Below are positions 1-64,000 of a stretch of DNA of 64,000 nt, one piece after another. Numbering within the stretch: the stretch's first letter is position 1; each line of letters begins with the position of its first letter. This stretch comes from Chiloscyllium plagiosum (lineage: Eukaryota), in the NCBI RefSeq assembly GCF_004010195.1, contig NC_057751.1, positions 17,131,090 through 17,195,089 on the forward strand. Reading direction: 5' to 3'. A program made the position numbers and the translations under genes. The notes beneath the pieces were generated by a model. It did not search any database. It saw only the letters and a program-made list of their open reading frames with translations, and was not told where the DNA came from.

Positions 1-316
1 TCTCCCATGGGGAACCTTGTCGAATGCCTTACTGAAGTCCATATAGATCACATCTACCGCTCTGCCCCCATCAACCCTCTTTGTTACTTCTTCAAAAAAC
101 TCAATCAAGTTTATGAGACATGATTTCCCACGCACAAAGCCATGTTGACTATCCCTAATCAGTCCATGCCTTTCCAAATACATGCGCATCCTATCCCTCA
201 GGATTCTTTCCAACAACATGCCCACATGGACATGGCTCACTGGTCTATAGTTACCACGCTTCTTAAACAGTGGCACCACGTTTGCCAACCTCCAGTCTTC
301 CGGCACCTCACATGTG
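1..316 (-). mobile_element. CR1 LINE reverse-transcriptase fragment
   Basis: Minus strand reads VPEDWRLANVVPLFKK ... QHGFVRGKSCLINLIEFFEEVTKRVDGGRAVDVIYMDFSKAFDKVPHGR, typical of CR1 ORF2. Confidence 0.9.
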
Positions 317-1010
317 TCTATTGTTCTGTCTGGTTCACCATCACTTTCACTTTTGATCGAATTGTGGCTATTTTTGGCCAGAGGCTGAAATGTCGATTTT
401 GCAGTGTGAAATCGGCGGCTGTGGTTCCTGTGATTGACTATAATCAGTTGCTTCAATAATATATACTGGAATTTTATACCTGAACATTGGCATCGGTGGT
501 GTATCTTGCTTGGTAACTTTGTTTTGTTCGGTAACTTTGGATGGTCAGTGATCTCCAGTCTTTCGTGCAATCGAGTTGATCAATAACATTCAAAATGCAT
601 GTTTTACATTTTTCCTGATTTTAAAGATTAATAGTTTGACGGTCAGTAACATTTCAGTGACAGATAAAGCCCACAGAAGGCTCCAGTCTCCCGGCAGCGC
701 CTAGTCTCTGACAGGTGAACAGATGGAGAGTCGAAGAGAACCCATGATGCTGCTATTTCTTCTCTCAGCCAATTTCATCATCTTATGGTCATTGTTCATA
801 TTTTATTCTCTGTGGTGGCCGTTTTACAGTTTGGGATGTACCGTCTCTGCATCTTCAGGATTGTGTGCACGAATTAGGCTTTATGCTGCAGCTCCTTAGT
901 TGCTGCATTAAAATTGCAATATATGCCACGACTCAAACAAAATTCAGACAACAGTTGAGAAATGTACTGACATATCAATTTGTGCAGATTTATCTAATAA
1001 TCAAACTATT
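317..1010 (+). pseudogene. GPR139/GPR142-like class A GPCR pseudogene (TM3-TM7), 5' part replaced by CR1
   Basis: Reads CSVWFTITFTFDRIVAI..LKCRFCSVKSAAVV, then after a frameshift FFLILKINSLTV..MESRREPMMLLFLLSANFIILW, then ELGFMLQLLSCCIKIAIYATTQTKFRQQL. Collinear with the ORF at 31036-31898. In-frame TAG at 702-704 and at least two frameshifts. Confidence 0.85.
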
Positions 1011-1181
1011 CATTAGTCTACCTTGTCAGGATTCTCTTACTTTTTCACATTTACAGGAGTTGATGGTTTGATGTTATGGTAGTAAACGGCTATTTGGAAT
1101 CTATTTATAAGGGAACAGTATAGGTTATCTGTCTCGTTAGTAACAACATTTGTTTAATCATTATTTGTAGTTGCCGTTGCC

Positions 1182-1226
1182 AGAACCACCTGACGAAGGA
1201 GCAACGCTCCGAAAGCTAGTGCTTCT
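1182..1226 (+). ncRNA. Minimal type I hammerhead ribozyme motif inside a PLE-derived short repeat (1182-1270, family B)
   Basis: Core CTGACGA 1190-1196, extra A, stem II GGAGC/GCTCC, GAAA 1211-1214, palindromic AGCT and cleavage triplet CUA. Stem I is AGAA-C-CAC / GTG-C-TTCT. Confidence 0.7.
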
Positions 1227-1270
1227 TAATAAACCTGTTGGATTATAACCTGGTGTCGTGTGATTGTTAA

Positions 1271-1590
1271 GATTAGATTAGATTAGATTACTTTACAGTG
1301 TGGAAACAAGCCCTTCGGCCCAAGTCCACACCGACCCGCCGAAGTGCAAGCCACCCATACCCCTACATTTACTCCTTACCTAACACTATGGGCAATTTAG
1401 CATGGCCAATTCACCTGACCCTGCACATCTTTTGGACTGTGGGAGGAAACCAGAGCACCCGGAGGAAACCCACGCAGACACGGGGAGAATGTGCAAACTC
1501 CACACAGTCAGTCGCCTGAGGCAGGAATTGAACCCGGGACCCTGGTGCTGTGAGGCAGCAGTGCTAACCACTGTGCCACTGTGCCACCCA
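1271..1590 (-). mobile_element. HE1-type tRNA-derived V-SINE
   Basis: Reverse complement has A box TGGCACAGTGG, B box GGTTCAATTCC, the V-SINE core and an (AATCT)n tail. Confidence 0.9.
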
Positions 1591-1625
1591 CTTAATGATT
1601 AAGTGTTTAATCATTAACCTTCAAA

Positions 1626-1765
1626 ATAAAAGCAAATCATTGCAGTCGCTGAAGATCTGAAATAGAAACAGAAGGTCATTGGAAAGCGCAACAAACCAGA
1701 TGGCATTTCTGACAATGGAATCAATTAACATTTTGCATTCCAGGAAGAATATTCTTTGGAACTGA
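1626..1765. mobile_element. Degenerate PLE-derived short repeat (family C)
   Basis: Resembles the arms at 8932-9060 and 40635-40840 (GCTGAAGATCTGAA..AACAGAA). Confidence 0.4.
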
Positions 1766-2049
1766 ATTGATCGAATTTATGACGATATTGAAAATAGGGA
1801 GGGTGGGCAAGTGAAACAGATTTCGAGTGCTCCCACAGTAAAAGACAGAGGGACTAAAAATGCCAGCACAGGAGATGCAGCTTTGCGAGTATTTTTTGTT
1901 TCGTTGTCTGATGAAGAAAGCGCTGGCGATGGAGAAACCGCAACAATCATTTGGTGAACTGCTTCTTGGGAAAGCAAGACTGACGGATTAATAAAGATTG
2001 CACTGGCGAAGTGTGGATTCACTGGCGTTTCGAAAAAAGAAAATGAGTT

Positions 2050-3590
2050 GGGATCAAAGGAAACCACAACATTCCAACTAGCCAAGGTAAAAGAAAGAGG
2101 GATATTCTGGACAGAGGCACGCAGTCTAAGAATATGGCGTAAAATAAACTATTTCGGACAGGGTTGAGAATAAATGTCTTCACCCAGAGAATGAAGGGCC
2201 TGCAGAATGCAGAGGCGTGGATAGAAGTTGACATTAAAACACAGACTGTTGTCGAGATGGAGATAACTGTTGTTTTCGGCTCCAGGGCCCAATGAATATG
2301 AGGATTGAAGGAACCGTGGCCTGAGTTGGATCATCACGAGTGATCAAATTGAATGATTAGAACAGGATCAATCGGCCCACTGCCCCTCTCCTTTTCCAAT
2401 ATTCTCAGTCTCTGCAAACTGCATGGAGATGAAAATATAGGTTTGAATTGTCGGGGCGCATCACACAAAAAGGCATCGCTTTCCAGGGAGAGAAATAAAT
2501 CATTCGGAGGGGAGGACGTGGAATTAAACTGAGATGAGAGTTCATTGAAGGGGGAAGACCATGGGCATTGTGCTCGATTATGACCTCACTCTGCAAAGCG
2601 TTCTATTCTTGTCGAAATTTATTCTCAACTCAACCTTTTGATCACTGTCTTTCCATTGACTGGTCACAATTATTGATCATCACTCTGCACTCGCACCAAA
2701 TTGTCGAGTCAAGATGACCGGGTTAGTGCATTTGCAGACAAAGCAAAGATCGGTGGAGTTGTGGAGACTTTTGAATATTGCCAGAGGATGCAGAGGGATA
2801 CAGATCAGTTATGGATATGGGCAGAGAAATGGCAGATGGAATTTAACCTAGGTAAGGGCCAAGGAAAAGTATATATGTAATGTCAGGACCTTGAGCAGCA
2901 TTGATGTACAGAGTGGACTTGTGATTCGAGTCCATAGCTTCCTCAACGTAACCACTCACGCAGATAAGGTAGTAAAGAAGGCGTATGGCACACTTACCTT
3001 TATTTCTCAGGGAACTGAGTACAAGAGTCAGGATGATTTGTTACAGATTTGTCAGAGGTTGGTTCGGCCATCCGTAGAGTACTGCATTCAATTCTGGTCG
3101 TCACATTACAGGAAGGACGTGGAGGCTATGGAGTGAGCACAGAATAAGTTTATTCGGTTCCTACCTGGTTTAGAAAGCATAAGGGGTGAGGAGAGGTGAG
3201 AAAAAAAAAACTTTGCTTTCTCTGAAGCTATGGAGGGTGAGGAGACACTTGGTAGAATTGTTTAAAATAATGATATTCATAGGTAGCATTGGCAGTCGGA
3301 ATTATTTCCGAGAGTTGAACTTTCAGGATAGAGTGAGAAGTTTCAAAAGAAACGTGAGGTGTATTTATTTGAACAGAAAGTGGTAAACATCTGAATGGTG
3401 TTGTGGCTGGATGCGATAGGGGCACTTCAGGGACTTTTAGATAAGCACATGAAAGTTTGAGGAATGGAGAGATATGGATCGGGAACAGAGGAACGTGATT
3501 AGATTAATTTGGCGTCATGTTCCACACAATCTGGTGGGCTGAAGGGATCTTTCTTGCGTTGTACAGGTCTATGTTCCACGTTCTGTCAAT
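2050..3590 (+). mobile_element. Degenerate CR1 LINE 3' fragments (about 2050-2395 and 2730-3590)
   Basis: Translates FADKAKIGGVV..., HADKVVKKAYGTL, LVRPSVEYCIQFWSSHYRKDV, followed by a CR1-type 3' UTR. Confidence 0.8.
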
Positions 3591-4356
3591 GCCCCTCTCA
3601 ATGGACCATCTGTCTCTCACAAAACGGGAAGGTCTCCATGATCATCATCACACTCTCCTCCTGCTCTACCATCGCTTATGCAGCATAGGCCATTCGCCAT
3701 GTCCATCAAACCTCTCAACACCTAATCCACCAACTCTCACATAACATGGACAAGTCATCACCACAATCTTTCCAATACTTTGGGTCAGTCTCCATTTCTA
3801 TCATCACTCGTCCCTCCCACTGCACCATTCGTCAGACATCATTAGGCCAGTCACGAAGTCCATCGTGACTTTCTCCTCCTGCTCCACCAACTCTTAGTAG
3901 CATGGACTAATCACATTACCCATCAACTCTTGCCCCACCCGCTCAAACGTTACTCCGATATCTTGAGCCACTCACCATATGCTTCAACAGTGTTCCTCCC
4001 AATATCCCCATTGCTACCATTCTATTGTTTCATCCCTATGTCCCTTATCATTCTGCCCCACACCACACCATCCCTCACATTAGATCGTCCAGACTGCATG
4101 AGCAGCATTACGCTGCCCAACCCCGGACATTCACTCATATCTTTGTGGCCAGCCATCGTGTAAATCTGTTCTCTGGTTCCCCACAACATTCTATCACATT
4201 GAGTAGCCTCTAAGTCCTTAAAACTCTGTCCTCCCTCTCAGCCAAAACTAACGTTATAATATCCCTGTCGTCAGTGTAAATGGTAATCATCATTGTAAAC
4301 CAACATCTGCACACTCACTGCCATCCTATTGGCTGTCTCCATTCCATCATTTTTTT

Positions 4357-4657
4357 TTAGATTAGATTACTTACAGTGTGGAAACAGGCCCTTCGGCCCA
4401 ACAAGTCCACCCCGACCCGCCAAAGCGTAACCCACCCAGACCAATTCTCCTACATTTACCCCCGGGCAATTTAGCATGGCCAATTCCCCCTAACCTGCAC
4501 ATTTTTGGATTGTGGGAGGAAACCGGAGCACCCGGAGGAAACCCACGCAGACACGGGGAGAATGTGCAAACTCCACACAGTCAGTCGCCTGAGGCGGGAA
4601 TTGAACCCGGGTCTCTGGCACTGTGAGGCAGCGGTGCTAACCACTGTGCCACCGTGC
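4357..4657 (-). mobile_element. HE1-type V-SINE
   Basis: Full tRNA head, V core and AATCT tail on the minus strand. Confidence 0.9.
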
Positions 4658-4864
4658 CATCACTCATCACACGCTTAATCTTAATTAATCAGTTTATCAT
4701 TCATCCCTTCACTTGGTATACAGATCTTGACACCTGCGAAATCTGGTTATTGAGCCTGTCTACAGTCCACTCACGCTATTTGTACTCATTTTTTTGACAC
4801 TCTGATTAGTTTAGAACCATCCTGCCATTATCTCTCCGTATTCTGAGGTAGTGCACTTCTTTTT

Positions 4865-5178
4865 TTAGATTACTTACAGTGTGGAAACAGGCCCTTCGGG
4901 CCAACAAGTCCACATCGACCCGCCGAAGCACAACCCACCCAGACCCATTCCCCTACATTTACCCCTTCACCTAACACTATGGGCAATTGAGCCTGGCCAA
5001 TTCACCCTAACCTGCACATCTTTGGATTGTGAGAGGAAACCGGAGCACCTGGAGGAAACACGCAGACACGGGGAGAATGTGCAAACTCCACACAGAGAGT
5101 CGCCTGAGGCAGGAATTGAACCCGGGTCTCTGGTGCTGTGAGGCAGCAGTGCTAACCACTGTCCCACCGTGCCGCCCA
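4865..5178 (-). mobile_element. HE1-type V-SINE
   Basis: Full tRNA head, V core and tail on the minus strand. Confidence 0.9.
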
Positions 5179-6869
5179 CTTCCCTGCACTTCACATAATG
5201 AAAGAACAGTTTTCTGAAACTTGTGCATTTAAATAAACTTGTTGGGCTATAAATTAGTTTCCTGTGACTTACAGCTTTTTCCATCTCACCATCATTCTCC
5301 CCATCTTGACCGCTATTGATTCTGTCCCATTATTCAACTCAATTTCCATAATCAGTCTGTCCCACCAGGACTCCTAACCCATTGGTGATATCGATGTGAT
5401 TAATCAGTTTATCCCTCTTCACTGATATATCAATCCATCTGTCAGTCACTCCATCTCATCTCCACACAAATACTCCCAGCCTATTGATCAGTCTTTCTGC
5501 CCACATTACAGTACCTTGGAAGAAGGTCCAACCACCACAAGTCCTTCCACTCCAATGCATCGTTACTGTCAAAACTTAGTGGTCCTTTAAATCGCACGTC
5601 CACCCTCATCAATGCTCTCATACTACTGGACAGATCAGAAGTCAATCAAAAATGTCACATCCCACACCACCATCTCTCCCACTTCGATGGCCAGGCGCCA
5701 CAACTATTAGCACTCTTGCTCATACACCACATTACTTATTTCGAACAGATCAGTCTCCACATCTATCATGATCCAGTCCAAATTACAAAACACATATATT
5801 CCACTTCAAATGTCCAGTCACTATCTTCATCATCACGTCAACGCCCACCTATGTCACTCATTGGCTTGTATTTGTGACCATCATAACTCTGTCATACAAC
5901 CTGCAAACCAATCCAATTTAGCGGTCACTGTTTCCATCGTTACCGTTAACCACATCGATCAGAACAATACGTTGGCCATTTCCACTCTGTTGGACAGTGT
6001 AATGCTAACAACGACTCTACATGACTCACCACAATGACTCCAATGCAAAACTAGCTTGTCAGGATGACCACCACCAGTCTCTTCACTAACACACCGTAAC
6101 TCCCACCTCATTCTTCCGTGCCCATGACCAACTTTACTCTCCAAACCGTCTGCATCAGCACTCACCATATTCACTATCAATCTCCAATCCACCTCACAAT
6201 TACTCACTCCATCCCAAATTTGCAGCTTTTGTATCCACATTTACTAGATTCCAGGTCTCACATCGCTCTTACCACACCCAGCCACATGTGCAGTCTCGCC
6301 CATTGGCCTGTGTCCACGTCCATTATTATTCTCTCCTCCCCTACACCACTAAAATTATTAAATTGGCCATTCCCCAAACCCAACATAACTCTGTCTAGCG
6401 TTCTGCAAGTGTCAATGAGGTCCCACTTTATCTCTCCACACTCAGTTGAGTTCTGTTCATTACTCTGCCCTCCCACTCCAATCTCATCGACACTGCCGTC
6501 ACATTGGACAGTCACCACGTCTGTCATCATTCGGAACATCCACATCCCATTGGCCAGATTCCCTGTCCATCATAGTTCTGCCCACCTGTGTCACGTCAGT
6601 CCTAGCTCACTCAACAATCTTCGTGTACATCATCACTCCCTCTCTCTCACACACTCCTCTCCAAAATTCCCATTGAACAGCCAATCTTCAAATCCACCAA
6701 TATTTTGCTCTTCCTCCACATTGTCACTCCCAACCCAATGGCCAGTCACTGCGCCTGTCATGACTCTGACAGTCCATCAGCACTGCAATCCCATTGATTT
6801 ATCTCCAGATGCAGCATCATTTTAATGTTCCACTCCATCATCACCCCCATCCCATTTACAACAGAGAAC

Positions 6870-8480
6870 GAAGAGTATACGACTGTACTGCACATGAATG
6901 GGCCTTTCATGACGCCAGCTTAAACTAATACCTTCTACGTGCCCTTGATCCATATCCTGCCATTGCATCAACATTCATGTGCTTCTCAGTATCCCTTAAA
7001 TACCTCTATTGAATCTGCCACTATCTCTAACTCAACACATTCCATTTTATTCCACTCATATGTAAAATACTTGCCGCTGATGTCTCCTTTGAACTTTCTT
7101 CCTCTCACCTGAAATGCATACCTCTTGGTATTAGGCATATCAACTCTGGTGAAAAAGAATTTCTGACCATCAATCTTTCTATGCATATCAAATCTCCCCT
7201 TAGCTTCTATTGCGTCAGAGAAAACCTAAGTTTTGGTAGCTTCTCCCTTAAGCGCATACCTCTTCTTCACCCCTCCAAAACTCTGACATCCTTCCTGTAA
7301 TGTGGCGACTAGAAATGTATGCAATACGCTAGGTGTGGCCTAACTAAAATCTTATAAACTTGCAACATGCCATCGTGACGCCTGTATTCAGTTCCCGGTA
7401 AAATAAGTTCAAAAATATCATGCAGCTTCTTTACCACCGTGTCTATTTGTGTGTCCACTTTCAGTGAGTGTGAGATTTGAACTCCAAAACCCCTCTGTAC
7501 ATCGATACTGTTCAGGGTTCTGCCGTTAACTGAATACTGTTACTTAACATTTGATCATTCAAAGTGCAGCGCCTCACACTTAGCTGGCTTAAGCTCCACC
7601 TGTCTTTCCCTGCCCATTTGTGCAGCTGATCTATTACCCCCTGTGTCTTTTGACAATCCTCTCCACTATCCACAACTCCATCAACTTTTGTGTCTTCTGC
7701 AGACTTACTAACCAACTTCATCTACATTTTCATTCAAGACATGTATATGTATTATAAACAGCAGATGTCCCAGTACTAATCCCAGCAGATCATCACAGGT
7801 AATTGATCTCTAGCTAGAAAAACACCCTTCCAAAACTACCACCTGCTTTCGATGGTCAAGCCTCTTCTGAATCAAAGCGGTCAAGTTACTGTGAATGCGA
7901 AGAAACGTAAGTTTCTAGATGATTCCACCATGAGAGATCGGTTCAAAAGACCTACTTAAATTCTTATGGAAATCATCCACTTCTCTACCCTCATCGATCA
8001 CCTGTATCAGCAGCTCGAAAAATTCAATCAAGTTCATAAGACGTGACGTGTTCAGGACAACACCATGCAGACTGTTCCTAATTAGGCAATGCTTCCTCAA
8101 ATGCTTGTAAATCCTAACTTGAAGAATTCTCTCCAATAGCATCACCACCAATGAGAGTCTCACTGAGCTATTGTTTCCTGCATTACCTTTACTTCCATTC
8201 GTGAATACATGCATAGCATGATCTACTCACCAGTCCTCCAGAACTTCACTGTTGGCTGGGGAAGATTCAAAGATCTATGTCTAGGCCTCAGCAAACTAAT
8301 TTCTTGTTTCTCTCAACACCCTGGGGTAGATACCATCAAGGTCGGGGTCTTAATCACCTTAATGCTCTTCAAATGACCCAATACCACAATTTTCCTGATC
8401 TCATGTTGCCCGAGCATACGAGCATGCACCACACTCGTAACATTAAACATCATATCCTTCTCCTGGGTAAATGTTGATGC
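6870..8480 (-). mobile_element. Degenerate CR1 LINE ORF2 and 3' end
   Basis: Minus translations LMNLIEFFELL, LVSKSAEDTKVDGVVDS and RYAFQVRGRKFKGD. Confidence 0.8.
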
Positions 8481-8931
8481 ATAATACTAATTTAGGAATT
8501 CACCCACATCCTCTACCTCCAAGCACAAGTTCCCTTCTTTTCAAATTTGATGTTGAGTTTAAAAGGGGTTTATTAAATACAATTTATCTTCTCATCATTA
8601 GTCTGACGAGCATTTTCAACCACAATTTCTTAATCCTGAATGAATTGTATTTTTAAATTCTCTTCAGGTGATAAGAGCTCGAAGAAATTCTTCCGTGTTT
8701 TCAGCTCTATCCACCTGTCAAACATTCTTTGCTTAACCCTTTGAATTCAATTTAAGTTTCTCCAGCCTGTTTTGTCCTTAAATTCGAATACATTTGAAGA
8801 TATGCCTCAGTCACTAACTCATACGTACACAGTATAGTTTTTTTTTGTCTCAATGCTGAGAATCGTCTGTCGATGATGAAACATAAAGTTATTTTTCTTG
8901 ACCTGACAACTTACTCTCCCAGTGCAATCAA

Positions 8932-9060
8932 TTTCTAAGGAAGGGTCACTCGACGGAAGCCGTTAACCCTGACTTCTCTCCGCAGATTGTACCAGACATG
9001 CTGAGCTTTTTCGGCGATTTCTGCTTTTGTTTCTGATTTACAGCATTTTTTGTTTTGCTT
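8932..9060 (+). mobile_element. Degenerate hammerhead-derived PLE short repeat (family C)
   Basis: CTAAGGA-A-GGGTC-ACTC-GAC..GAAGCCGTT is a decayed core, followed by a family C tail. Confidence 0.5.
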
Positions 9061-9472
9061 TATTTTCCCCAAAACCTTTTTTGCCTGCCTCAATTGTTGA
9101 GGCATCTCCTGAAATAAGGTATGCAGTACGTTCACATTTTGTTTCCCATCAGTTTCAATAGGATCGATGGTAACTTTCAACTTTCTCTTTTCTGTGTTTG
9201 CAGTTAGTAATCAGATTGGTTCCCTCAGAACTTGCATCAGCATCTGATATCTGCTGTTTTATCGGCATCACTTTAACCTTGCGGTAATGTTCTCACTTTT
9301 TTTTACCTTTCTCTTTGTAATTCTGACTCTATTCCACTTTCTCGCTTCCATTTCTATTTTTCTTAATTTGATTTCCCGTTCCTTATCTATTTCTGCCATT
9401 TTAAAATCTTCTCTTTTCATTCTGTCTTTCAGCTTCAACGATCATCATGGATATTGGCATACTACATGGAGT

Positions 9473-9653
9473 TGCTGGAAAAGCGCAGCAGGTCAGGCAG
9501 CATCCAAGGAGCAGGAGAATCGACGTTTTGGGCATGAGCCCGAAGAAGGGCTCATGCCCGAAACGTCGATTCTCCTGCTCCTTGGATGCTGCCTGACCTG
9601 CTGCGCTTTTCCAGCAACACATTTTCAGCTATGATCTCCAGCATCACTTTCTC
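9473..9653 (+). mobile_element. Palindromic hammerhead-bearing short element (family A) with TSD
   Basis: Near-perfect inverted repeat 9471-9618. Flanking direct repeat CATACTACATGGAGT at 9458-9472 and 9654-9668. Confidence 0.85.
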
Positions 9654-10704
9654 CATACTACATGGAGTATTCGGTCTACCTTGTAGTCCCTGTAAAGAGA
9701 TGTGTGCCATGCTGTTACCTCAGTTATCTCCGCCTCCTTAGATCCATCAAACAATTCTTCCGCACTGCACTCACCTGTCAATAAGCCTGGTCTTTGAATG
9801 TTCCCTTAGGACCCCAGGGGCAACTCTGCTATTTGCAGAATACTCTTGCTGTTTCCAGTGGTATCTCTCAAATACAGTACAGAACCTATTGTTCTCTTTG
9901 ACCTGTGTAATTTCCTAAGAACACCGCCAAATTCATTTTCTCTCTGCAACAAACAGTCCTGAATGAGTCCCCAATCTTTGTCCTGCCTTCCAAAGTTCTT
10001 GCGCTGAGAATCAAATGTTATTCTTCCTGGCATTGTCAGATAAGGTAGATTGGAATAAATACACAGAATGGCCAGATAACAAGAAAAGTTCCTGGAGTGG
10101 CACAGGCTGGCATTAGAGGTTAAAATGATTTAGAATTGCATATTTTGTAGGAATTGACTGTAATATTCAAACCAATGATGGACAATTCCTCCCCCTCCCC
10201 CACCACCAAACCCTCGAAACTGGAAGTTACTTCTTCTCAGTTGGTTTAGTCATTTACACAGGGAACCTTCAGATGATTAAGTGCAGTACGAAATTGATAG
10301 AACCATTCTCGATTCAGCACTGTCACCCTCTCCACAAACTGCACCTCCCTGGACTAATTACACGCTCAAAACATTCACAACGACCCACCCCACGCCTTAA
10401 CAAATCACCACAGCTGGCGACTAAGCTTACACACTCAGGCCCCACCAACAGCCGCTCTGAGGCCCCAGAAATAATCATGTGCCCTCACACGCATCTGTCC
10501 TGATCTCATCATTGCCACTCTCCATGCCACTGACCTGGTATTCACCCCATCAGCCTTGCACTGATTCATCCCTGACCTGCACTGACATCTTTCCCCAAGC
10601 GACAGCCTCCAGAGACTAGCACATCCACACCACATTGCCACATTTCCCACTCTCTCCAGCCACGTCCCCAACCCAATAACTCTCCCTACCTGCTCGAACT
10701 TGAC

Positions 10705-12100
10705 ATTCAGAATCATACAGAATGAAAACACACCCGTCGGCTCACCCTTTCCATGTGGACCAGGTTTTGTAAACTGAACTAGTCCCGTTTGCCTCTATTC
10801 GACCAATATCCCTGCAAATCTTTCCTGTGCACTTACCTGTCCAAATGTCGTTCAAAAGTTGTAATTATACACTCCTCTACCAGTTTCTCTGGCAGCTCAT
10901 TCTATAAACACACTCTGCGAGAATGTGGCCCTTCAGTTCAATTTTAAATCTTTCTCCCCTCACCTTAAAATTATTCCCTTTTGGCCCCTCCCCTGCTCTG
11001 GAAATGTATTCACCTTATGTATGTCCCACGTGATTTGATCAACCTCGATAAGCTCAGCCTGTGCTCCAGTGGAAAAACTTCCCAGCGTTTCTAACTTCTC
11101 CTTTTACTTCATGTCCCCTGCCGTCTCGGTAACATCCTTTAGAATCTTTTATGTGCCCTTTCCCATGTAATAACATCCTTCCAATAGCACGGCGATCAGA
11201 ATTATATGCAGCACTCCAAACGTGTCCGTATCAACATCCTACACAACTGCAAGTTTGGATTAGATTAGATTACATTACAGTGTGGAAACAGGCCCTTCGG
11301 CCCAACAAGTCCACACCGACCCGCCGAAGCGAAACCCACCCATACCCCTACATTTACCCCTTACCTAACACTACGGGCAATTTAGCATGGCCAATTCACC
11401 TGACCTGCACATCTTTGGACTGTTGATGTCCCAACTCCTGTACTTAATGGTGTGACAGACCAAGTCAAAAGATGTCAAACGCCTGCTTCACTACTCTGCC
11501 TTCTGTGATGTACAATTATGGAACTTTGTACCTGTACCCCTAGGTCTCTCGGTTTGACAACACTCCCCAGGGCGATGCCGTTAACTGTGCATGTTCTGCC
11601 CTTGCTTGCCTTAATAAAATGCAACATATTTCATTCAACCATAGTAAACTTCAGCTGACATTCCTCGACCGACTGGCCCAGTTCATCAAGATCATGTTGA
11701 ATTCTGAAATGATCTCCTTCACTGTCCACAATTTCTCGAATTTTGCTGCTATGCGCAAGCTTACTAACCATGCCTTCCATATTTTCATGCAAATCGTTTC
11801 CAGAAATGACAAGAAAAGAGTGGATCCATAATGATTTTGCATCACCACCCTCTTTCTCCTACCATCGAGCCAAACTTTTATTCAATTTGCTAGCTCTCTA
11901 ATCTAATCTAAACTCACTAACCAATCTATCGTACAGAATCTTGTCAAAATTCGATGTAGACAACAACTATCATTCTGCCCTCATCTGTATTCTTGTTCAA
12001 ATCTTCAAAAAAAAAACACATTTTTGAGCCATGACATCTGACATGAAAACTCATTCTGACTATCCCTAATCATTCCTTGCTTCACGAAATGCAGTTTTGA
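10705..12100 (-). mobile_element. Degenerate CR1 LINE 3' region
   Basis: CR1 3' UTR and RT C-terminal motifs on the minus strand, interrupted by a SINE. Confidence 0.7.
11258..11422 (-). mobile_element. 5'-truncated HE1-type SINE
   Basis: Only the tail and the 3' half of the core are present. Confidence 0.85.
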
Positions 12101-12361
12101 CCTCTGACCGAACCCGATGCCCTCTCTTACCTGTCAGAGCCAACAGATACCCTACTGCTACAGTCTGCCCACAAAACACGAGCAAGTTGACCCGAACCCA
12201 TCATTGAGGCAACGTAATTTTCTTCTTATCTCATACGCTTTTTATTCGACTTACCTGGTCATACACCTACCTGGCATGCTACAAGCTCATCCACGTGCTG
12301 TCCTCAACGTGTTATCTTCCCATTACACTTAACTTATATTCTAACTCTTTCACAGAAAAAC

Positions 12362-13390
12362 CAGCAGGCAGTTGGAAGAACAGAGCAAGCCCGGGAGCAT
12401 CGGGAGGTGGAGAGGTCAACGTTTCGGGTGTAATCCTTCATCAGAAATAAGGGAAGGTGTCAGGGAATCTGTAGATAAGGGGGGTCAGGAAACGGGATTT
12501 CGGTATGGAGAGGGGCGGCTGGTGATGTACGGATAGGGGAACACATGTAGAGGGTATGATCTGGTAGATGGATGGGAGGAATGCTTCATTTGGCAGCTGG
12601 ATGGAAGGACGAATCAGATGAATGAAATGGAGAGTGTATGGTTGGAAAAAGAGGCAGGAGGTGGGAAGGGAGGTTGCTTGAAATTGGACCACTCACCAGT
12701 GAGTTTTCCAGTTATAGTAACCTCACTTCCCAAGCTCCGATGCCCGTTCCAATCCATCTCCCTCCGTTCCTTTCAAGGGACAACAATTCATCTTTTGAAT
12801 GGGCAGAAAATTAGGTGTTGTTCTCCAATTTCTGTTCTGCCCCACTTTAGCAATCGAGGAGGGCAAGGGTGGTCAGGTCAGAAAGAGAGTGGAAAGATGA
12901 ATTAAAGTGGGCAGCGACTGGTAGATCAGGTCAGCCCCTGTGTGGGCCCGACTGAGATGCTTGCCTAAACATACCCTCAGTTTACGTTTTTGTCTCACTG
13001 CGCAGCCTGGGCACTCTCCAGCCGGACGGACTCCTCATTGAGTTGTCCAGTTTCAAACAACCTCCCTTCCCATCCCCTCACAGCCTCGCCCTCTTTCCAT
13101 TCCTCTGAACGACCCTTCCTTCCTGATTCCGACTGGATTCATTCCTCCCATCGACATAACATCTTGGACCTGTGTTCAACTATCAATATCTCATTCTACC
13201 GCCCCTTTCGCCACCACCCTTCTGTCGCCAACGTTACCCTCCAGCTCCCCAAACACCAAAACCCAGTTTTGACGACTGCTCACACACCAAACATTGATTT
13301 TTGCAGCACCTGATGTTGCACAGCTTGCTGGATCCTTCCAGCCTTCTGTTTGTCTCCGTTGCAATCCAGCATTTGCAGTGTTTTTATCTC
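12362..13390. mobile_element. Penelope-like element remnant in inverted arrangement
   Basis: Minus hammerhead CTGATGA-A-GGAT-TAC-ACCC-GAAA-CGTT near 12417-12443. Minus GIY-YIG-like ETKRKLRVCLGKHLSRA near 12940-12996. Plus GTLQPDGLLIELSSFK C-terminus near 13010-13057, and a decayed plus terminal repeat at 13265-13390. Confidence 0.65.
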
Positions 13391-13779
13391 TAACCTTTCA
13401 CAGCAACCGTCACAGTTGGCTGACAGTGCAGGGGGAAATTATATTGACAGACCACGGTACACTGACATCTTTAATTTTCACAAAGGTCTTATTTACGAGT
13501 GGATTTGTGCACTCCTGCCCAAATTTGTTGCAGGAAGTCCCTGTCCAGGAATCTGACGCGGAGAAAGCTTCTGTAGGCAATTAAAGTTTCTGAATCTGCT
13601 CAGAATATCTGTGTCATTGTTTATTAAGTGAAGCTGATTTTCAGTTTTGTTTTCAGAAACAAACTGATCATAATATATCATCAGCTATGTTAATAACTGA
13701 GTAAAAAAAAAGTATTCATATTTCGTGCCTAGTGGAATAGAGATAATGCATGGAAACAGTTTTCTCTTCCTTAAATTCA

Positions 13780-14172
13780 AAGGGTTCAGAAAAGATTTAC
13801 AACGATACTGCCAGCGTTGGAATGTTTGAGCAATCGGGAGAGGTTGAATAGACTGGGATTTTTCCTCTGGATCTTCGGAGATGAAGAGTGGCATCACAGA
13901 TCTTTATATACTCACGAGGGGGAAGAACAGGGCAACGGAAGAAGGTCTACTCGCTGGGATAATGGCATCCAGATTAGGGTGGACAGGTTTAGGGTGAGAG
14001 GGGTAAGATTGGAAAGGGATCTTGGATAAAGGGGCAACTTTGTCACGCAGAGGGTGGTGTATTACAGAATGACCTGCCAGAGGAAGTGTTGAAGACTGGG
14101 ACAATTACAACTTTTAGAAGGCATCTGGTTAGCAATATGGGCCAAATGCTGGAATATGGGATGGGATTAATT
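13780..14172 (+). mobile_element. CR1 LINE 3' fragment
   Basis: Reads LSNRERLNRLGFF, followed by a CR1 3' UTR. Confidence 0.75.
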
Positions 14173-14229
14173 TATCAGAAGGAAGGTTCGGTTTGGAGTT
14201 TTTTTTTCTCATTCCATTTGTTTACATCG

Positions 14230-15524
14230 TGATACAATTTACTGGGAAATTCAGGGGTGAAAGTGCTGTCTGTGACTCTGAGGAATCCGGACAGTTTCCT
14301 CAGAGTACCTGACTGTAACTGTTTTTACAATAACTGAATGTTTGCCGCTGCATATTGCTCCTGATATCAAGCACAGTGCTATTGCTACTCGCTGAGGTTT
14401 GTTCTGTTTTCTGAGTTTATATTGAGTTCCTCTTTCAACTGTATGTTTGGTCCTCAGCCTTTGTTAAGATGGTATCACTGAGTCTTGTGCTGAGGAACCC
14501 ACCTCGGCTCTCCGGACAAACGGGTCGCTGATGTTATCTGGATCTGTGAAATAATGAACTAGGAAATACAAGGATTAAGCTTTGCTTTACGGATCTGAAA
14601 AATGAGAATTGTAAAGTGCAAGACCCTCTGAACATATCTATAACTGTTGTTCAACATGCCTGGACATTAGTCATGTCAGTAAGTGTTTTAAATAACCATT
14701 ACAGTCTTAGCATCAGTAATAGGCTTGTTATTCCAAACTGCACTTAATCTTTAGCAGTGTTACTATTAAACACAACACATTATTAATGGTATCTCCAAAT
14801 TTATTATGTACAAATGACTTTGATTCCTGTGCGGCTTGCTTCAATTCTCCAAGCTGGTAATTATTCGTCTCTCAAGGACCTCACCTCCGTTTTAGCACAA
14901 ACCAATCACTGCTGAATCTAAACCTGAGTAATAATGTATTGGAGGATTCAGGAGTGAAACTACTGTCTGCAGCTCTGCGGCTTGTAAAGTACAGAGAAAG
15001 AAGTCAGTACAAAACCCTTTGGATGTTGCTTTTTATTAAATACCATCTATCTTTATTATTATGAGCCATACTGTCATCAGTAAACACTTTTTTTTTCTTA
15101 AAACTCTGATTCTTTATTTCTCTGAAACCCAGTCTACAGGGCCTCATTCTGTCAGATTTTGCTGTGGATGATTTGCCTATGACCTCCGTCGAAACTGGTC
15201 ACTTACGGTTCTGAACCTCGGATCACAACCCTCGCAGATATATCCAACCCCACAATCTGTCTGCTGATAATGGTACGTTCTTACGGATAGTACTGACTGC
15301 AATAATCAAAATATAAACGCAATTATCAAAAAAAAAAGTTGCGGTCACTGTTTGTAGTTGCTTTGGAAATGCTGACAACCTTGAGCCAATTTCCCTGTTT
15401 TCCTCTGTATTTGACTTAGTTTATTTCCTGTGTCAGGTTGTGGCAGATACAGTTCAGTACATCTGAAAAGAAAAGCTTGATATTCCTGCTGGAAATCAGA
15501 ACTAGAATGTGTGTGGTCGTGTGA
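14230..15524 (+). pseudogene. 3' LRR exons of an NLR (NACHT-LRR, NLRP/NLRC3-like) or RNase-inhibitor-like pseudogene
   Basis: Exon-sized RI-type LRR units: ~14232 YNLLGNSGVKVLSVTLRNPD; 14458-14628 LC*DGITESCAEEPTSALRTNGSL/LDL*NNELGNTRIK..NENCKVQ; ~14853-15003 TNQSLLNLNLSNNVLEDSGVKLLSAALR; 15133-~15290 LQGLILSDFAVDDL/RNWSLTVLNLG; terminal exon 15437-15524 LWQIQFSTSEKKSLIFLLEIRTRMCVVV*. AG acceptors end at 14457, 15132 and 15436. Contains stops and frameshifts. Confidence 0.8.
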
Positions 15525-17602
15525 AAATTGTTGCCTTAATCTCTTCCCTGCTGTTTAAGCAGTTGCACTCCAGATTGGAGTCCTATTGGCGGTTTCCGGG
15601 AAGGAGCCAGTGTAAAGCTGTGGCTGGCATCAGTGGCATGCTGACAGTTTTAAACGGTAATTCTGGGGTCGTGCTCAGTATCTGCGCTTGCCTTACCTTC
15701 CAGGAACTGAGCCAGTTCGGCCTTCAGGTTGGAGACAGAATCTGTTCGTCTGGGTGGATCCCACTGTCGGAAAGTGCACAGCGAACACCTGAAGTTACTC
15801 AGAGAGAGGGACAGAGAGACAGAGTAACTTGATGAGCAAATGTCCGAGACTTGCCTGGCCAGGATGGATCAGCAGAACGAAAGGAGAAATGGGGTGTGTG
15901 GCATCCTGTTATTTTGAGTGAATAAGCACTGGGAGTGTTTTAGAACTGCTCTACCAGTGTTTCTTACATTAACGAGGGAGCTGGACTGGCATCACTGTGA
16001 AAATTGAACACCGTGTGCTTAGTGAAGCCTGATTTCTTCAAACAGTTCGACCTGGAAATCCAAACCACGATTGATTGTGGAGAGCCGTGATTACTCTGTG
16101 AAATCTCCTGAAAAACCATGGGACAGTGAATGGTGTTTGTTGCACTGGTGTGGTGTTGTATAGTGACATTCACTTAGAATTTTCTTTCTGAACTAGATGT
16201 AATTGTTGATCTAATGAATGCTTTCTGACAGTTTGAGCCGTCATCCTTTCTCACTCATGTCACTTTCCAGTTTTAGTTTATTGTGATAGACAGGGTGATC
16301 CATCAACTTCAAACTAAATTATTGATGTAATCGACGTTTAATTTATTTTCATTATGTTCATGCATTAAACATTGCCAGTTGATGACATGCTGTCTTGCAT
16401 TCTGTTTAAAACATTTGATGTGAGTGTTTTAATACATTCACACAGAAGCTTGTGCAGATTCGAATTGAGGATTAGTGAAGATAACTGATAACATTCAAGT
16501 ATGATTGTGACAAGGGGGTAGAACACAACAGGCTGAGAGATCATTGACTTTTAGTTGAAGAGAGCAAACGCAGACAGCTCCATTTGTGATGACATATGGT
16601 GACAGGATAAAGAACAAATCTTCTACCTTGCCATATATTTGTTGGAACCCTGATCCCTAGCATGCTAACAAGGTTTGAGAACACACAAACCTCTGATTTA
16701 AAAACAACTATTTCACTACTGAGCCACAAGTATCACCGATGTAAAATGGCAATCCATCAGCGTGACTTAACTGTGCGACAGATTTCAACAAATGAGCACC
16801 AAGGATGTCTGCATAGCGTCCAAAAGTATCTATAGGATGTTATCTGAGGCAAGACTACAGTTTCAGCCCTGGGGGCTGATTCAGCAGTTGATGACGGTTT
16901 CGGGCTGACAGACTGAACTCCAGGTGCTCACGTATAATCCTCGCAGACACTCTCTCCAGTAATGGGAAGAATGTACGGCTACTGATAGAAACAGAACATT
17001 TTACAGCACAGAAGGACACAGGTTAGCACGATGTGTCAGTATGCCTTGGAAAAAAGGACTCCAGCCCCCACACTATCAGGCTCTTCGTTTGTAGTGTATG
17101 GTCCCTCAGGTGTATATCCAAGGTTATTAACTCTCTTACTATTGAGCAGAAACAATCATCTTCGCTGGCCCTGCAATTCCATTTTTCCTGCTTTTCTAAC
17201 GCTCTGTTAACAGTACGTCTTCTCACTGACTACAGCGAGACCTGAATAATATCTTGCACTGCAATTAAATGTTATCTCAGTGTTTTCGATTTCAAAGATG
17301 CAATCGTACGTCATAGGAAATGGATTGCAAGGCGACCAAGCATGGAGACGCCGAAAGAGGAGGAGATGCACATGCAACTTGTGATAGTACTGGCAGGTTG
17401 ATGTGCTGTTTCTCTTGCAGCGAGGTATTGCCAGAATGGTGCCTCAATGTCTACTTCAGGAGACGCGAGCAAACAGTTTTTGAGCAACTGGAATTTTGTT
17501 TTGAAATCAGACACAAGCATGGTGGAGTCATGCTCAGACAGAACTGGGTTTTTGTTTTGCAATCAGTTGGGGTTTGAGTTGGTCGTTGTTGCTGATAGAG
17601 AA

Positions 17603-17622
17603 AGCTCTCTTTCTTTCTCTTC

Positions 17623-17657
<35 letters not shown>

Positions 17658-17715
17658 GTGCGCACACACACAGACACAGGCACACAGAAACACACGCACG
17701 CACTCGCTCTCTCCT
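17603..17715. repeat. (CT)n(CA)n compound microsatellite
   Basis: Seen directly. Confidence 0.95.
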
Positions 17716-18759
17716 GCAGCAAAAAGCCTGGTTACTTCCTTTGCTTCTGCATTGTTTCTTTCAGCATTCCTTTTTTTTTGGACTGCAAGGAACGGAGCTC
17801 GCCAGAAATACCAGTTTGCCTGAATTTGACTTTGCTAAAGTTATTATTATGGGATGCTGTTATGCTGGAACAGTCAGCATAAATTGTTATATTGTTAAGC
17901 CTTTTGATATAGTTATACCTTTTTAAAATTTGCATTCAACTGTGTTAGAAGAATAAAGTGTGTTTTTGCTTAAACCGTATTGTTGGAACACTTGAATGAA
18001 TTGAGCGCCTGATACTTGCTTCGAGCAATAATTCGGGTCCAGGCTATCTCCTTGACGAACCTTGACTGATCGGTATTCAGCTCTGAGGACTGGGGAGGGT
18101 GATGGTGTAACAGGGGAGTGCAGTCAGAAATTATGTCGCAGTGGTATGATCACTACACTATCAGGCCAGCTCAGTGTGGCCTGCAGGGAGACACTGATAG
18201 GTATATTCAGTATTCCTGGCTTTGGAAGACAGGGTTCTCCCTCAATGTTAATTCATAATGACTATATCTTGAATTGGACAGGACAGAGACAAGTTTTATT
18301 CAAATGTGATATGTCCCAACATCCAACAATGACCAGAAAAGGGCATCTAAAGGGTCTCAGCGAATTGCACCAAGCTTTGGTCAGCAATCCATAATTGAAA
18401 ATGCACAACATTCCATTGGCCATGTATTGGAGGTTAGCTCATGTTACCACTCTGTCTTTTTGAAAGGAGGGCGCCTGAAAGCCAGGAATGATAGACCTGC
18501 TCGCCTGACATCAGTCGTGAGTGAAAAGAGTAGAGTCCATGATAGACGCTTTCAGATCAGAGCACGTTTAAAAAAATGTGAAGAATCGGCCAGAGGCAGC
18601 AAGCATTTCTGAAAGGATAATCACACTTGGCACATCCGCTGGAGATTTATCTTGAGCATATAACCACTAGAGATGCTAACGGGAAATCATTCCTTTGAGA
18701 AGCTTTTCAATAAGGTCGCCCAGAAGTAGCGAGGACACAGAGAGGAAATGCAATTACTT

Positions 18760-19099
18760 TTCAACTCATTCACAGGTTGCTAGCAAAACCGGGATTGGTT
18801 GCCTGTCCCTAGTTGCCGAGAGGGCGGTTTAGAGACAACCACATTGCTGTGGGTCTGGATTCAAATATTGGCCAGACCGTGAGGGAGGGCGGTTTCCATC
18901 CCTGAAGGACATTTTTGAAGCACATCTTTTTTTCCCAAACATTCGACAACGGATTTGTGGTCTTTACGAGATTCTTAGTTCCAGATGTTTATTAAATTCA
19001 AAGTCCTCGAGCTGCCGTGGCCAGAATTGAACCCAGGTCCCCATAACATGTCTCGGGATTAACAGCCCAGCGATCATACTACGAAGTCACCGCCTCCCC
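18760..19099 (-). mobile_element. Deu-domain tRNA SINE (SacSINE1-like)
   Basis: Minus head GGGGAGGCGGTG..CCTGGGTTCAATTC, central TCCAGACCCACAGCAATGTGGTTG motif, and an L2-like tail. Confidence 0.6.
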
Positions 19100-19160
19100 A
19101 GGAGGGCGAAGCAGGTTATGTCTAGTGATGTAACACCGGGCTCAGTAACATCGGGATGGA

Positions 19161-19253
19161 TTCCTGATGAAGGACTTATGTCAGAAACGTTGATTCCCCT
19201 GCTTCTCAGATGCTGCTTGTACTGTTGTGCTTTTCCAGCATCACACTGTCGAC
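19161..19253 (+). mobile_element. Degenerate family A hammerhead element
   Basis: CTGATGA-A-GGAC-TTAT-GTCA-GAAA-CGTT followed by the family A body. Confidence 0.7.
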
Positions 19254-20227
19254 GAGGATTCAGTGCGAGGACTCCAAGGGTCAGTGGTAGGACATAAGCC
19301 TTTCACAACCATGATTTAGGGTTAGAGGAAATATCTAAAAGACATCTATTCAGTCTGAAGACAACACAAATCCATTGGGAGAATGTGGGGATGCTTCAAT
19401 GTGGTTTGTACACGTCAATTGACCGATGAATTGCATTGCAGCAGATAAAGTGATCAATGTGAGGATTTTGAAGTAAAAACAGAAAGGTGGATTATTAACC
19501 AGGGGAATAGTTTGGGAAAGGAGGGAAATGTCACAAGATCTGTGTATGTCTCTCGTATACCTGGGCTGAAAGTCAGCACTGCAGGAGGAGAGGGCAGCGA
19601 TGAGGGCAAACAGTACTTTGGCCTTCACCACGAGAGGATTGGAATACAGAGCAGGGAGGTCTTGCTAAAATTGTATAATATTGAACAATCTGGTGTCCTT
19701 ACCTGAGGAAGAATTTCTCGGGTTGGATGAAGAGCAACATCGGTTTATCAGCGTAACCCCTGCAATGGCAGGAGTGATGAATGAAGAGACTGCATTCAGT
19801 TAGGACGGTATTCATCGTACCTTATACGAGTGACGGGATGATTCCATAAACATTTACAAACTTCTGACGGTGTAAATGCAGGGAGAGTATTCCTGATGAC
19901 CAGGTAGTCGAGACAAGGGCTGACAGGCTGAGGATGCACAAACTGTGATAAGGAGGAATGTCGTCATTGAGAAAGGGGAATTATAATCTGATAATATATA
20001 AAGATCTGCATGCAGACCCACTGGATTAACTTATTTGTTCACAGAATTATATTCCTGTTGAGGAAATGTAAGCATTAGGGCCAAACATAACTCTGCTTGA
20101 CCCTCACATTTGATGAAATCGAGGCAACAACTGACAGGGTTCAATATAAAATGCAATATCAGAAAGATGATTGGATTAACTCAAGCTAAGATTGGTTTTC
20201 TCGAATAACAATTGGGATAGATAGCTA

Positions 20228-20375
20228 CCGAGGAGCAGGAGTATCAACTTTTCGAGCATAAGCCCTTCATCAGGAAAGACAGATGAAAGGCTTATGTCCA
20301 AAATGTCGATTCACCTGCTCCTTGGATGCTGCCTGATCTGCTGTGCTTTTGTAGCACCACACTCTCCACTCTGAC
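20228..20375. mobile_element. Degenerate palindromic family A element
   Basis: Inverted arms around AGCCCTTCATCAGG..GATGAAAGGCTTATG. Confidence 0.7.
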
Positions 20376-20599
20376 CCTTTCCCTTAACAATTAAGATACC
20401 CAATCGCGAGCGAAATGAATTGCAACTAGGAACAGGACGAGGCCATTCAGCCTTTCGAGCCTGGCCTGCAATTGAAAATGAGCCGAGGTAATTGTTCAAC
20501 ACAGTCCCACGTTCCCACATTGTCCCCCATGCACGTCGATCTCCCTGTTCCTCAATAACTCTGTTTCACTTATTTTCCAAGATGTGCTAAGTTTTGTGC

Positions 20600-23495
20600 A
20601 CAACGTGTATGACTGCAACGTAATCTACACGCCCCTCAATTTCCTGCCATTCTTGCGCTTGTCCACCCGTCACCTAAATGTCCTCAAGTCTCTGACTCCA
20701 CTAACACTGGTGGCAGTACATTCCACGCACCCATCATTCTCTGCACAAAGAATCTACCTTTGACATCTCCCAAGTACCTTCCTCCAATCACCTTAAAATT
20801 GCGATACTTCGTGACAGACATTTCAGTCCTGAGGAAACACTCTGGCTATCTACTCTATTTATGCCTCTCATTAGTTTGTACGATTCTATTCAAGTCACCT
20901 CTCTTCCTTCTTCTCTCCAATGTGAAAACCCCAAGCTCACTCAAACTCTCTTCATTAGACAAGTAATCCAATTCAGGCGGCATATCGGTATATCTCCTCT
21001 GCACCCTTTCTAACACATCTACGTCCTTCCAATAATAAGATAACCACAAGTGGACACAATATTCCAAGTGCTGTCTCACCGCTTTGTTATGGAGCTTCAG
21101 CAACACATCGATGCTCTCAAACTCAATCCCCAGTTAAGAAAAGCCAAAACACCGTACACCTTATTTAAAAAAAATCAACGGAGGTAACATCTTGAAAGGA
21201 TCTATGTACGTGCATCCCAACTTCCCGCTCTCCCTCTATATCGCCGAAAATTCTATCTTTAAACGTGTATTCAGCATTAAAATTCGACTTTGCAAAAGGA
21301 ATCATTTCGCATTTATCCAGGTTGAAGACCATATGCTACTTCTCAGACAGGCTCTGTATCCTGTCAATATTTTGTTATAGCATTTTAAAAAAAACAGCCC
21401 TTGACACTAGATACAACATGACCGACCTTTTTTGTCATCGGCATACTTACCATCCCACCCTTCCCCTTATTATCCAAGTCATTTATAAAATGTTACAAAG
21501 ATGAGGTGCCCAAGAACACATCCCTGCGGGAAACCACTAGTCCATCCACTACCACTCACTTTCTCCTTTCGACCAGATGGCTAAGTGTCCCTGTATCCCA
21601 TAACTCCTAACTTTCTGAATGAGGCTATCGTGGGGAACCTTATCAAATGCATTACTGAAATCGATATACACCACACCCACTGCTAGACCTTCGCAACCTG
21701 ACTCTTCACATCATCAAAGAACTCAATAGAGATTGAGAGTCATGCCTCCCCCCCACCCCGACTATTTTAAATCAAACTCTGCTTGTCCAAATAGACATTA
21801 ACCCTGGACTGTGGCTTGGTGTTGTCTGATTTGTAACTTTGTTTACCCAAGTCCAACACTCCCCTCTCATCATCATGCAAGAGCAGGGTGTTTCTCTTGG
21901 TGCTGTGTGTGTCCTGGGAGTGTCTGGTGCAAGCAGTGTCAGGGCTTCTTGGTCTTTTATGCTTACATCTCTGGTTTCAAAAGAGAGGAGGGTTGTTTTT
22001 CAAATGGGAGGCCGGTGGCGAACATATGTATTAGTACGGTGTCCATTGCCATTTGTCATGTATAGAATAAGAATTTCTATGGGAAAATAGGACCAATGGT
22101 TGCGTGTATGAGATGAGCTGCCAGGGGAAGTGTTGTGGGTTGGTAAAATTATAACATTTAAAAGATACCTGAATGGGTATATGAATAGGAAGAGTTTGGA
22201 GTGATATGGTCAAAGTGCTCAGAAATGGGAAGAGATAAATTTAGAATATCTGATTGGCATAAGCATGCTGGACCGAAGGTTCTGTTTCCATGCTGCACAT
22301 CTCGGTGACTGTATTACTCAGAATCCTTTCCAGTATCTTGCTCACCACAGACTAACTTCTCTGCAATTTCCAGGGATTTCCCTATTCCCTTTCTTGAACA
22401 GAGCAACAACATTCGCCTGTCTCAAATGATTCAGTAGTACTCCAGTGGAGAGTGGGGATGCAAAGATCATCGCCAGAGGCGCAGCAATCTCATTACTCTC
22501 TTCATAGAGTTACCTTGGAAACATCTCGTCGGACCCTGGGAACACATCTACCCTAAAGCTACCCAGAGCTTTCAGCACATCCACTTTCTTAATATCAAAC
22601 TGTTGAAGCCAGTTCCACAGTTTTCTCACGATCAACAATGTCCATCTCTCTCTAGTGAAACCAGAAGCAAAGAAAAAACTAATTTAGCGCCGGTCCTACC
22701 TCGTCAGACTCCAGACACAAGTTTTCTCCAAAACCTAATATTGCCCCTCCCCTCTCTATGTACATTAATGGTTTTCCTTATGTTATGCCTTTGAGTTTTC
22801 TCCAATCCTTCCCGCCAAGGTTTTTTCATTTCCCCTCCTAGATCAATTCAGTCCATTTTTGAGTTATTTCCTAAGTGCTCTGTAATCCTCTAAAGCCTTG
22901 ATTTCTCAAGCATAAGTAAGCTTCTTTCTTCCTCTTGACAAGAAACCCCCCCTTGTCTTATCACCCACTGCTCCTGGCGTTACCATTCCTTGCCTATCTC
23001 AGCAGGATAATACCATCCAACTTCCGAAACAAGTCCTCCTTAAACAGCCTCCACATATCTGTTGTGCGTTGCCCATGGAACAATTGTTCCGAATTCTTCT
23101 TCACAGCTCCCATCTAATAGCTGTATAATTGCTTCTCCCCAATTAAATATATTGCCATACAATATTTTGCGTCCCCTCACCATGGCTATTGTGAAGGTAA
23201 GACAGTTGTGATCACTGCCACCAAAATGTTCTTCCACAAAGAGATCTGACACCTGGCCTGGCTCGTTGCCTTGCAACAAATCCATTTCGCCCTCCCACCA
23301 CAGCTCCTGACCCCCACACCCCCTGCTTTCGGCCAATCTACATATTGTGTCAGTAGTCATTCTTGGACAAAATCGGCTCCACTAAGATTATCTGCACTAA
23401 GGAGTTCCCAATCAATATTGGGGAAGGTGAAGTCACCGAAAACAACAACTCTATTGGTTTTGCCCCTTTCCAAGATCTGCTTTCCATGCTGTTCT
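20600..23495 (-). mobile_element. Degenerate CR1 LINE (RT and endonuclease), with small nested insertions near 21805-22320
   Basis: Minus reads LEYCVHLWLSYYWKDVDVLERVQRRY and EPGQVSDLFVEEHFGGSDHNCLTF. Confidence 0.8.
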
Positions 23496-23507
23496 ATCAT
23501 GCTGTTA

Positions 23508-23695
23508 GGGGTGGCACGGTGGCACAGTGGTTAACACTGCTGCCTCACATTGCCAGAGACCCGGGTTCAATTCCTGCCTCAGGCGACTAGTGGTGTGGAG
23601 TTTGCACATTCTCCCCGTGTCTGCGTGGGTTTTCTCCGGGTGCTCCGGTTTCCTCCCACAGTCCAAAAATGTGCAGGTCAGGTGAATTGGCCATG
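23508..23695 (+). mobile_element. 3'-truncated HE1-type V-SINE
   Basis: A box, B box and V core present; no tail. Confidence 0.9.
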
Positions 23696-23739
23696 GTTCA
23701 GAATTATTGAAGTCACTGTTGGGGATCTTCAACAGGTTT

Positions 23740-24040
23740 AAATTACAGAACAAGGTACAAATCGCCCATCCGGGACAAGTGGGGAGCATTCCCTCACACT
23801 CCTGATTTGTGCCATGTCGATGGCAGGACACGATTGGGGAGTTAGAAAGTGAGTTCCTCGCTGCAGGATTCCCAGCTTCTGACCTGCTCTTGTAGCCATT
23901 TGTTTATATGAGCTGGATGAGTTCAGTGTCTTGTCAATTCTATCATCGATCTGAATGGGTAGAGTGCGCTGGTGACCAAATGCAATTGTTCTGAGGGCCA
24001 TCAGTGCTGTGTAAGTTGCCAATTTTATCACTAAGATGCT
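23740..24040 (-). mobile_element. L2/CR1-clade LINE fragment
   Basis: Minus reads ATRAGQKLGILQRGTHFLTPQS..AQIRSVRECSPL, homologous to 38028-38339. Confidence 0.6.
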
Positions 24041-24269
24041 TAATTATGCCCACAGTCTGACACAAATAAACGATCAGACTTCAGGTTTCATCATACAACA
24101 TAGAACGTTACAGCTCAGTACAGGCCCTTGGACCTTCATGTAGGGCCGACCTGTGAATCCATTCTAAGTGGCAAATCCCTGTCTGTTATCAACGTGCTTG
24201 GACACTCTCCAGCCCAAATAATCATGCTAAGTTATTTCGAATTTCTTGAATACCTACAATGCTCTGAAG

Positions 24270-24745
24270 AATGCGTTTCAGGAGGTATATACTGTCCAGA
24301 GAAGTTTCACGAGATTGCAAGCGTTTATGGAAGTCCTGTCCTCGGAGAAGAGGGTGAAGAGTTGGAATCGTTGGGATTCAGCAGAATGGGAGGTAAGAGG
24401 GCGAATGACCCAAGGAGGTGGAATGGAGGTAAATGTAGACAGAACGTACTCTTTGCCCTCGTGAATCAATCTCAGACCTGACAGAATGATCCCAGAATAA
24501 AGGGGCACGCAGTTTGGACAGAGTATTGAGCAATTGCTTCACTCAGAGGGTACTCAAGTTGCGGAATTCTTCACTGCAGAAAGTTTTTGAAATTGGGCAA
24601 TCAAAGATATTCGAGGATGCGAAAAGGATTATGGGGAAAAGAGAACGACGGAAGCCGTGATTAGCAGATCAGCTGTATTCCAAGTGAATGGCACAGCAGA
24701 CTCGATAATCTGAGTAGACTACCGCTGTTCCTGCATGCTGTGGTC
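24270..24745 (+). mobile_element. Degenerate CR1 3' fragment
   Basis: Reads VQRSFTRL, followed by a CR1-like 3' end. Confidence 0.6.
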
Positions 24746-25259
24746 GAGTTACAAGACTTTGGAACAATTCTCCTGAAATTGTGGTGACAAGGAAGACTTT
24801 GAATACCTTTTAAGGAAGGGATAGAGAGAATCCTGTAAAAAAAGAAAGTTCATTGTTGTCAGGGGTGGATGAGAATGCAACTTTGAGACTTCAGTCAGTT
24901 CAGCCATGTCCATAGTGAATTATGGGGATAGTGAAGATTGATAGTAAGACTAATTTCTTGAAGGCCACCACTATGCATATCTCCGAAACCACGCGTGATG
25001 ATCAATATTAACCACACAGTGAACACACATGCCGTTTATCCCCACCCAACAGCACGAACACCCACGTTTCCCACAACAACCTCTAAACATAGCAGGGTCC
25101 AAGTTAATAATATTTGCAATGGCTCCTAACCTGAGATTAAATCACGGCGTAACAGTATGTCCCAGGGAAACAAGAAAAAGCATAGGAAGCACGATCTGAA
25201 TCATGCACTGAATGTCTCCGTGCACCTTCCCCTGATATGAGTACTCCACATTACTCCCG

Positions 25260-25380
25260 TTGAAGGGCTTATGCCCTAAACGTCGATTCTCCTGCTCTTC
25301 GGATGCTGTCTGACCTGCTGTACTTTTCCACCGCCTACTTTTCGATTCTGATCACCAGCATCTGCAGTCCAGACTTTCTT
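25260..25380 (+). mobile_element. Family A hammerhead-derived element (single arm)
   Basis: TGAAGGGCTTATGCCCTAAACGTCGATTCTCCTGCTC...CAGCATCTGCAGTCC. Confidence 0.8.
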
Positions 25381-25502
25381 GACAGTACAACTCAAACCTA
25401 ATGTAATAACCTGATCATCATGGATCACTAAATGTAAACATATCCCAACCAGCTCGATATCCTACTCGCCAAAATCGCACTCACACACAGATAAATCCCC
25501 AG

Positions 25503-25684
25503 ACTTTCATTCATCACCAAACTCGCCAACTCAGTCCACTATTTCTGATGTCTGAAGGGTCGCCATGCTAAAGGAAATTGCCTGCAGTTAGATCCAGGTA
25601 TTGGTGTATAACCAACAACATAGTGGGGCTATTATATTCACTCGTGTGCAGTTGCCCTGAGGAGGTGATGGGAATAGATTCAGT
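25503..25684. repeat. Left arm of a near-identical inverted duplication (right arm about 26295-26485)
   Basis: 25503-25649 is the reverse complement of 26339-26485 with one visible mismatch. Both arms give the ORF start MPAVRSRYWCITNNIVGLLYSLVC. Confidence 0.9.
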
Positions 25685-26269
25685 GTGGTGCAGGGAACCG
25701 GCGGTACTCGTACCGAGCAAGTTCCAGGATTTTAACCCAGTGACACTGAAGGAGCAGTGATATAATTCTGTGCAAGAATGATGAGTGAACAGGAGGGCAA
25801 CTTGTCGTGGTTGATGTTCTCAAGCAAATGTTATCTTGTCATTATAGAAGGTCGTGGTCATGATTTTGTATGGTCATATCAAAACAGTCTTTTAAACTGT
25901 CTGCAATGCATCATGAGCATGGAATTCATTGCTGAAACAAACCCGGATGATGACGAGTTTCTTGTGCGCTGGTGAAAATGCAGTCTGGACAAGTGGGGAG
26001 GTTTCAGTCAAAACTTGTGACTTAGTCAATGTGGAATACTATTGAGGTATCATAGGTTGCGCAATGTTCTAAGAGTCTGAACTGCTCTTCGAGCTGGTGT
26101 ACGTGTCTGAGTAAAACCACGTCAGCTTCCGCTCAGTGTCAACCCCCACTATGTTCTTCCTGGAGATAGGGAATTCATGGATAACCGGGTAAGTGTCATG
26201 AAAGGCTTGGAACATAAAAAAAACAACGTAGAAGCAAGAATTACATGTATAACGTCTTATGTTTGTAAA

Positions 26270-26662
26270 CATGATTTGGAGATGCCGGTGTTGAACTGAA
26301 TCTGTTCCCATCACCTTCTCAGAACAACTGCCACACCAGCACACGAGTGAATATAATAGCCCCACTATGTTGTTGGTTATACACCAATACCTGGATCTAA
26401 CTGCAGGCAATTTCCTTTAGCATGACGACCCTTCAGACATCAGAAATAGTGGACTGAGTTGGCGAGTTTGGTGATGAATGAAAGTTAAAAATCACACAAC
26501 ACCAGGTTATAGTCCAACAGGTTTAATTGGAAGCGCTAGCTTTGGGAGCGACGCTCTTTCATCAGGTGACAATCGCCTGATGAAGGATTGATGCTCCGAA
26601 AGCTAGTGTGCTTCCAATTAAACCTGTTGGACTATAACCTGGTGTTGTGTGATTTTTAACTT
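26270..26662 (-). mobile_element. Palindromic family B hammerhead element with internal captured sequence and TSD
   Basis: Palindrome 26481-26663 with CTGATGA..CTCC-GAAA-GCTA. Family B tail at 26270-26296. TGTTTGTAAA repeated at 26260-26269 and 26663-26672. Confidence 0.75.
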
Positions 26663-27250
26663 TGTTTGTAAAGGTATAATCATGCGTGCGTTGGATGAAC
26701 AGGTACATCACAGCATTCAAATCAGAACCAGACAGTCATTCAGAGAGATTACAAATCATCACGATAGTCCAAGGGGGTGGGGGCTACTCTCTCGAAACAT
26801 TTATGAGACATTTACACTTAAACATTTTTTTCCTGAAGCACAGGCAATTCACTTATTTATATCGTTGAGTCATTCGGTGGAACCCAAAGAGTCGAAGATA
26901 TTGGCAATACGTGAACAACCATATAACAGAGTACTACCATTCTCACAGATATTGGTGTAAATCTGAAGCATAGGGACTGAGAGCTTGGCGAACGTAACTT
27001 CAATAGGGTAAAATGAGCCAGAAACACAAAGAAAAGTGACTGAGTTAGTGGTGGAGAGATGAGGAATTGTGCGACTTACTCGTCAGGTCTGTCACGAATC
27101 TTAAGAAGACCTTGCAAATGGCCAAAATCTGCTTTGCTCACTTTGATTGTGTGAAACACTCAATTGGCTGTTTACAACTAATGATAGCGGGACACGCCTG
27201 TCCTCAATCAAACAGGCCTGTGTTTGTCCTCTGAAATTCATTCATTTGCA

Positions 27251-27534
27251 TTAGATTAGATTAGATTGCTTACAGTGTGGAAACAGGCCCTTCGGCCCCA
27301 ACCGACCCGCCGAAGCACAACCCCTCCATTCCCCTACATTTACCCCTTTATCTAACACTACGGGCAGTTTAGCATGGCCAATTCACCCTAACCTGCACAT
27401 CTTTGGACTGTGGGAGGAAACCGATGCAGACACGGGGAGAATGTGAAAACGCCACACAGTCAGTCGGGAATGGAACCCGGGTCACTGGCGCTGTGAGGCA
27501 GCAGTGCTAACCGCTGTGCCACCGTGCCGCCCAC
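27251..27534 (-). mobile_element. HE1-type V-SINE
   Basis: Head, core (with small deletions) and AATCT tail. Confidence 0.9.
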
Positions 27535-27861
27535 AAATTGGATGGTGTCACAGTTTCCAACTCTGTTTAGTTACTTCACGTAATCAGTGTAATGCATTCA
27601 TAAGGGAGTCTTAGTTTTTCCACTTTATTCCCCAAGCTAAACATCTTTCAGAGTCAGAGGAATACTTCAGCTCTCGTCATTTGTTTGTTCCAAATTTTCA
27701 AGAAGGGGGAAAAGAAAGCACTTTAGAATATTGTGCAAAACGAATGTCCCCGTGGAGCTACTGATGAGAATAAACTTAAGGTCCTGGTAATCGGTCATCA
27801 CAGAATCAAACTGAAAGGGTTCGCCTACAGAAGCAAAGAGACACCTTACAGCGCACTGAAA

Positions 27862-27928
27862 ATGCACGCTCTGATTCGAACAGTGAGGAAAATATTCTAT
27901 GTGGTCCTAGCTGTCATTGGCTTGCCTG
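27862..27928 (+). CDS. Exon 1 of GPR139-like GPCR (MHALIRTVRKIFYVVLAVIGLP)
   Basis: ATG at 27862, hydrophobic start of TM1, and donor G|GTGAGT at 27929 (phase 1). Joins in frame to 31036. Confidence 0.8.
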
Positions 27929-28837
27929 GTGAGTGAAGATAGTCACTGAGGCTGTTCAAATCTGTGCCTGACATAGCTTTTGTGATTGTCCAGTGGGCAA
28001 CAATGTTACCTGCAACAACACATTGGGTCAAATATCCCGGAGATAACGCTGTAGTTTCGTCTTGCTGCTTCCACTATTTCAATCGCTCCCCACTATATTA
28101 TTGCACACAGTGTTGGACCGTTCCATGAGGACCAAAATCGCCGATGAATATTATCTGAAGGACTATAGTCAAGTGTGTAGAAATTGAATGGAACGAAATT
28201 TGGATTTTATGTTTCTAAATTTAAGAGACAGAAACGCATTTAAAAAAAAAAGTTTCAAAAAGAAGCATTTCGAAGAAAACTCGTGGATTAAAAAATAAAA
28301 CAACCGAACATATTCTGGCTGACGCACTGGCTGTCTGAAGACAAGTGAATGAAAGAAGCGAGTACATTTAGAGACAATGAGGTCAAGAGGCAGAAGAAGT
28401 CCTTAACAGCAGAACCCCAGTTTACGGGTGGACTGCAGAATTCGCTGGTTTGGGCGGGTGTCTGCGGGGCGGTCTTGCAGTTGCTTCGAAGAAATACAGG
28501 AACAGAATTTTGGATGTGGGTTTGAGACAGGCGATGAATCTCTTTCAGGCACATGATAAAGGAACGCAACGCAAGTGATCAGCAGGTTTCTTCAAAATTT
28601 CAGAGAAAGATGCTGTGGAAAGCAGACACTGCTGTTTGTAGAAATTTGCCAATGTAGGAAACCTATTGCAGTCAGGTGAAATGAGTAAGAAGCTTGAGCT
28701 TGGATAGAGTAATTATCCTTCATTGAGGTTGGAATATTCTGAAAATTATTGTTCAGATTATGTATTGATTCTTTTGTCTGATGTTAGAATTACATGCATT
28801 TCGCAAAATTCTTCTGAAGCATGGTACAATTCATGTA

Positions 28838-28948
28838 CTGTCTCTGTCTCTCTGTCTCTCCACTCCCCACACCGTCTCTCTCTCTCTCTGTCTCTGTCTC
28901 TCTGTCTCTCTCTCCACTCCCCACACCGTCTCTCTCTCTCTCTCTCTC
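28838..28948. repeat. CT-rich microsatellite with duplicated CCACTCCCCACACCG unit
   Basis: Seen directly. Confidence 0.9.
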
Positions 28949-29139
28949 GTGGAATGATCTTTTCTGTTATGTTTTTAAAACTACATTGCCAGTACATTTT
29001 GAGCAGATCGAGTTCCTGAACTCCATGGCAACCAACTCAAAAGTAAAGGTACTGGGCAACAAAAATAGGTGTCACTCTCTGGACAGACCTTTGGTTATAA
29101 AACCGGAAGACTTCTACAAATCAAAATGAAGCCTTGGGT

Positions 29140-29830
29140 ATAGCTGTACAGTATCGAACCCTAGGGCCTGAGGGAGACACATCTTTGAATTTCGCGTCAC
29201 GTGCAGACAGGGTGGTTAAAGAGGCGCGGAACAGGCTTGCCTTGAGTTTGACGAAAGGAGCTGGGATCTTATGTTGAGCTTACACAGCACGTTGCTGTGG
29301 CATTTTCTGGAGTACTGTGTCCAGTTATGATCGGCTCATGATTGGAAGGACATTGTTAAGTTGGTGAGGGTTTAGGAAAGATTTGCCCGGATGTTGTCGA
29401 GAATGAAGTGCTTGGGTTAGAAAGAGAGGCCGGAGAGGCGTAGCCAGTTCGGGCGTGACTTTTCAGCGGTTCATAAAAATTCATTGCCCCGCTCACCTTA
29501 ATGAGGGCTATAATTAAGGTCAATGGCGGGTGTCTTAACCTGACAGTGAGAGATTTCACGACATTCCGCTTATAATTTGAAGATGTGAGCGGAAAGATTT
29601 CAAAGGGGCTTGAAATACATTTTTTTTGTACAGCGAACAATTCGTATGTGAAATGAACTCCCGGAGGAATACCGGAATACTTCCAAAATACATTTTGTTA
29701 AGTGCATGACTTAGAAATGTTTTGAGTAAAAATGGCCAATTTTGGGCAGATGGCGTTAGTTTATTTTGGTATTATATTCAGAATGAACTAATTGGACTGA
29801 AGATCCTGTTTCCATGCTGTATGACTCTGT
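29140..29830 (+). mobile_element. CR1 LINE 3' fragment in the GPCR intron
   Basis: LEYCVQL-like motif and a CR1 3' UTR ending CCTGTTTCCATGCTGTATGACTCT. Confidence 0.7.
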
Positions 29831-30113
29831 GAATTCATCAGTACTGCCAGCGAATGATATCACAGAAGAAAGTGGAATGGTCCACCTTAGTCCAGTGACG
29901 ATATATTACGGTTAGGATCTGTGAGTCAGGAACTGCTCTGAGGCTGGGTACCTGCATAGATTTGAAAAAAAAACTGTTCCATTTGACTGTATGTTTACCT
30001 CATTATCGATTTATATCAGTGAGCTTCACCAAATGTTATGTCTTGCAGTAAAGTTATATTCAGCATTTCCTGGAGCTGAGCTATATATTTCCCCGAATCC
30101 AGGCTTGAAAGCT

Positions 30114-30921
30114 TGAACTAAAATTGGTCTGAATGAATCAGGTTGTTTCTGATCTGCCTGTGCATTTATTCCTCATTCAAACTCTTACTGAACACTTTCC
30201 TCTTGTGAACAGCAGTCTTCATGCTTATGTTCCACATGTATTAATACTGGAGGTGTGACTTTCAGTACTGTGTTAATTTACTTATTCATCACACATGTCT
30301 GTGCTTTGGCTGAAATTTCTCGATTTGACTGAAATTGTGAAAGATTGTGATTACGTGATATTAATGTTGTAGTATATACATCACGGAAGCTAGGCATTTG
30401 AGCCAACCGTCTCTAACAATCTTAAATCTCCACACAGTCATCTATCCATTCCACGTCTTCCTGGACACATATGAACACATCCTGCCATTCTTGGTTGCCT
30501 CTTGCAGGATGCTGACCATCTCTTAACCGTGTTTTATAATGCTTAGTCCCCTCAACATCAATAGTTCGTCAGCCTCAGAGCAAATGGCACATACCTTTTT
30601 GTTGTTTCTAGTATGTAATTGCTACTGTCTGCTATTGTTGAGAGTATGATTGCAATTTCTATCGAAGGGAGATGTCTGGGGCTTGAGGAAGAGTACTCGT
30701 TTTGTGTAGAATGCTACAACTTCAGGCTTTGGCCTTGCCTGAACTAAAATTGGTCTGAATGAATCAGGTAGTTTCTGATCTGCCTGTCCATTTATTCCTT
30801 ATTTAAACTCTTACTGAACACTTTCCTCTTGTGAACAGCATTCTTCATGCTTATGTTCCACATGTATTAATACTGGAGGTGTGACTTTCAGTACTGTGGT
30901 GATTTACTTATTGATTACACA
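30114..30921. repeat. About 180 bp direct duplication (30114-30295 and 30740-30921) in the GPCR intron
   Basis: Two copies of TGAACTAAAATTGGTCTGAATGAATCAGG...ACTTATT with scattered substitutions. Confidence 0.9.
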
Positions 30922-31035
30922 ACTAATTATTTTAACATGTCTGTGTTGATGAAAACGAACTCTTACCACTTAGCCTTAGTAATGGAGAATGTTCGTCTGC
31001 ATTGATCATTTTTACCCCTTCTCCCTCTCTTACAG

Positions 31036-31898
31036 TCAATTTACTGACGGTTGGGATCCTATTTCGGGGTAACTGTGGTCTCTCGTCCTGCAGCAGGTGC
31101 TACCTGCTGGCCATGGCTATGGTGGATCTATTGTTCGTTATTGCTGAGATCATACTCGAAAGAATCAAACATGATTTTTTCCCACCATCATTCTTGGAAA
31201 TTACCCCTGTATGTAGCGTTCACTATGCTCTATGCCGTCTACTCACAGACTTGTCTGTCTGGTTCACTATTGTTTTCACCTTTGATCGATATATCACCAT
31301 TTGTTGCGAGAAACTGAAAACCAAATTCTGCACTCAAAAAACTGCAACTGTCGTTCTCGCAACAACCAGCAGTCTGTTTTTTCTAAAAAATATCCCTATC
31401 TACTTCAGATTTGAACCTTATGAGATTATTAACAATGTACCATGGTACTGTATGAATTCAGATGCATACTATTATGACCCTGTGTGGAGAGGATTTAACA
31501 ACTTTGAGAAGATTCTAACACCAGTATTCCCTTTCTTTTTAATTCTGTTCCTCAACGCTCTGACAGTCAAACACATTTTAGTGACCAGTCGAGTCCGGAA
31601 AGGTCTGAAGGGTCAGAGTAACCGAGAAGATTCCAGCGACTCAGAGATGGAGAGTAGAAGACGGAGTATAATTTTACTCTTCGTCATATCTGGCTACTTC
31701 ATTTTTCTGTGGCTGTGGTATATTTTATATTATTTCGATGTTGATGATCTTTTAGGTAGAGATGGTAAGTACATATTTAAGCAATTTGCATACATGCTGC
31801 GGAATTTGAATTGCTGCACGAACACCATCGTCTATGTGGCATCTCTGTCCAAGTTCAGAGAGAAGTTCAGGAACCCACTGGACGTTATTTTTGCATAA
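31036..31898 (+). CDS. Exon 2 of an intact GPR139/GPR142-like orphan class A GPCR (spliced product 309 aa)
   Basis: Polypyrimidine tract plus TACAG acceptor ending 31035, and an open frame with hydrophobic TM segments. Motifs: YLLAMAMVDLL, FTFDRY, RRRSIILLFVISG, and NCCTNTIVY (NPxxY variant). Confidence 0.88.
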
Positions 31899-31964
31899 CT
31901 GATTCAACCAGGTAAAAATTAAAGCAACTGAGAGCCATACTGAAAGTGGTCGATCACACACAAA

Positions 31965-32519
31965 AAAAGTTAGCCTGCTGGAGTAAATAAACACCACAGA
32001 GCTGTTCTCAATTGGCAAGAGGAGACATGCAGTTGGAGAATCTGAATAATATTGGCAAGCATTGTTGGATGTCGAATAGTGCAGTCTCAAAGAGAAGAGG
32101 CGGCTTTCAGATAACCTGAGATAAATGAAAATGAGGAAATATTCACGTTAAGGAGCAGCAGAACAAGGGCAAGTAGCGACACACCGAGATCCTTTGGAAA
32201 CAAATACATAAGAAATAAAAGTAGTAGGAGTCAATTCAGCCCTTTGTAGCTGATGCAGCACTCAAAGAGATCTTGGCGGATCACCTGAACCAACACTGCT
32301 TTCTTGCTGCATCTCCAATTCAACTATGGAAACTGAACAATCTTAGTGTTGAGCTGAAAATAGTGAGTGATAGAAATAAGCGGAGATGTCAGACATGCCA
32401 GAGAAAAGTCAGCAAAGCGCAAGATCTGAATTTCAGTTGAGCACTGATAAAAGTTAGCCTGCTGGAGTAAATAAACACCACAGAGCTGTTCTCAATTGGC
32501 AAGAGGAGACATGCAGTTG
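31965..32519. repeat. 71-bp identical direct repeat (31965-32035 and 32449-32519) containing AATAAA
   Basis: Exact match by eye. AATAAA at 31986-31991 is a candidate polyA signal of the GPCR. Confidence 0.85.
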
Positions 32520-32522
32520 CAC

Positions 32523-32765
32523 TGTGGGCGGCACGGTGGCACAGTGGTTAGCACTGCTGCCTCGCAGCGCCAGAGACCCGGGTTCAATTCCCGACTCAGG
32601 CGACTGACTGTGTGGAGTTTGCACGTTCTCCCCGTGTCTGCGTGGGTTTCCTCCGGGTGCTCCGGTTTCCTCCCACAGTCCAAAGATGTGCAGGTTAGGT
32701 GAATTGGCCATACTAAATTGCCCGTAGTGTTAGGTAAGGGGTAAATGTAGGGGTATGGGTGGGTT
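32523..32765 (+). mobile_element. HE1-type V-SINE running into the gap
   Basis: A box, B box and V core. Confidence 0.9.
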
Positions 32766-33095
32766 NNNNNNNNNNNNNNNNNNNNNNNNNNNNNNNNNNN
32801 NNNNNNNNNNNNNNNNNNNNNNNNNNNNNNNNNNNNNNNNNNNNNNNNNNNNNNNNNNNNNNNNNNNNNNNNNNNNNNNNNNNNNNNNNNNNNNNNNNNN
32901 NNNNNNNNNNNNNNNNNNNNNNNNNNNNNNNNNNNNNNNNNNNNNNNNNNNNNNNNNNNNNNNNNNNNNNNNNNNNNNNNNNNNNNNNNNNNNNNNNNNN
33001 NNNNNNNNNNNNNNNNNNNNNNNNNNNNNNNNNNNNNNNNNNNNNNNNNNNNNNNNNNNNNNNNNNNNNNNNNNNNNNNNNNNNNNNNNNNNNNN
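32766..33095. other. Assembly gap (N)
   Basis: Run of N. Confidence 1.
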
Positions 33096-33140
33096 TTGAA
33101 GTCCACATTGATGCCCTGGGGTTGAAGTGTTCCGATAAAA
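33096..33140 (-). mobile_element. Penelope-like ORF C-terminal fragment
   Basis: Minus reads IGTLQPQGINVDF, similar to the PLE C-terminus at about 13010. Confidence 0.5.
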
Positions 33141-34708
33141 CTGGTAGATAGAAAATCGAAGTGCTTCATGCAGGGCAGGGCAGGATCGATAGGTTCTTAT
33201 GCATTTGCACTATTTTACGTCTGCCAAGGGAAAGAACGATATTTTTTGAGCAAATTGAATGCTGTGCACAATGTAAATCTTTGAACTGGCGTTGAGTTAA
33301 TTAGACACCAAATAGAGGCGTCAAGTCTATAATTCTAGTTTCAAGATAAGGGCTGAGAGTCACTGGGAGCTAAACTCGGCACTTCCACCCACGTCACGTT
33401 GATCCCTGTAAATGGGTTCAGGGCGTATCACGTGCAGACCATTCTTATTTGAGCGGAAGGAGAATCGATGGTGACCCCTTCGCATTTGTTGTTTGCATCT
33501 TCATTACATTCATGTGTACATCCCCATGTCAGTCTCATCAGTGAAACCTTCATCCATTATGTTACGTCCCCCAGCCTCGAATATTGCACAGCTTGGCCTC
33601 ACACATCCCACACGATACAAACTGGACATGAGCAAAATCACAGCTGTCTGATCCCCAGGTCACACCACCTCCCAATCATCAGACCTTCCTGTCTGCTCGA
33701 TGTCCATTCTCAGACATCTTGTTAACTGTTAAGTCGAATTACGTAGGCTTACACTTGTTCGCCAATCTTTCCTTAACACCCAACTAATCTTCTATATCCC
33801 GATTTGTGATAACCGCCTCCTCCACCCATTTTGCTTATCCTTATCTCTTTACCTGCTTTGGTCTGGCAGGTCCACAGATTCTGTACACATGGTCAAATTC
33901 TCATCACTGGAAATTCATACAAGACAATAGCTTTACCATCCGAGGTAATACTGCATAATCATGAAAAATTCCATAACTTTAAACCCTCCTAAACCCCTTC
34001 TGTTCCCAAGTTTCCATCGTGCCGACACCTATTTATAATCTCGAAACATCTCCAGCTGCTACTATCGTCCGTATCTCCATAAACACCACGAATTCCCGAA
34101 GCACTCATTTTCTCAGTAACACCCCACAGAACTGAGAATGCTTCTAATCTGTAAAACCTCCTCCACTCGCAACAACACATAAAATAACCTTCCCTGCTTC
34201 CTTAGAATTCCCTACCTCTGCGAACTCGTCCATCCATACAAGTTCTCCACATTCCTCTAATCACTTCCAGACCCAACGGTATTCCTTCCTTGTGCAATCT
34301 TGTTCAGGAAAGTAGCACTCACGGTCATCAAAGGTTAATCGGCAGATACAATCTTCCCAATATCTTCTATAAACTCAGGATGTCACTGTCTATGCACCCT
34401 TCACTCTCCCCTACAAAACTGATCATCTTTGTGCCCTACTTGAGCCACTAATGTCCGCTCTATCTTTGTACCTCCCCTGATATACGATAATCATTCCTTC
34501 CTCTGTAAAACTCTCAATTTCCTCCAGCCGTTCTGGCAGCTGTGACACATTCTAGCCTGTCTAAATGTCCCTATATCTGTATCCATCCATTCCAATGTCC
34601 ACGACTTCTGTAAGTCCTTCAGTCCCTAAATGTACTCTTAACAGTACAATTTCCACCAGCTGCGATGTCACGACTTACCTTGAACCGAATAATTTGCTCA
34701 GCCCTACA

Positions 34709-35024
34709 GGTGGCACGGTGGCTCAGTGGTTAGCACTGCTGCCTCACAGCGCCAAGCACCCGTGTTTGATTCCCGCCTCCGGTGGCTGTCTGTGTAGAGT
34801 TTGTACGTTCTCCCCGTGTCTGTGTAGGCTTTCTCTCAGTGCTCTGGTTTCCTCCCACAGTCCAACGATATGCGGGTTAAGGTGGATTGGCAATGCTGAA
34901 ATGCCAGTAGTGTTTGGTGCATTGTTCAGGGGAATGGGTCTGTGTGCGTTAATTTTCAGACGGTTGCTATGGACTTGTTGTGTGAAGGGCCTGTTCCATA
35001 CTGTAGGGATTCTAATCTAATCTA
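34709..35024 (+). mobile_element. Older HE1-type V-SINE
   Basis: Diverged head and core with a CTAATCTAAT tail. Confidence 0.85.
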
Positions 35025-35109
35025 AATAAAACATCGTCTAATTGTCAAAATGGTGCCAATCACTGTGCCCACCAACAGCTCTACACAGTTTTGATCACTC
35101 CTATAACCA

Positions 35110-36500
35110 CTATAACTGCAGTTTGTGCATGCATCAATTTAGCGTCTCAATACTTGTGGTTGCTGCTGTTATGCAGGCCGTTTCCGTGTAATACTCACTG
35201 CAGACAACTCTTTGCAGACAGCTTCACTGGATTCCCCACTGCAGATTTCTCTTGCCACATTGCAACACTATGATGTTGACTCAGGCCTCTCCTTGTGGAC
35301 TATTTTATCGTAATGCTAACTGCAGTCAACTCCACACAGGCATTTCCATCTCGATTTGACTGCAGAGCACTCATCCCCATCAGATTCCCTAATCCGTAAA
35401 CGACAGGGCACTCTTCCCAAATATTTTCACCACGATTAGACTCCAGGCCACCCACCCCAGTCCCAGTGTCTTCAGTTGTGATGTCGATTGCTGGCCCTTC
35501 TTCCCAGACTGCTTCACTGAGATGCTGACTTCAGGCGACTCACTCTCGACCGATTTAATGTCAGGAATACTTGAACTCACTCTTTCCATCCCTTCTCCCT
35601 TCTTTGCTCACTGCCGACCACTCTCCTCAGGCTGCGACACTGTGAAGTTGAATTGAGGCGACGCTTTGCGAACTAAAACTCTGCATTGGTCGCCGCACAG
35701 CATTCTTCCCACTTCTGTTCCTCTCTGATGCTGAGTGCAGGTCACACTTCAGAGACTGCTTACCTGAATTCTGACTGCAAGTTGCTTCTTCCACCTGGTT
35801 CCACTGCGATGCTAACTTCCGGTCCATGTTCCCAAACTGCTTCGCTGACATGATGGCTTCACGACACTCTTTCTGAATTGTTTCACTCTGGTGCCGACTT
35901 CAGGTAACTCTTCGTACACTGTTTCACTGAGTTGCTCACTGTAGACATTCCTTTCTGAAAATGATCACTGCTATACTGACTGAAGGCCAATACTTCCAGT
36001 AGTTTTCCTTGTGTTTCTCAGAGTGCAACTCCCAAACTGCTTATTTGTGCCGTTCACCTTAGCCCACGCTTCCAAGCTCCTCCACTGTGATGCAGACTGC
36101 AGGCCACTCTGTCCAGACTGTTACCTTGTGATGAAGAATGCATGCTGGAAACATAGATTCTCGGATGCTGCCTGACCTGCTGTGCTTTTCCATCAGCACA
36201 CTCTCGACTCTGATCTCCAACATCTTCTGTCCTCACTTTCTCCCTGTTTTCCTGCGATGCTGATTTCGGGTCACAGTTACCAGTGTGTCTTACTGAGATG
36301 CGCACTGCACTTCACCCTTCCCAGGCTAATTCGCTGCAATGCTGGCACTCGGCCTCTCTTCCTAGACTGATTCATTTCGCTATTGACTGCAGAGCATTCT
36401 TCCCAGATAGTTTTACTGCCAAGATCACTGCAGAGCACTCTTTGCAGACTGCTTCAATGCGATGTTGATTCCCGGTCACTTCTTCTGGGTGATTTTACCA
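35110..36500. repeat. Degenerate minisatellite with a unit of about 39-40 bp
   Basis: Recurrent GACTGCAG.CACTCTTCCCAGACTGCTTCACTG.GATGCT-like units. Confidence 0.7.
36128..36243 (+). mobile_element. Degenerate family A element inserted in the minisatellite
   Basis: GGATGCTGCCTGACCTGCTGTGCTTTTCC...CCTCACTTTCTCC. Confidence 0.75.
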
Positions 36501-36529
36501 AAACTTCCCCTGCACATTCCTCAGCAGTA

Positions 36530-38640
36530 CGGACACCACCCTTCAGATATTTCTAATCACGCCACGAAACATTAATAAGCAGTTGGAGACAATAGATACT
36601 GCAAAGATTACCGGCCCTGACAGCCGTTCCAGAAATAGTACTGAAGAGCTTGCTGCTCGCCAGGCCTACCTGTTCCAGCACAGTTAGATCTGTGGCATCC
36701 AAGTGACATTGGAGCAAATTGCCCAGGTAGGTCCTGTGCAAAATAATACAGGATAAATCCAGAACAGCCAATTACCGCCCCATCATGCACACTTGATTAA
36801 GTAGTGGATGGTGTACATCAATAACCTGGTAACTGATGCGCAATTTCCTTACAGTCTGTTTTTAAAGATGCAGGAAAGCGTTGAATTCCAGAGGGGAGAC
36901 GACGCTTGGCATCAAGGCTACATTCGACCCACTCTGTCATCAAGGAGCTCTAGCAAGCTCTATCAATTGATATTGGATCAAAATATTCACTGATTGGAGT
37001 ATGTAGGAGTAAACTTTCTGTGCTTCAGTTAAATAGGGCCTTGGTGCGGCCACACCTTGAGCATTGTGTGGAGTTTTGGTCACTTGTCTGAGGAAGAAGT
37101 CATTATGAGAGTCCAGCGAAGGTACACCAGACTATTTCCTAGAATCGCAGGGCTGACTTCTGAGGACAGATTGGATAGACTGAGATTGTACACGCTGGAA
37201 TTTAGAACAATGAGTAGTGATCTCATACAAACATGTTTAAACTGGACAGGCTAGATGTGGGAGGAATATTCCTACTTTTGTGGAAGTCCAGAACTAGGGT
37301 CACTGTCTAAGAATAAGAGGAAAGAGATGAGGAAAATTTTCTTCACTCAGTGAGTTCTGAGCCTGTGGGATTCTCTCCTGCAGAAAGCTACAACGGACAA
37401 TTCATTGGATAAATTCAAGAGAGAGCTCGATGAGGCCCATGCAGCTAAAGAGATCGCGGCGTATGGAGAGAAAGAAGGATTGACATGTTGAAATTGCATG
37501 ATCAGCCACGATCACAATGAATGGTGGTGCAGGCTCGAAGTGCCGAATGTCCTTTTACTGCACCTATTTTCTGTGCTTCTATGTTAATGTGCCTGGCAGA
37601 CACGAAGATGGTGACGGTTGTTTGAGGTCAGTCGTCTCAACTCCAGGAGGTCCTCAAGGTAGCACTCTCGGGGCAACAATCCGAAGCTGCTTCTTTTATT
37701 GCCTTCCCTGCAACATATTTTCGGAAGTGGGGATGGTCACAGATGACCTCACAGTGTTCAGTACCATTAGTGACTCTTCAGACACTGAAGCAGACCATTT
37801 TAAAATACGGCATAATCTGAATAGCATCTAAGCATGAGCTGACAACTGGCATGCAACATTGGCGACACATAAAAAAACCCAGCTATGAACATCACCAATA
37901 ATACCAGTCTGACTGCTGCCCTTTGATATTCAATGTTTAATTCATTAACTGTACTGAATCTCTCACGGTTTAATGCCTGGGAGTTACCATTGACCACAAA
38001 GGCAACGGGAGACACAATATAAACAGAATGGCCGCAAGAGAATGTCTGATGATCGGAATCCTGTGGAGAGTAAGTCGATACTTGACTCCACAAAACCTGC
38101 CCAGCATCTGCACGGCCCAAGTCAGGACTGTCAAGGAACACTTCCCACTTGTTAAATGGGTACTGCTCCAACAATGCCAATCAAAGCTTGACACCATTCA
38201 GGATAAAGCAGTCTGCTTGACTGGAAGTATATCCAAGCGCATCTTCTCCCTCCACAACAAACGCTCAGTAGCAGCAGTGTGTTCTATCTGCGAGATACAC
38301 TGTAAAATATCACCAAAATCCTCAGAGTGCACCTTCTAAATCCACGACCATTCCCATCTATAAGGACAAGAACAGCAGATACATGGGAACACCAACACCT
38401 GTAAGTTCCTCTCCAAACCTCCCAGCATTCTGACTCAGATATGTACCTCACCTTCTTCACTGGCGCTGGGTCAAAATCCTGAAATTCCTTCCCTAATGGC
38501 ATTGTCGATTGACTCATATCAGATAACGGCAGCACTTCAAGGAGGCAGTTACCATAACATTCTTATGTGAAATTAAGGGAAGGCAATATGTGCTGAGTAA
38601 GAGACGGACAGATAACAAAAATGAAAAAAAAAAAAGACCA
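36530..38640 (+). mobile_element. L2/CR1-clade LINE remnant with a nested CR1 3' end (about 37000-37585)
   Basis: Reads GPQGSTLG..VGMVTDDLTVFSTI and GILWRVSRYLTPQNL..KLDTIQDKAVCL, with an A-rich tail near 38620. Confidence 0.65.
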
Positions 38641-38649
38641 CTCTGCGTC

Positions 38650-39340
38650 TATTCCTAGTCGTTCTTCCTCCTTTCTCTATTCACTTCATCCAGCCCACTC
38701 GTGATGGTAAAAGCCAACATTACCTGTCCTCTCAGCCTTCTTTGTTCGAAGGAGAACTGTCCCAACTTCTTGAAATTACTCTCATATATGGCATTTCTCA
38801 TTTGTAAAACCATTCCTGTGACCTCTCTGCACTCTCTGTAATTCACTCGCAACTTTGCTACAATGTTCACAATATGCCAAACGAACCTTCCCAAATATAA
38901 TGAGCAAATACATCATCATCTCCTTGCTCTTGTCATCCACATCCTTTCAACTAAGTCGAGAACACCATATATTGCATTAACCGCTCTCTCGGTTCTGCCA
39001 CAAGCACTAATCGATGTGCTTATTCATACATGTCGGTCCCTCCTGTATACCCTTTGATTTGGACCCTCGAATCTATATTGCCATTCAAATTTCCTCCAGC
39101 CAAAATACATCATCTTACCCCTGTCAGCATTTAAACTCATCTACCAACTCTCTGCCTACGCCACTAAATTCTCAATGTAATTGTCATGTTCCACATTGAC
39201 CTCCTCACAGTTTATCAAGTTTCCAAAATTTGTGTCATCTGTAACTTGGAAGTTGTCGAATGCATATCAAAACCTAGATCAATAATGATACCAGGAAGAA
39301 CAGTTGTCCAATATCGACCTTTGGATAAATCGATTCGAAT
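38650..39340 (-). mobile_element. Degenerate CR1 fragment
   Basis: Minus reads KLGQFSFEQRRLRGQV. Confidence 0.6.
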
Positions 39341-39554
39341 CATTTCTCCAAACCCAGTAAAACCATTGAACATTGACATATAGAAAGTTCAAAATATGAA
39401 CAACAGTACGTCATCGAAAACGTTTCCATTCCCTGATCCGACGTTTTCCCCCATAACATTTCAACCTATCAGCTGTAAGAACTGTACCTAAATATTTTTG
39501 GAATATATTCAAAGTTTTGGATTCAGCCGTTCTCTATGGTAGAGGATTCCACAT

Positions 39555-39648
39555 TCCTGAAGAAGGGCTTATGCCCGAAACGTCGATTCTCCTGTTCCCT
39601 GGATGCTGCCTGACCTGCTGCGCCTTTCCAGCAACACATTTCCAGCTC
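39555..39648 (+). mobile_element. Single-arm family A element with intact minimal hammerhead core and TSD
   Basis: CTGAAGA 39557-39563, A, GGGC-TTAT-GCCC, GAAA 39577-39580, CGTC. GATTCCACAT at 39545-39554 and 39649-39658. Confidence 0.85.
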
Positions 39649-40299
39649 GATTCCACATACTTACCTGTTTCTGGGCACAGGCATTTCCCTTCATCTCAGT
39701 TTGAAATGGTCTGTCGCATATCATTGGAATGTGCCTCGTGGTTCTGCGTCATTATTCTCAGTTCCCCTTACACGACCAATTGGCATCCATGACGATGCTG
39801 TCTTTTCTATTTCATGAAAAATAACGTTGCGTGGGAAAAGAAACTGTTACTTTCATCTGTGTGAGAGGTGTGCTACTACTCAGAGGTCTTGGAATGTTCT
39901 GCACAAATTGCACACTTGTATAGCTTGGTTGACAGCGTTACAGAAGAAGTTTTGCTTCAATGAGTTAAGGATGTGTTGTGCCAAGTTTCTCGGTAGCTGT
40001 GCATCATCTACGTCAAACACTACGTTGATTTCAATGGGCATTATCCACTGAATAATAACCAGAAACGAACGGATTGAGTTGAAAATAATGTGAGCTGGCG
40101 TTCCTTTCAAGTAATGCTCACTCTGAGCCGACCTTCACCGGATTCTTACAAGAATAGGAATTGCAGAAGGAAGGATGCCGATGGGAGTGAGTCATAGCAT
40201 CATAAAAAAGGTCCTTTGATCCATTCTGTGTGAGCTCAGCTCCATCATAGTCTCAGCTTGCACACCTCTTACGAGGAGAAATTAGAGAGGGCAGATTCA

Positions 40300-40462
40300 G
40301 GAGATCAGAATCGAGAATGTGGGGCTGGAAGTGCACAGCAGGTCAGGCAGCATCCGAGCAGCTGCCACATTTCCTTTCGATTCCTGATGAAGGGCTTATG
40401 CTTAAAACGCCGATTCTCATCAGATGCGTCGTAGCCTCCTGCGCTTTTCCAGCTCCATACTC
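40300..40462. mobile_element. Degenerate palindromic family A element
   Basis: Inverted arms and CCTGATGAAGGGCTTATG. Confidence 0.7.
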
Positions 40463-40634
40463 ACCCCCTCCCCTTACTCACAAACTAACTTTAAACTGGT
40501 TTACCTACATCTAGCCGACTCGGCCATCAGATAGTTCCATTGCTCTGTTTACTTTGCCTTGTATTCATTGAAATTTAGAGAGTCCACGCACCTGATTCTC
40601 CCAATCTCCAGTGAACATTTTCCTCAGCTAAATA

Positions 40635-40840
40635 AATCAAAGAACTTGTGTTGCTGAAGATCTGAACAGATAACAGAAATGGCTGCAGGAACACAAGAGT
40701 TCTGGCAGTGTCTGTGCACAGAAAGCATAGAGAATATTTGTTCTGAGGAAGGGTCGTTTGAGTAAATACGTGAACTGTGCTTGTTCTCCACAGATTTTCC
40801 AGGCTGACAGAGTTTCTCCAGAATTTCCACTTTTGTTATA
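40635..40840. mobile_element. Degenerate palindromic family C element
   Basis: Inverted arms around TTCTGAGGAAGGGTC. Confidence 0.55.
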
Positions 40841-41189
40841 ATCTGATGTGACGAAATCTGTCTTCGGATGTCAGAGCTTCAATTCCAACAATTGGTCTTG
40901 TAAATCTTTGTCACCAAACCTCCAGAGCGGGAACGGTCCTTCCGATGATATGGAAACCAAATTTCACACAGTACACCTGGAGTTGTCGCAACAAAACTCC
41001 ATAGAATTGTAGCAATACATCCATTCTTGGGTTTAGAGTCTTTTCACAATGAAAACCATCATTTGGAATTCAATTGGGATAACTGCCAGTTTGACACACT
41101 TGGGCAGGGCAATGAAGGGGACGGAATAGATGATAAACAGTGATGAATAGGTGATGAACAGCAGTCATCTGGGATCTAAATATTCCCTG

Positions 41190-42520
41190 GAGGTATATAA
41201 GGGATATAGGCGTTTACTGAAGCAGGAAACCAGAAGAGCAAAAAGGGGGCATGAGAGAGTATTGGTTTAGAAGGTAATGGTGAATCCAAAGAGGTACCTT
41301 AAGTATATTAAAGGGAAAAACACACTGACCTTCATCACTCAGGGCACTGAGTGCAGAAATGGGAAGTTACTTTGCCCTCCTGAATTACGGTGGTGAGGCG
41401 ACGCTTGTAGTATTGTGTCCATTTTTGGTCACCTTGCTATTGGAAGGATGCCACTAAACTGGAAAGAGAGCAGAAGAAATTTACAAGGATTCTGCCTGGG
41501 CACAATATTCTGAGCTTTAGGGAGAATTCAGACAAGTAGGGCTTTTGCTTAGAGCTGAGGACACTGATGGGGGAGCTTATAGAGGCGCATAAGCTCATGC
41601 GAGGCATGGATAAGGTGAATGCACTCACTCGTTTTTCCCAGCTTTGTGGAGTCATGCCCCGAGAGCATCAGATTGAGATTAAAGAAGAAGGTATAGAAGG
41701 GAACCTGAGGGGCGACATCTTTTCACAGAGCGTGGCACGCATATAGAAAAAGCTGCCCGTGGAAGTGGTTGAGACAGAGACGTGAACACCATTTAAAAGG
41801 TATTTGGACAAATACATGGATAGGACAAAAAGTAGAAGGCTATTGGAAAAGTGCACAGGAATGGAGTTAGCCTGGCTGGGCACTTTGGTCGGCATGTACT
41901 AGTTTGGGCCAAATAGCTTGTGACCGTGCTGTACGTCTCTAAAATAATGAGTCTGTTAACCAACTCATGTATTTTAAAGGCTGGGAGGAAATGATTTCAC
42001 TTTGTGAAATGTTGGTTTCACAGCTATTCTGGAATTTGTGTTATAGGAGAGATGTGATAGCACTGCAAAGGGTGTGGGGAAATTTTAGCTGCACGGGACA
42101 GTTTTAATTATAAAGAGAGATTGGACAGGCTCAGGTTGCTTTCCTTGACGCAGTGGAGATTGAGCCGGGCCATGAATGATGCATATAAAATGATGAGGCG
42201 CACAGGTAGTGTGTACAGGTGAAATATTCCCCCTTGAATGAGGGATGAACAACAGGGTGCCAAACAATGGAGTGTAAGGAGTAAGAGGTTCAGAGGTTAT
42301 ACGAGGAAAGGTGTATTCACCCGGAAAGTGGTAGAAGTCTGGAACGTGTTACCAGTTACAGTGGTAGAGCCAAACGTCCCAAAAAAAAAAATGAGTTGAT
42401 TTTTAATGTGCACTTGTGATGCAAGGACGGAAAGGGTTATGTGTAAAGGTTTGAAAATCAGTTTACCCTAGTTCGGTGATTGACTTTGACTGGCACAGCC
42501 TGGACGAAATAACATCTCTG
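41190..42520 (+). mobile_element. CR1 LINE fragments (about 41190-41940 and 42100-42520)
   Basis: YCVHFWSPCYWKD..LEREQKKFTRILPG motif and CR1 3' UTRs. Confidence 0.75.
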
Positions 42521-42922
42521 AGCAGAAACTTGCTTCCATACGATTGTGAAGAGTTTTTATAATTTCAGCATATATGAGGAGCTTACAGATATCTCACAAT
42601 TCTAAAGAGAGGAATACCAAATAAAACTCATGGATTAATCTCGCGCAGGTACATGGACATTGATGTCTGACGTGTTCATATTCCCAATTACAATAGACTC
42701 CTCACCCTTGCAATGCACTAAAACTGAAGGGAAATGATGGCTTGCAGGATACCATCCAAATGAAGTTCATTTGCCAGCAAATGCATTATGGTATGGAGCA
42801 TGTCATGCCCCCTCAAGGTAGCCCAGGCCGTAACTTATCAATGTTTTTATTTTTTTCAATACCTCTGCGTAGGATATTGAAGAAGTCACGCAGCTTGTCA
42901 ATCCCCTCGCTTTAAAACTGCT

Positions 42923-43294
42923 GGGCGGTACGGTGGCACAGTGCTTAGCACTGCTGCCTCACAGCGCCAGAGACCCGGGTTCAGGTGACTGACTGTGTGG
43001 AGTTTGCATGTTCTCCCCGTGTCTGCGTGGGTTTCCTACGGGTGCTCCGGTTTCCTCCTACCATCCAAAAAGATGTGCAGGGTCAGGTGAATTGGCCATA
43101 CTAAATTGCCTGTAGTGTTAGGTTAGGGGTATGGGTGGGTTTCGCTTCGGCGGGTCGGTGTGGACCTGTTGGGCCGAAGGGCCTGTTTCCACAATCTAAT
43201 CTAATCTAATCTAATCTAATCTAATCTAATCTAATCTAATCTAATCTAATCTAATCTAATCTAATCTAATCTAATCTAATCTAATCTAATCTAA
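42923..43294 (+). mobile_element. HE1-type V-SINE with an expanded (AATCT)n tail of about 100 bp
   Basis: Head and core; about 20 AATCT units at 43193-43294. Confidence 0.92.
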
Positions 43295-43563
43295 AACAAA
43301 CCAGACTGCATTTAAACAGTGCAGTTGAAGCTTTACAAAAGACAATAGAAATCAGAATGACTTAACTATTTGAAAACCCAACCGGTATGATATCACATCT
43401 TTACGAAGCTGCTGCAATTCTCATAGCATCCCACAAACACACCTCTTGGTTAATGGTATATAAAACAACAACAACAACAAAAACTGGTTTTCCAGGCAGG
43501 TGAGCTTTCAGAGAGAAAAGGAAGGCCTGAAACATCTGTTGAAGCATGGCGTCTCTTTTCATT

Positions 43564-43722
43564 GTAGGTCAGGTGAATTGGCCATGCTAAAGCGCTCGTA
43601 GTGTTAGGTAAGGGGTACAATGTAGGGGTATGGGTGGGTTGCGCTTCGGCGGGGCAGTGTGGACTTGTTGGGCCGAAGGGCCTGTTTCCGCACTGTAAGT
43701 AATCTAATCTAATCTAATCTAA
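43564..43722 (+). mobile_element. 5'-truncated HE1-type SINE
   Basis: 3' half plus AATCT tail. Confidence 0.85.
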
Positions 43723-44239
43723 AACCTTCTCTGCTACCAGCCAGTTTTCTGACTACCCTGCTCAAATTCAACCCAACGAGAAAAAGCCTGAGCTGGGAGA
43801 ACAGACCGCCTGTCATTGCTGAAAGTAGCCTCCTCCAGATATGTCAGCACCTCTCCCTTTATGAACCCACTTGAAGAAAACCGAAGGACGACATAACCTT
43901 GTTAAAGGTGCAGCCTGGTCACGCCCACCATCACACAATCTCACAAAACTATCTCAATGTCACACTTCATTAAATAAAAGAGGGAAGTTCTGACTGGTGT
44001 TGTCACCAGTACTTATTCATAAACTAAGATTATATGAAAAAGAAAACAGTTCTTCCCATTAAGCTGTTTTGGGGCACGGCTCCATATTTGAAACAATTGA
44101 TTCCCTGTTATGAAAATGATTGAAATGCAAATCATATTTAATTAGCAGTGTACATAAATTCCACGCAGAGCTTTATTTAATGTCCATGTTATGAACACGA
44201 TTAAGCCGTCTCAAGAAAGCTACAATAATGTTACCCAGA

Positions 44240-44618
44240 TTGAATTGAAACGAATTTATTGTCACGTGTACCGAGACACAGTGAAAAGCTTTGTCTTGCA
44301 CACAATACAGGCAGATGTCACAGGTAAGTAGCATAGATAGTAAGTACTAGGTAAACAGCAGAAAAACAAAAACACAGGTGCAGGTGAATATAAAGTGTTT
44401 GTGAGTCTATTCAGTATTCTGACAACACTAGGGTAGAAACTGTTATAAAACTGACTGGTGCGTGTGTGCAGGTCTCTGTAACTTCTCCCTAATGGTAAAG
44501 GTTGTAGAGAAATGTTGCCAGGGTGGGATGGATCTTTGAGAATGCTGGCGGCCTTTCCTTGACAGGGGGCCTGGCAGATGGATTCTATAGATGGGAGGTT
44601 GGCCTTTATGATTGTTCC
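44240..44618 (-). mobile_element. Rex1/Babar-type LINE 3' end
   Basis: Minus reads LPSIESI..KAASILKDPSHPG..LQPLPLGRSYR..TSQFYNSFYPSVVRILN, then a 3' UTR with AATAAA and a TTCAA tail. Confidence 0.75.
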
Positions 44619-44759
44619 CAAAATTAAAAAGCACCCTAAGTGAAGAAATGCAACATCCCCTCAACCCATATTTTCCGTTAGGAATGATGCGGAGTTGGAA
44701 TGGGGTGGAGAATGTCAGCAGTCACTCAACCTCAGGTTACAATCCAGCATTTTTAGTTG

Positions 44760-44910
44760 AAATCACAACCTTTCGGAGCCTTGCCCCATCCTCAGGTGAA
44801 TCCTCCTTCATTTGACGAAGGAGCCATCCTCAGGTGAATCCTCCTTCATTTGACGAAGGAGCAGCGTTCCGAAAACTTGTTGGACTGTCAGCTGGTGCCA
44901 TGTCATATCG
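44760..44910. mobile_element. Palindromic family-B-related hammerhead element with a 38-bp internal tandem duplication
   Basis: Minus CTGAGGA-T-GGGGC-AAG-GCTCC-GAAA; plus TTGACGA-A-GGAGC-AGC-GTTCC-GAAA. 44786-44823 equals 44824-44861. Confidence 0.65.
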
Positions 44911-45394
44911 GACTATATTGTCTGAACCCTCAACTTCGGTCTGCGAGCCCTAGTTCAAGATTCTCCTCTCAAGGGAGAACAAACCTACCTTCGAAGCAAA
45001 GCTGGACATTTTTCCAAGAATGTTAGGCGTTTGAAAGACAATGTAATTTTTTCTCCATATAATCCACAAGTTGCTGACTTACACTTCTTAATCATTCTTC
45101 ATTGGTCAACATTCTCGTCTATCTGCTTGAAATAGTGTGGCGACACTGTCCCCATAAAAGGCGCTCTCACTCGTGTCTCTTGCGGAGGTGTCCTGTCACA
45201 TTCGTGCCAAAATGTCTCCTCAGACAGGCAGTGGGGTAAACAGCCGTGACGTTTCCCTGACTGATTTTTTTCAGTAAAATTAAGGAGTCATGAGTGAACG
45301 TAACAAGGCTCACGCAGACTCAACAGATTTTCTTTCACATAATCATTAATTTGGTTGCTTCTGGAGCTGAAATTTTGAGTCCTGTTGCTGGGGA

Positions 45395-45660
45395 GTTTTC
45401 TGGCTATTCACTCTACATTTGCCTCTTATCATCTTGTACACATCTATCAGGTCACCCTTAATTCTCGCTTGCTTCAAAGAGTAAAGATGTAGCCTCCTCA
45501 ACCTCTCCTATTAAGACATTCCGTCCAATCCAGGCAGCATCCTGGTAACTCTCCTCTCCCTAAAATTTCCACGTATACCCCACAATGAGGCGACCAGAAC
45601 TGAAGACAATATTCTAACTGTGCCTAACCAGGGCTCTTTAGAGCTGCAGCATAGCCTTAA
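45395..45660 (-). mobile_element. CR1 fragment
   Basis: Minus reads LEYCLQFWSPHCG. Confidence 0.7.
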
Positions 45661-46859
45661 ACTGGATACATAATACATTAACTTGTGAAGGATGTCAATA
45701 CAGTAAAATACCTTTTGTGTTGTATTCCAGCTGTGTTGTAAGAATAAAGTATGTTTTGCTGAAGGTTTCGTGGCGGAAAAATTGAATCATATCTAAAACA
45801 CAGTTCCTTACTCGTGTCATTTGAAAAATGCACATGTTCGGATCTATGCCACCCCATAATAGAGTTTGGCGTCAGGACTGGATGGGGTGGGGGAATTTTG
45901 TGGTCTGGTCTGCTCTCGTCCATAACAATAAAAATGACCAATAAACTTCTGCATTGAGACAAAGTAGTTCAGGCATACTTACATGACCAGAGCATAATTA
46001 AGGCACTGTTAAATTTTCAAAAAGGTCTCTCCCATTGCAAGTTTATTAAACGAATTGCAAAATAAAGCGAACCATTGAACAACGACCTGTCGGGCATTCA
46101 AGTCACATCTCGCACTAACTTGACAACAAATCTAAAAAAGCTTCTGAATGACTTTACATTTTTCTGCCTGCATGAATGCGGCTCTTCGTAACATGAATAT
46201 GGAACTGTATTTATTCCTGCTATGCTATAATATGAGAAAAATAACATGTATGAACCGCAGAAAAATGAATCTGCAGAATATGCTAAAGAAAAATGTTAAA
46301 GACCCTTTGCTGCTCTCCATTTCCGTGTCATTACAATGAAGTTTGGTCTCCGGACCTTTCCATCTCTTACAGATTTGAAAACTCACTGCAAGTGTCTAAA
46401 GCAACAAAATGAAAACGGAGGGATGCAATGAAGTTATCCAAATGATTTACTAACACCCATCCAGGATCAATGCAGTAGTGCGGTTTTACACAACAGAACA
46501 TTATTTGTTACATATTCAGCTTCCTACATAAAGTAGTGAGGATTTTCTTTGAAGAAAAAGGAGGAAAACAGTGGTTGTTCTTGGAACTAATGCTGTGGTC
46601 CTGTCAGTGCAATATTTTGCCTTTGACATTGACGACAAATTGTAACCAATCTTCCAAAGAGGAAATTAAGGGTGAACGTGACTGAATATTCTGTGGTTGC
46701 ACATTGCAGAGCACGATGAACACTTTGCACAGGTGATACCAGAAAGTAAGATGATGGGAAATAATGAGAAGAATTCCGCCACGGTTTGACTATTGAGAAA
46801 AGGATTGCATACGACACTAAGCATCGAGCGAGGGATGGTAAGATAGTCGGGGAAGAAAA

Positions 46860-47200
46860 AGGTAGAGGGGAAGAGGAAGGGGCAGAGATAGGGACTAGGG
46901 AGACAGACTCTGGGGAGGGACGAGGAGGAGACGGACTGGGGGAGGCAGAGTGTGGGTGGATACCCAGAGAGACAGATTGTGGGAAAGGACTGGATGAGAC
47001 AGATTGGGGAGGCACATTTAGCGAGACACACTGGAAGAAAGAATCTTGATTACAGACTGGGGCAGATACATTTTAGTGGGAGATTTGGGGAGACAGACTG
47101 TCAGAGGCAGACTCAGATAGACAGATTGTGAGGAGAGACTGGGGAGGCAAACTGTGGGGCGTGACAGTGGGGGTCGGACTGTCGGGAGGGGCGGGGATTA
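46860..47200. repeat. G/A-rich minisatellite (GACAGACTGGGG-like units)
   Basis: Seen directly. Confidence 0.75.
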
Positions 47201-48507
47201 CAGAAAGTGTAAGAAACTGAAGGAGAAATGTATTAATTTCTTTTATGCCTTGTTTGAGCTTGATTACAACTGTAATGCCATGACGGATCAGTCACCCAAC
47301 CAGTTTTCAGAAGTTAAGGCTAGATGAACTGAAAGATTAATATAATGCATTCCTGTGGTAGGAAACTGCTGAACAGATCTGCGTGGCAGTTATAGCCTGC
47401 AGCTCCCTCTTGAAATGGGCAGTTGTTAGAATGCACACATTAGTAGAGTCGCCATTGTGGCTTCTACCAAAACATAGGGCTTCTACCCCTCCAACTACGG
47501 TGGCTGAAGTTTTAAGAATTATTCCTAAGGGTTCACATGTCTTCGGAATTACATTCCGTGTCATTGGGACATTAATGCTGTACCTTCCCTTTATTATATG
47601 AACTAGCAAATATAATTAAAGAACTACTAATCCCAGTTTTGTCTTTTGTTAATACTTGGAAGTTCGTTGACTGCAACTCCCACCTCAGAGATGGAGAAGG
47701 ACAAATGCAGAGGGAATGCCCAAGTGAGCAATCCATGCCATTTTCTGATGACAGACATTAATACTTTCAATTGTTCTCATTATGAAATAGACTGTGCCTT
47801 AATTTAGATCCATTGCACACTTGCTCTCTGTTTTTCCCGCACTGTCAGTGTTAACCCATGAACATCGTCTTAAAATGATCCTCCATGGACTGATTCCAAT
47901 TCGTTTAAGATAAACTCTTTCAATGCAATGGATCTGCATTTGTAACTGAGAAGTTCATCCGCAATGAGATGTGCTAAAACAAATCTCCAGCGCTTTTCTT
48001 TCAGATTTAGTGAACTCTGTGGTGATTGTCATCTTGAACAGCAGAGAACAGTTGTGTCCTCTGAGAACGGAGAACATACGATTCGATGAGAATGGTTGAG
48101 TTTTGGATCATGTTGGTCACTTCCTGTTGAAACATTCCAAACTTTTAGCAAGGATTGAAAAGATTTGTATCTCAGGTTGAGGTTCTGGATGTGAGTTTGC
48201 TCGCTGAGCCGGAATGTTCGGTTTCAGATATCATCAGTGGATCTCCAGTGAACAGCTGGTGTTGTATCCCGCTTTCTATTTATTTGTTTAGATTTCTTTG
48301 AGTGTTTGGTGATGTCATTTCCAATTCTTTTGCTGAAAGGATCCTAGATGAGATCAAAATCAATGCGCATGTTCAAAGAGTTCTGTTGGGAATGCTTCAG
48401 GGGTTTGTTTGGCTTGTCATATGATGTATGTATTGCCCCTGTCAAAGCAGTGGACTTCCTCGTCTGCATGTAAGCACACTCGTGATAGTGGGTCATGTCC
48501 TTTCATG

Positions 48508-48743
48508 AGTTGAAAAATGTGGTGCTGGAAAAACACAGCAGGCCAGGCAGCATCCGAGGAGCAGGAGAATCGACGTTTCGGGCATAAGCCCTTCTTATGG
48601 AGAAAAGCCCTCATTCCTGAAGAAGGGCTTATGCCCGAAACCTCGATTCTCCTGCTCCTCGGATGCTGCCTGGCAGGCTGTGATTTTCCAGCACCACATT
48701 TTTCAACTCTGGTACTCCAGCATCTGCAGTCCTCACTTTCTCC
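48508..48743 (+). mobile_element. Palindromic family A element with TSD, inserted in the Penelope GIY-YIG region
   Basis: CATGTCCTTTC(A/G)TG at 48494-48507 and 48744-48757. Confidence 0.85.
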
Positions 48744-49194
48744 CATGTCCTTTCGTGGCCAGTTGATGCTCATGTATCCTGGTAGCTAGTTCTCGGCCTG
48801 GTTGTTCAATTTCGTGTTTGATACAGTCCTTGTAAGCTATTCTTGTAAATAGCCTCGTTTTGTCTGTCTCAGGTCTTCTAAGTTTGTCAGCTGTTGTTAA
48901 GTATCTTGGTTCTTATTGTGCGCACCATGATGCCAAGAGGTCTGAGTAGTCTGTCAGTCATTTCAGAGATATGTTTGATATAGTGTGAAGTAGCTAGAGT
49001 TTCTGGGCACCTTTTGTTTGCATGTTTGGAATTCATATTGATAAATCAGCGGAGTGTATTTATTGGGTGCCCTTTCATCTTGGTACAAGGTTTTCTTCTG
49101 CTCTTCACAGCTCTGTAGTGCTGCAGCGAACGGTGGCTTGTTGAAATAATATCCTAATGCTATTTCGTTTTGGGAGTGGGGATGATTGTTTCTG

Positions 49195-49409
49195 TAGTTG
49201 AATATTTTTTTCCGTATGTGTTATTTTCATGGAGACGCTGGTTTGACATTCCCGCTGACATTCCCGCTGACATAGTTGAATATTTTTTTCCGTATGTGTT
49301 ATTTTCATGGAGACACTGGTTTGACATTCCCGCTGACATTCCCGCTGATATAGTTGAATATTTTTTTCCGTATGTGTTATTTTCATGGAGACACTGGTTT
49401 GACATTCCC
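49195..49409. repeat. 78-bp tandem repeat (about 2.75 copies) inside the Penelope ORF
   Basis: Units start at 49195, 49273 and 49351 and are near-identical. Confidence 0.95.
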
Positions 49410-49584
49410 TATTGTGACATCTAGGAATGACAGTTTGTTCTTGCTTTCTTCCTCTTTTTTTGAATGTTATGCCTGTAAGACTATTATTGATTTCCTCTAA
49501 CCTGTTTCATTTAGTGATGACAAAGGTGACATCCACGTACCGGAACCAACTTTTGGGTTGGATGGTACCAAGAGCTGTTTGTTC

Positions 49585-51020
49585 GACTCACCATCTCTCT
49601 CCCATCTCGGCCAGTGTCCATCCAGGCCCATTGTGTAGTCTCCATTTCCATCATCATTCTGTCCCACCAGGGCATTCAACCAATTGGTAGCATCCATATG
49701 ATTGATGACACTGTCCCACTGCACAAATATGTCAACGCATTTGTCAGTCTCCATGTCAATCATCACTCCGTCTTACTTCCACACCATTACTCGCATCTGA
49801 TTGACCAGTCTTTCTTCCCACCATTGTACTGCCTTGGAAGAAGCTCCCCCTCCCATCAATCCTTCCACTCCATTGGATTGTTACTCGAATCACTTACTGG
49901 CCATCTCATTGTCCTTTAAATCGCACTCCCACCGTTATAAATGCTCTCATACTGCTGGTCAGTACCGTAGTCAACCAAAAATGTGACCTCGCACACCGCG
50001 ATCGCTTCCAGTCTGATGACCATATCTATCAGCACACTTGCTCATAGCCCACATGAGTGCTTTCCAACAGATGAGTGTTCACATGCACCATTGGGAGAAA
50101 GTGAGGTCTGCAGACGCTGGAGATCAGAGTTCAGAGTGTGTTGCTGGAAAAGCGCAGCAGGTTAGGCAGCATCCGAGGAGCAAGAGAATCGACATTTTGG
50201 GCCATAGCCCTTCATCAGGAACGAAACATAGATTCTCCTGCTCCTCGGATGCTGCCTGACCTGCTGTGCTTTTCCAGCAACACCCTCTCGACTCCACATC
50301 CACCTTTATCACATCCACATTCTAAAACACATATATTCCCCATCAAGTGGACAGTCACCATTGTCATAATCACGTCAACACCCCACTCAAATCCCCACTG
50401 GTTTGTATTTGCAACCATCATCACTCTGTCAAATAATCTGGCCACCAAACCAATCGTATTTAGCAGTCACTATTTCCACCGTCACTGTTCAACCACAACA
50501 ATCCATTGGCCGCTCCCACTTCTTTGGACAGTCTCAATAGTTACAATGACGCTCTGTCAGACGCCATCATGAGCCCAATACAATTAGCCCATCACCATGA
50601 CCACTACCAGTCTCTTTGCCAACACCCCCGTGATTCCCATCCGGTTGTTCAGTTCCCATGATCAACTTCATTCGCTATATCGGCAGTCTCAATATTCACC
50701 ACCAACCTCCAATCCATCACACAATTATTCACATCACATCAGTCAAACACGAACATCTCTCACCCCGTCCTAAACATGCAGCATTTGCATTCACATTTTT
50801 TGACTTCCAGGTCTAACATCACTCTTACCACACCCAGCCACCTATGCAGTCCCGCCAAACGGCCTGCGTCCACCTCCGTCATAATTTTGTGTCCCCCCAC
50901 GACAATACAATCAATCAATTGGCCATTCCCCACAACGAAAATAACTCGGTCTAACATTCTGTACGTGTCAATGAGGTTCCACTTTACACCTTCAAACTCG
51001 GTTGAATTCTGGTCCAACCT
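49585..51020. repeat. Diverged paralogue of 5285-6460
   Basis: Shared blocks such as CCTTGGAAGAAG, GTCCTTTAAATCGCAC and CTCTTACCACACCCAGCCAC occur in the same order. Confidence 0.8.
50093..50294 (-). mobile_element. Palindromic family A element with imperfect TSD
   Basis: CACATGCACCATT at 50080-50092 versus CACATCCACCTTT at 50295-50307. The element is absent from the paralogous site near 5755. Confidence 0.8.
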
Positions 51021-51825
51021 CCTCAACCACTCCTCATGTTTCAAGCCGGAAAAATTCTTCTCAAACATTCCATACCCTTTCCAGACCAACAATTCCCTCC
51101 TTCGATTCGAGGTGCAACTCTGATCAAAAACGTACAGAATGCAGTCTGTCCAGATCCTTATGAAAAGGAGGGACTGCAGGAAACGTGGTAACCAGGCATA
51201 GATATTCAGGACGGGAAAAAAATTCTGGCTGTGACAGCTGCTCATTTTTTTGTGGTAGTCTAGGTGTTGGAGGTAATTTCCTTGAAGATCAGGAGCAGCA
51301 ATCACTGTTTTACATGCTGTTGCATTGTTTTGGAACTTTGGAGAGAAAATAAAGTCAAAACAACAGCACTTTTAAAAGGAAGTGGAACAGACAAAAGAAG
51401 CACATGGTGAGGTCAGTGCAGGAGAGAGAGAGAGGGAGAGACAGAAAGAAAGAAACCCACATTGCTAACTGACAGAGCAGTGAACCTGCACCATTACTGC
51501 CTTTGCTGTTCGAATTCATGTATTGCTGGACATCAGAGTGCATCCAGGATAATTAACAAACAGTAAAATTCACAATTGGTCTTGTAGGCATCTGTTTGGG
51601 AGAATTCACAGCACAGAAAGAGCTAAGTGGGTATTTTAAGCATGGCCTTACAGTAAGTCTGCAGTAGTGAGTAGAATGGGTGCTTTCTTGATTATATGTT
51701 TTATCGAGATATGGCTTTTGATTAAACTTAAACTATAAGACATAAGTGTTAATTTAACCTGGAGCAGTGTTTTGCAGAGGAATAAGGCAGATGTATTTTC
51801 TGGGCCTGTAGATTGAAAGAAGCAA

Positions 51826-52723
51826 ACTGGCCTTTAGTAGAGTGATATGCTCTTCTTGTCGGATTTGGGAGTTTAGTAAGAGTTTATGGGTTACTGAGGA
51901 TTATATCTGCAATAAATGCCGATGGTTGCAAATCCGATCAGATCGAATGGATCGTTTGGATAAACAATTAGAAGCTATGAGGAATTTACAAGAGCAAGGG
52001 GATATGATGGATGGCAGTTATGTGAAGGGGGAGAAATTGCAGATGCAGTAACATAGATGAATTAACTCCAGGAAAGGTAAGACAGGTAAACAGTTCGTGC
52101 AGCAGTCTTCTGTGGCTATCCCTCTTTTCAACAAGTATGCAAGGGAACGTAGCACGAACAGCCAAGTTTCTGATATTGAGAATGGCCCTAATGCAGTGTG
52201 GGGAACGTCGGGTTCCAAGAGATCGATTGTGTTTGGGAACTCTCTAGTCCGAGGGTGCACACAGACGTTTCTGTAGCCAGAAATAAGAATGCTGTGTTGT
52301 TTCCCTGGTGCCAGGATCAAGGATGTCTCAGAGAGTGTGCACAATGTTCTCAAAGGGAAGAGGGACCAGCAGGAGGTCATTGTACACATTGGAACCAATG
52401 ACATAGGAAGGGAAAAGATTGAGATTCTGAAGAGAGATTACAGAGAGTTAGGCATGAATTTGAAAGGGAGGTCCTCGGGAACAGTAATATCGAGATTACT
52501 CCCGGTGCTACGAACATGTGAGGGCAGGAATAGGATGATAGAACAGATGAGTGCATGGCTAAGGAGCTGGTGTATAGGAGAAGGGTTCACATTTTTGCAT
52601 CATTGGAAGCTCTTTGGGGGTAAAACTGACTTGTGCAAGAAGGACGGATTGCAGCTGAATTGGAAGGGGACTAATATACTAATAGGGAGATTTGCTGGAG
52701 CTGCTCGGGAGGATTTAAACTAG
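51826..52723 (+). mobile_element. CR1 ORF1 pseudo-ORF (zinc finger/coiled coil and SGNH esterase)
   Basis: Reads CSSC..YICNKC..LDKQLEAMRNL, VFGNSLVRG, CCFPGARIKDV, VHIGTNDIG and DGLQLN, broken by stops and frameshifts. Confidence 0.85.
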
Positions 52724-52919
52724 TAAGGTCGGGGGGAGGTGGGACCCAGTGAGATAGTGAGAAATGAGATCAATCTGATATGGAGTCAATTCATCTATGT
52801 GAATGTATCTGCGACTTCTCCCCCTTCCCATAACTGCCATCCGTCACAATCTGAGAACAAAAGGGAGTCAGACAGTCAGGGCAGACAGGGAAAAAAACAG
52901 AAAACCAGGGAGGACTGTC

Positions 52920-53690
52920 AAATTAAGTTGTATTTATTTCAATGCAAGGGGCCTAACAAAGAAGGCAGATGAACTCAGGGCAAGGTTACGAGCAAAGGAC
53001 TGGCATATCATAGCAATTACAGAAAAATGGCTCCACGGTGGGCATAACTGGCAGCTTAATGCTCCAGGATACAAATGCTACAGGAAGGACAGAAAGCGAG
53101 GCAAGAGAGGAGGGAGAGTGGCGTTTTTTTGATAAGGGATAGCATTACAGCTGTGCTGAGGGAGGATATTCACGGGAATACATCCAGGGAAGTTATATGG
53201 GTGGAACTGAGAAATAAGAAAGGGATGATCACCTTATTGGGATCGTATTATAGAATACCTAATACTCAGAGGGAAATTGAGAAAGAAATGTGTTAGGAGA
53301 TCTCTGTACGAATAATAGAGTGGTTATGGTAGGGGATTTTAACTTTCCTAACATAGATTGGGATTGCCATCGTGTTCAGGGTTTAGGTGAAAAGGAATTA
53401 GTTAAGTGTGTACAAGAAATGTTTCTGATTCAGCATGTTGATGTACCTACAAGAGAAGGTTCAAAACTTAACCTACTCTTTGGTAATAAGGCAGGGCAGA
53501 TTACTGAGGTGTCAGTGGGGGAGCCCTTTGGGGCCAGCGACCATAGTTCTATTAGTTTTAAAATCGTGATTAAAAATGATCGACCAGATCTGAAAGTTGA
53601 AGTTCTAAATTGAAGAACGACAAATCTTGATGGTGCTGGCAAGAACTTTCAAAAACTAGACGGCTAGAAAATGGGAAGCCTTCAGAAATA
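52920..53690 (+). mobile_element. CR1 ORF2 APE endonuclease (disrupted, truncated)
   Basis: Reads CIYFNARGL, IIAITEKWL, VMVGDFNFPNIDW and ASDHS. Confidence 0.88.
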
Positions 53691-54419
53691 AGGGGTCTGC
53701 TCTCGGGTTCAGCCCGAATTGATACAACACTTCCACATGTGGGCAGCATTGAACGCTACCTTAAAAAGAGGAACAACACACATCAGGAATACGTCGTAGA
53801 GAGAGATAAGCTAATAAAGAAGAGAAGGCACCTTTGAGCAATTAAGTTTCACACACCAGCAATACACACAGTGAAAAAAGCAGCTAACAGGCAGTTTGAG
53901 ACGCCTTTGAATAGATAAATGACATATAAGCATCATATCATTGTGAGAGAGGAACTAAGCGATGTGCGGGAAGCTGTGAGATGGCCTTTCACTGCTAACA
54001 TGCCAAACATTAATGCTCAACTGGGTGAGGTGCAGTTCAGCAAAATTGTTCCTCATCAAGAGGAAAGACATGACCAAAAAATGGCTTCCACATTTGGTAA
54101 TCATCATTGCCGCATTCCTGCCAGAACTGCTCTGGACCTTCATTTCGTCAGCCCGGAAGGGACTGACTAACTCAACGTTGATGACCTCTGTGGTAAATCA
54201 AAATGACAGATTCTGTTATATCTCAGAAAAAAATCCTCCTCATTCTACAAAGCGTGACTCCTTTTTCAACAATTATGCGTCTGCATCTGGACTTTCCCAC
54301 AAAGTGAAACGTCTTCCCATCTGATCACTGCACAGCATTCAGCATCGTTTGAGACTCATCGGATACTGAGACAGTCCATGTTCAAAGGCAGCAGACCTGC
54401 ATATTGCCAAGCCTCCAGC

Positions 54420-55480
54420 TGAACAGTGGCCATTAACATTTGTGCCACGCAATTGCTACACAATGGCCACCTTCAACAAGGTGCGGTCGCGGCATCGTTT
54501 CTTAAAACTTAGTGGCGTCACCATCATTGAATCCCCATTATCAATATTCTGGGGGTTACTATTGTCCAGAAACTGAACTCGACAAACCATATCAGATTAG
54601 ATTCCCTAGTGCAGAAACAGGCCATTCAACCCAACAAATCCACACCGACCCTCCGAAGAGTAACCCACCCAAACCCATTTAACTCTTACTAATGCACCTA
54701 ACACTATGGGTAATTTAGTATGGCAATTCACCCTAACCTGCACATCTTTGGACTCTGGGAGGAAATTGGAGCACCCGGAGGAAACCCATGTAGACAGGGG
54801 GAGAATGTGCAAACTCCACACGGACAGTCGCCCGAAGTTGGGTCCCTGGTGCTGTGAGGAGGCAGTGCTTACCATTGAGCCACCGTGCTGCCCCAATATC
54901 AATTGTATGGATACGATGACCAGAAACAACGAGTCAGAGGATTGGAGCACTGCACGGAGTAACTCATGTCCTATATTCCGGAGACCTGTCCACACTCTAT
55001 GAGGTGCAAGTCAGGAATGTGATGGCTTACCTTTCATGTGTCTGGTTGCACACAGCTACAACAACATTCAAGAAGCTCGACACCTTCAAGTACCAAGCAA
55101 CTGATGGATTGGCATCAAATCCATAAACATTCTCTCCTGCCACCACTAAAACTGAATAGCTACAAATCGATCTTCCCTACCTTGCAATGCCTTCGCTGAT
55201 AGCATTTTCCAAACTTGGGATCACTATCATTCCAACGGACAAGGGAATCAGATACATTGGAATCCCGTTTTCTGCACGTTCCCATTAATAATAGGCAATA
55301 CCTATTCCCAATCCTATCCCCTTGGCTTCATTAACGTGGCCAAACCCTTCAAATAACAGCCATGTGCATGTCTCCTCACACTGAAGGATTTCAGTCGTTC
55401 GAGAATGCAACGTCCCAGCTTTCCCGAATGAAATGAAGGATTGTAACGAGGCATTCGTTTAACAAGCCACCTCCTCTGAT
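54420..55480 (+). mobile_element. L2/CR1-clade LINE 3' remnant
   Basis: Similar to 37840-38600 (GGGGTTACTATTG..AAGCTCGACACC). Confidence 0.55.
54593..54893 (-). mobile_element. HE1-type V-SINE
   Basis: Minus-strand head, core and tail. Confidence 0.88.
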
Positions 55481-56295
55481 CGATTCAAAGTATATTCAGT
55501 TCTGCTACGTCAAAGATGTATTGAAGGGAAATATTTGTTAACCTGTAAAAAGATACTTTTAGTGCTACCGATTCCAAGTCTTTCGAGATCATCTGAAAAA
55601 CCCATTCCTAATGCAAAAGTCGAGTGTTCACTGATCCAAGAATAGGAATTCGTAGAAGTACGTCAGTACCTTCAATGTAACGTGAGACTATCAGTTTCGT
55701 TTCAGTTGCATTCAGTGTATATGCACCTGAAAGTTACCAGAGTGGATCTTGTGGCATCTGCTCTTCATCAATACATCTCAAGGCTTCAGAAATGCATTGT
55801 TCATATGTAAGGTAAGCACAATGTGTTTACACCAGTCCATCTTTACCATTGGTATGGAGCACATTAACATTTGAACCTATGAGCAAGCAGGCCACTCGAC
55901 CCCTGTAGCCTGTACAGTCATTCAGGAAGATCTGGTCCGATCCGAATTTCACATCAAGTCGCCACATCCGCAAAACCTCCCTGATAGCCTTTCAACCTCT
56001 TGGCAATCAAAAATCTATTTGCCTCTGCCTTAACAAAAAAGTGTCTGCACTCACTGCCTTTTCAGAAAGACGATCCAGAAGCGTCTTAGTAAAAGAATAA
56101 ACATTATTTATTTACTTCTGCAATAGATACCATGCTACCGTTAAAATCAAGTTCCTAGCTCTCGATTTTCTAACAATAGGACACAGCTTTTCCACATCCA
56201 TTTGGTCAGGTTCCCTCAGGATCATTTTTTTTACTTCAGTCAACCCTGACACTCTGAAAGTCCAATGAATTCATGCCTAGCCTGTCTAGCCTTTT

Positions 56296-56668
56296 CTTAT
56301 ATGAGGTGTAAAAAATAATGAAAGGAATAGATAGAGTCAATAGCCAGAGACTTTTCCCCAGGGCAGGATTGACTGGTACGAGAAGACATAATTTGAAGAT
56401 GTTAGGAGGAAGGTATAAAGGAGACATCAAAGATAGTTTCTTTACGCAAAGGGTTGTGAATGCATGGAATGCATTGCCAACTGAGGTGGTGGAAGCGAAG
56501 TCATTGGGGACATTTAAACGACTGCTGGACATGCACATGGATAACAGTGAGCTGAGGGATGCGTAGGTTAAGTTGCTATATTTTATATTAGGATTAAGTC
56601 TCGGCACAACATTGTGGGCTTAAGGGCCTGTTCTGTGCTGTACTTTTCTATGTTCTCTGTATTCTATG
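56296..56668 (+). mobile_element. CR1 LINE 3' end
   Basis: Reads MKGIDRVNSQRLFPR..FFTQRVVNAWNALP..FKRLLDMHMD, with a TTCTATG tail. Confidence 0.9.
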
Positions 56669-59257
56669 ATTGTCATGACTGCACCGACGTCAGCTAGGTG
56701 GACCTCGTTGAATCTGATTGGGGCTGTTAATCCAATAGAGTCAAGGAGCCGTGACTGACAGATGTAAACAGGAATATTAAAGGTTTGGTTCACTCTGAGA
56801 GCTGATTGTGAGGAAGCCAGACTGGTGTGAAGTACTATGATCGCGTGAATAAATGGTGCCGTGATGACGGGATATTGGATCTGCTGGCGTGACGTCAGTG
56901 GGATTAATGGAATCCCACAATAAAACATGCACATACTAGCTGAAGTCCTTCTGAACCTGAAACCGGCAATACAGCGAGCTTTGACATCACAGACTGCGAT
57001 AAGTCGAGAACATAAGCTATAGAATATGCCGATGGAAGTTGGTACTCTCTCCAGGTCAACTGAGTTTTGGATACAACGCTTGAGTGAATGCAATTGCACA
57101 CACTTACTCATGATTTCTCATAAACAGATCGGCTCGAGGTCAGCCCTCAGCAAACTCCACCTCCCCCCAATAAAAAGAATCCATGGCACGGGCAAATGCT
57201 CAACAGTGTCTTCAGCATGTGTGCTGAAGTTGCTGGCATGCATACTCAAGAAGACAAAAGAGTCTGACTAGCCCAGAATTAAATTAGATAAGATTGCTAG
57301 GACTGTGCACACATAGAAGGTGCACCTATATTTGGATGGAAACAGTTTAAATGCTCCACAACATCCAAATCTGTACCTATCAAAGTAAACGTCTAGTTAA
57401 ACGGTCAACCAGTTCTATAGGAGGTTGATCCGGGCATGGCTGTATCAGTGATTGCAGAACTAGTTTTTTAAAAAAATGCTACGGTCTGTGACTCTTCAGA
57501 TTCCACGCAACCTCTGTTAGACAGATAACTTACACTTGGGAAGCTTTGGCAGAATAAAGGTACCATTTTAGTTCCAGAGTGGTATGGAAAGCACCTGGGT
57601 CAGTGAACGCCAATTGTCAGAAAAAGGCCTTTTACAAGCCCTATGGGGCAAAACTAGTTCAGAAAGACTCAACTTGAATTCTCAACATTTTTCAGTTAGA
57701 AAATGGTTGCCTGACTGACGGCAGAATTAATTACCTAAACCATTTTTTTTAGGAAGGTTCAGGGACTGTCAAAGGACACGACAACCATCTTGCACTTGAA
57801 CCAGGATACAAGTCTGCAGGCCCGTCCAGCGCCATTAAATGTAAAAGTACAGGCATGGGTCAGAAAGCTGGAAAGTCACGGAATCAGGAAAACAGTATAG
57901 TTTGCAGAATGGGCAGCACTGGTTACAATAATTGTGAAGACCAATGGATCGGTTTCAATTTGTGGGGACTTTATAAAAGCGGTAAACCACTTCTCCCGGT
58001 GGATAAATGCTAAATCACTTGCACAGAGGACTTGCATGGAAAAGTGGCAGGTTGGGGCGGGTTGGGGGGAAGGGATTCATGAAGCTGCAAATGAGCCATG
58101 TATACCTACAATTAAACTTTTCTGAGAATTCTCACAAACTTGCTTCATTTAATGCCATGGGTTTGTAACACTGGACAAAACAGCCATTTGGGGTTTCAAC
58201 AGTCCGTGCCATTATTCAGTGGACGATGCAAAACGTTTGTCAGCTCTCATATCGGGTACCATTTGTCTCGATGAAGTTGTAACAACAGGAAAGACCAATA
58301 AAAGAAAAAATCACTTACACACCGTGGAATTCATTCTTAGATCTTCATCCACATGCAGGTCGAGGCCGTATAAGACAAACATGTATATTCCAGGTACCTC
58401 AAGTGCCCTATTTGGGTTACAGATTCGATACTGAAGGACTACAGCTGGTGGAGGATAAAGTGAAGATGATAAAAAGTGTACCAGCTCCCATGTCCTGACT
58501 GGAGCTGAGGTCTTTCCATGGATTGGTGAATTATGAGGGAAAATTCACACGTAACCTGACCTCCATATTGGGACCATTCAATCTGCTGCTGCAAATTGGA
58601 ACTTAATCAAGATATACCCTTTGTGGAAGTAAAGAAGAAGCTGTCATCTCAGGTGTTTGTACACTATGATATCCAGTGAGATTTGGTGCTGACATATGAT
58701 GGATTCCCATATGGTATTGGGGTAATGTTGGCTCACAGATGGCCCAATGGAACGCTAAGTATTTCATGCCTCCCTGCTCTTGGCTGATGCTGAAAACTAA
58801 CATGCCCAGGTAGACACTGAAGCTTTGGTGGCCAGCTTTGTTGTAAGTTCTAACAAAGCCTTTTTGCGTGTAAGTTTGTAATAATAACAGAGCACAAACT
58901 CCTGCCAGCGCTTCTCAAAGAAGACAAGAACGTACCACCCATAGCTTCAGGTCGAATTCAGAAATTGCGTATCATTCTAATCGTGTACAATTACAAATTG
59001 GAACGCCAATCAGGAGGCCAAGTAGCAAATGTGGATTGCGTGAGCCACCGTCTCATGGCAGATACACCATAGTTCGTGCTGCCACTGAAAGTCTTCATAC
59101 TTGTTTTAAACTTGCTGGACACCCTTCCTGTCACCGTTGACAATTTTTGACTGTAGATGCCAAAAGATCAGTTCTTGGCCGATCAAAAGCAATTGAAATG
59201 ATTGAGTGTGTGTGTATGTGTGTGTGTGTGGGGGGGGGGGGGGTGGTGTGGGCGGCT

Positions 59258-59351
59258 NNNNNNNNNNNNNNNNNNNNNNNNNNNNNNNNNNNNNNNNNNN
59301 NNNNNNNNNNNNNNNNNNNNNNNNNNNNNNNNNNNNNNNNNNNNNNNNNNN
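59258..59351. other. Assembly gap (N) flanked by (TG)n/G-run and (CT)n microsatellites
   Basis: Run of N. Confidence 1.
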
Positions 59352-59354
59352 TCA

Positions 59355-59391
<37 letters not shown>

Positions 59392-59656
59392 ATTCTATCT
59401 CTCTCTCTCTCCGTTTCTCTATCCCCCTCTTTTCCTGGTATATCACTATCCATTATTTCCCTTTCATTCTCTCCCTCTCTCTGTCTGACTCCGTCCCAAA
59501 TGCAGAAGGAGTTCTGTGGCTGGGGGGGGGGGGGGGGGGGGGGGGGTGTGGGCGGCGGGGGGACAAAAGTGGTCATCACAAACTGACCCGAAGCCTTCTT
59601 TACTCAGGGGAAACAACATATGTCCAAAATGCAGATGTTGGCGAGAATTTATGTCT

Positions 59657-60023
59657 GATCGCCAGGAATGCACAAAGGACGAAGGTTATGTGTGGAGTCA
59701 GAGAAAATGGACGGGATTCTTATTGCGCACTTTACATCAGTATTCACTGAGGAGAGGGGACATGACGGACGTTGGGTTTAGCGTTAGATGTTTGATTACT
59801 CTGCATGGAGTCGGCATAAGGAGGGAGGAAGTGTTGGCTAGATCGCCAGGAATGCACAAAGGACGAAGGTTATGTGTGGAGTCAGAGAAAATGGACGGGA
59901 TTCTTATTGCGCACTTTACATCAGTATTCACTGAGGAGAGGGACATGACGGACGTTGGGTTTAGCGTTAGATGTTTGATTACTCTGCATGGAGTCGTCAT
60001 AAGGAGGGAGGAAGTGTTGGCTA
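59657..60023. repeat. About 184-bp near-identical tandem duplication
   Basis: 59657-59840 and 59841-60023. Confidence 0.92.
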
Positions 60024-61066
60024 TTCTAAAAGTCATTCAGTTGGACAAGTCCCCAGATCTGCATGGCATCTATCGGAGGTTACCGATGGATGTGGGACAC
60101 AAAATAGCCGGTACTCTAATAGATATCTTTGCAGCATCATTGAACACGTGAGAGTCCCGGAGGACTGGAGAATTGCTAATGTTGTCCCCTTGTTTACAAA
60201 GGATTGTCCATGTAATTAGAGACTGGTGAGCCTGACGTCAGTGTCAAAGAAGCTTTTGGAACAAAACCTGAGGGATAAGATCTCGTCATACATACAAGAA
60301 AATGAGCTTTTCAGAGGCAGACGACATGGTTTTGTGCATGGCAGATCATGTTTTACCAACTTAATAGAATTCTTTGAGGAATTGACAATGCTGATTGATA
60401 AGGAAAGAGTTGCATATGTCATATACATGAACGTTGGTAAGGTGTTAGAAAAGGTTCTCAATGATAGGCTGATGGAGAAAGTGAAGTCACGGTGGTGCAG
60501 TGTGTACTAGCATGATAGATAGAGAACTGGCTGAGCAACAGGGAACAGAGTGTTGTAATGGGAGCGAGTTTTTCTGAATAGAGAATTGTGACCAGTGGTG
60601 GTCTACAGGGATCCGTGCTGGGAGTACTGCTGATTGTTATACATATAATTCATCTGGAGGAAGATACAGGTGGTGTGATTAGCAAATGTGCAGATAACAC
60701 TAAGATTGGTGGAAGAGCAGATAGTGAAGGGGAATGTCAGGAAATGCGTCAGAAAAATAGATAGATTGGCGAGGTGGGCGAAGAAATGGCAGATCGATAT
60801 CAATGCGAGGTGATGCATTTAGGAAGATCCAATTTAATACAGAACTATACGATAAACGGAGAAGCCCTGTGGACAATTGATGTGTGGAGAAATCTGAGTG
60901 TTCAGGTTCATTGTAGCCTGCAGCTTGCAATTCACGTCGATAGAGTGGGCATGAAGGCATATGACATACTTTCTTACATTGAACGGGGTGTTGGGTAAAA
61001 TAGTTGGCATGCCATATTCCAGTTTTTCTTTGGCCACATTTGGAATATTGCAAAACGTTCCGGTCA

Positions 61067-61274
61067 GAGCTGAAAATGTGTTGCTGGAAAAGTGCCGCAG
61101 GTCAGGCAGCATCCAAGGAGCAGGAGAATCAACGTTTCGGGCATGAGCCTGAAGAAGGGCTCATGCCGGAAACGTCGATACTCCTGCTCCTTGGATGCTG
61201 CCTGTCCTGCGGCGCTTTTCCAGCAACACATTTTCAGCTCTGATCTCCAGCATCTGCAGTCCTCACTTTCTCCT
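61067..61274 (+). mobile_element. Palindromic family A element with TSD inside CR1
   Basis: AAACGTTC(C/T)GGTCA at 61053-61066 and 61275-61288. Confidence 0.88.
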
Positions 61275-61688
61275 AAACGTTCTGGTCACCTCATTACCAA
61301 AAGGGGTGGATGCTTTGGAGAAGGTGCAAACGAGGTTAACCAGACGTTGAGTAGATTAGGACTATTTTCATTAGAAAGAGGAAGTTTCAGGGTAGACCTG
61401 ACTTGAGGTCTGCAAAATCATGAGTGTAATATGATGGATTGCACAAACAGCTTTTTCGCAGAGTGGGTGAATAAATTGCTGGGTGTCACGAGTTCACGTT
61501 CAGAGAGGAAAGGTTTAAGACAATAATGCGTGGGATTTTTTTTTTACACAAAGGATGGGTGCCTGGAATGCATGGCCAGCGGAGGTGGTAGAGGCATACA
61601 TGATAGCATCATTTACGATGTAGCTACACACATACATCAATGGGCAGGGAGCAGAGAGATGCAGATCCTTAGAAAACAGGCGACAGGT

Positions 61689-62004
61689 TTAGATTAGATT
61701 ACTTACAGTGTGGAAACAGGCCCTTCGGCCTAACAAGTTCACACTGACCCGCCGAAGCGCAACCCACCCAGACCCATTCCCCTACATTTACCCCTTCACC
61801 TAATACTACGGGCAATTTAGCCTGGCCAATTCACCCTAACCTGCACATTTTTGGATTGTGGGAGGAAACCGGAGCACTTGGAGGAAACCCACGCAGACAC
61901 AGGGAGAATGTGCAAACTCCACACAGACAGTCGCCTGAGGTGGGAATTGAACCTGGGTTTCTGGCACTGTGAGGCAGCAGTGCTACCACTGTACCACCGT
62001 GCTG
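61689..62004 (-). mobile_element. HE1-type V-SINE inside the CR1 3' UTR
   Basis: Full head, core and tail. Confidence 0.9.
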
Positions 62005-62164
62005 CTCAATGATTTAGTTTAGTTAGAGGATATGGCGTGGCACAGGCTTGCAGGGATTAGGCGCCTATTCCGGTGCTGTAACTTTCTTTGCTCTTTGTTC
62101 AATAAGCTCCTCACCTTCATGGAATGGACAGGTAAACCCTAGTCTCAGTAATGTGTCGAATATG

Positions 62165-62324
62165 TAAGACGAGGACTGCAGATGCTGGAAGCCGCAGTCT
62201 GGATTAGCGTTGTGTTGGAAAAGCCCAGCAGGTCAAGCGGCATCCAAGGAGCAGGAAAATCGACATTTCGGGCAAAAACCCTTGATCAGGAATCAGGCTG
62301 GCTTTTCCAGCAACACTCTAATCC
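62165..62324 (-). mobile_element. Family A variant element with TSD inside the Gypsy integrase
   Basis: AA(T/C)GTGTCGAATATG at 62150-62164 and 62325-62339. Minus stem II is GGGT-TTTT-GCCC-GAAA. Confidence 0.8.
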
Positions 62325-62856
62325 AACGTGTCGAATATGGCTGCCTGTGGATGGGATAAACGTTCTTAGGTATTGTGCATGACGACTCAGAGTGGTTAAA
62401 TGTGCGTGGATTTCATTCCTCAAACACGCAGACAGTGATAGAAGAGTTGGTAGCATCTTTTGCCATATGCTGACGCCCAAAAATGTTGGTCACAGACAAT
62501 GGGCCATCTTTAACTAGCACGGATATTCAATATTTACTAAAGTCCGAATGTTTTTTGCCAAATAGGAGCTGCTACGCAACACTGATATTCCAGTGGGCTG
62601 GTGGAAACAGCAATACAAACTTTGGAGCTCGGCTTTAAAAAAAAAAGCCTGCAGCTTCACTCATCACCAAATTTGTCCATTTCCTATTTGAGAACCAGAC
62701 CAGTCTGCATGCATATACAGGCATAGCTCTCACAGAATTGCTACTGGGGAGAAGATTCCGCAGCAGTTCAAATCTGATCATCCCAGACCTGGGACAGCTG
62801 GTACCATAAATCACAGGTGTCGCCCTGGATGGGTAAGCTGCATGGTCCACATGATG

Positions 62857-63073
62857 CTGAAAATGTGTTGCTGGAAAAGCGCAGCAGGTCAGGCAGCATC
62901 CAGGGAACAGGAGAATCGACGTTTTGGGCATAAGCCCTTCTTCAGGAATCAAAGAAGGGCTTATGCCCGAAACGTCGATTCTCCTGTTCCCTGGATGCTG
63001 CCTGACCTGCTGCGCTTTTCCAGCAACACATTTTCAGCTCTGATCTCCAGCATCTGCAGACCTCACTTTCTCC
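62857..63073 (+). mobile_element. Palindromic family A element with perfect 14-bp TSD
   Basis: TGGTCCACATGATG at 62843-62856 and 63074-63087. Confidence 0.9.
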
Positions 63074-63829
63074 TGGTCCACATGATGTCACGTCCCATTA
63101 TGTATAATTGTTCAGAACCTGAGGTTTTCCTAAACATGCACGTACACCACATGAAAGCTGAAAACTTTCAACTGAGTCAGGAACGAAACATATCCAGTCA
63201 CTCAGAACTGCAGGAAAGGTTATCAGAATATTTATGTTTTCACCCGCCCTCTAGCATCAAAGACAAGTCAGAGTTTTTGATGTACACGACTGATTTCACA
63301 GCCTCGAGCCCTTTAACACCTAAAGAATAAGATTAATTTCTTGCGAGATGCTCCGACCAAGAGGCATGCAATGGTCTAATGCAGTCCACCCTTAATGGTT
63401 TGAGTGTAAGAGACCAGACTCAGTACGACAACAATAAAGAACAGGCCTATATCCCCGAGCTTAAAGTGAACGGGAAGTCGTGACAGTAATGAGGTCTACA
63501 ATGTGGACCTCATAACATATCAGCTTCCTTATTGAAGCTGTGAATCTGGTCCAGTCAGGGAGTTCTGCTGACAGATATAAACAGGACTGTCAGAGGCTCT
63601 GTTTAGTCTGACAGCTGGCTCTGAGGAAGCCGGACCAATGCCAATTACTACATACTTCTAAATAAAGGGTGACTTGGTCCGGAATATTGGCCTTGTGGAG
63701 TTATTTCAGAGTAGATTTCACGAAAGGGCGAAAAGGAAGAGATAGCATCAGCCTTTAGTTGGGAGACACGCTACAAATTCAATCCGCTCCCAATAGGCAA
63801 TCTCAGAATGAACCTGACAATTTGCAAAC

Positions 63830-64000
63830 TTCCCATGTGTTGTCCTTAGAAGAGCTGTTTCATTACTTGCTACTTAATAGCATTGGACGATTTAGAGTGA
63901 ATAGTGCATGCAGTCAGGTCAACATTTTTACCCATTCCCTCATCGTCCAATTGGCAGTTCTGAATTAAGTCCCCTGGGCCTGATGGCATTTATCCTAGGA
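63830..64000 (+). mobile_element. CR1 fragment running off the window
   Basis: Reads KSPGPDGIYPR at the window end. Confidence 0.65.

Follow-up and report, generated by a model that had tools for sequence, protein, structure and literature searches.

It is highly probable that the motif at positions 1182-1226 of the 64,000-nucleotide stretch of Chiloscyllium plagiosum DNA analysed here (the window) is a minimal type I hammerhead of the pseudo-LTR (pLTR) of a Penelope-like element (PLE), now present as a solo, 5'-truncated stub that is practically inert at its locus, and that the parent transcripts are cut as dimers.

Anatomy of the motif and tests against chance

Inspection of the + strand revealed every part of a type I hammerhead in order, with the core at 1190-1218 (Table 1). 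The preliminary description had listed these parts in their correct order and had placed both the palindrome and the CUA cleavage site 3' of A1218 correctly, but it had left out A1197, which lies between the core box and stem II. Stem II opens with the pair G10.1-C11.1 (G1198-C1210), the GAAA box is followed by G1215, C1216, U1217 and A1218, and stem I of this copy is 7 bp long.

Table 1. Features of the stub and its immediate surroundings, in window coordinates
Feature	Position	Strand	Basis
Frameshifted rhodopsin-family GPCR pseudogene	247-984	+	tblastn, E 2.5e-16 and 7.5e-8 against ORF 30936-31895
Left copy of 13-bp flanking duplication	1151-1163	+	repeat comparison
16 nt within the duplication that most of family A does not share	1164-1179	+
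5'-truncated stub (~90 bp) from family A, a high-copy repeat; putative PLE pLTR end	1180-1270	+
Stem I, 5' strand, AGAA-C-CAC (1187-1189 and 1184-1185 pair throughout the family; 1182-1183 pair in this copy or a minority only)	1182-1189	+	sequence
Core box C3-U4-G5-A6-N7-G8-A9 (CUGACGA)	1190-1196	+	sequence, strict descriptor
Extra A between positions 9 and 10.1	1197	+	sequence
Stem II, 5 bp, GGAGC (1198-1202) / GCUCC (1206-1210), loop AAC	1198-1210	+
G12-A13-A14-A15.1 (GAAA)	1211-1214	+	sequence, strict descriptor
Palindrome AGCU in place of stem III, able to pair only between two copies	1214-1217	+
Predicted cleavage site 3' of A1218 (CUA triplet)	1218-1219	+	inferred from hammerhead numbering
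Stem I, 3' strand, GUG-C-UUCU	1219-1226	+	sequence
AAUAAA hexamer, 10 nt beyond the predicted cut	1228-1233	+	sequence
Poly(A) position on RNAs from family copies, not tied to the 1182-1226 copy	1243-1248	+	run X21
GU-rich stretch following the poly(A) position	1251-1268	+	sequence
SINE-like repeat, (GATTA)n end abutting the stub	1268-1591	-	11 further window matches
Right copy of 13-bp flanking duplication	1604-1616	+	repeat comparison

A strict descriptor of the motif found two sites in the window and none in any of 20 dinucleotide shuffles, while a looser pattern gave four matches against a shuffle mean of 0.12. The descriptor search of the window returned 13 rows, 11 of which belonged to two repeat families, designated A and B. 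The other two (52427 on the + strand and 3807 on the - strand), which have a long irregular stem and no inserted base, were dropped as probable chance matches.

An Rfam search, proposed in the preliminary description, did not return a hammerhead. The whole window gave no match at the gathering score, and a scan of 900-1500 at E<=10 gave two matches, neither to a hammerhead family. The motif is therefore not a canonical type I hammerhead; along with the missing Rfam match, its monomer has no helix III, where canonical members have a stable one. The lack of an Rfam hammerhead, together with a minimum-energy fold that is not the hammerhead and a z-score of only -1.48, might suggest that the fold is a chance match. 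That reading is next to impossible, and is already refuted by the absence of strict matches from all 20 shuffles and by the retention of the same core in two sequence-distinct families whose stems differ compensatorily.

The repeat family and its surroundings

Contigs from three runs (three organisms) were aligned to 1000-1270 at a likeness of at least 80%. All three runs gave large numbers of aligned contigs (16,328, 10,457 and 12,156), nearly all on 1180-1270, although the cut-off favours intact copies and contig depth is not a copy count. These thousands of contigs, together with paralogs found in the window by self-BLAST, bear out the earlier assignment of the motif to a short interspersed repeat. 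In run X1 the depth climbed from about 20 to more than 58,000 at 1180-1189, with loose ends at 1180, 1184 and 1187, and in the contig runs homology started at 1180-1187 next to mixed flanks. A subset of 141, 122 and 106 contigs continued into a shared upstream sequence, which was followed for 30 letters. At the other end, many contigs ran beyond 1263-1265 into a shared 3' tail, which is also present in the window copies at 44795 (-) and 21805 and missing from those at 26577 (+) and 26565 (-).

The family-A paralogs detected by self-BLAST lie at 26577 (+), 26565 (-), 44795 (-) and 44850 (+), and the window holds at least 11 hammerhead copies of families A and B. Members of the two families form head-to-head pairs at 26481-26663, 44711-44906, 9471-9630, 61067-61240 and 62856-63040, giving palindromes of 160-200 bp. 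No tandem array of family A was found in the window by self-BLAST. Pattern scans of viral, prokaryote and (twice) metagenome collections gave no loci, and ARAGORN found no tRNA in 1000-2000. Two further, degraded family-A stubs that lack a complete hammerhead lie at 5213-5267 (+) and 21805-21860 (+), the latter retaining the 3' tail.

The GPCR pseudogene on the same strand, reported in the preliminary description, was confirmed by tblastn against a 7tm_1 ORF of the window. The statement that the motif lies just 3' of it also holds as to strand and position (about 200 nt downstream), but the link is one of adjacency only. A functional connection between the GPCR pseudogene and the hammerhead received no support, since 985-1180 has no paralog in the window and the descriptor found no hammerhead near the intact GPCR ORF at 30936-31898. 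This open frame (+ strand, 320 aa, rhodopsin family, 7tm_1 E 5.6e-14) forms a small GPCR cluster with the decayed paralogs at 247-984 (+) and 46832-46237 (-). The start of the pseudogene is overlapped by a LINE-type RT fragment at 7-264 (-), with an RVT_1 E of 1.3e-6, just under the curated cut-off.

The stub is abutted by a SINE-like repeat (1268-1591), presumably an HE1/V-SINE, and both lie between the copies of a 13-bp duplication. Among 5000 random window pairs 2 reached this length, and among 5000 shuffles none did. The duplication probably marks the target site of a single insertion into which the SINE is nested. The 11 bases that follow the SINE repeat the neighbouring target-duplication word in inverted orientation, which produces a small AT-rich palindrome (1592-1617). 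Elsewhere in the window, at about 56300-58900 (+), decayed protease, RT, RNase H and integrase-like motifs recognised by eye suggest the remnant of an LTR retrotransposon.

Stem covariation and decay among copies

Fourteen copies in the window (five of family A and nine of family B) were tabulated, fewer than all BLAST matches. Between families A and B, compensatory differences affect three pairs, one in each stem (A-U/G-C in stem II, G-C/C-G in stem III and A-U/U-A in stem I). No compensatory change was seen within family A in the contig runs. The stem covariation across genomic copies, whose absence the preliminary description had named as part of a refutation, is present between the families and was not seen inside family A. 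In the contig runs, loop II of family A varies in 20-68% of depth, and its non-CpG stem II and core positions show at most 2% variants or fall below the 5% level for listing. The contrast between the variable loop and the steady stem and core fits selection on source elements.

Core, stem II and stem III are all intact in only 2 of the 14 tabulated copies, those at 1190 (+) and 39557 (+). In the three contig runs, C accounts for 92, 81 and 94% of the depth at position 1183 and for 94, 95 and 94% at position 1226; the outer two pairs of stem I are therefore missing from most family-A copies, and the long stem I described earlier cannot be taken as a family trait. G12 (1211), which lies within a CpG, is A in 11.2, 12.6 and 13.7% of depth. 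The neighbouring CpG position G1206, which is part of stem II and so not a fully neutral control, is mutated in 11.0, 11.9 and 12.9%. Since G12 is mutated about as often as G1206, there is no sign that this catalytic base is protected in genomic copies. The perfect core and two extra stem I pairs of the 1182-1226 copy would be expected as well of a subfamily that is young or under selection.

Relationship to Penelope-like elements

Minimal hammerheads are carried by the PLEs of fish, among others (Cervera & De la Pena 2014, PMC4209133). As described in that report, they have a single base that separates position 9 from 10.1, a G10.1-C11.1 pair, a palindromic stretch (15.1-16.1 / 15.2-16.2) replacing helix III and a short irregular helix I, and they occur in thousands of mostly solo copies, some of them in close opposite-strand pairs (PMC4209133). 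The motif at 1182-1226 shows CUGANGA, GAAA and UH in type I order, together with the extra nucleotide A1197 and the G10.1-C11.1 pair. Its palindrome AGCU has a G-C pair where family B has C-G, and it belongs to a large family with covarying stems, as seen in the three compensatory differences among the 14 copies. The published anatomy therefore bears out the earlier identification of a minimal hammerhead of type I and PLE kind whose stem III is a palindrome. As for the repeat itself, PLEs are marked by truncation, inverted neighbours and an optional tail of 30-40 bp (PMC8557442, PMC11167929, in the parts used here), and family A shows 5' truncation, inverted adjacent copies and an optional tail. 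Compared with the published hammerheads, the copy at 1182-1226 combines the palindrome AGCU with CUA (family B in the window has ACGU/GUC) and has a stem II of 5 bp; the sections of that report consulted mention neither sharks nor a poly(A) site in use beyond the cleavage position (PMC4209133).

We searched the whole window by tblastn with eight of nine PLE proteins, P0005 being left out for its repetitive match. The sole match region was 48396-49587. It corresponds to a decayed element with RT and GIY-YIG (Penelope-type) at 49587-48396 (-), away from every family-A copy, and it indicates that PLEs exist in this genome. No remnant of an RT plus GIY-YIG ORF was found by this search adjoining the family-A copies in the window. 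Pfam GIY-YIG was detected in four of eight scanned relatives, once above the cut-off. Four protein relatives of a remnant in the window carry carpet-shark names, in keeping with a shark genome. Word-index protein searches with the PLE remnant gave no match, and a six-frame Pfam scan of 48700-49601 and 1000-1271 gave nothing relevant. Inserted in the endonuclease region of this element is a head-to-head pair of family-B hammerheads (about 48740-48510), flanked by two copies of an 11-bp word; at 48237 (-) there is also a core that resembles a hammerhead but has no stem II. We infer from its anatomy that family A is a PLE end repeat, or pLTR.

A close comparison is the Poseidon element PAc of Anolis carolinensis, which like family A has a hammerhead in its pLTR, two classes of 3' end and no RNA-seq ends at the cut (PMC11167929). 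In assays of PAc, cleavage needs the element's protein and is dispensable for insertion in vitro (Frangieh et al. 2024, PMC11167929, as far as that account was available). The ORF of PAc starts inside the hammerhead (PMC11167929), whereas the frame through the 1182-1226 copy closes at once. Vertebrate non-LTR retrozymes, one of them chondrichthyan, resemble family A in being pLTR-derived and in having a type I hammerhead and dispersed monomers (bioRxiv 10.64898/2026.07.22.740005).

Family A might instead be an independent, non-autonomous SINE-like or retrozyme family and not the truncated ends of autonomous PLEs. Its copies are mostly about 90 bp long with starts close to 1187, none was seen to have an ORF, and the retrozymes reported from vertebrates include the chondrichthyan example (Li, Clavereau, Pollet, bioRxiv 10.64898/2026.07.22.740005). 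We consider this very unlikely. Retrozymes are defined in that preprint by tandem units, whereas the copy at 1182-1226 is solo and the window contains no same-family tandem of hammerhead units. A subset of contigs extends into shared upstream sequence, and both the pairing of inverted copies and the optional tail are marks of PLEs (PMC8557442, PMC11167929). Moreover, retrozymes are themselves described as derived from pLTRs (bioRxiv 10.64898/2026.07.22.740005), so that the difference is one of degree.

Competence of the copy at 1182-1226

The preliminary description had suggested that this copy may still be catalytically competent. The copy is solo. On the same strand, the nearest hammerhead found, at 9540, is one of the other family whose stems I and III differ, and the first family-A member with a hammerhead core lies 25 kb away, at 26577. 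We modelled folding with nearest-neighbour energies, which contain no tertiary terms. Within 1180-1230 the hammerhead fold (-11.0 kcal/mol) lies 1.5 kcal/mol above the minimum (-12.5 kcal/mol), a helix between 1196-1203 and 1220-1227. The predicted pair probability of stem I is about 0.35 in this segment and 0.01-0.06 in three longer contexts, and the competing helix reaches 0.15-0.6 with flanks. A modelled dimer, at -22.1 kcal/mol, falls short of the stability of two separately folded monomers, at -25.0 kcal/mol or lower. Efficient dimer cleavage of such variants was reportedly obtained by Lunse et al., as told in a review passage. Other published assays are discouraging. PLE minimal hammerheads are described as inactive as monomers and of low activity as dimers (PMC4209133), PAc of Anolis was not cleaved unless the PLE protein was present and left no RNA-seq ends at the cleavage site (PMC11167929), and one of nine Xenopus dimers was cleaved (bioRxiv 10.64898/2026.07.22.740005), as far as these sources were consulted.

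One could nevertheless imagine that the copy works as a ribozyme where it stands, for instance within the 3' UTR of the GPCR (pseudo)gene, and cleaves either alone or in a dimer formed with another transcript. Its core, stem II and palindrome are intact and stem I has 7 bp, it lies about 200 nt beyond the GPCR frame on the same strand and just before AAUAAA, and the hammerhead is close to the minimum in the 1180-1230 model. In addition, any two sense transcripts of so abundant a family could meet in trans. This is very unlikely, since the host GPCR gene is frameshifted, the unique flank 1000-1169 had no RNA reads in about 2% of one run, the models predict little stem I and a competing helix when flanks are included, as well as an unfavourable dimer, and the assays cited above indicate inactive monomers, weak or rarely cleaved dimers and a need for protein. 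The solo state, the predicted competing helix, the atypical outer stem I pairs and the published assays thus argue against a catalytic competence that is likely at work here. The copy at 1182-1226 probably does nothing at its locus.

RNA reads and the poly(A) site

The RNA data came from a single-cell poly(A) run (X21), some 2% of which was sampled, with 2030 reads aligned. None of the 2030 reached a likeness of 99%, and none fell on the unique flank 1000-1169. The reads therefore come from other copies, and expression of the 1182-1226 copy is unsupported.

Pairs whose first mate mapped to the minus strand were counted as sense, assuming that the first mate reads antisense. Among the loose ends listed for this run, runs of A began behind 1242 (538 reads) and 1248 (422 reads). 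Sense depth at 1250-1259 was 0.10 of that at 1230-1239; the corresponding ratios were 0.71 for the other strand and 0.17-0.33 for the contig runs. Position 1248 is followed by the GU-rich stretch at 1251-1268, which would serve as a downstream element. Upstream of the A-runs, ATTAAA or ACTAAA takes the place of AAUAAA in three of the four other family-A copies of the window, so that A(A/T)TAAA or ACTAAA stands 10-12 nt past the cut in four of five. Some family copies thus supply a poly(A) site about 25-30 nt beyond the predicted hammerhead cut. A few loci may dominate the poly(A) reads, three upstream loose ends accounting for 314, 335 and 178 reads, and some of the reads may stem from priming on A-runs present in the genomic sequence of these loci.

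Sense depth across the cut site was 0.86, compared with 0.98 on the other strand, and no pile-up of read ends at the cut was present among the loose ends listed, in a poly(A)-primed library that may not reveal such ends. Together these values indicate that most tailed family RNAs are uncut. A 3' product of about 28 nt would probably be lost in this library, so some cleavage is compatible with the reads.

Our search of the literature, of incomplete coverage so that novelty is unproven, found no description of a poly(A) signal behind PLE hammerheads. In the hammerhead of rodent Clec2 3' UTRs, as in family A, the cleavage site lies upstream of the polyadenylation signal, and cutting would remove the tail (PMC6765202). 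The Clec2 ribozyme is described as split and active, with a shown effect on expression (PMC6765202), whereas family A has a minimal core of putative activity, in an arrangement that belongs to a mobile repeat. By analogy, family A might be a mass-dispersed 3'-end cassette whose cut site stands 10 nt before a functioning poly(A) signal. Insertions in sense orientation would provide shark transcripts with poly(A) sites, and conditional cleavage would strip the tails again, in effect a genome-wide, Clec2-like switch tied to retroelement activity. The trigger would be dimerisation with another RNA of the family, or the element's protein binding to it. The reads show the poly(A) site in use by at least some copies; regulated cleavage is hypothetical and most sense reads are uncut, and we hold such a switch to be highly improbable.

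Discussion

We favour the reading of the motif as the hammerhead of a PLE pLTR that has been left as a stub. The parent PLE transcript would carry the repeat twice, so that two hammerheads could swap stem I strands and the AGCU palindromes of the two copies could pair, rebuilding stem III. The element's protein probably assists, and the cut would fall after CUA, as the literature suggests. The hexamer behind the hammerhead would end the element's transcripts. For the 1182-1226 copy, reverse transcription would have begun at the 3' end and gone no further than the ribozyme, yielding a stub of about 90 bp. Stubs such as 1180-1270 would decay neutrally, and this copy, having no partner in cis, would be intact by youth or chance and not by selection.

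This class of hammerhead has been known since 2014, and the motif at 1182-1226 adds one more copy, in a shark repeat. It is usable as a test substrate, being an AGCU/CUA variant with a 7-bp stem I and among the best-preserved copies in the window. If cleavage removes the tails of RNAs ending in family A, it would give PLE hammerheads a role in the turnover of element or host RNA, and the placing of the hammerhead before the poly(A) site could address what PLE hammerheads do.
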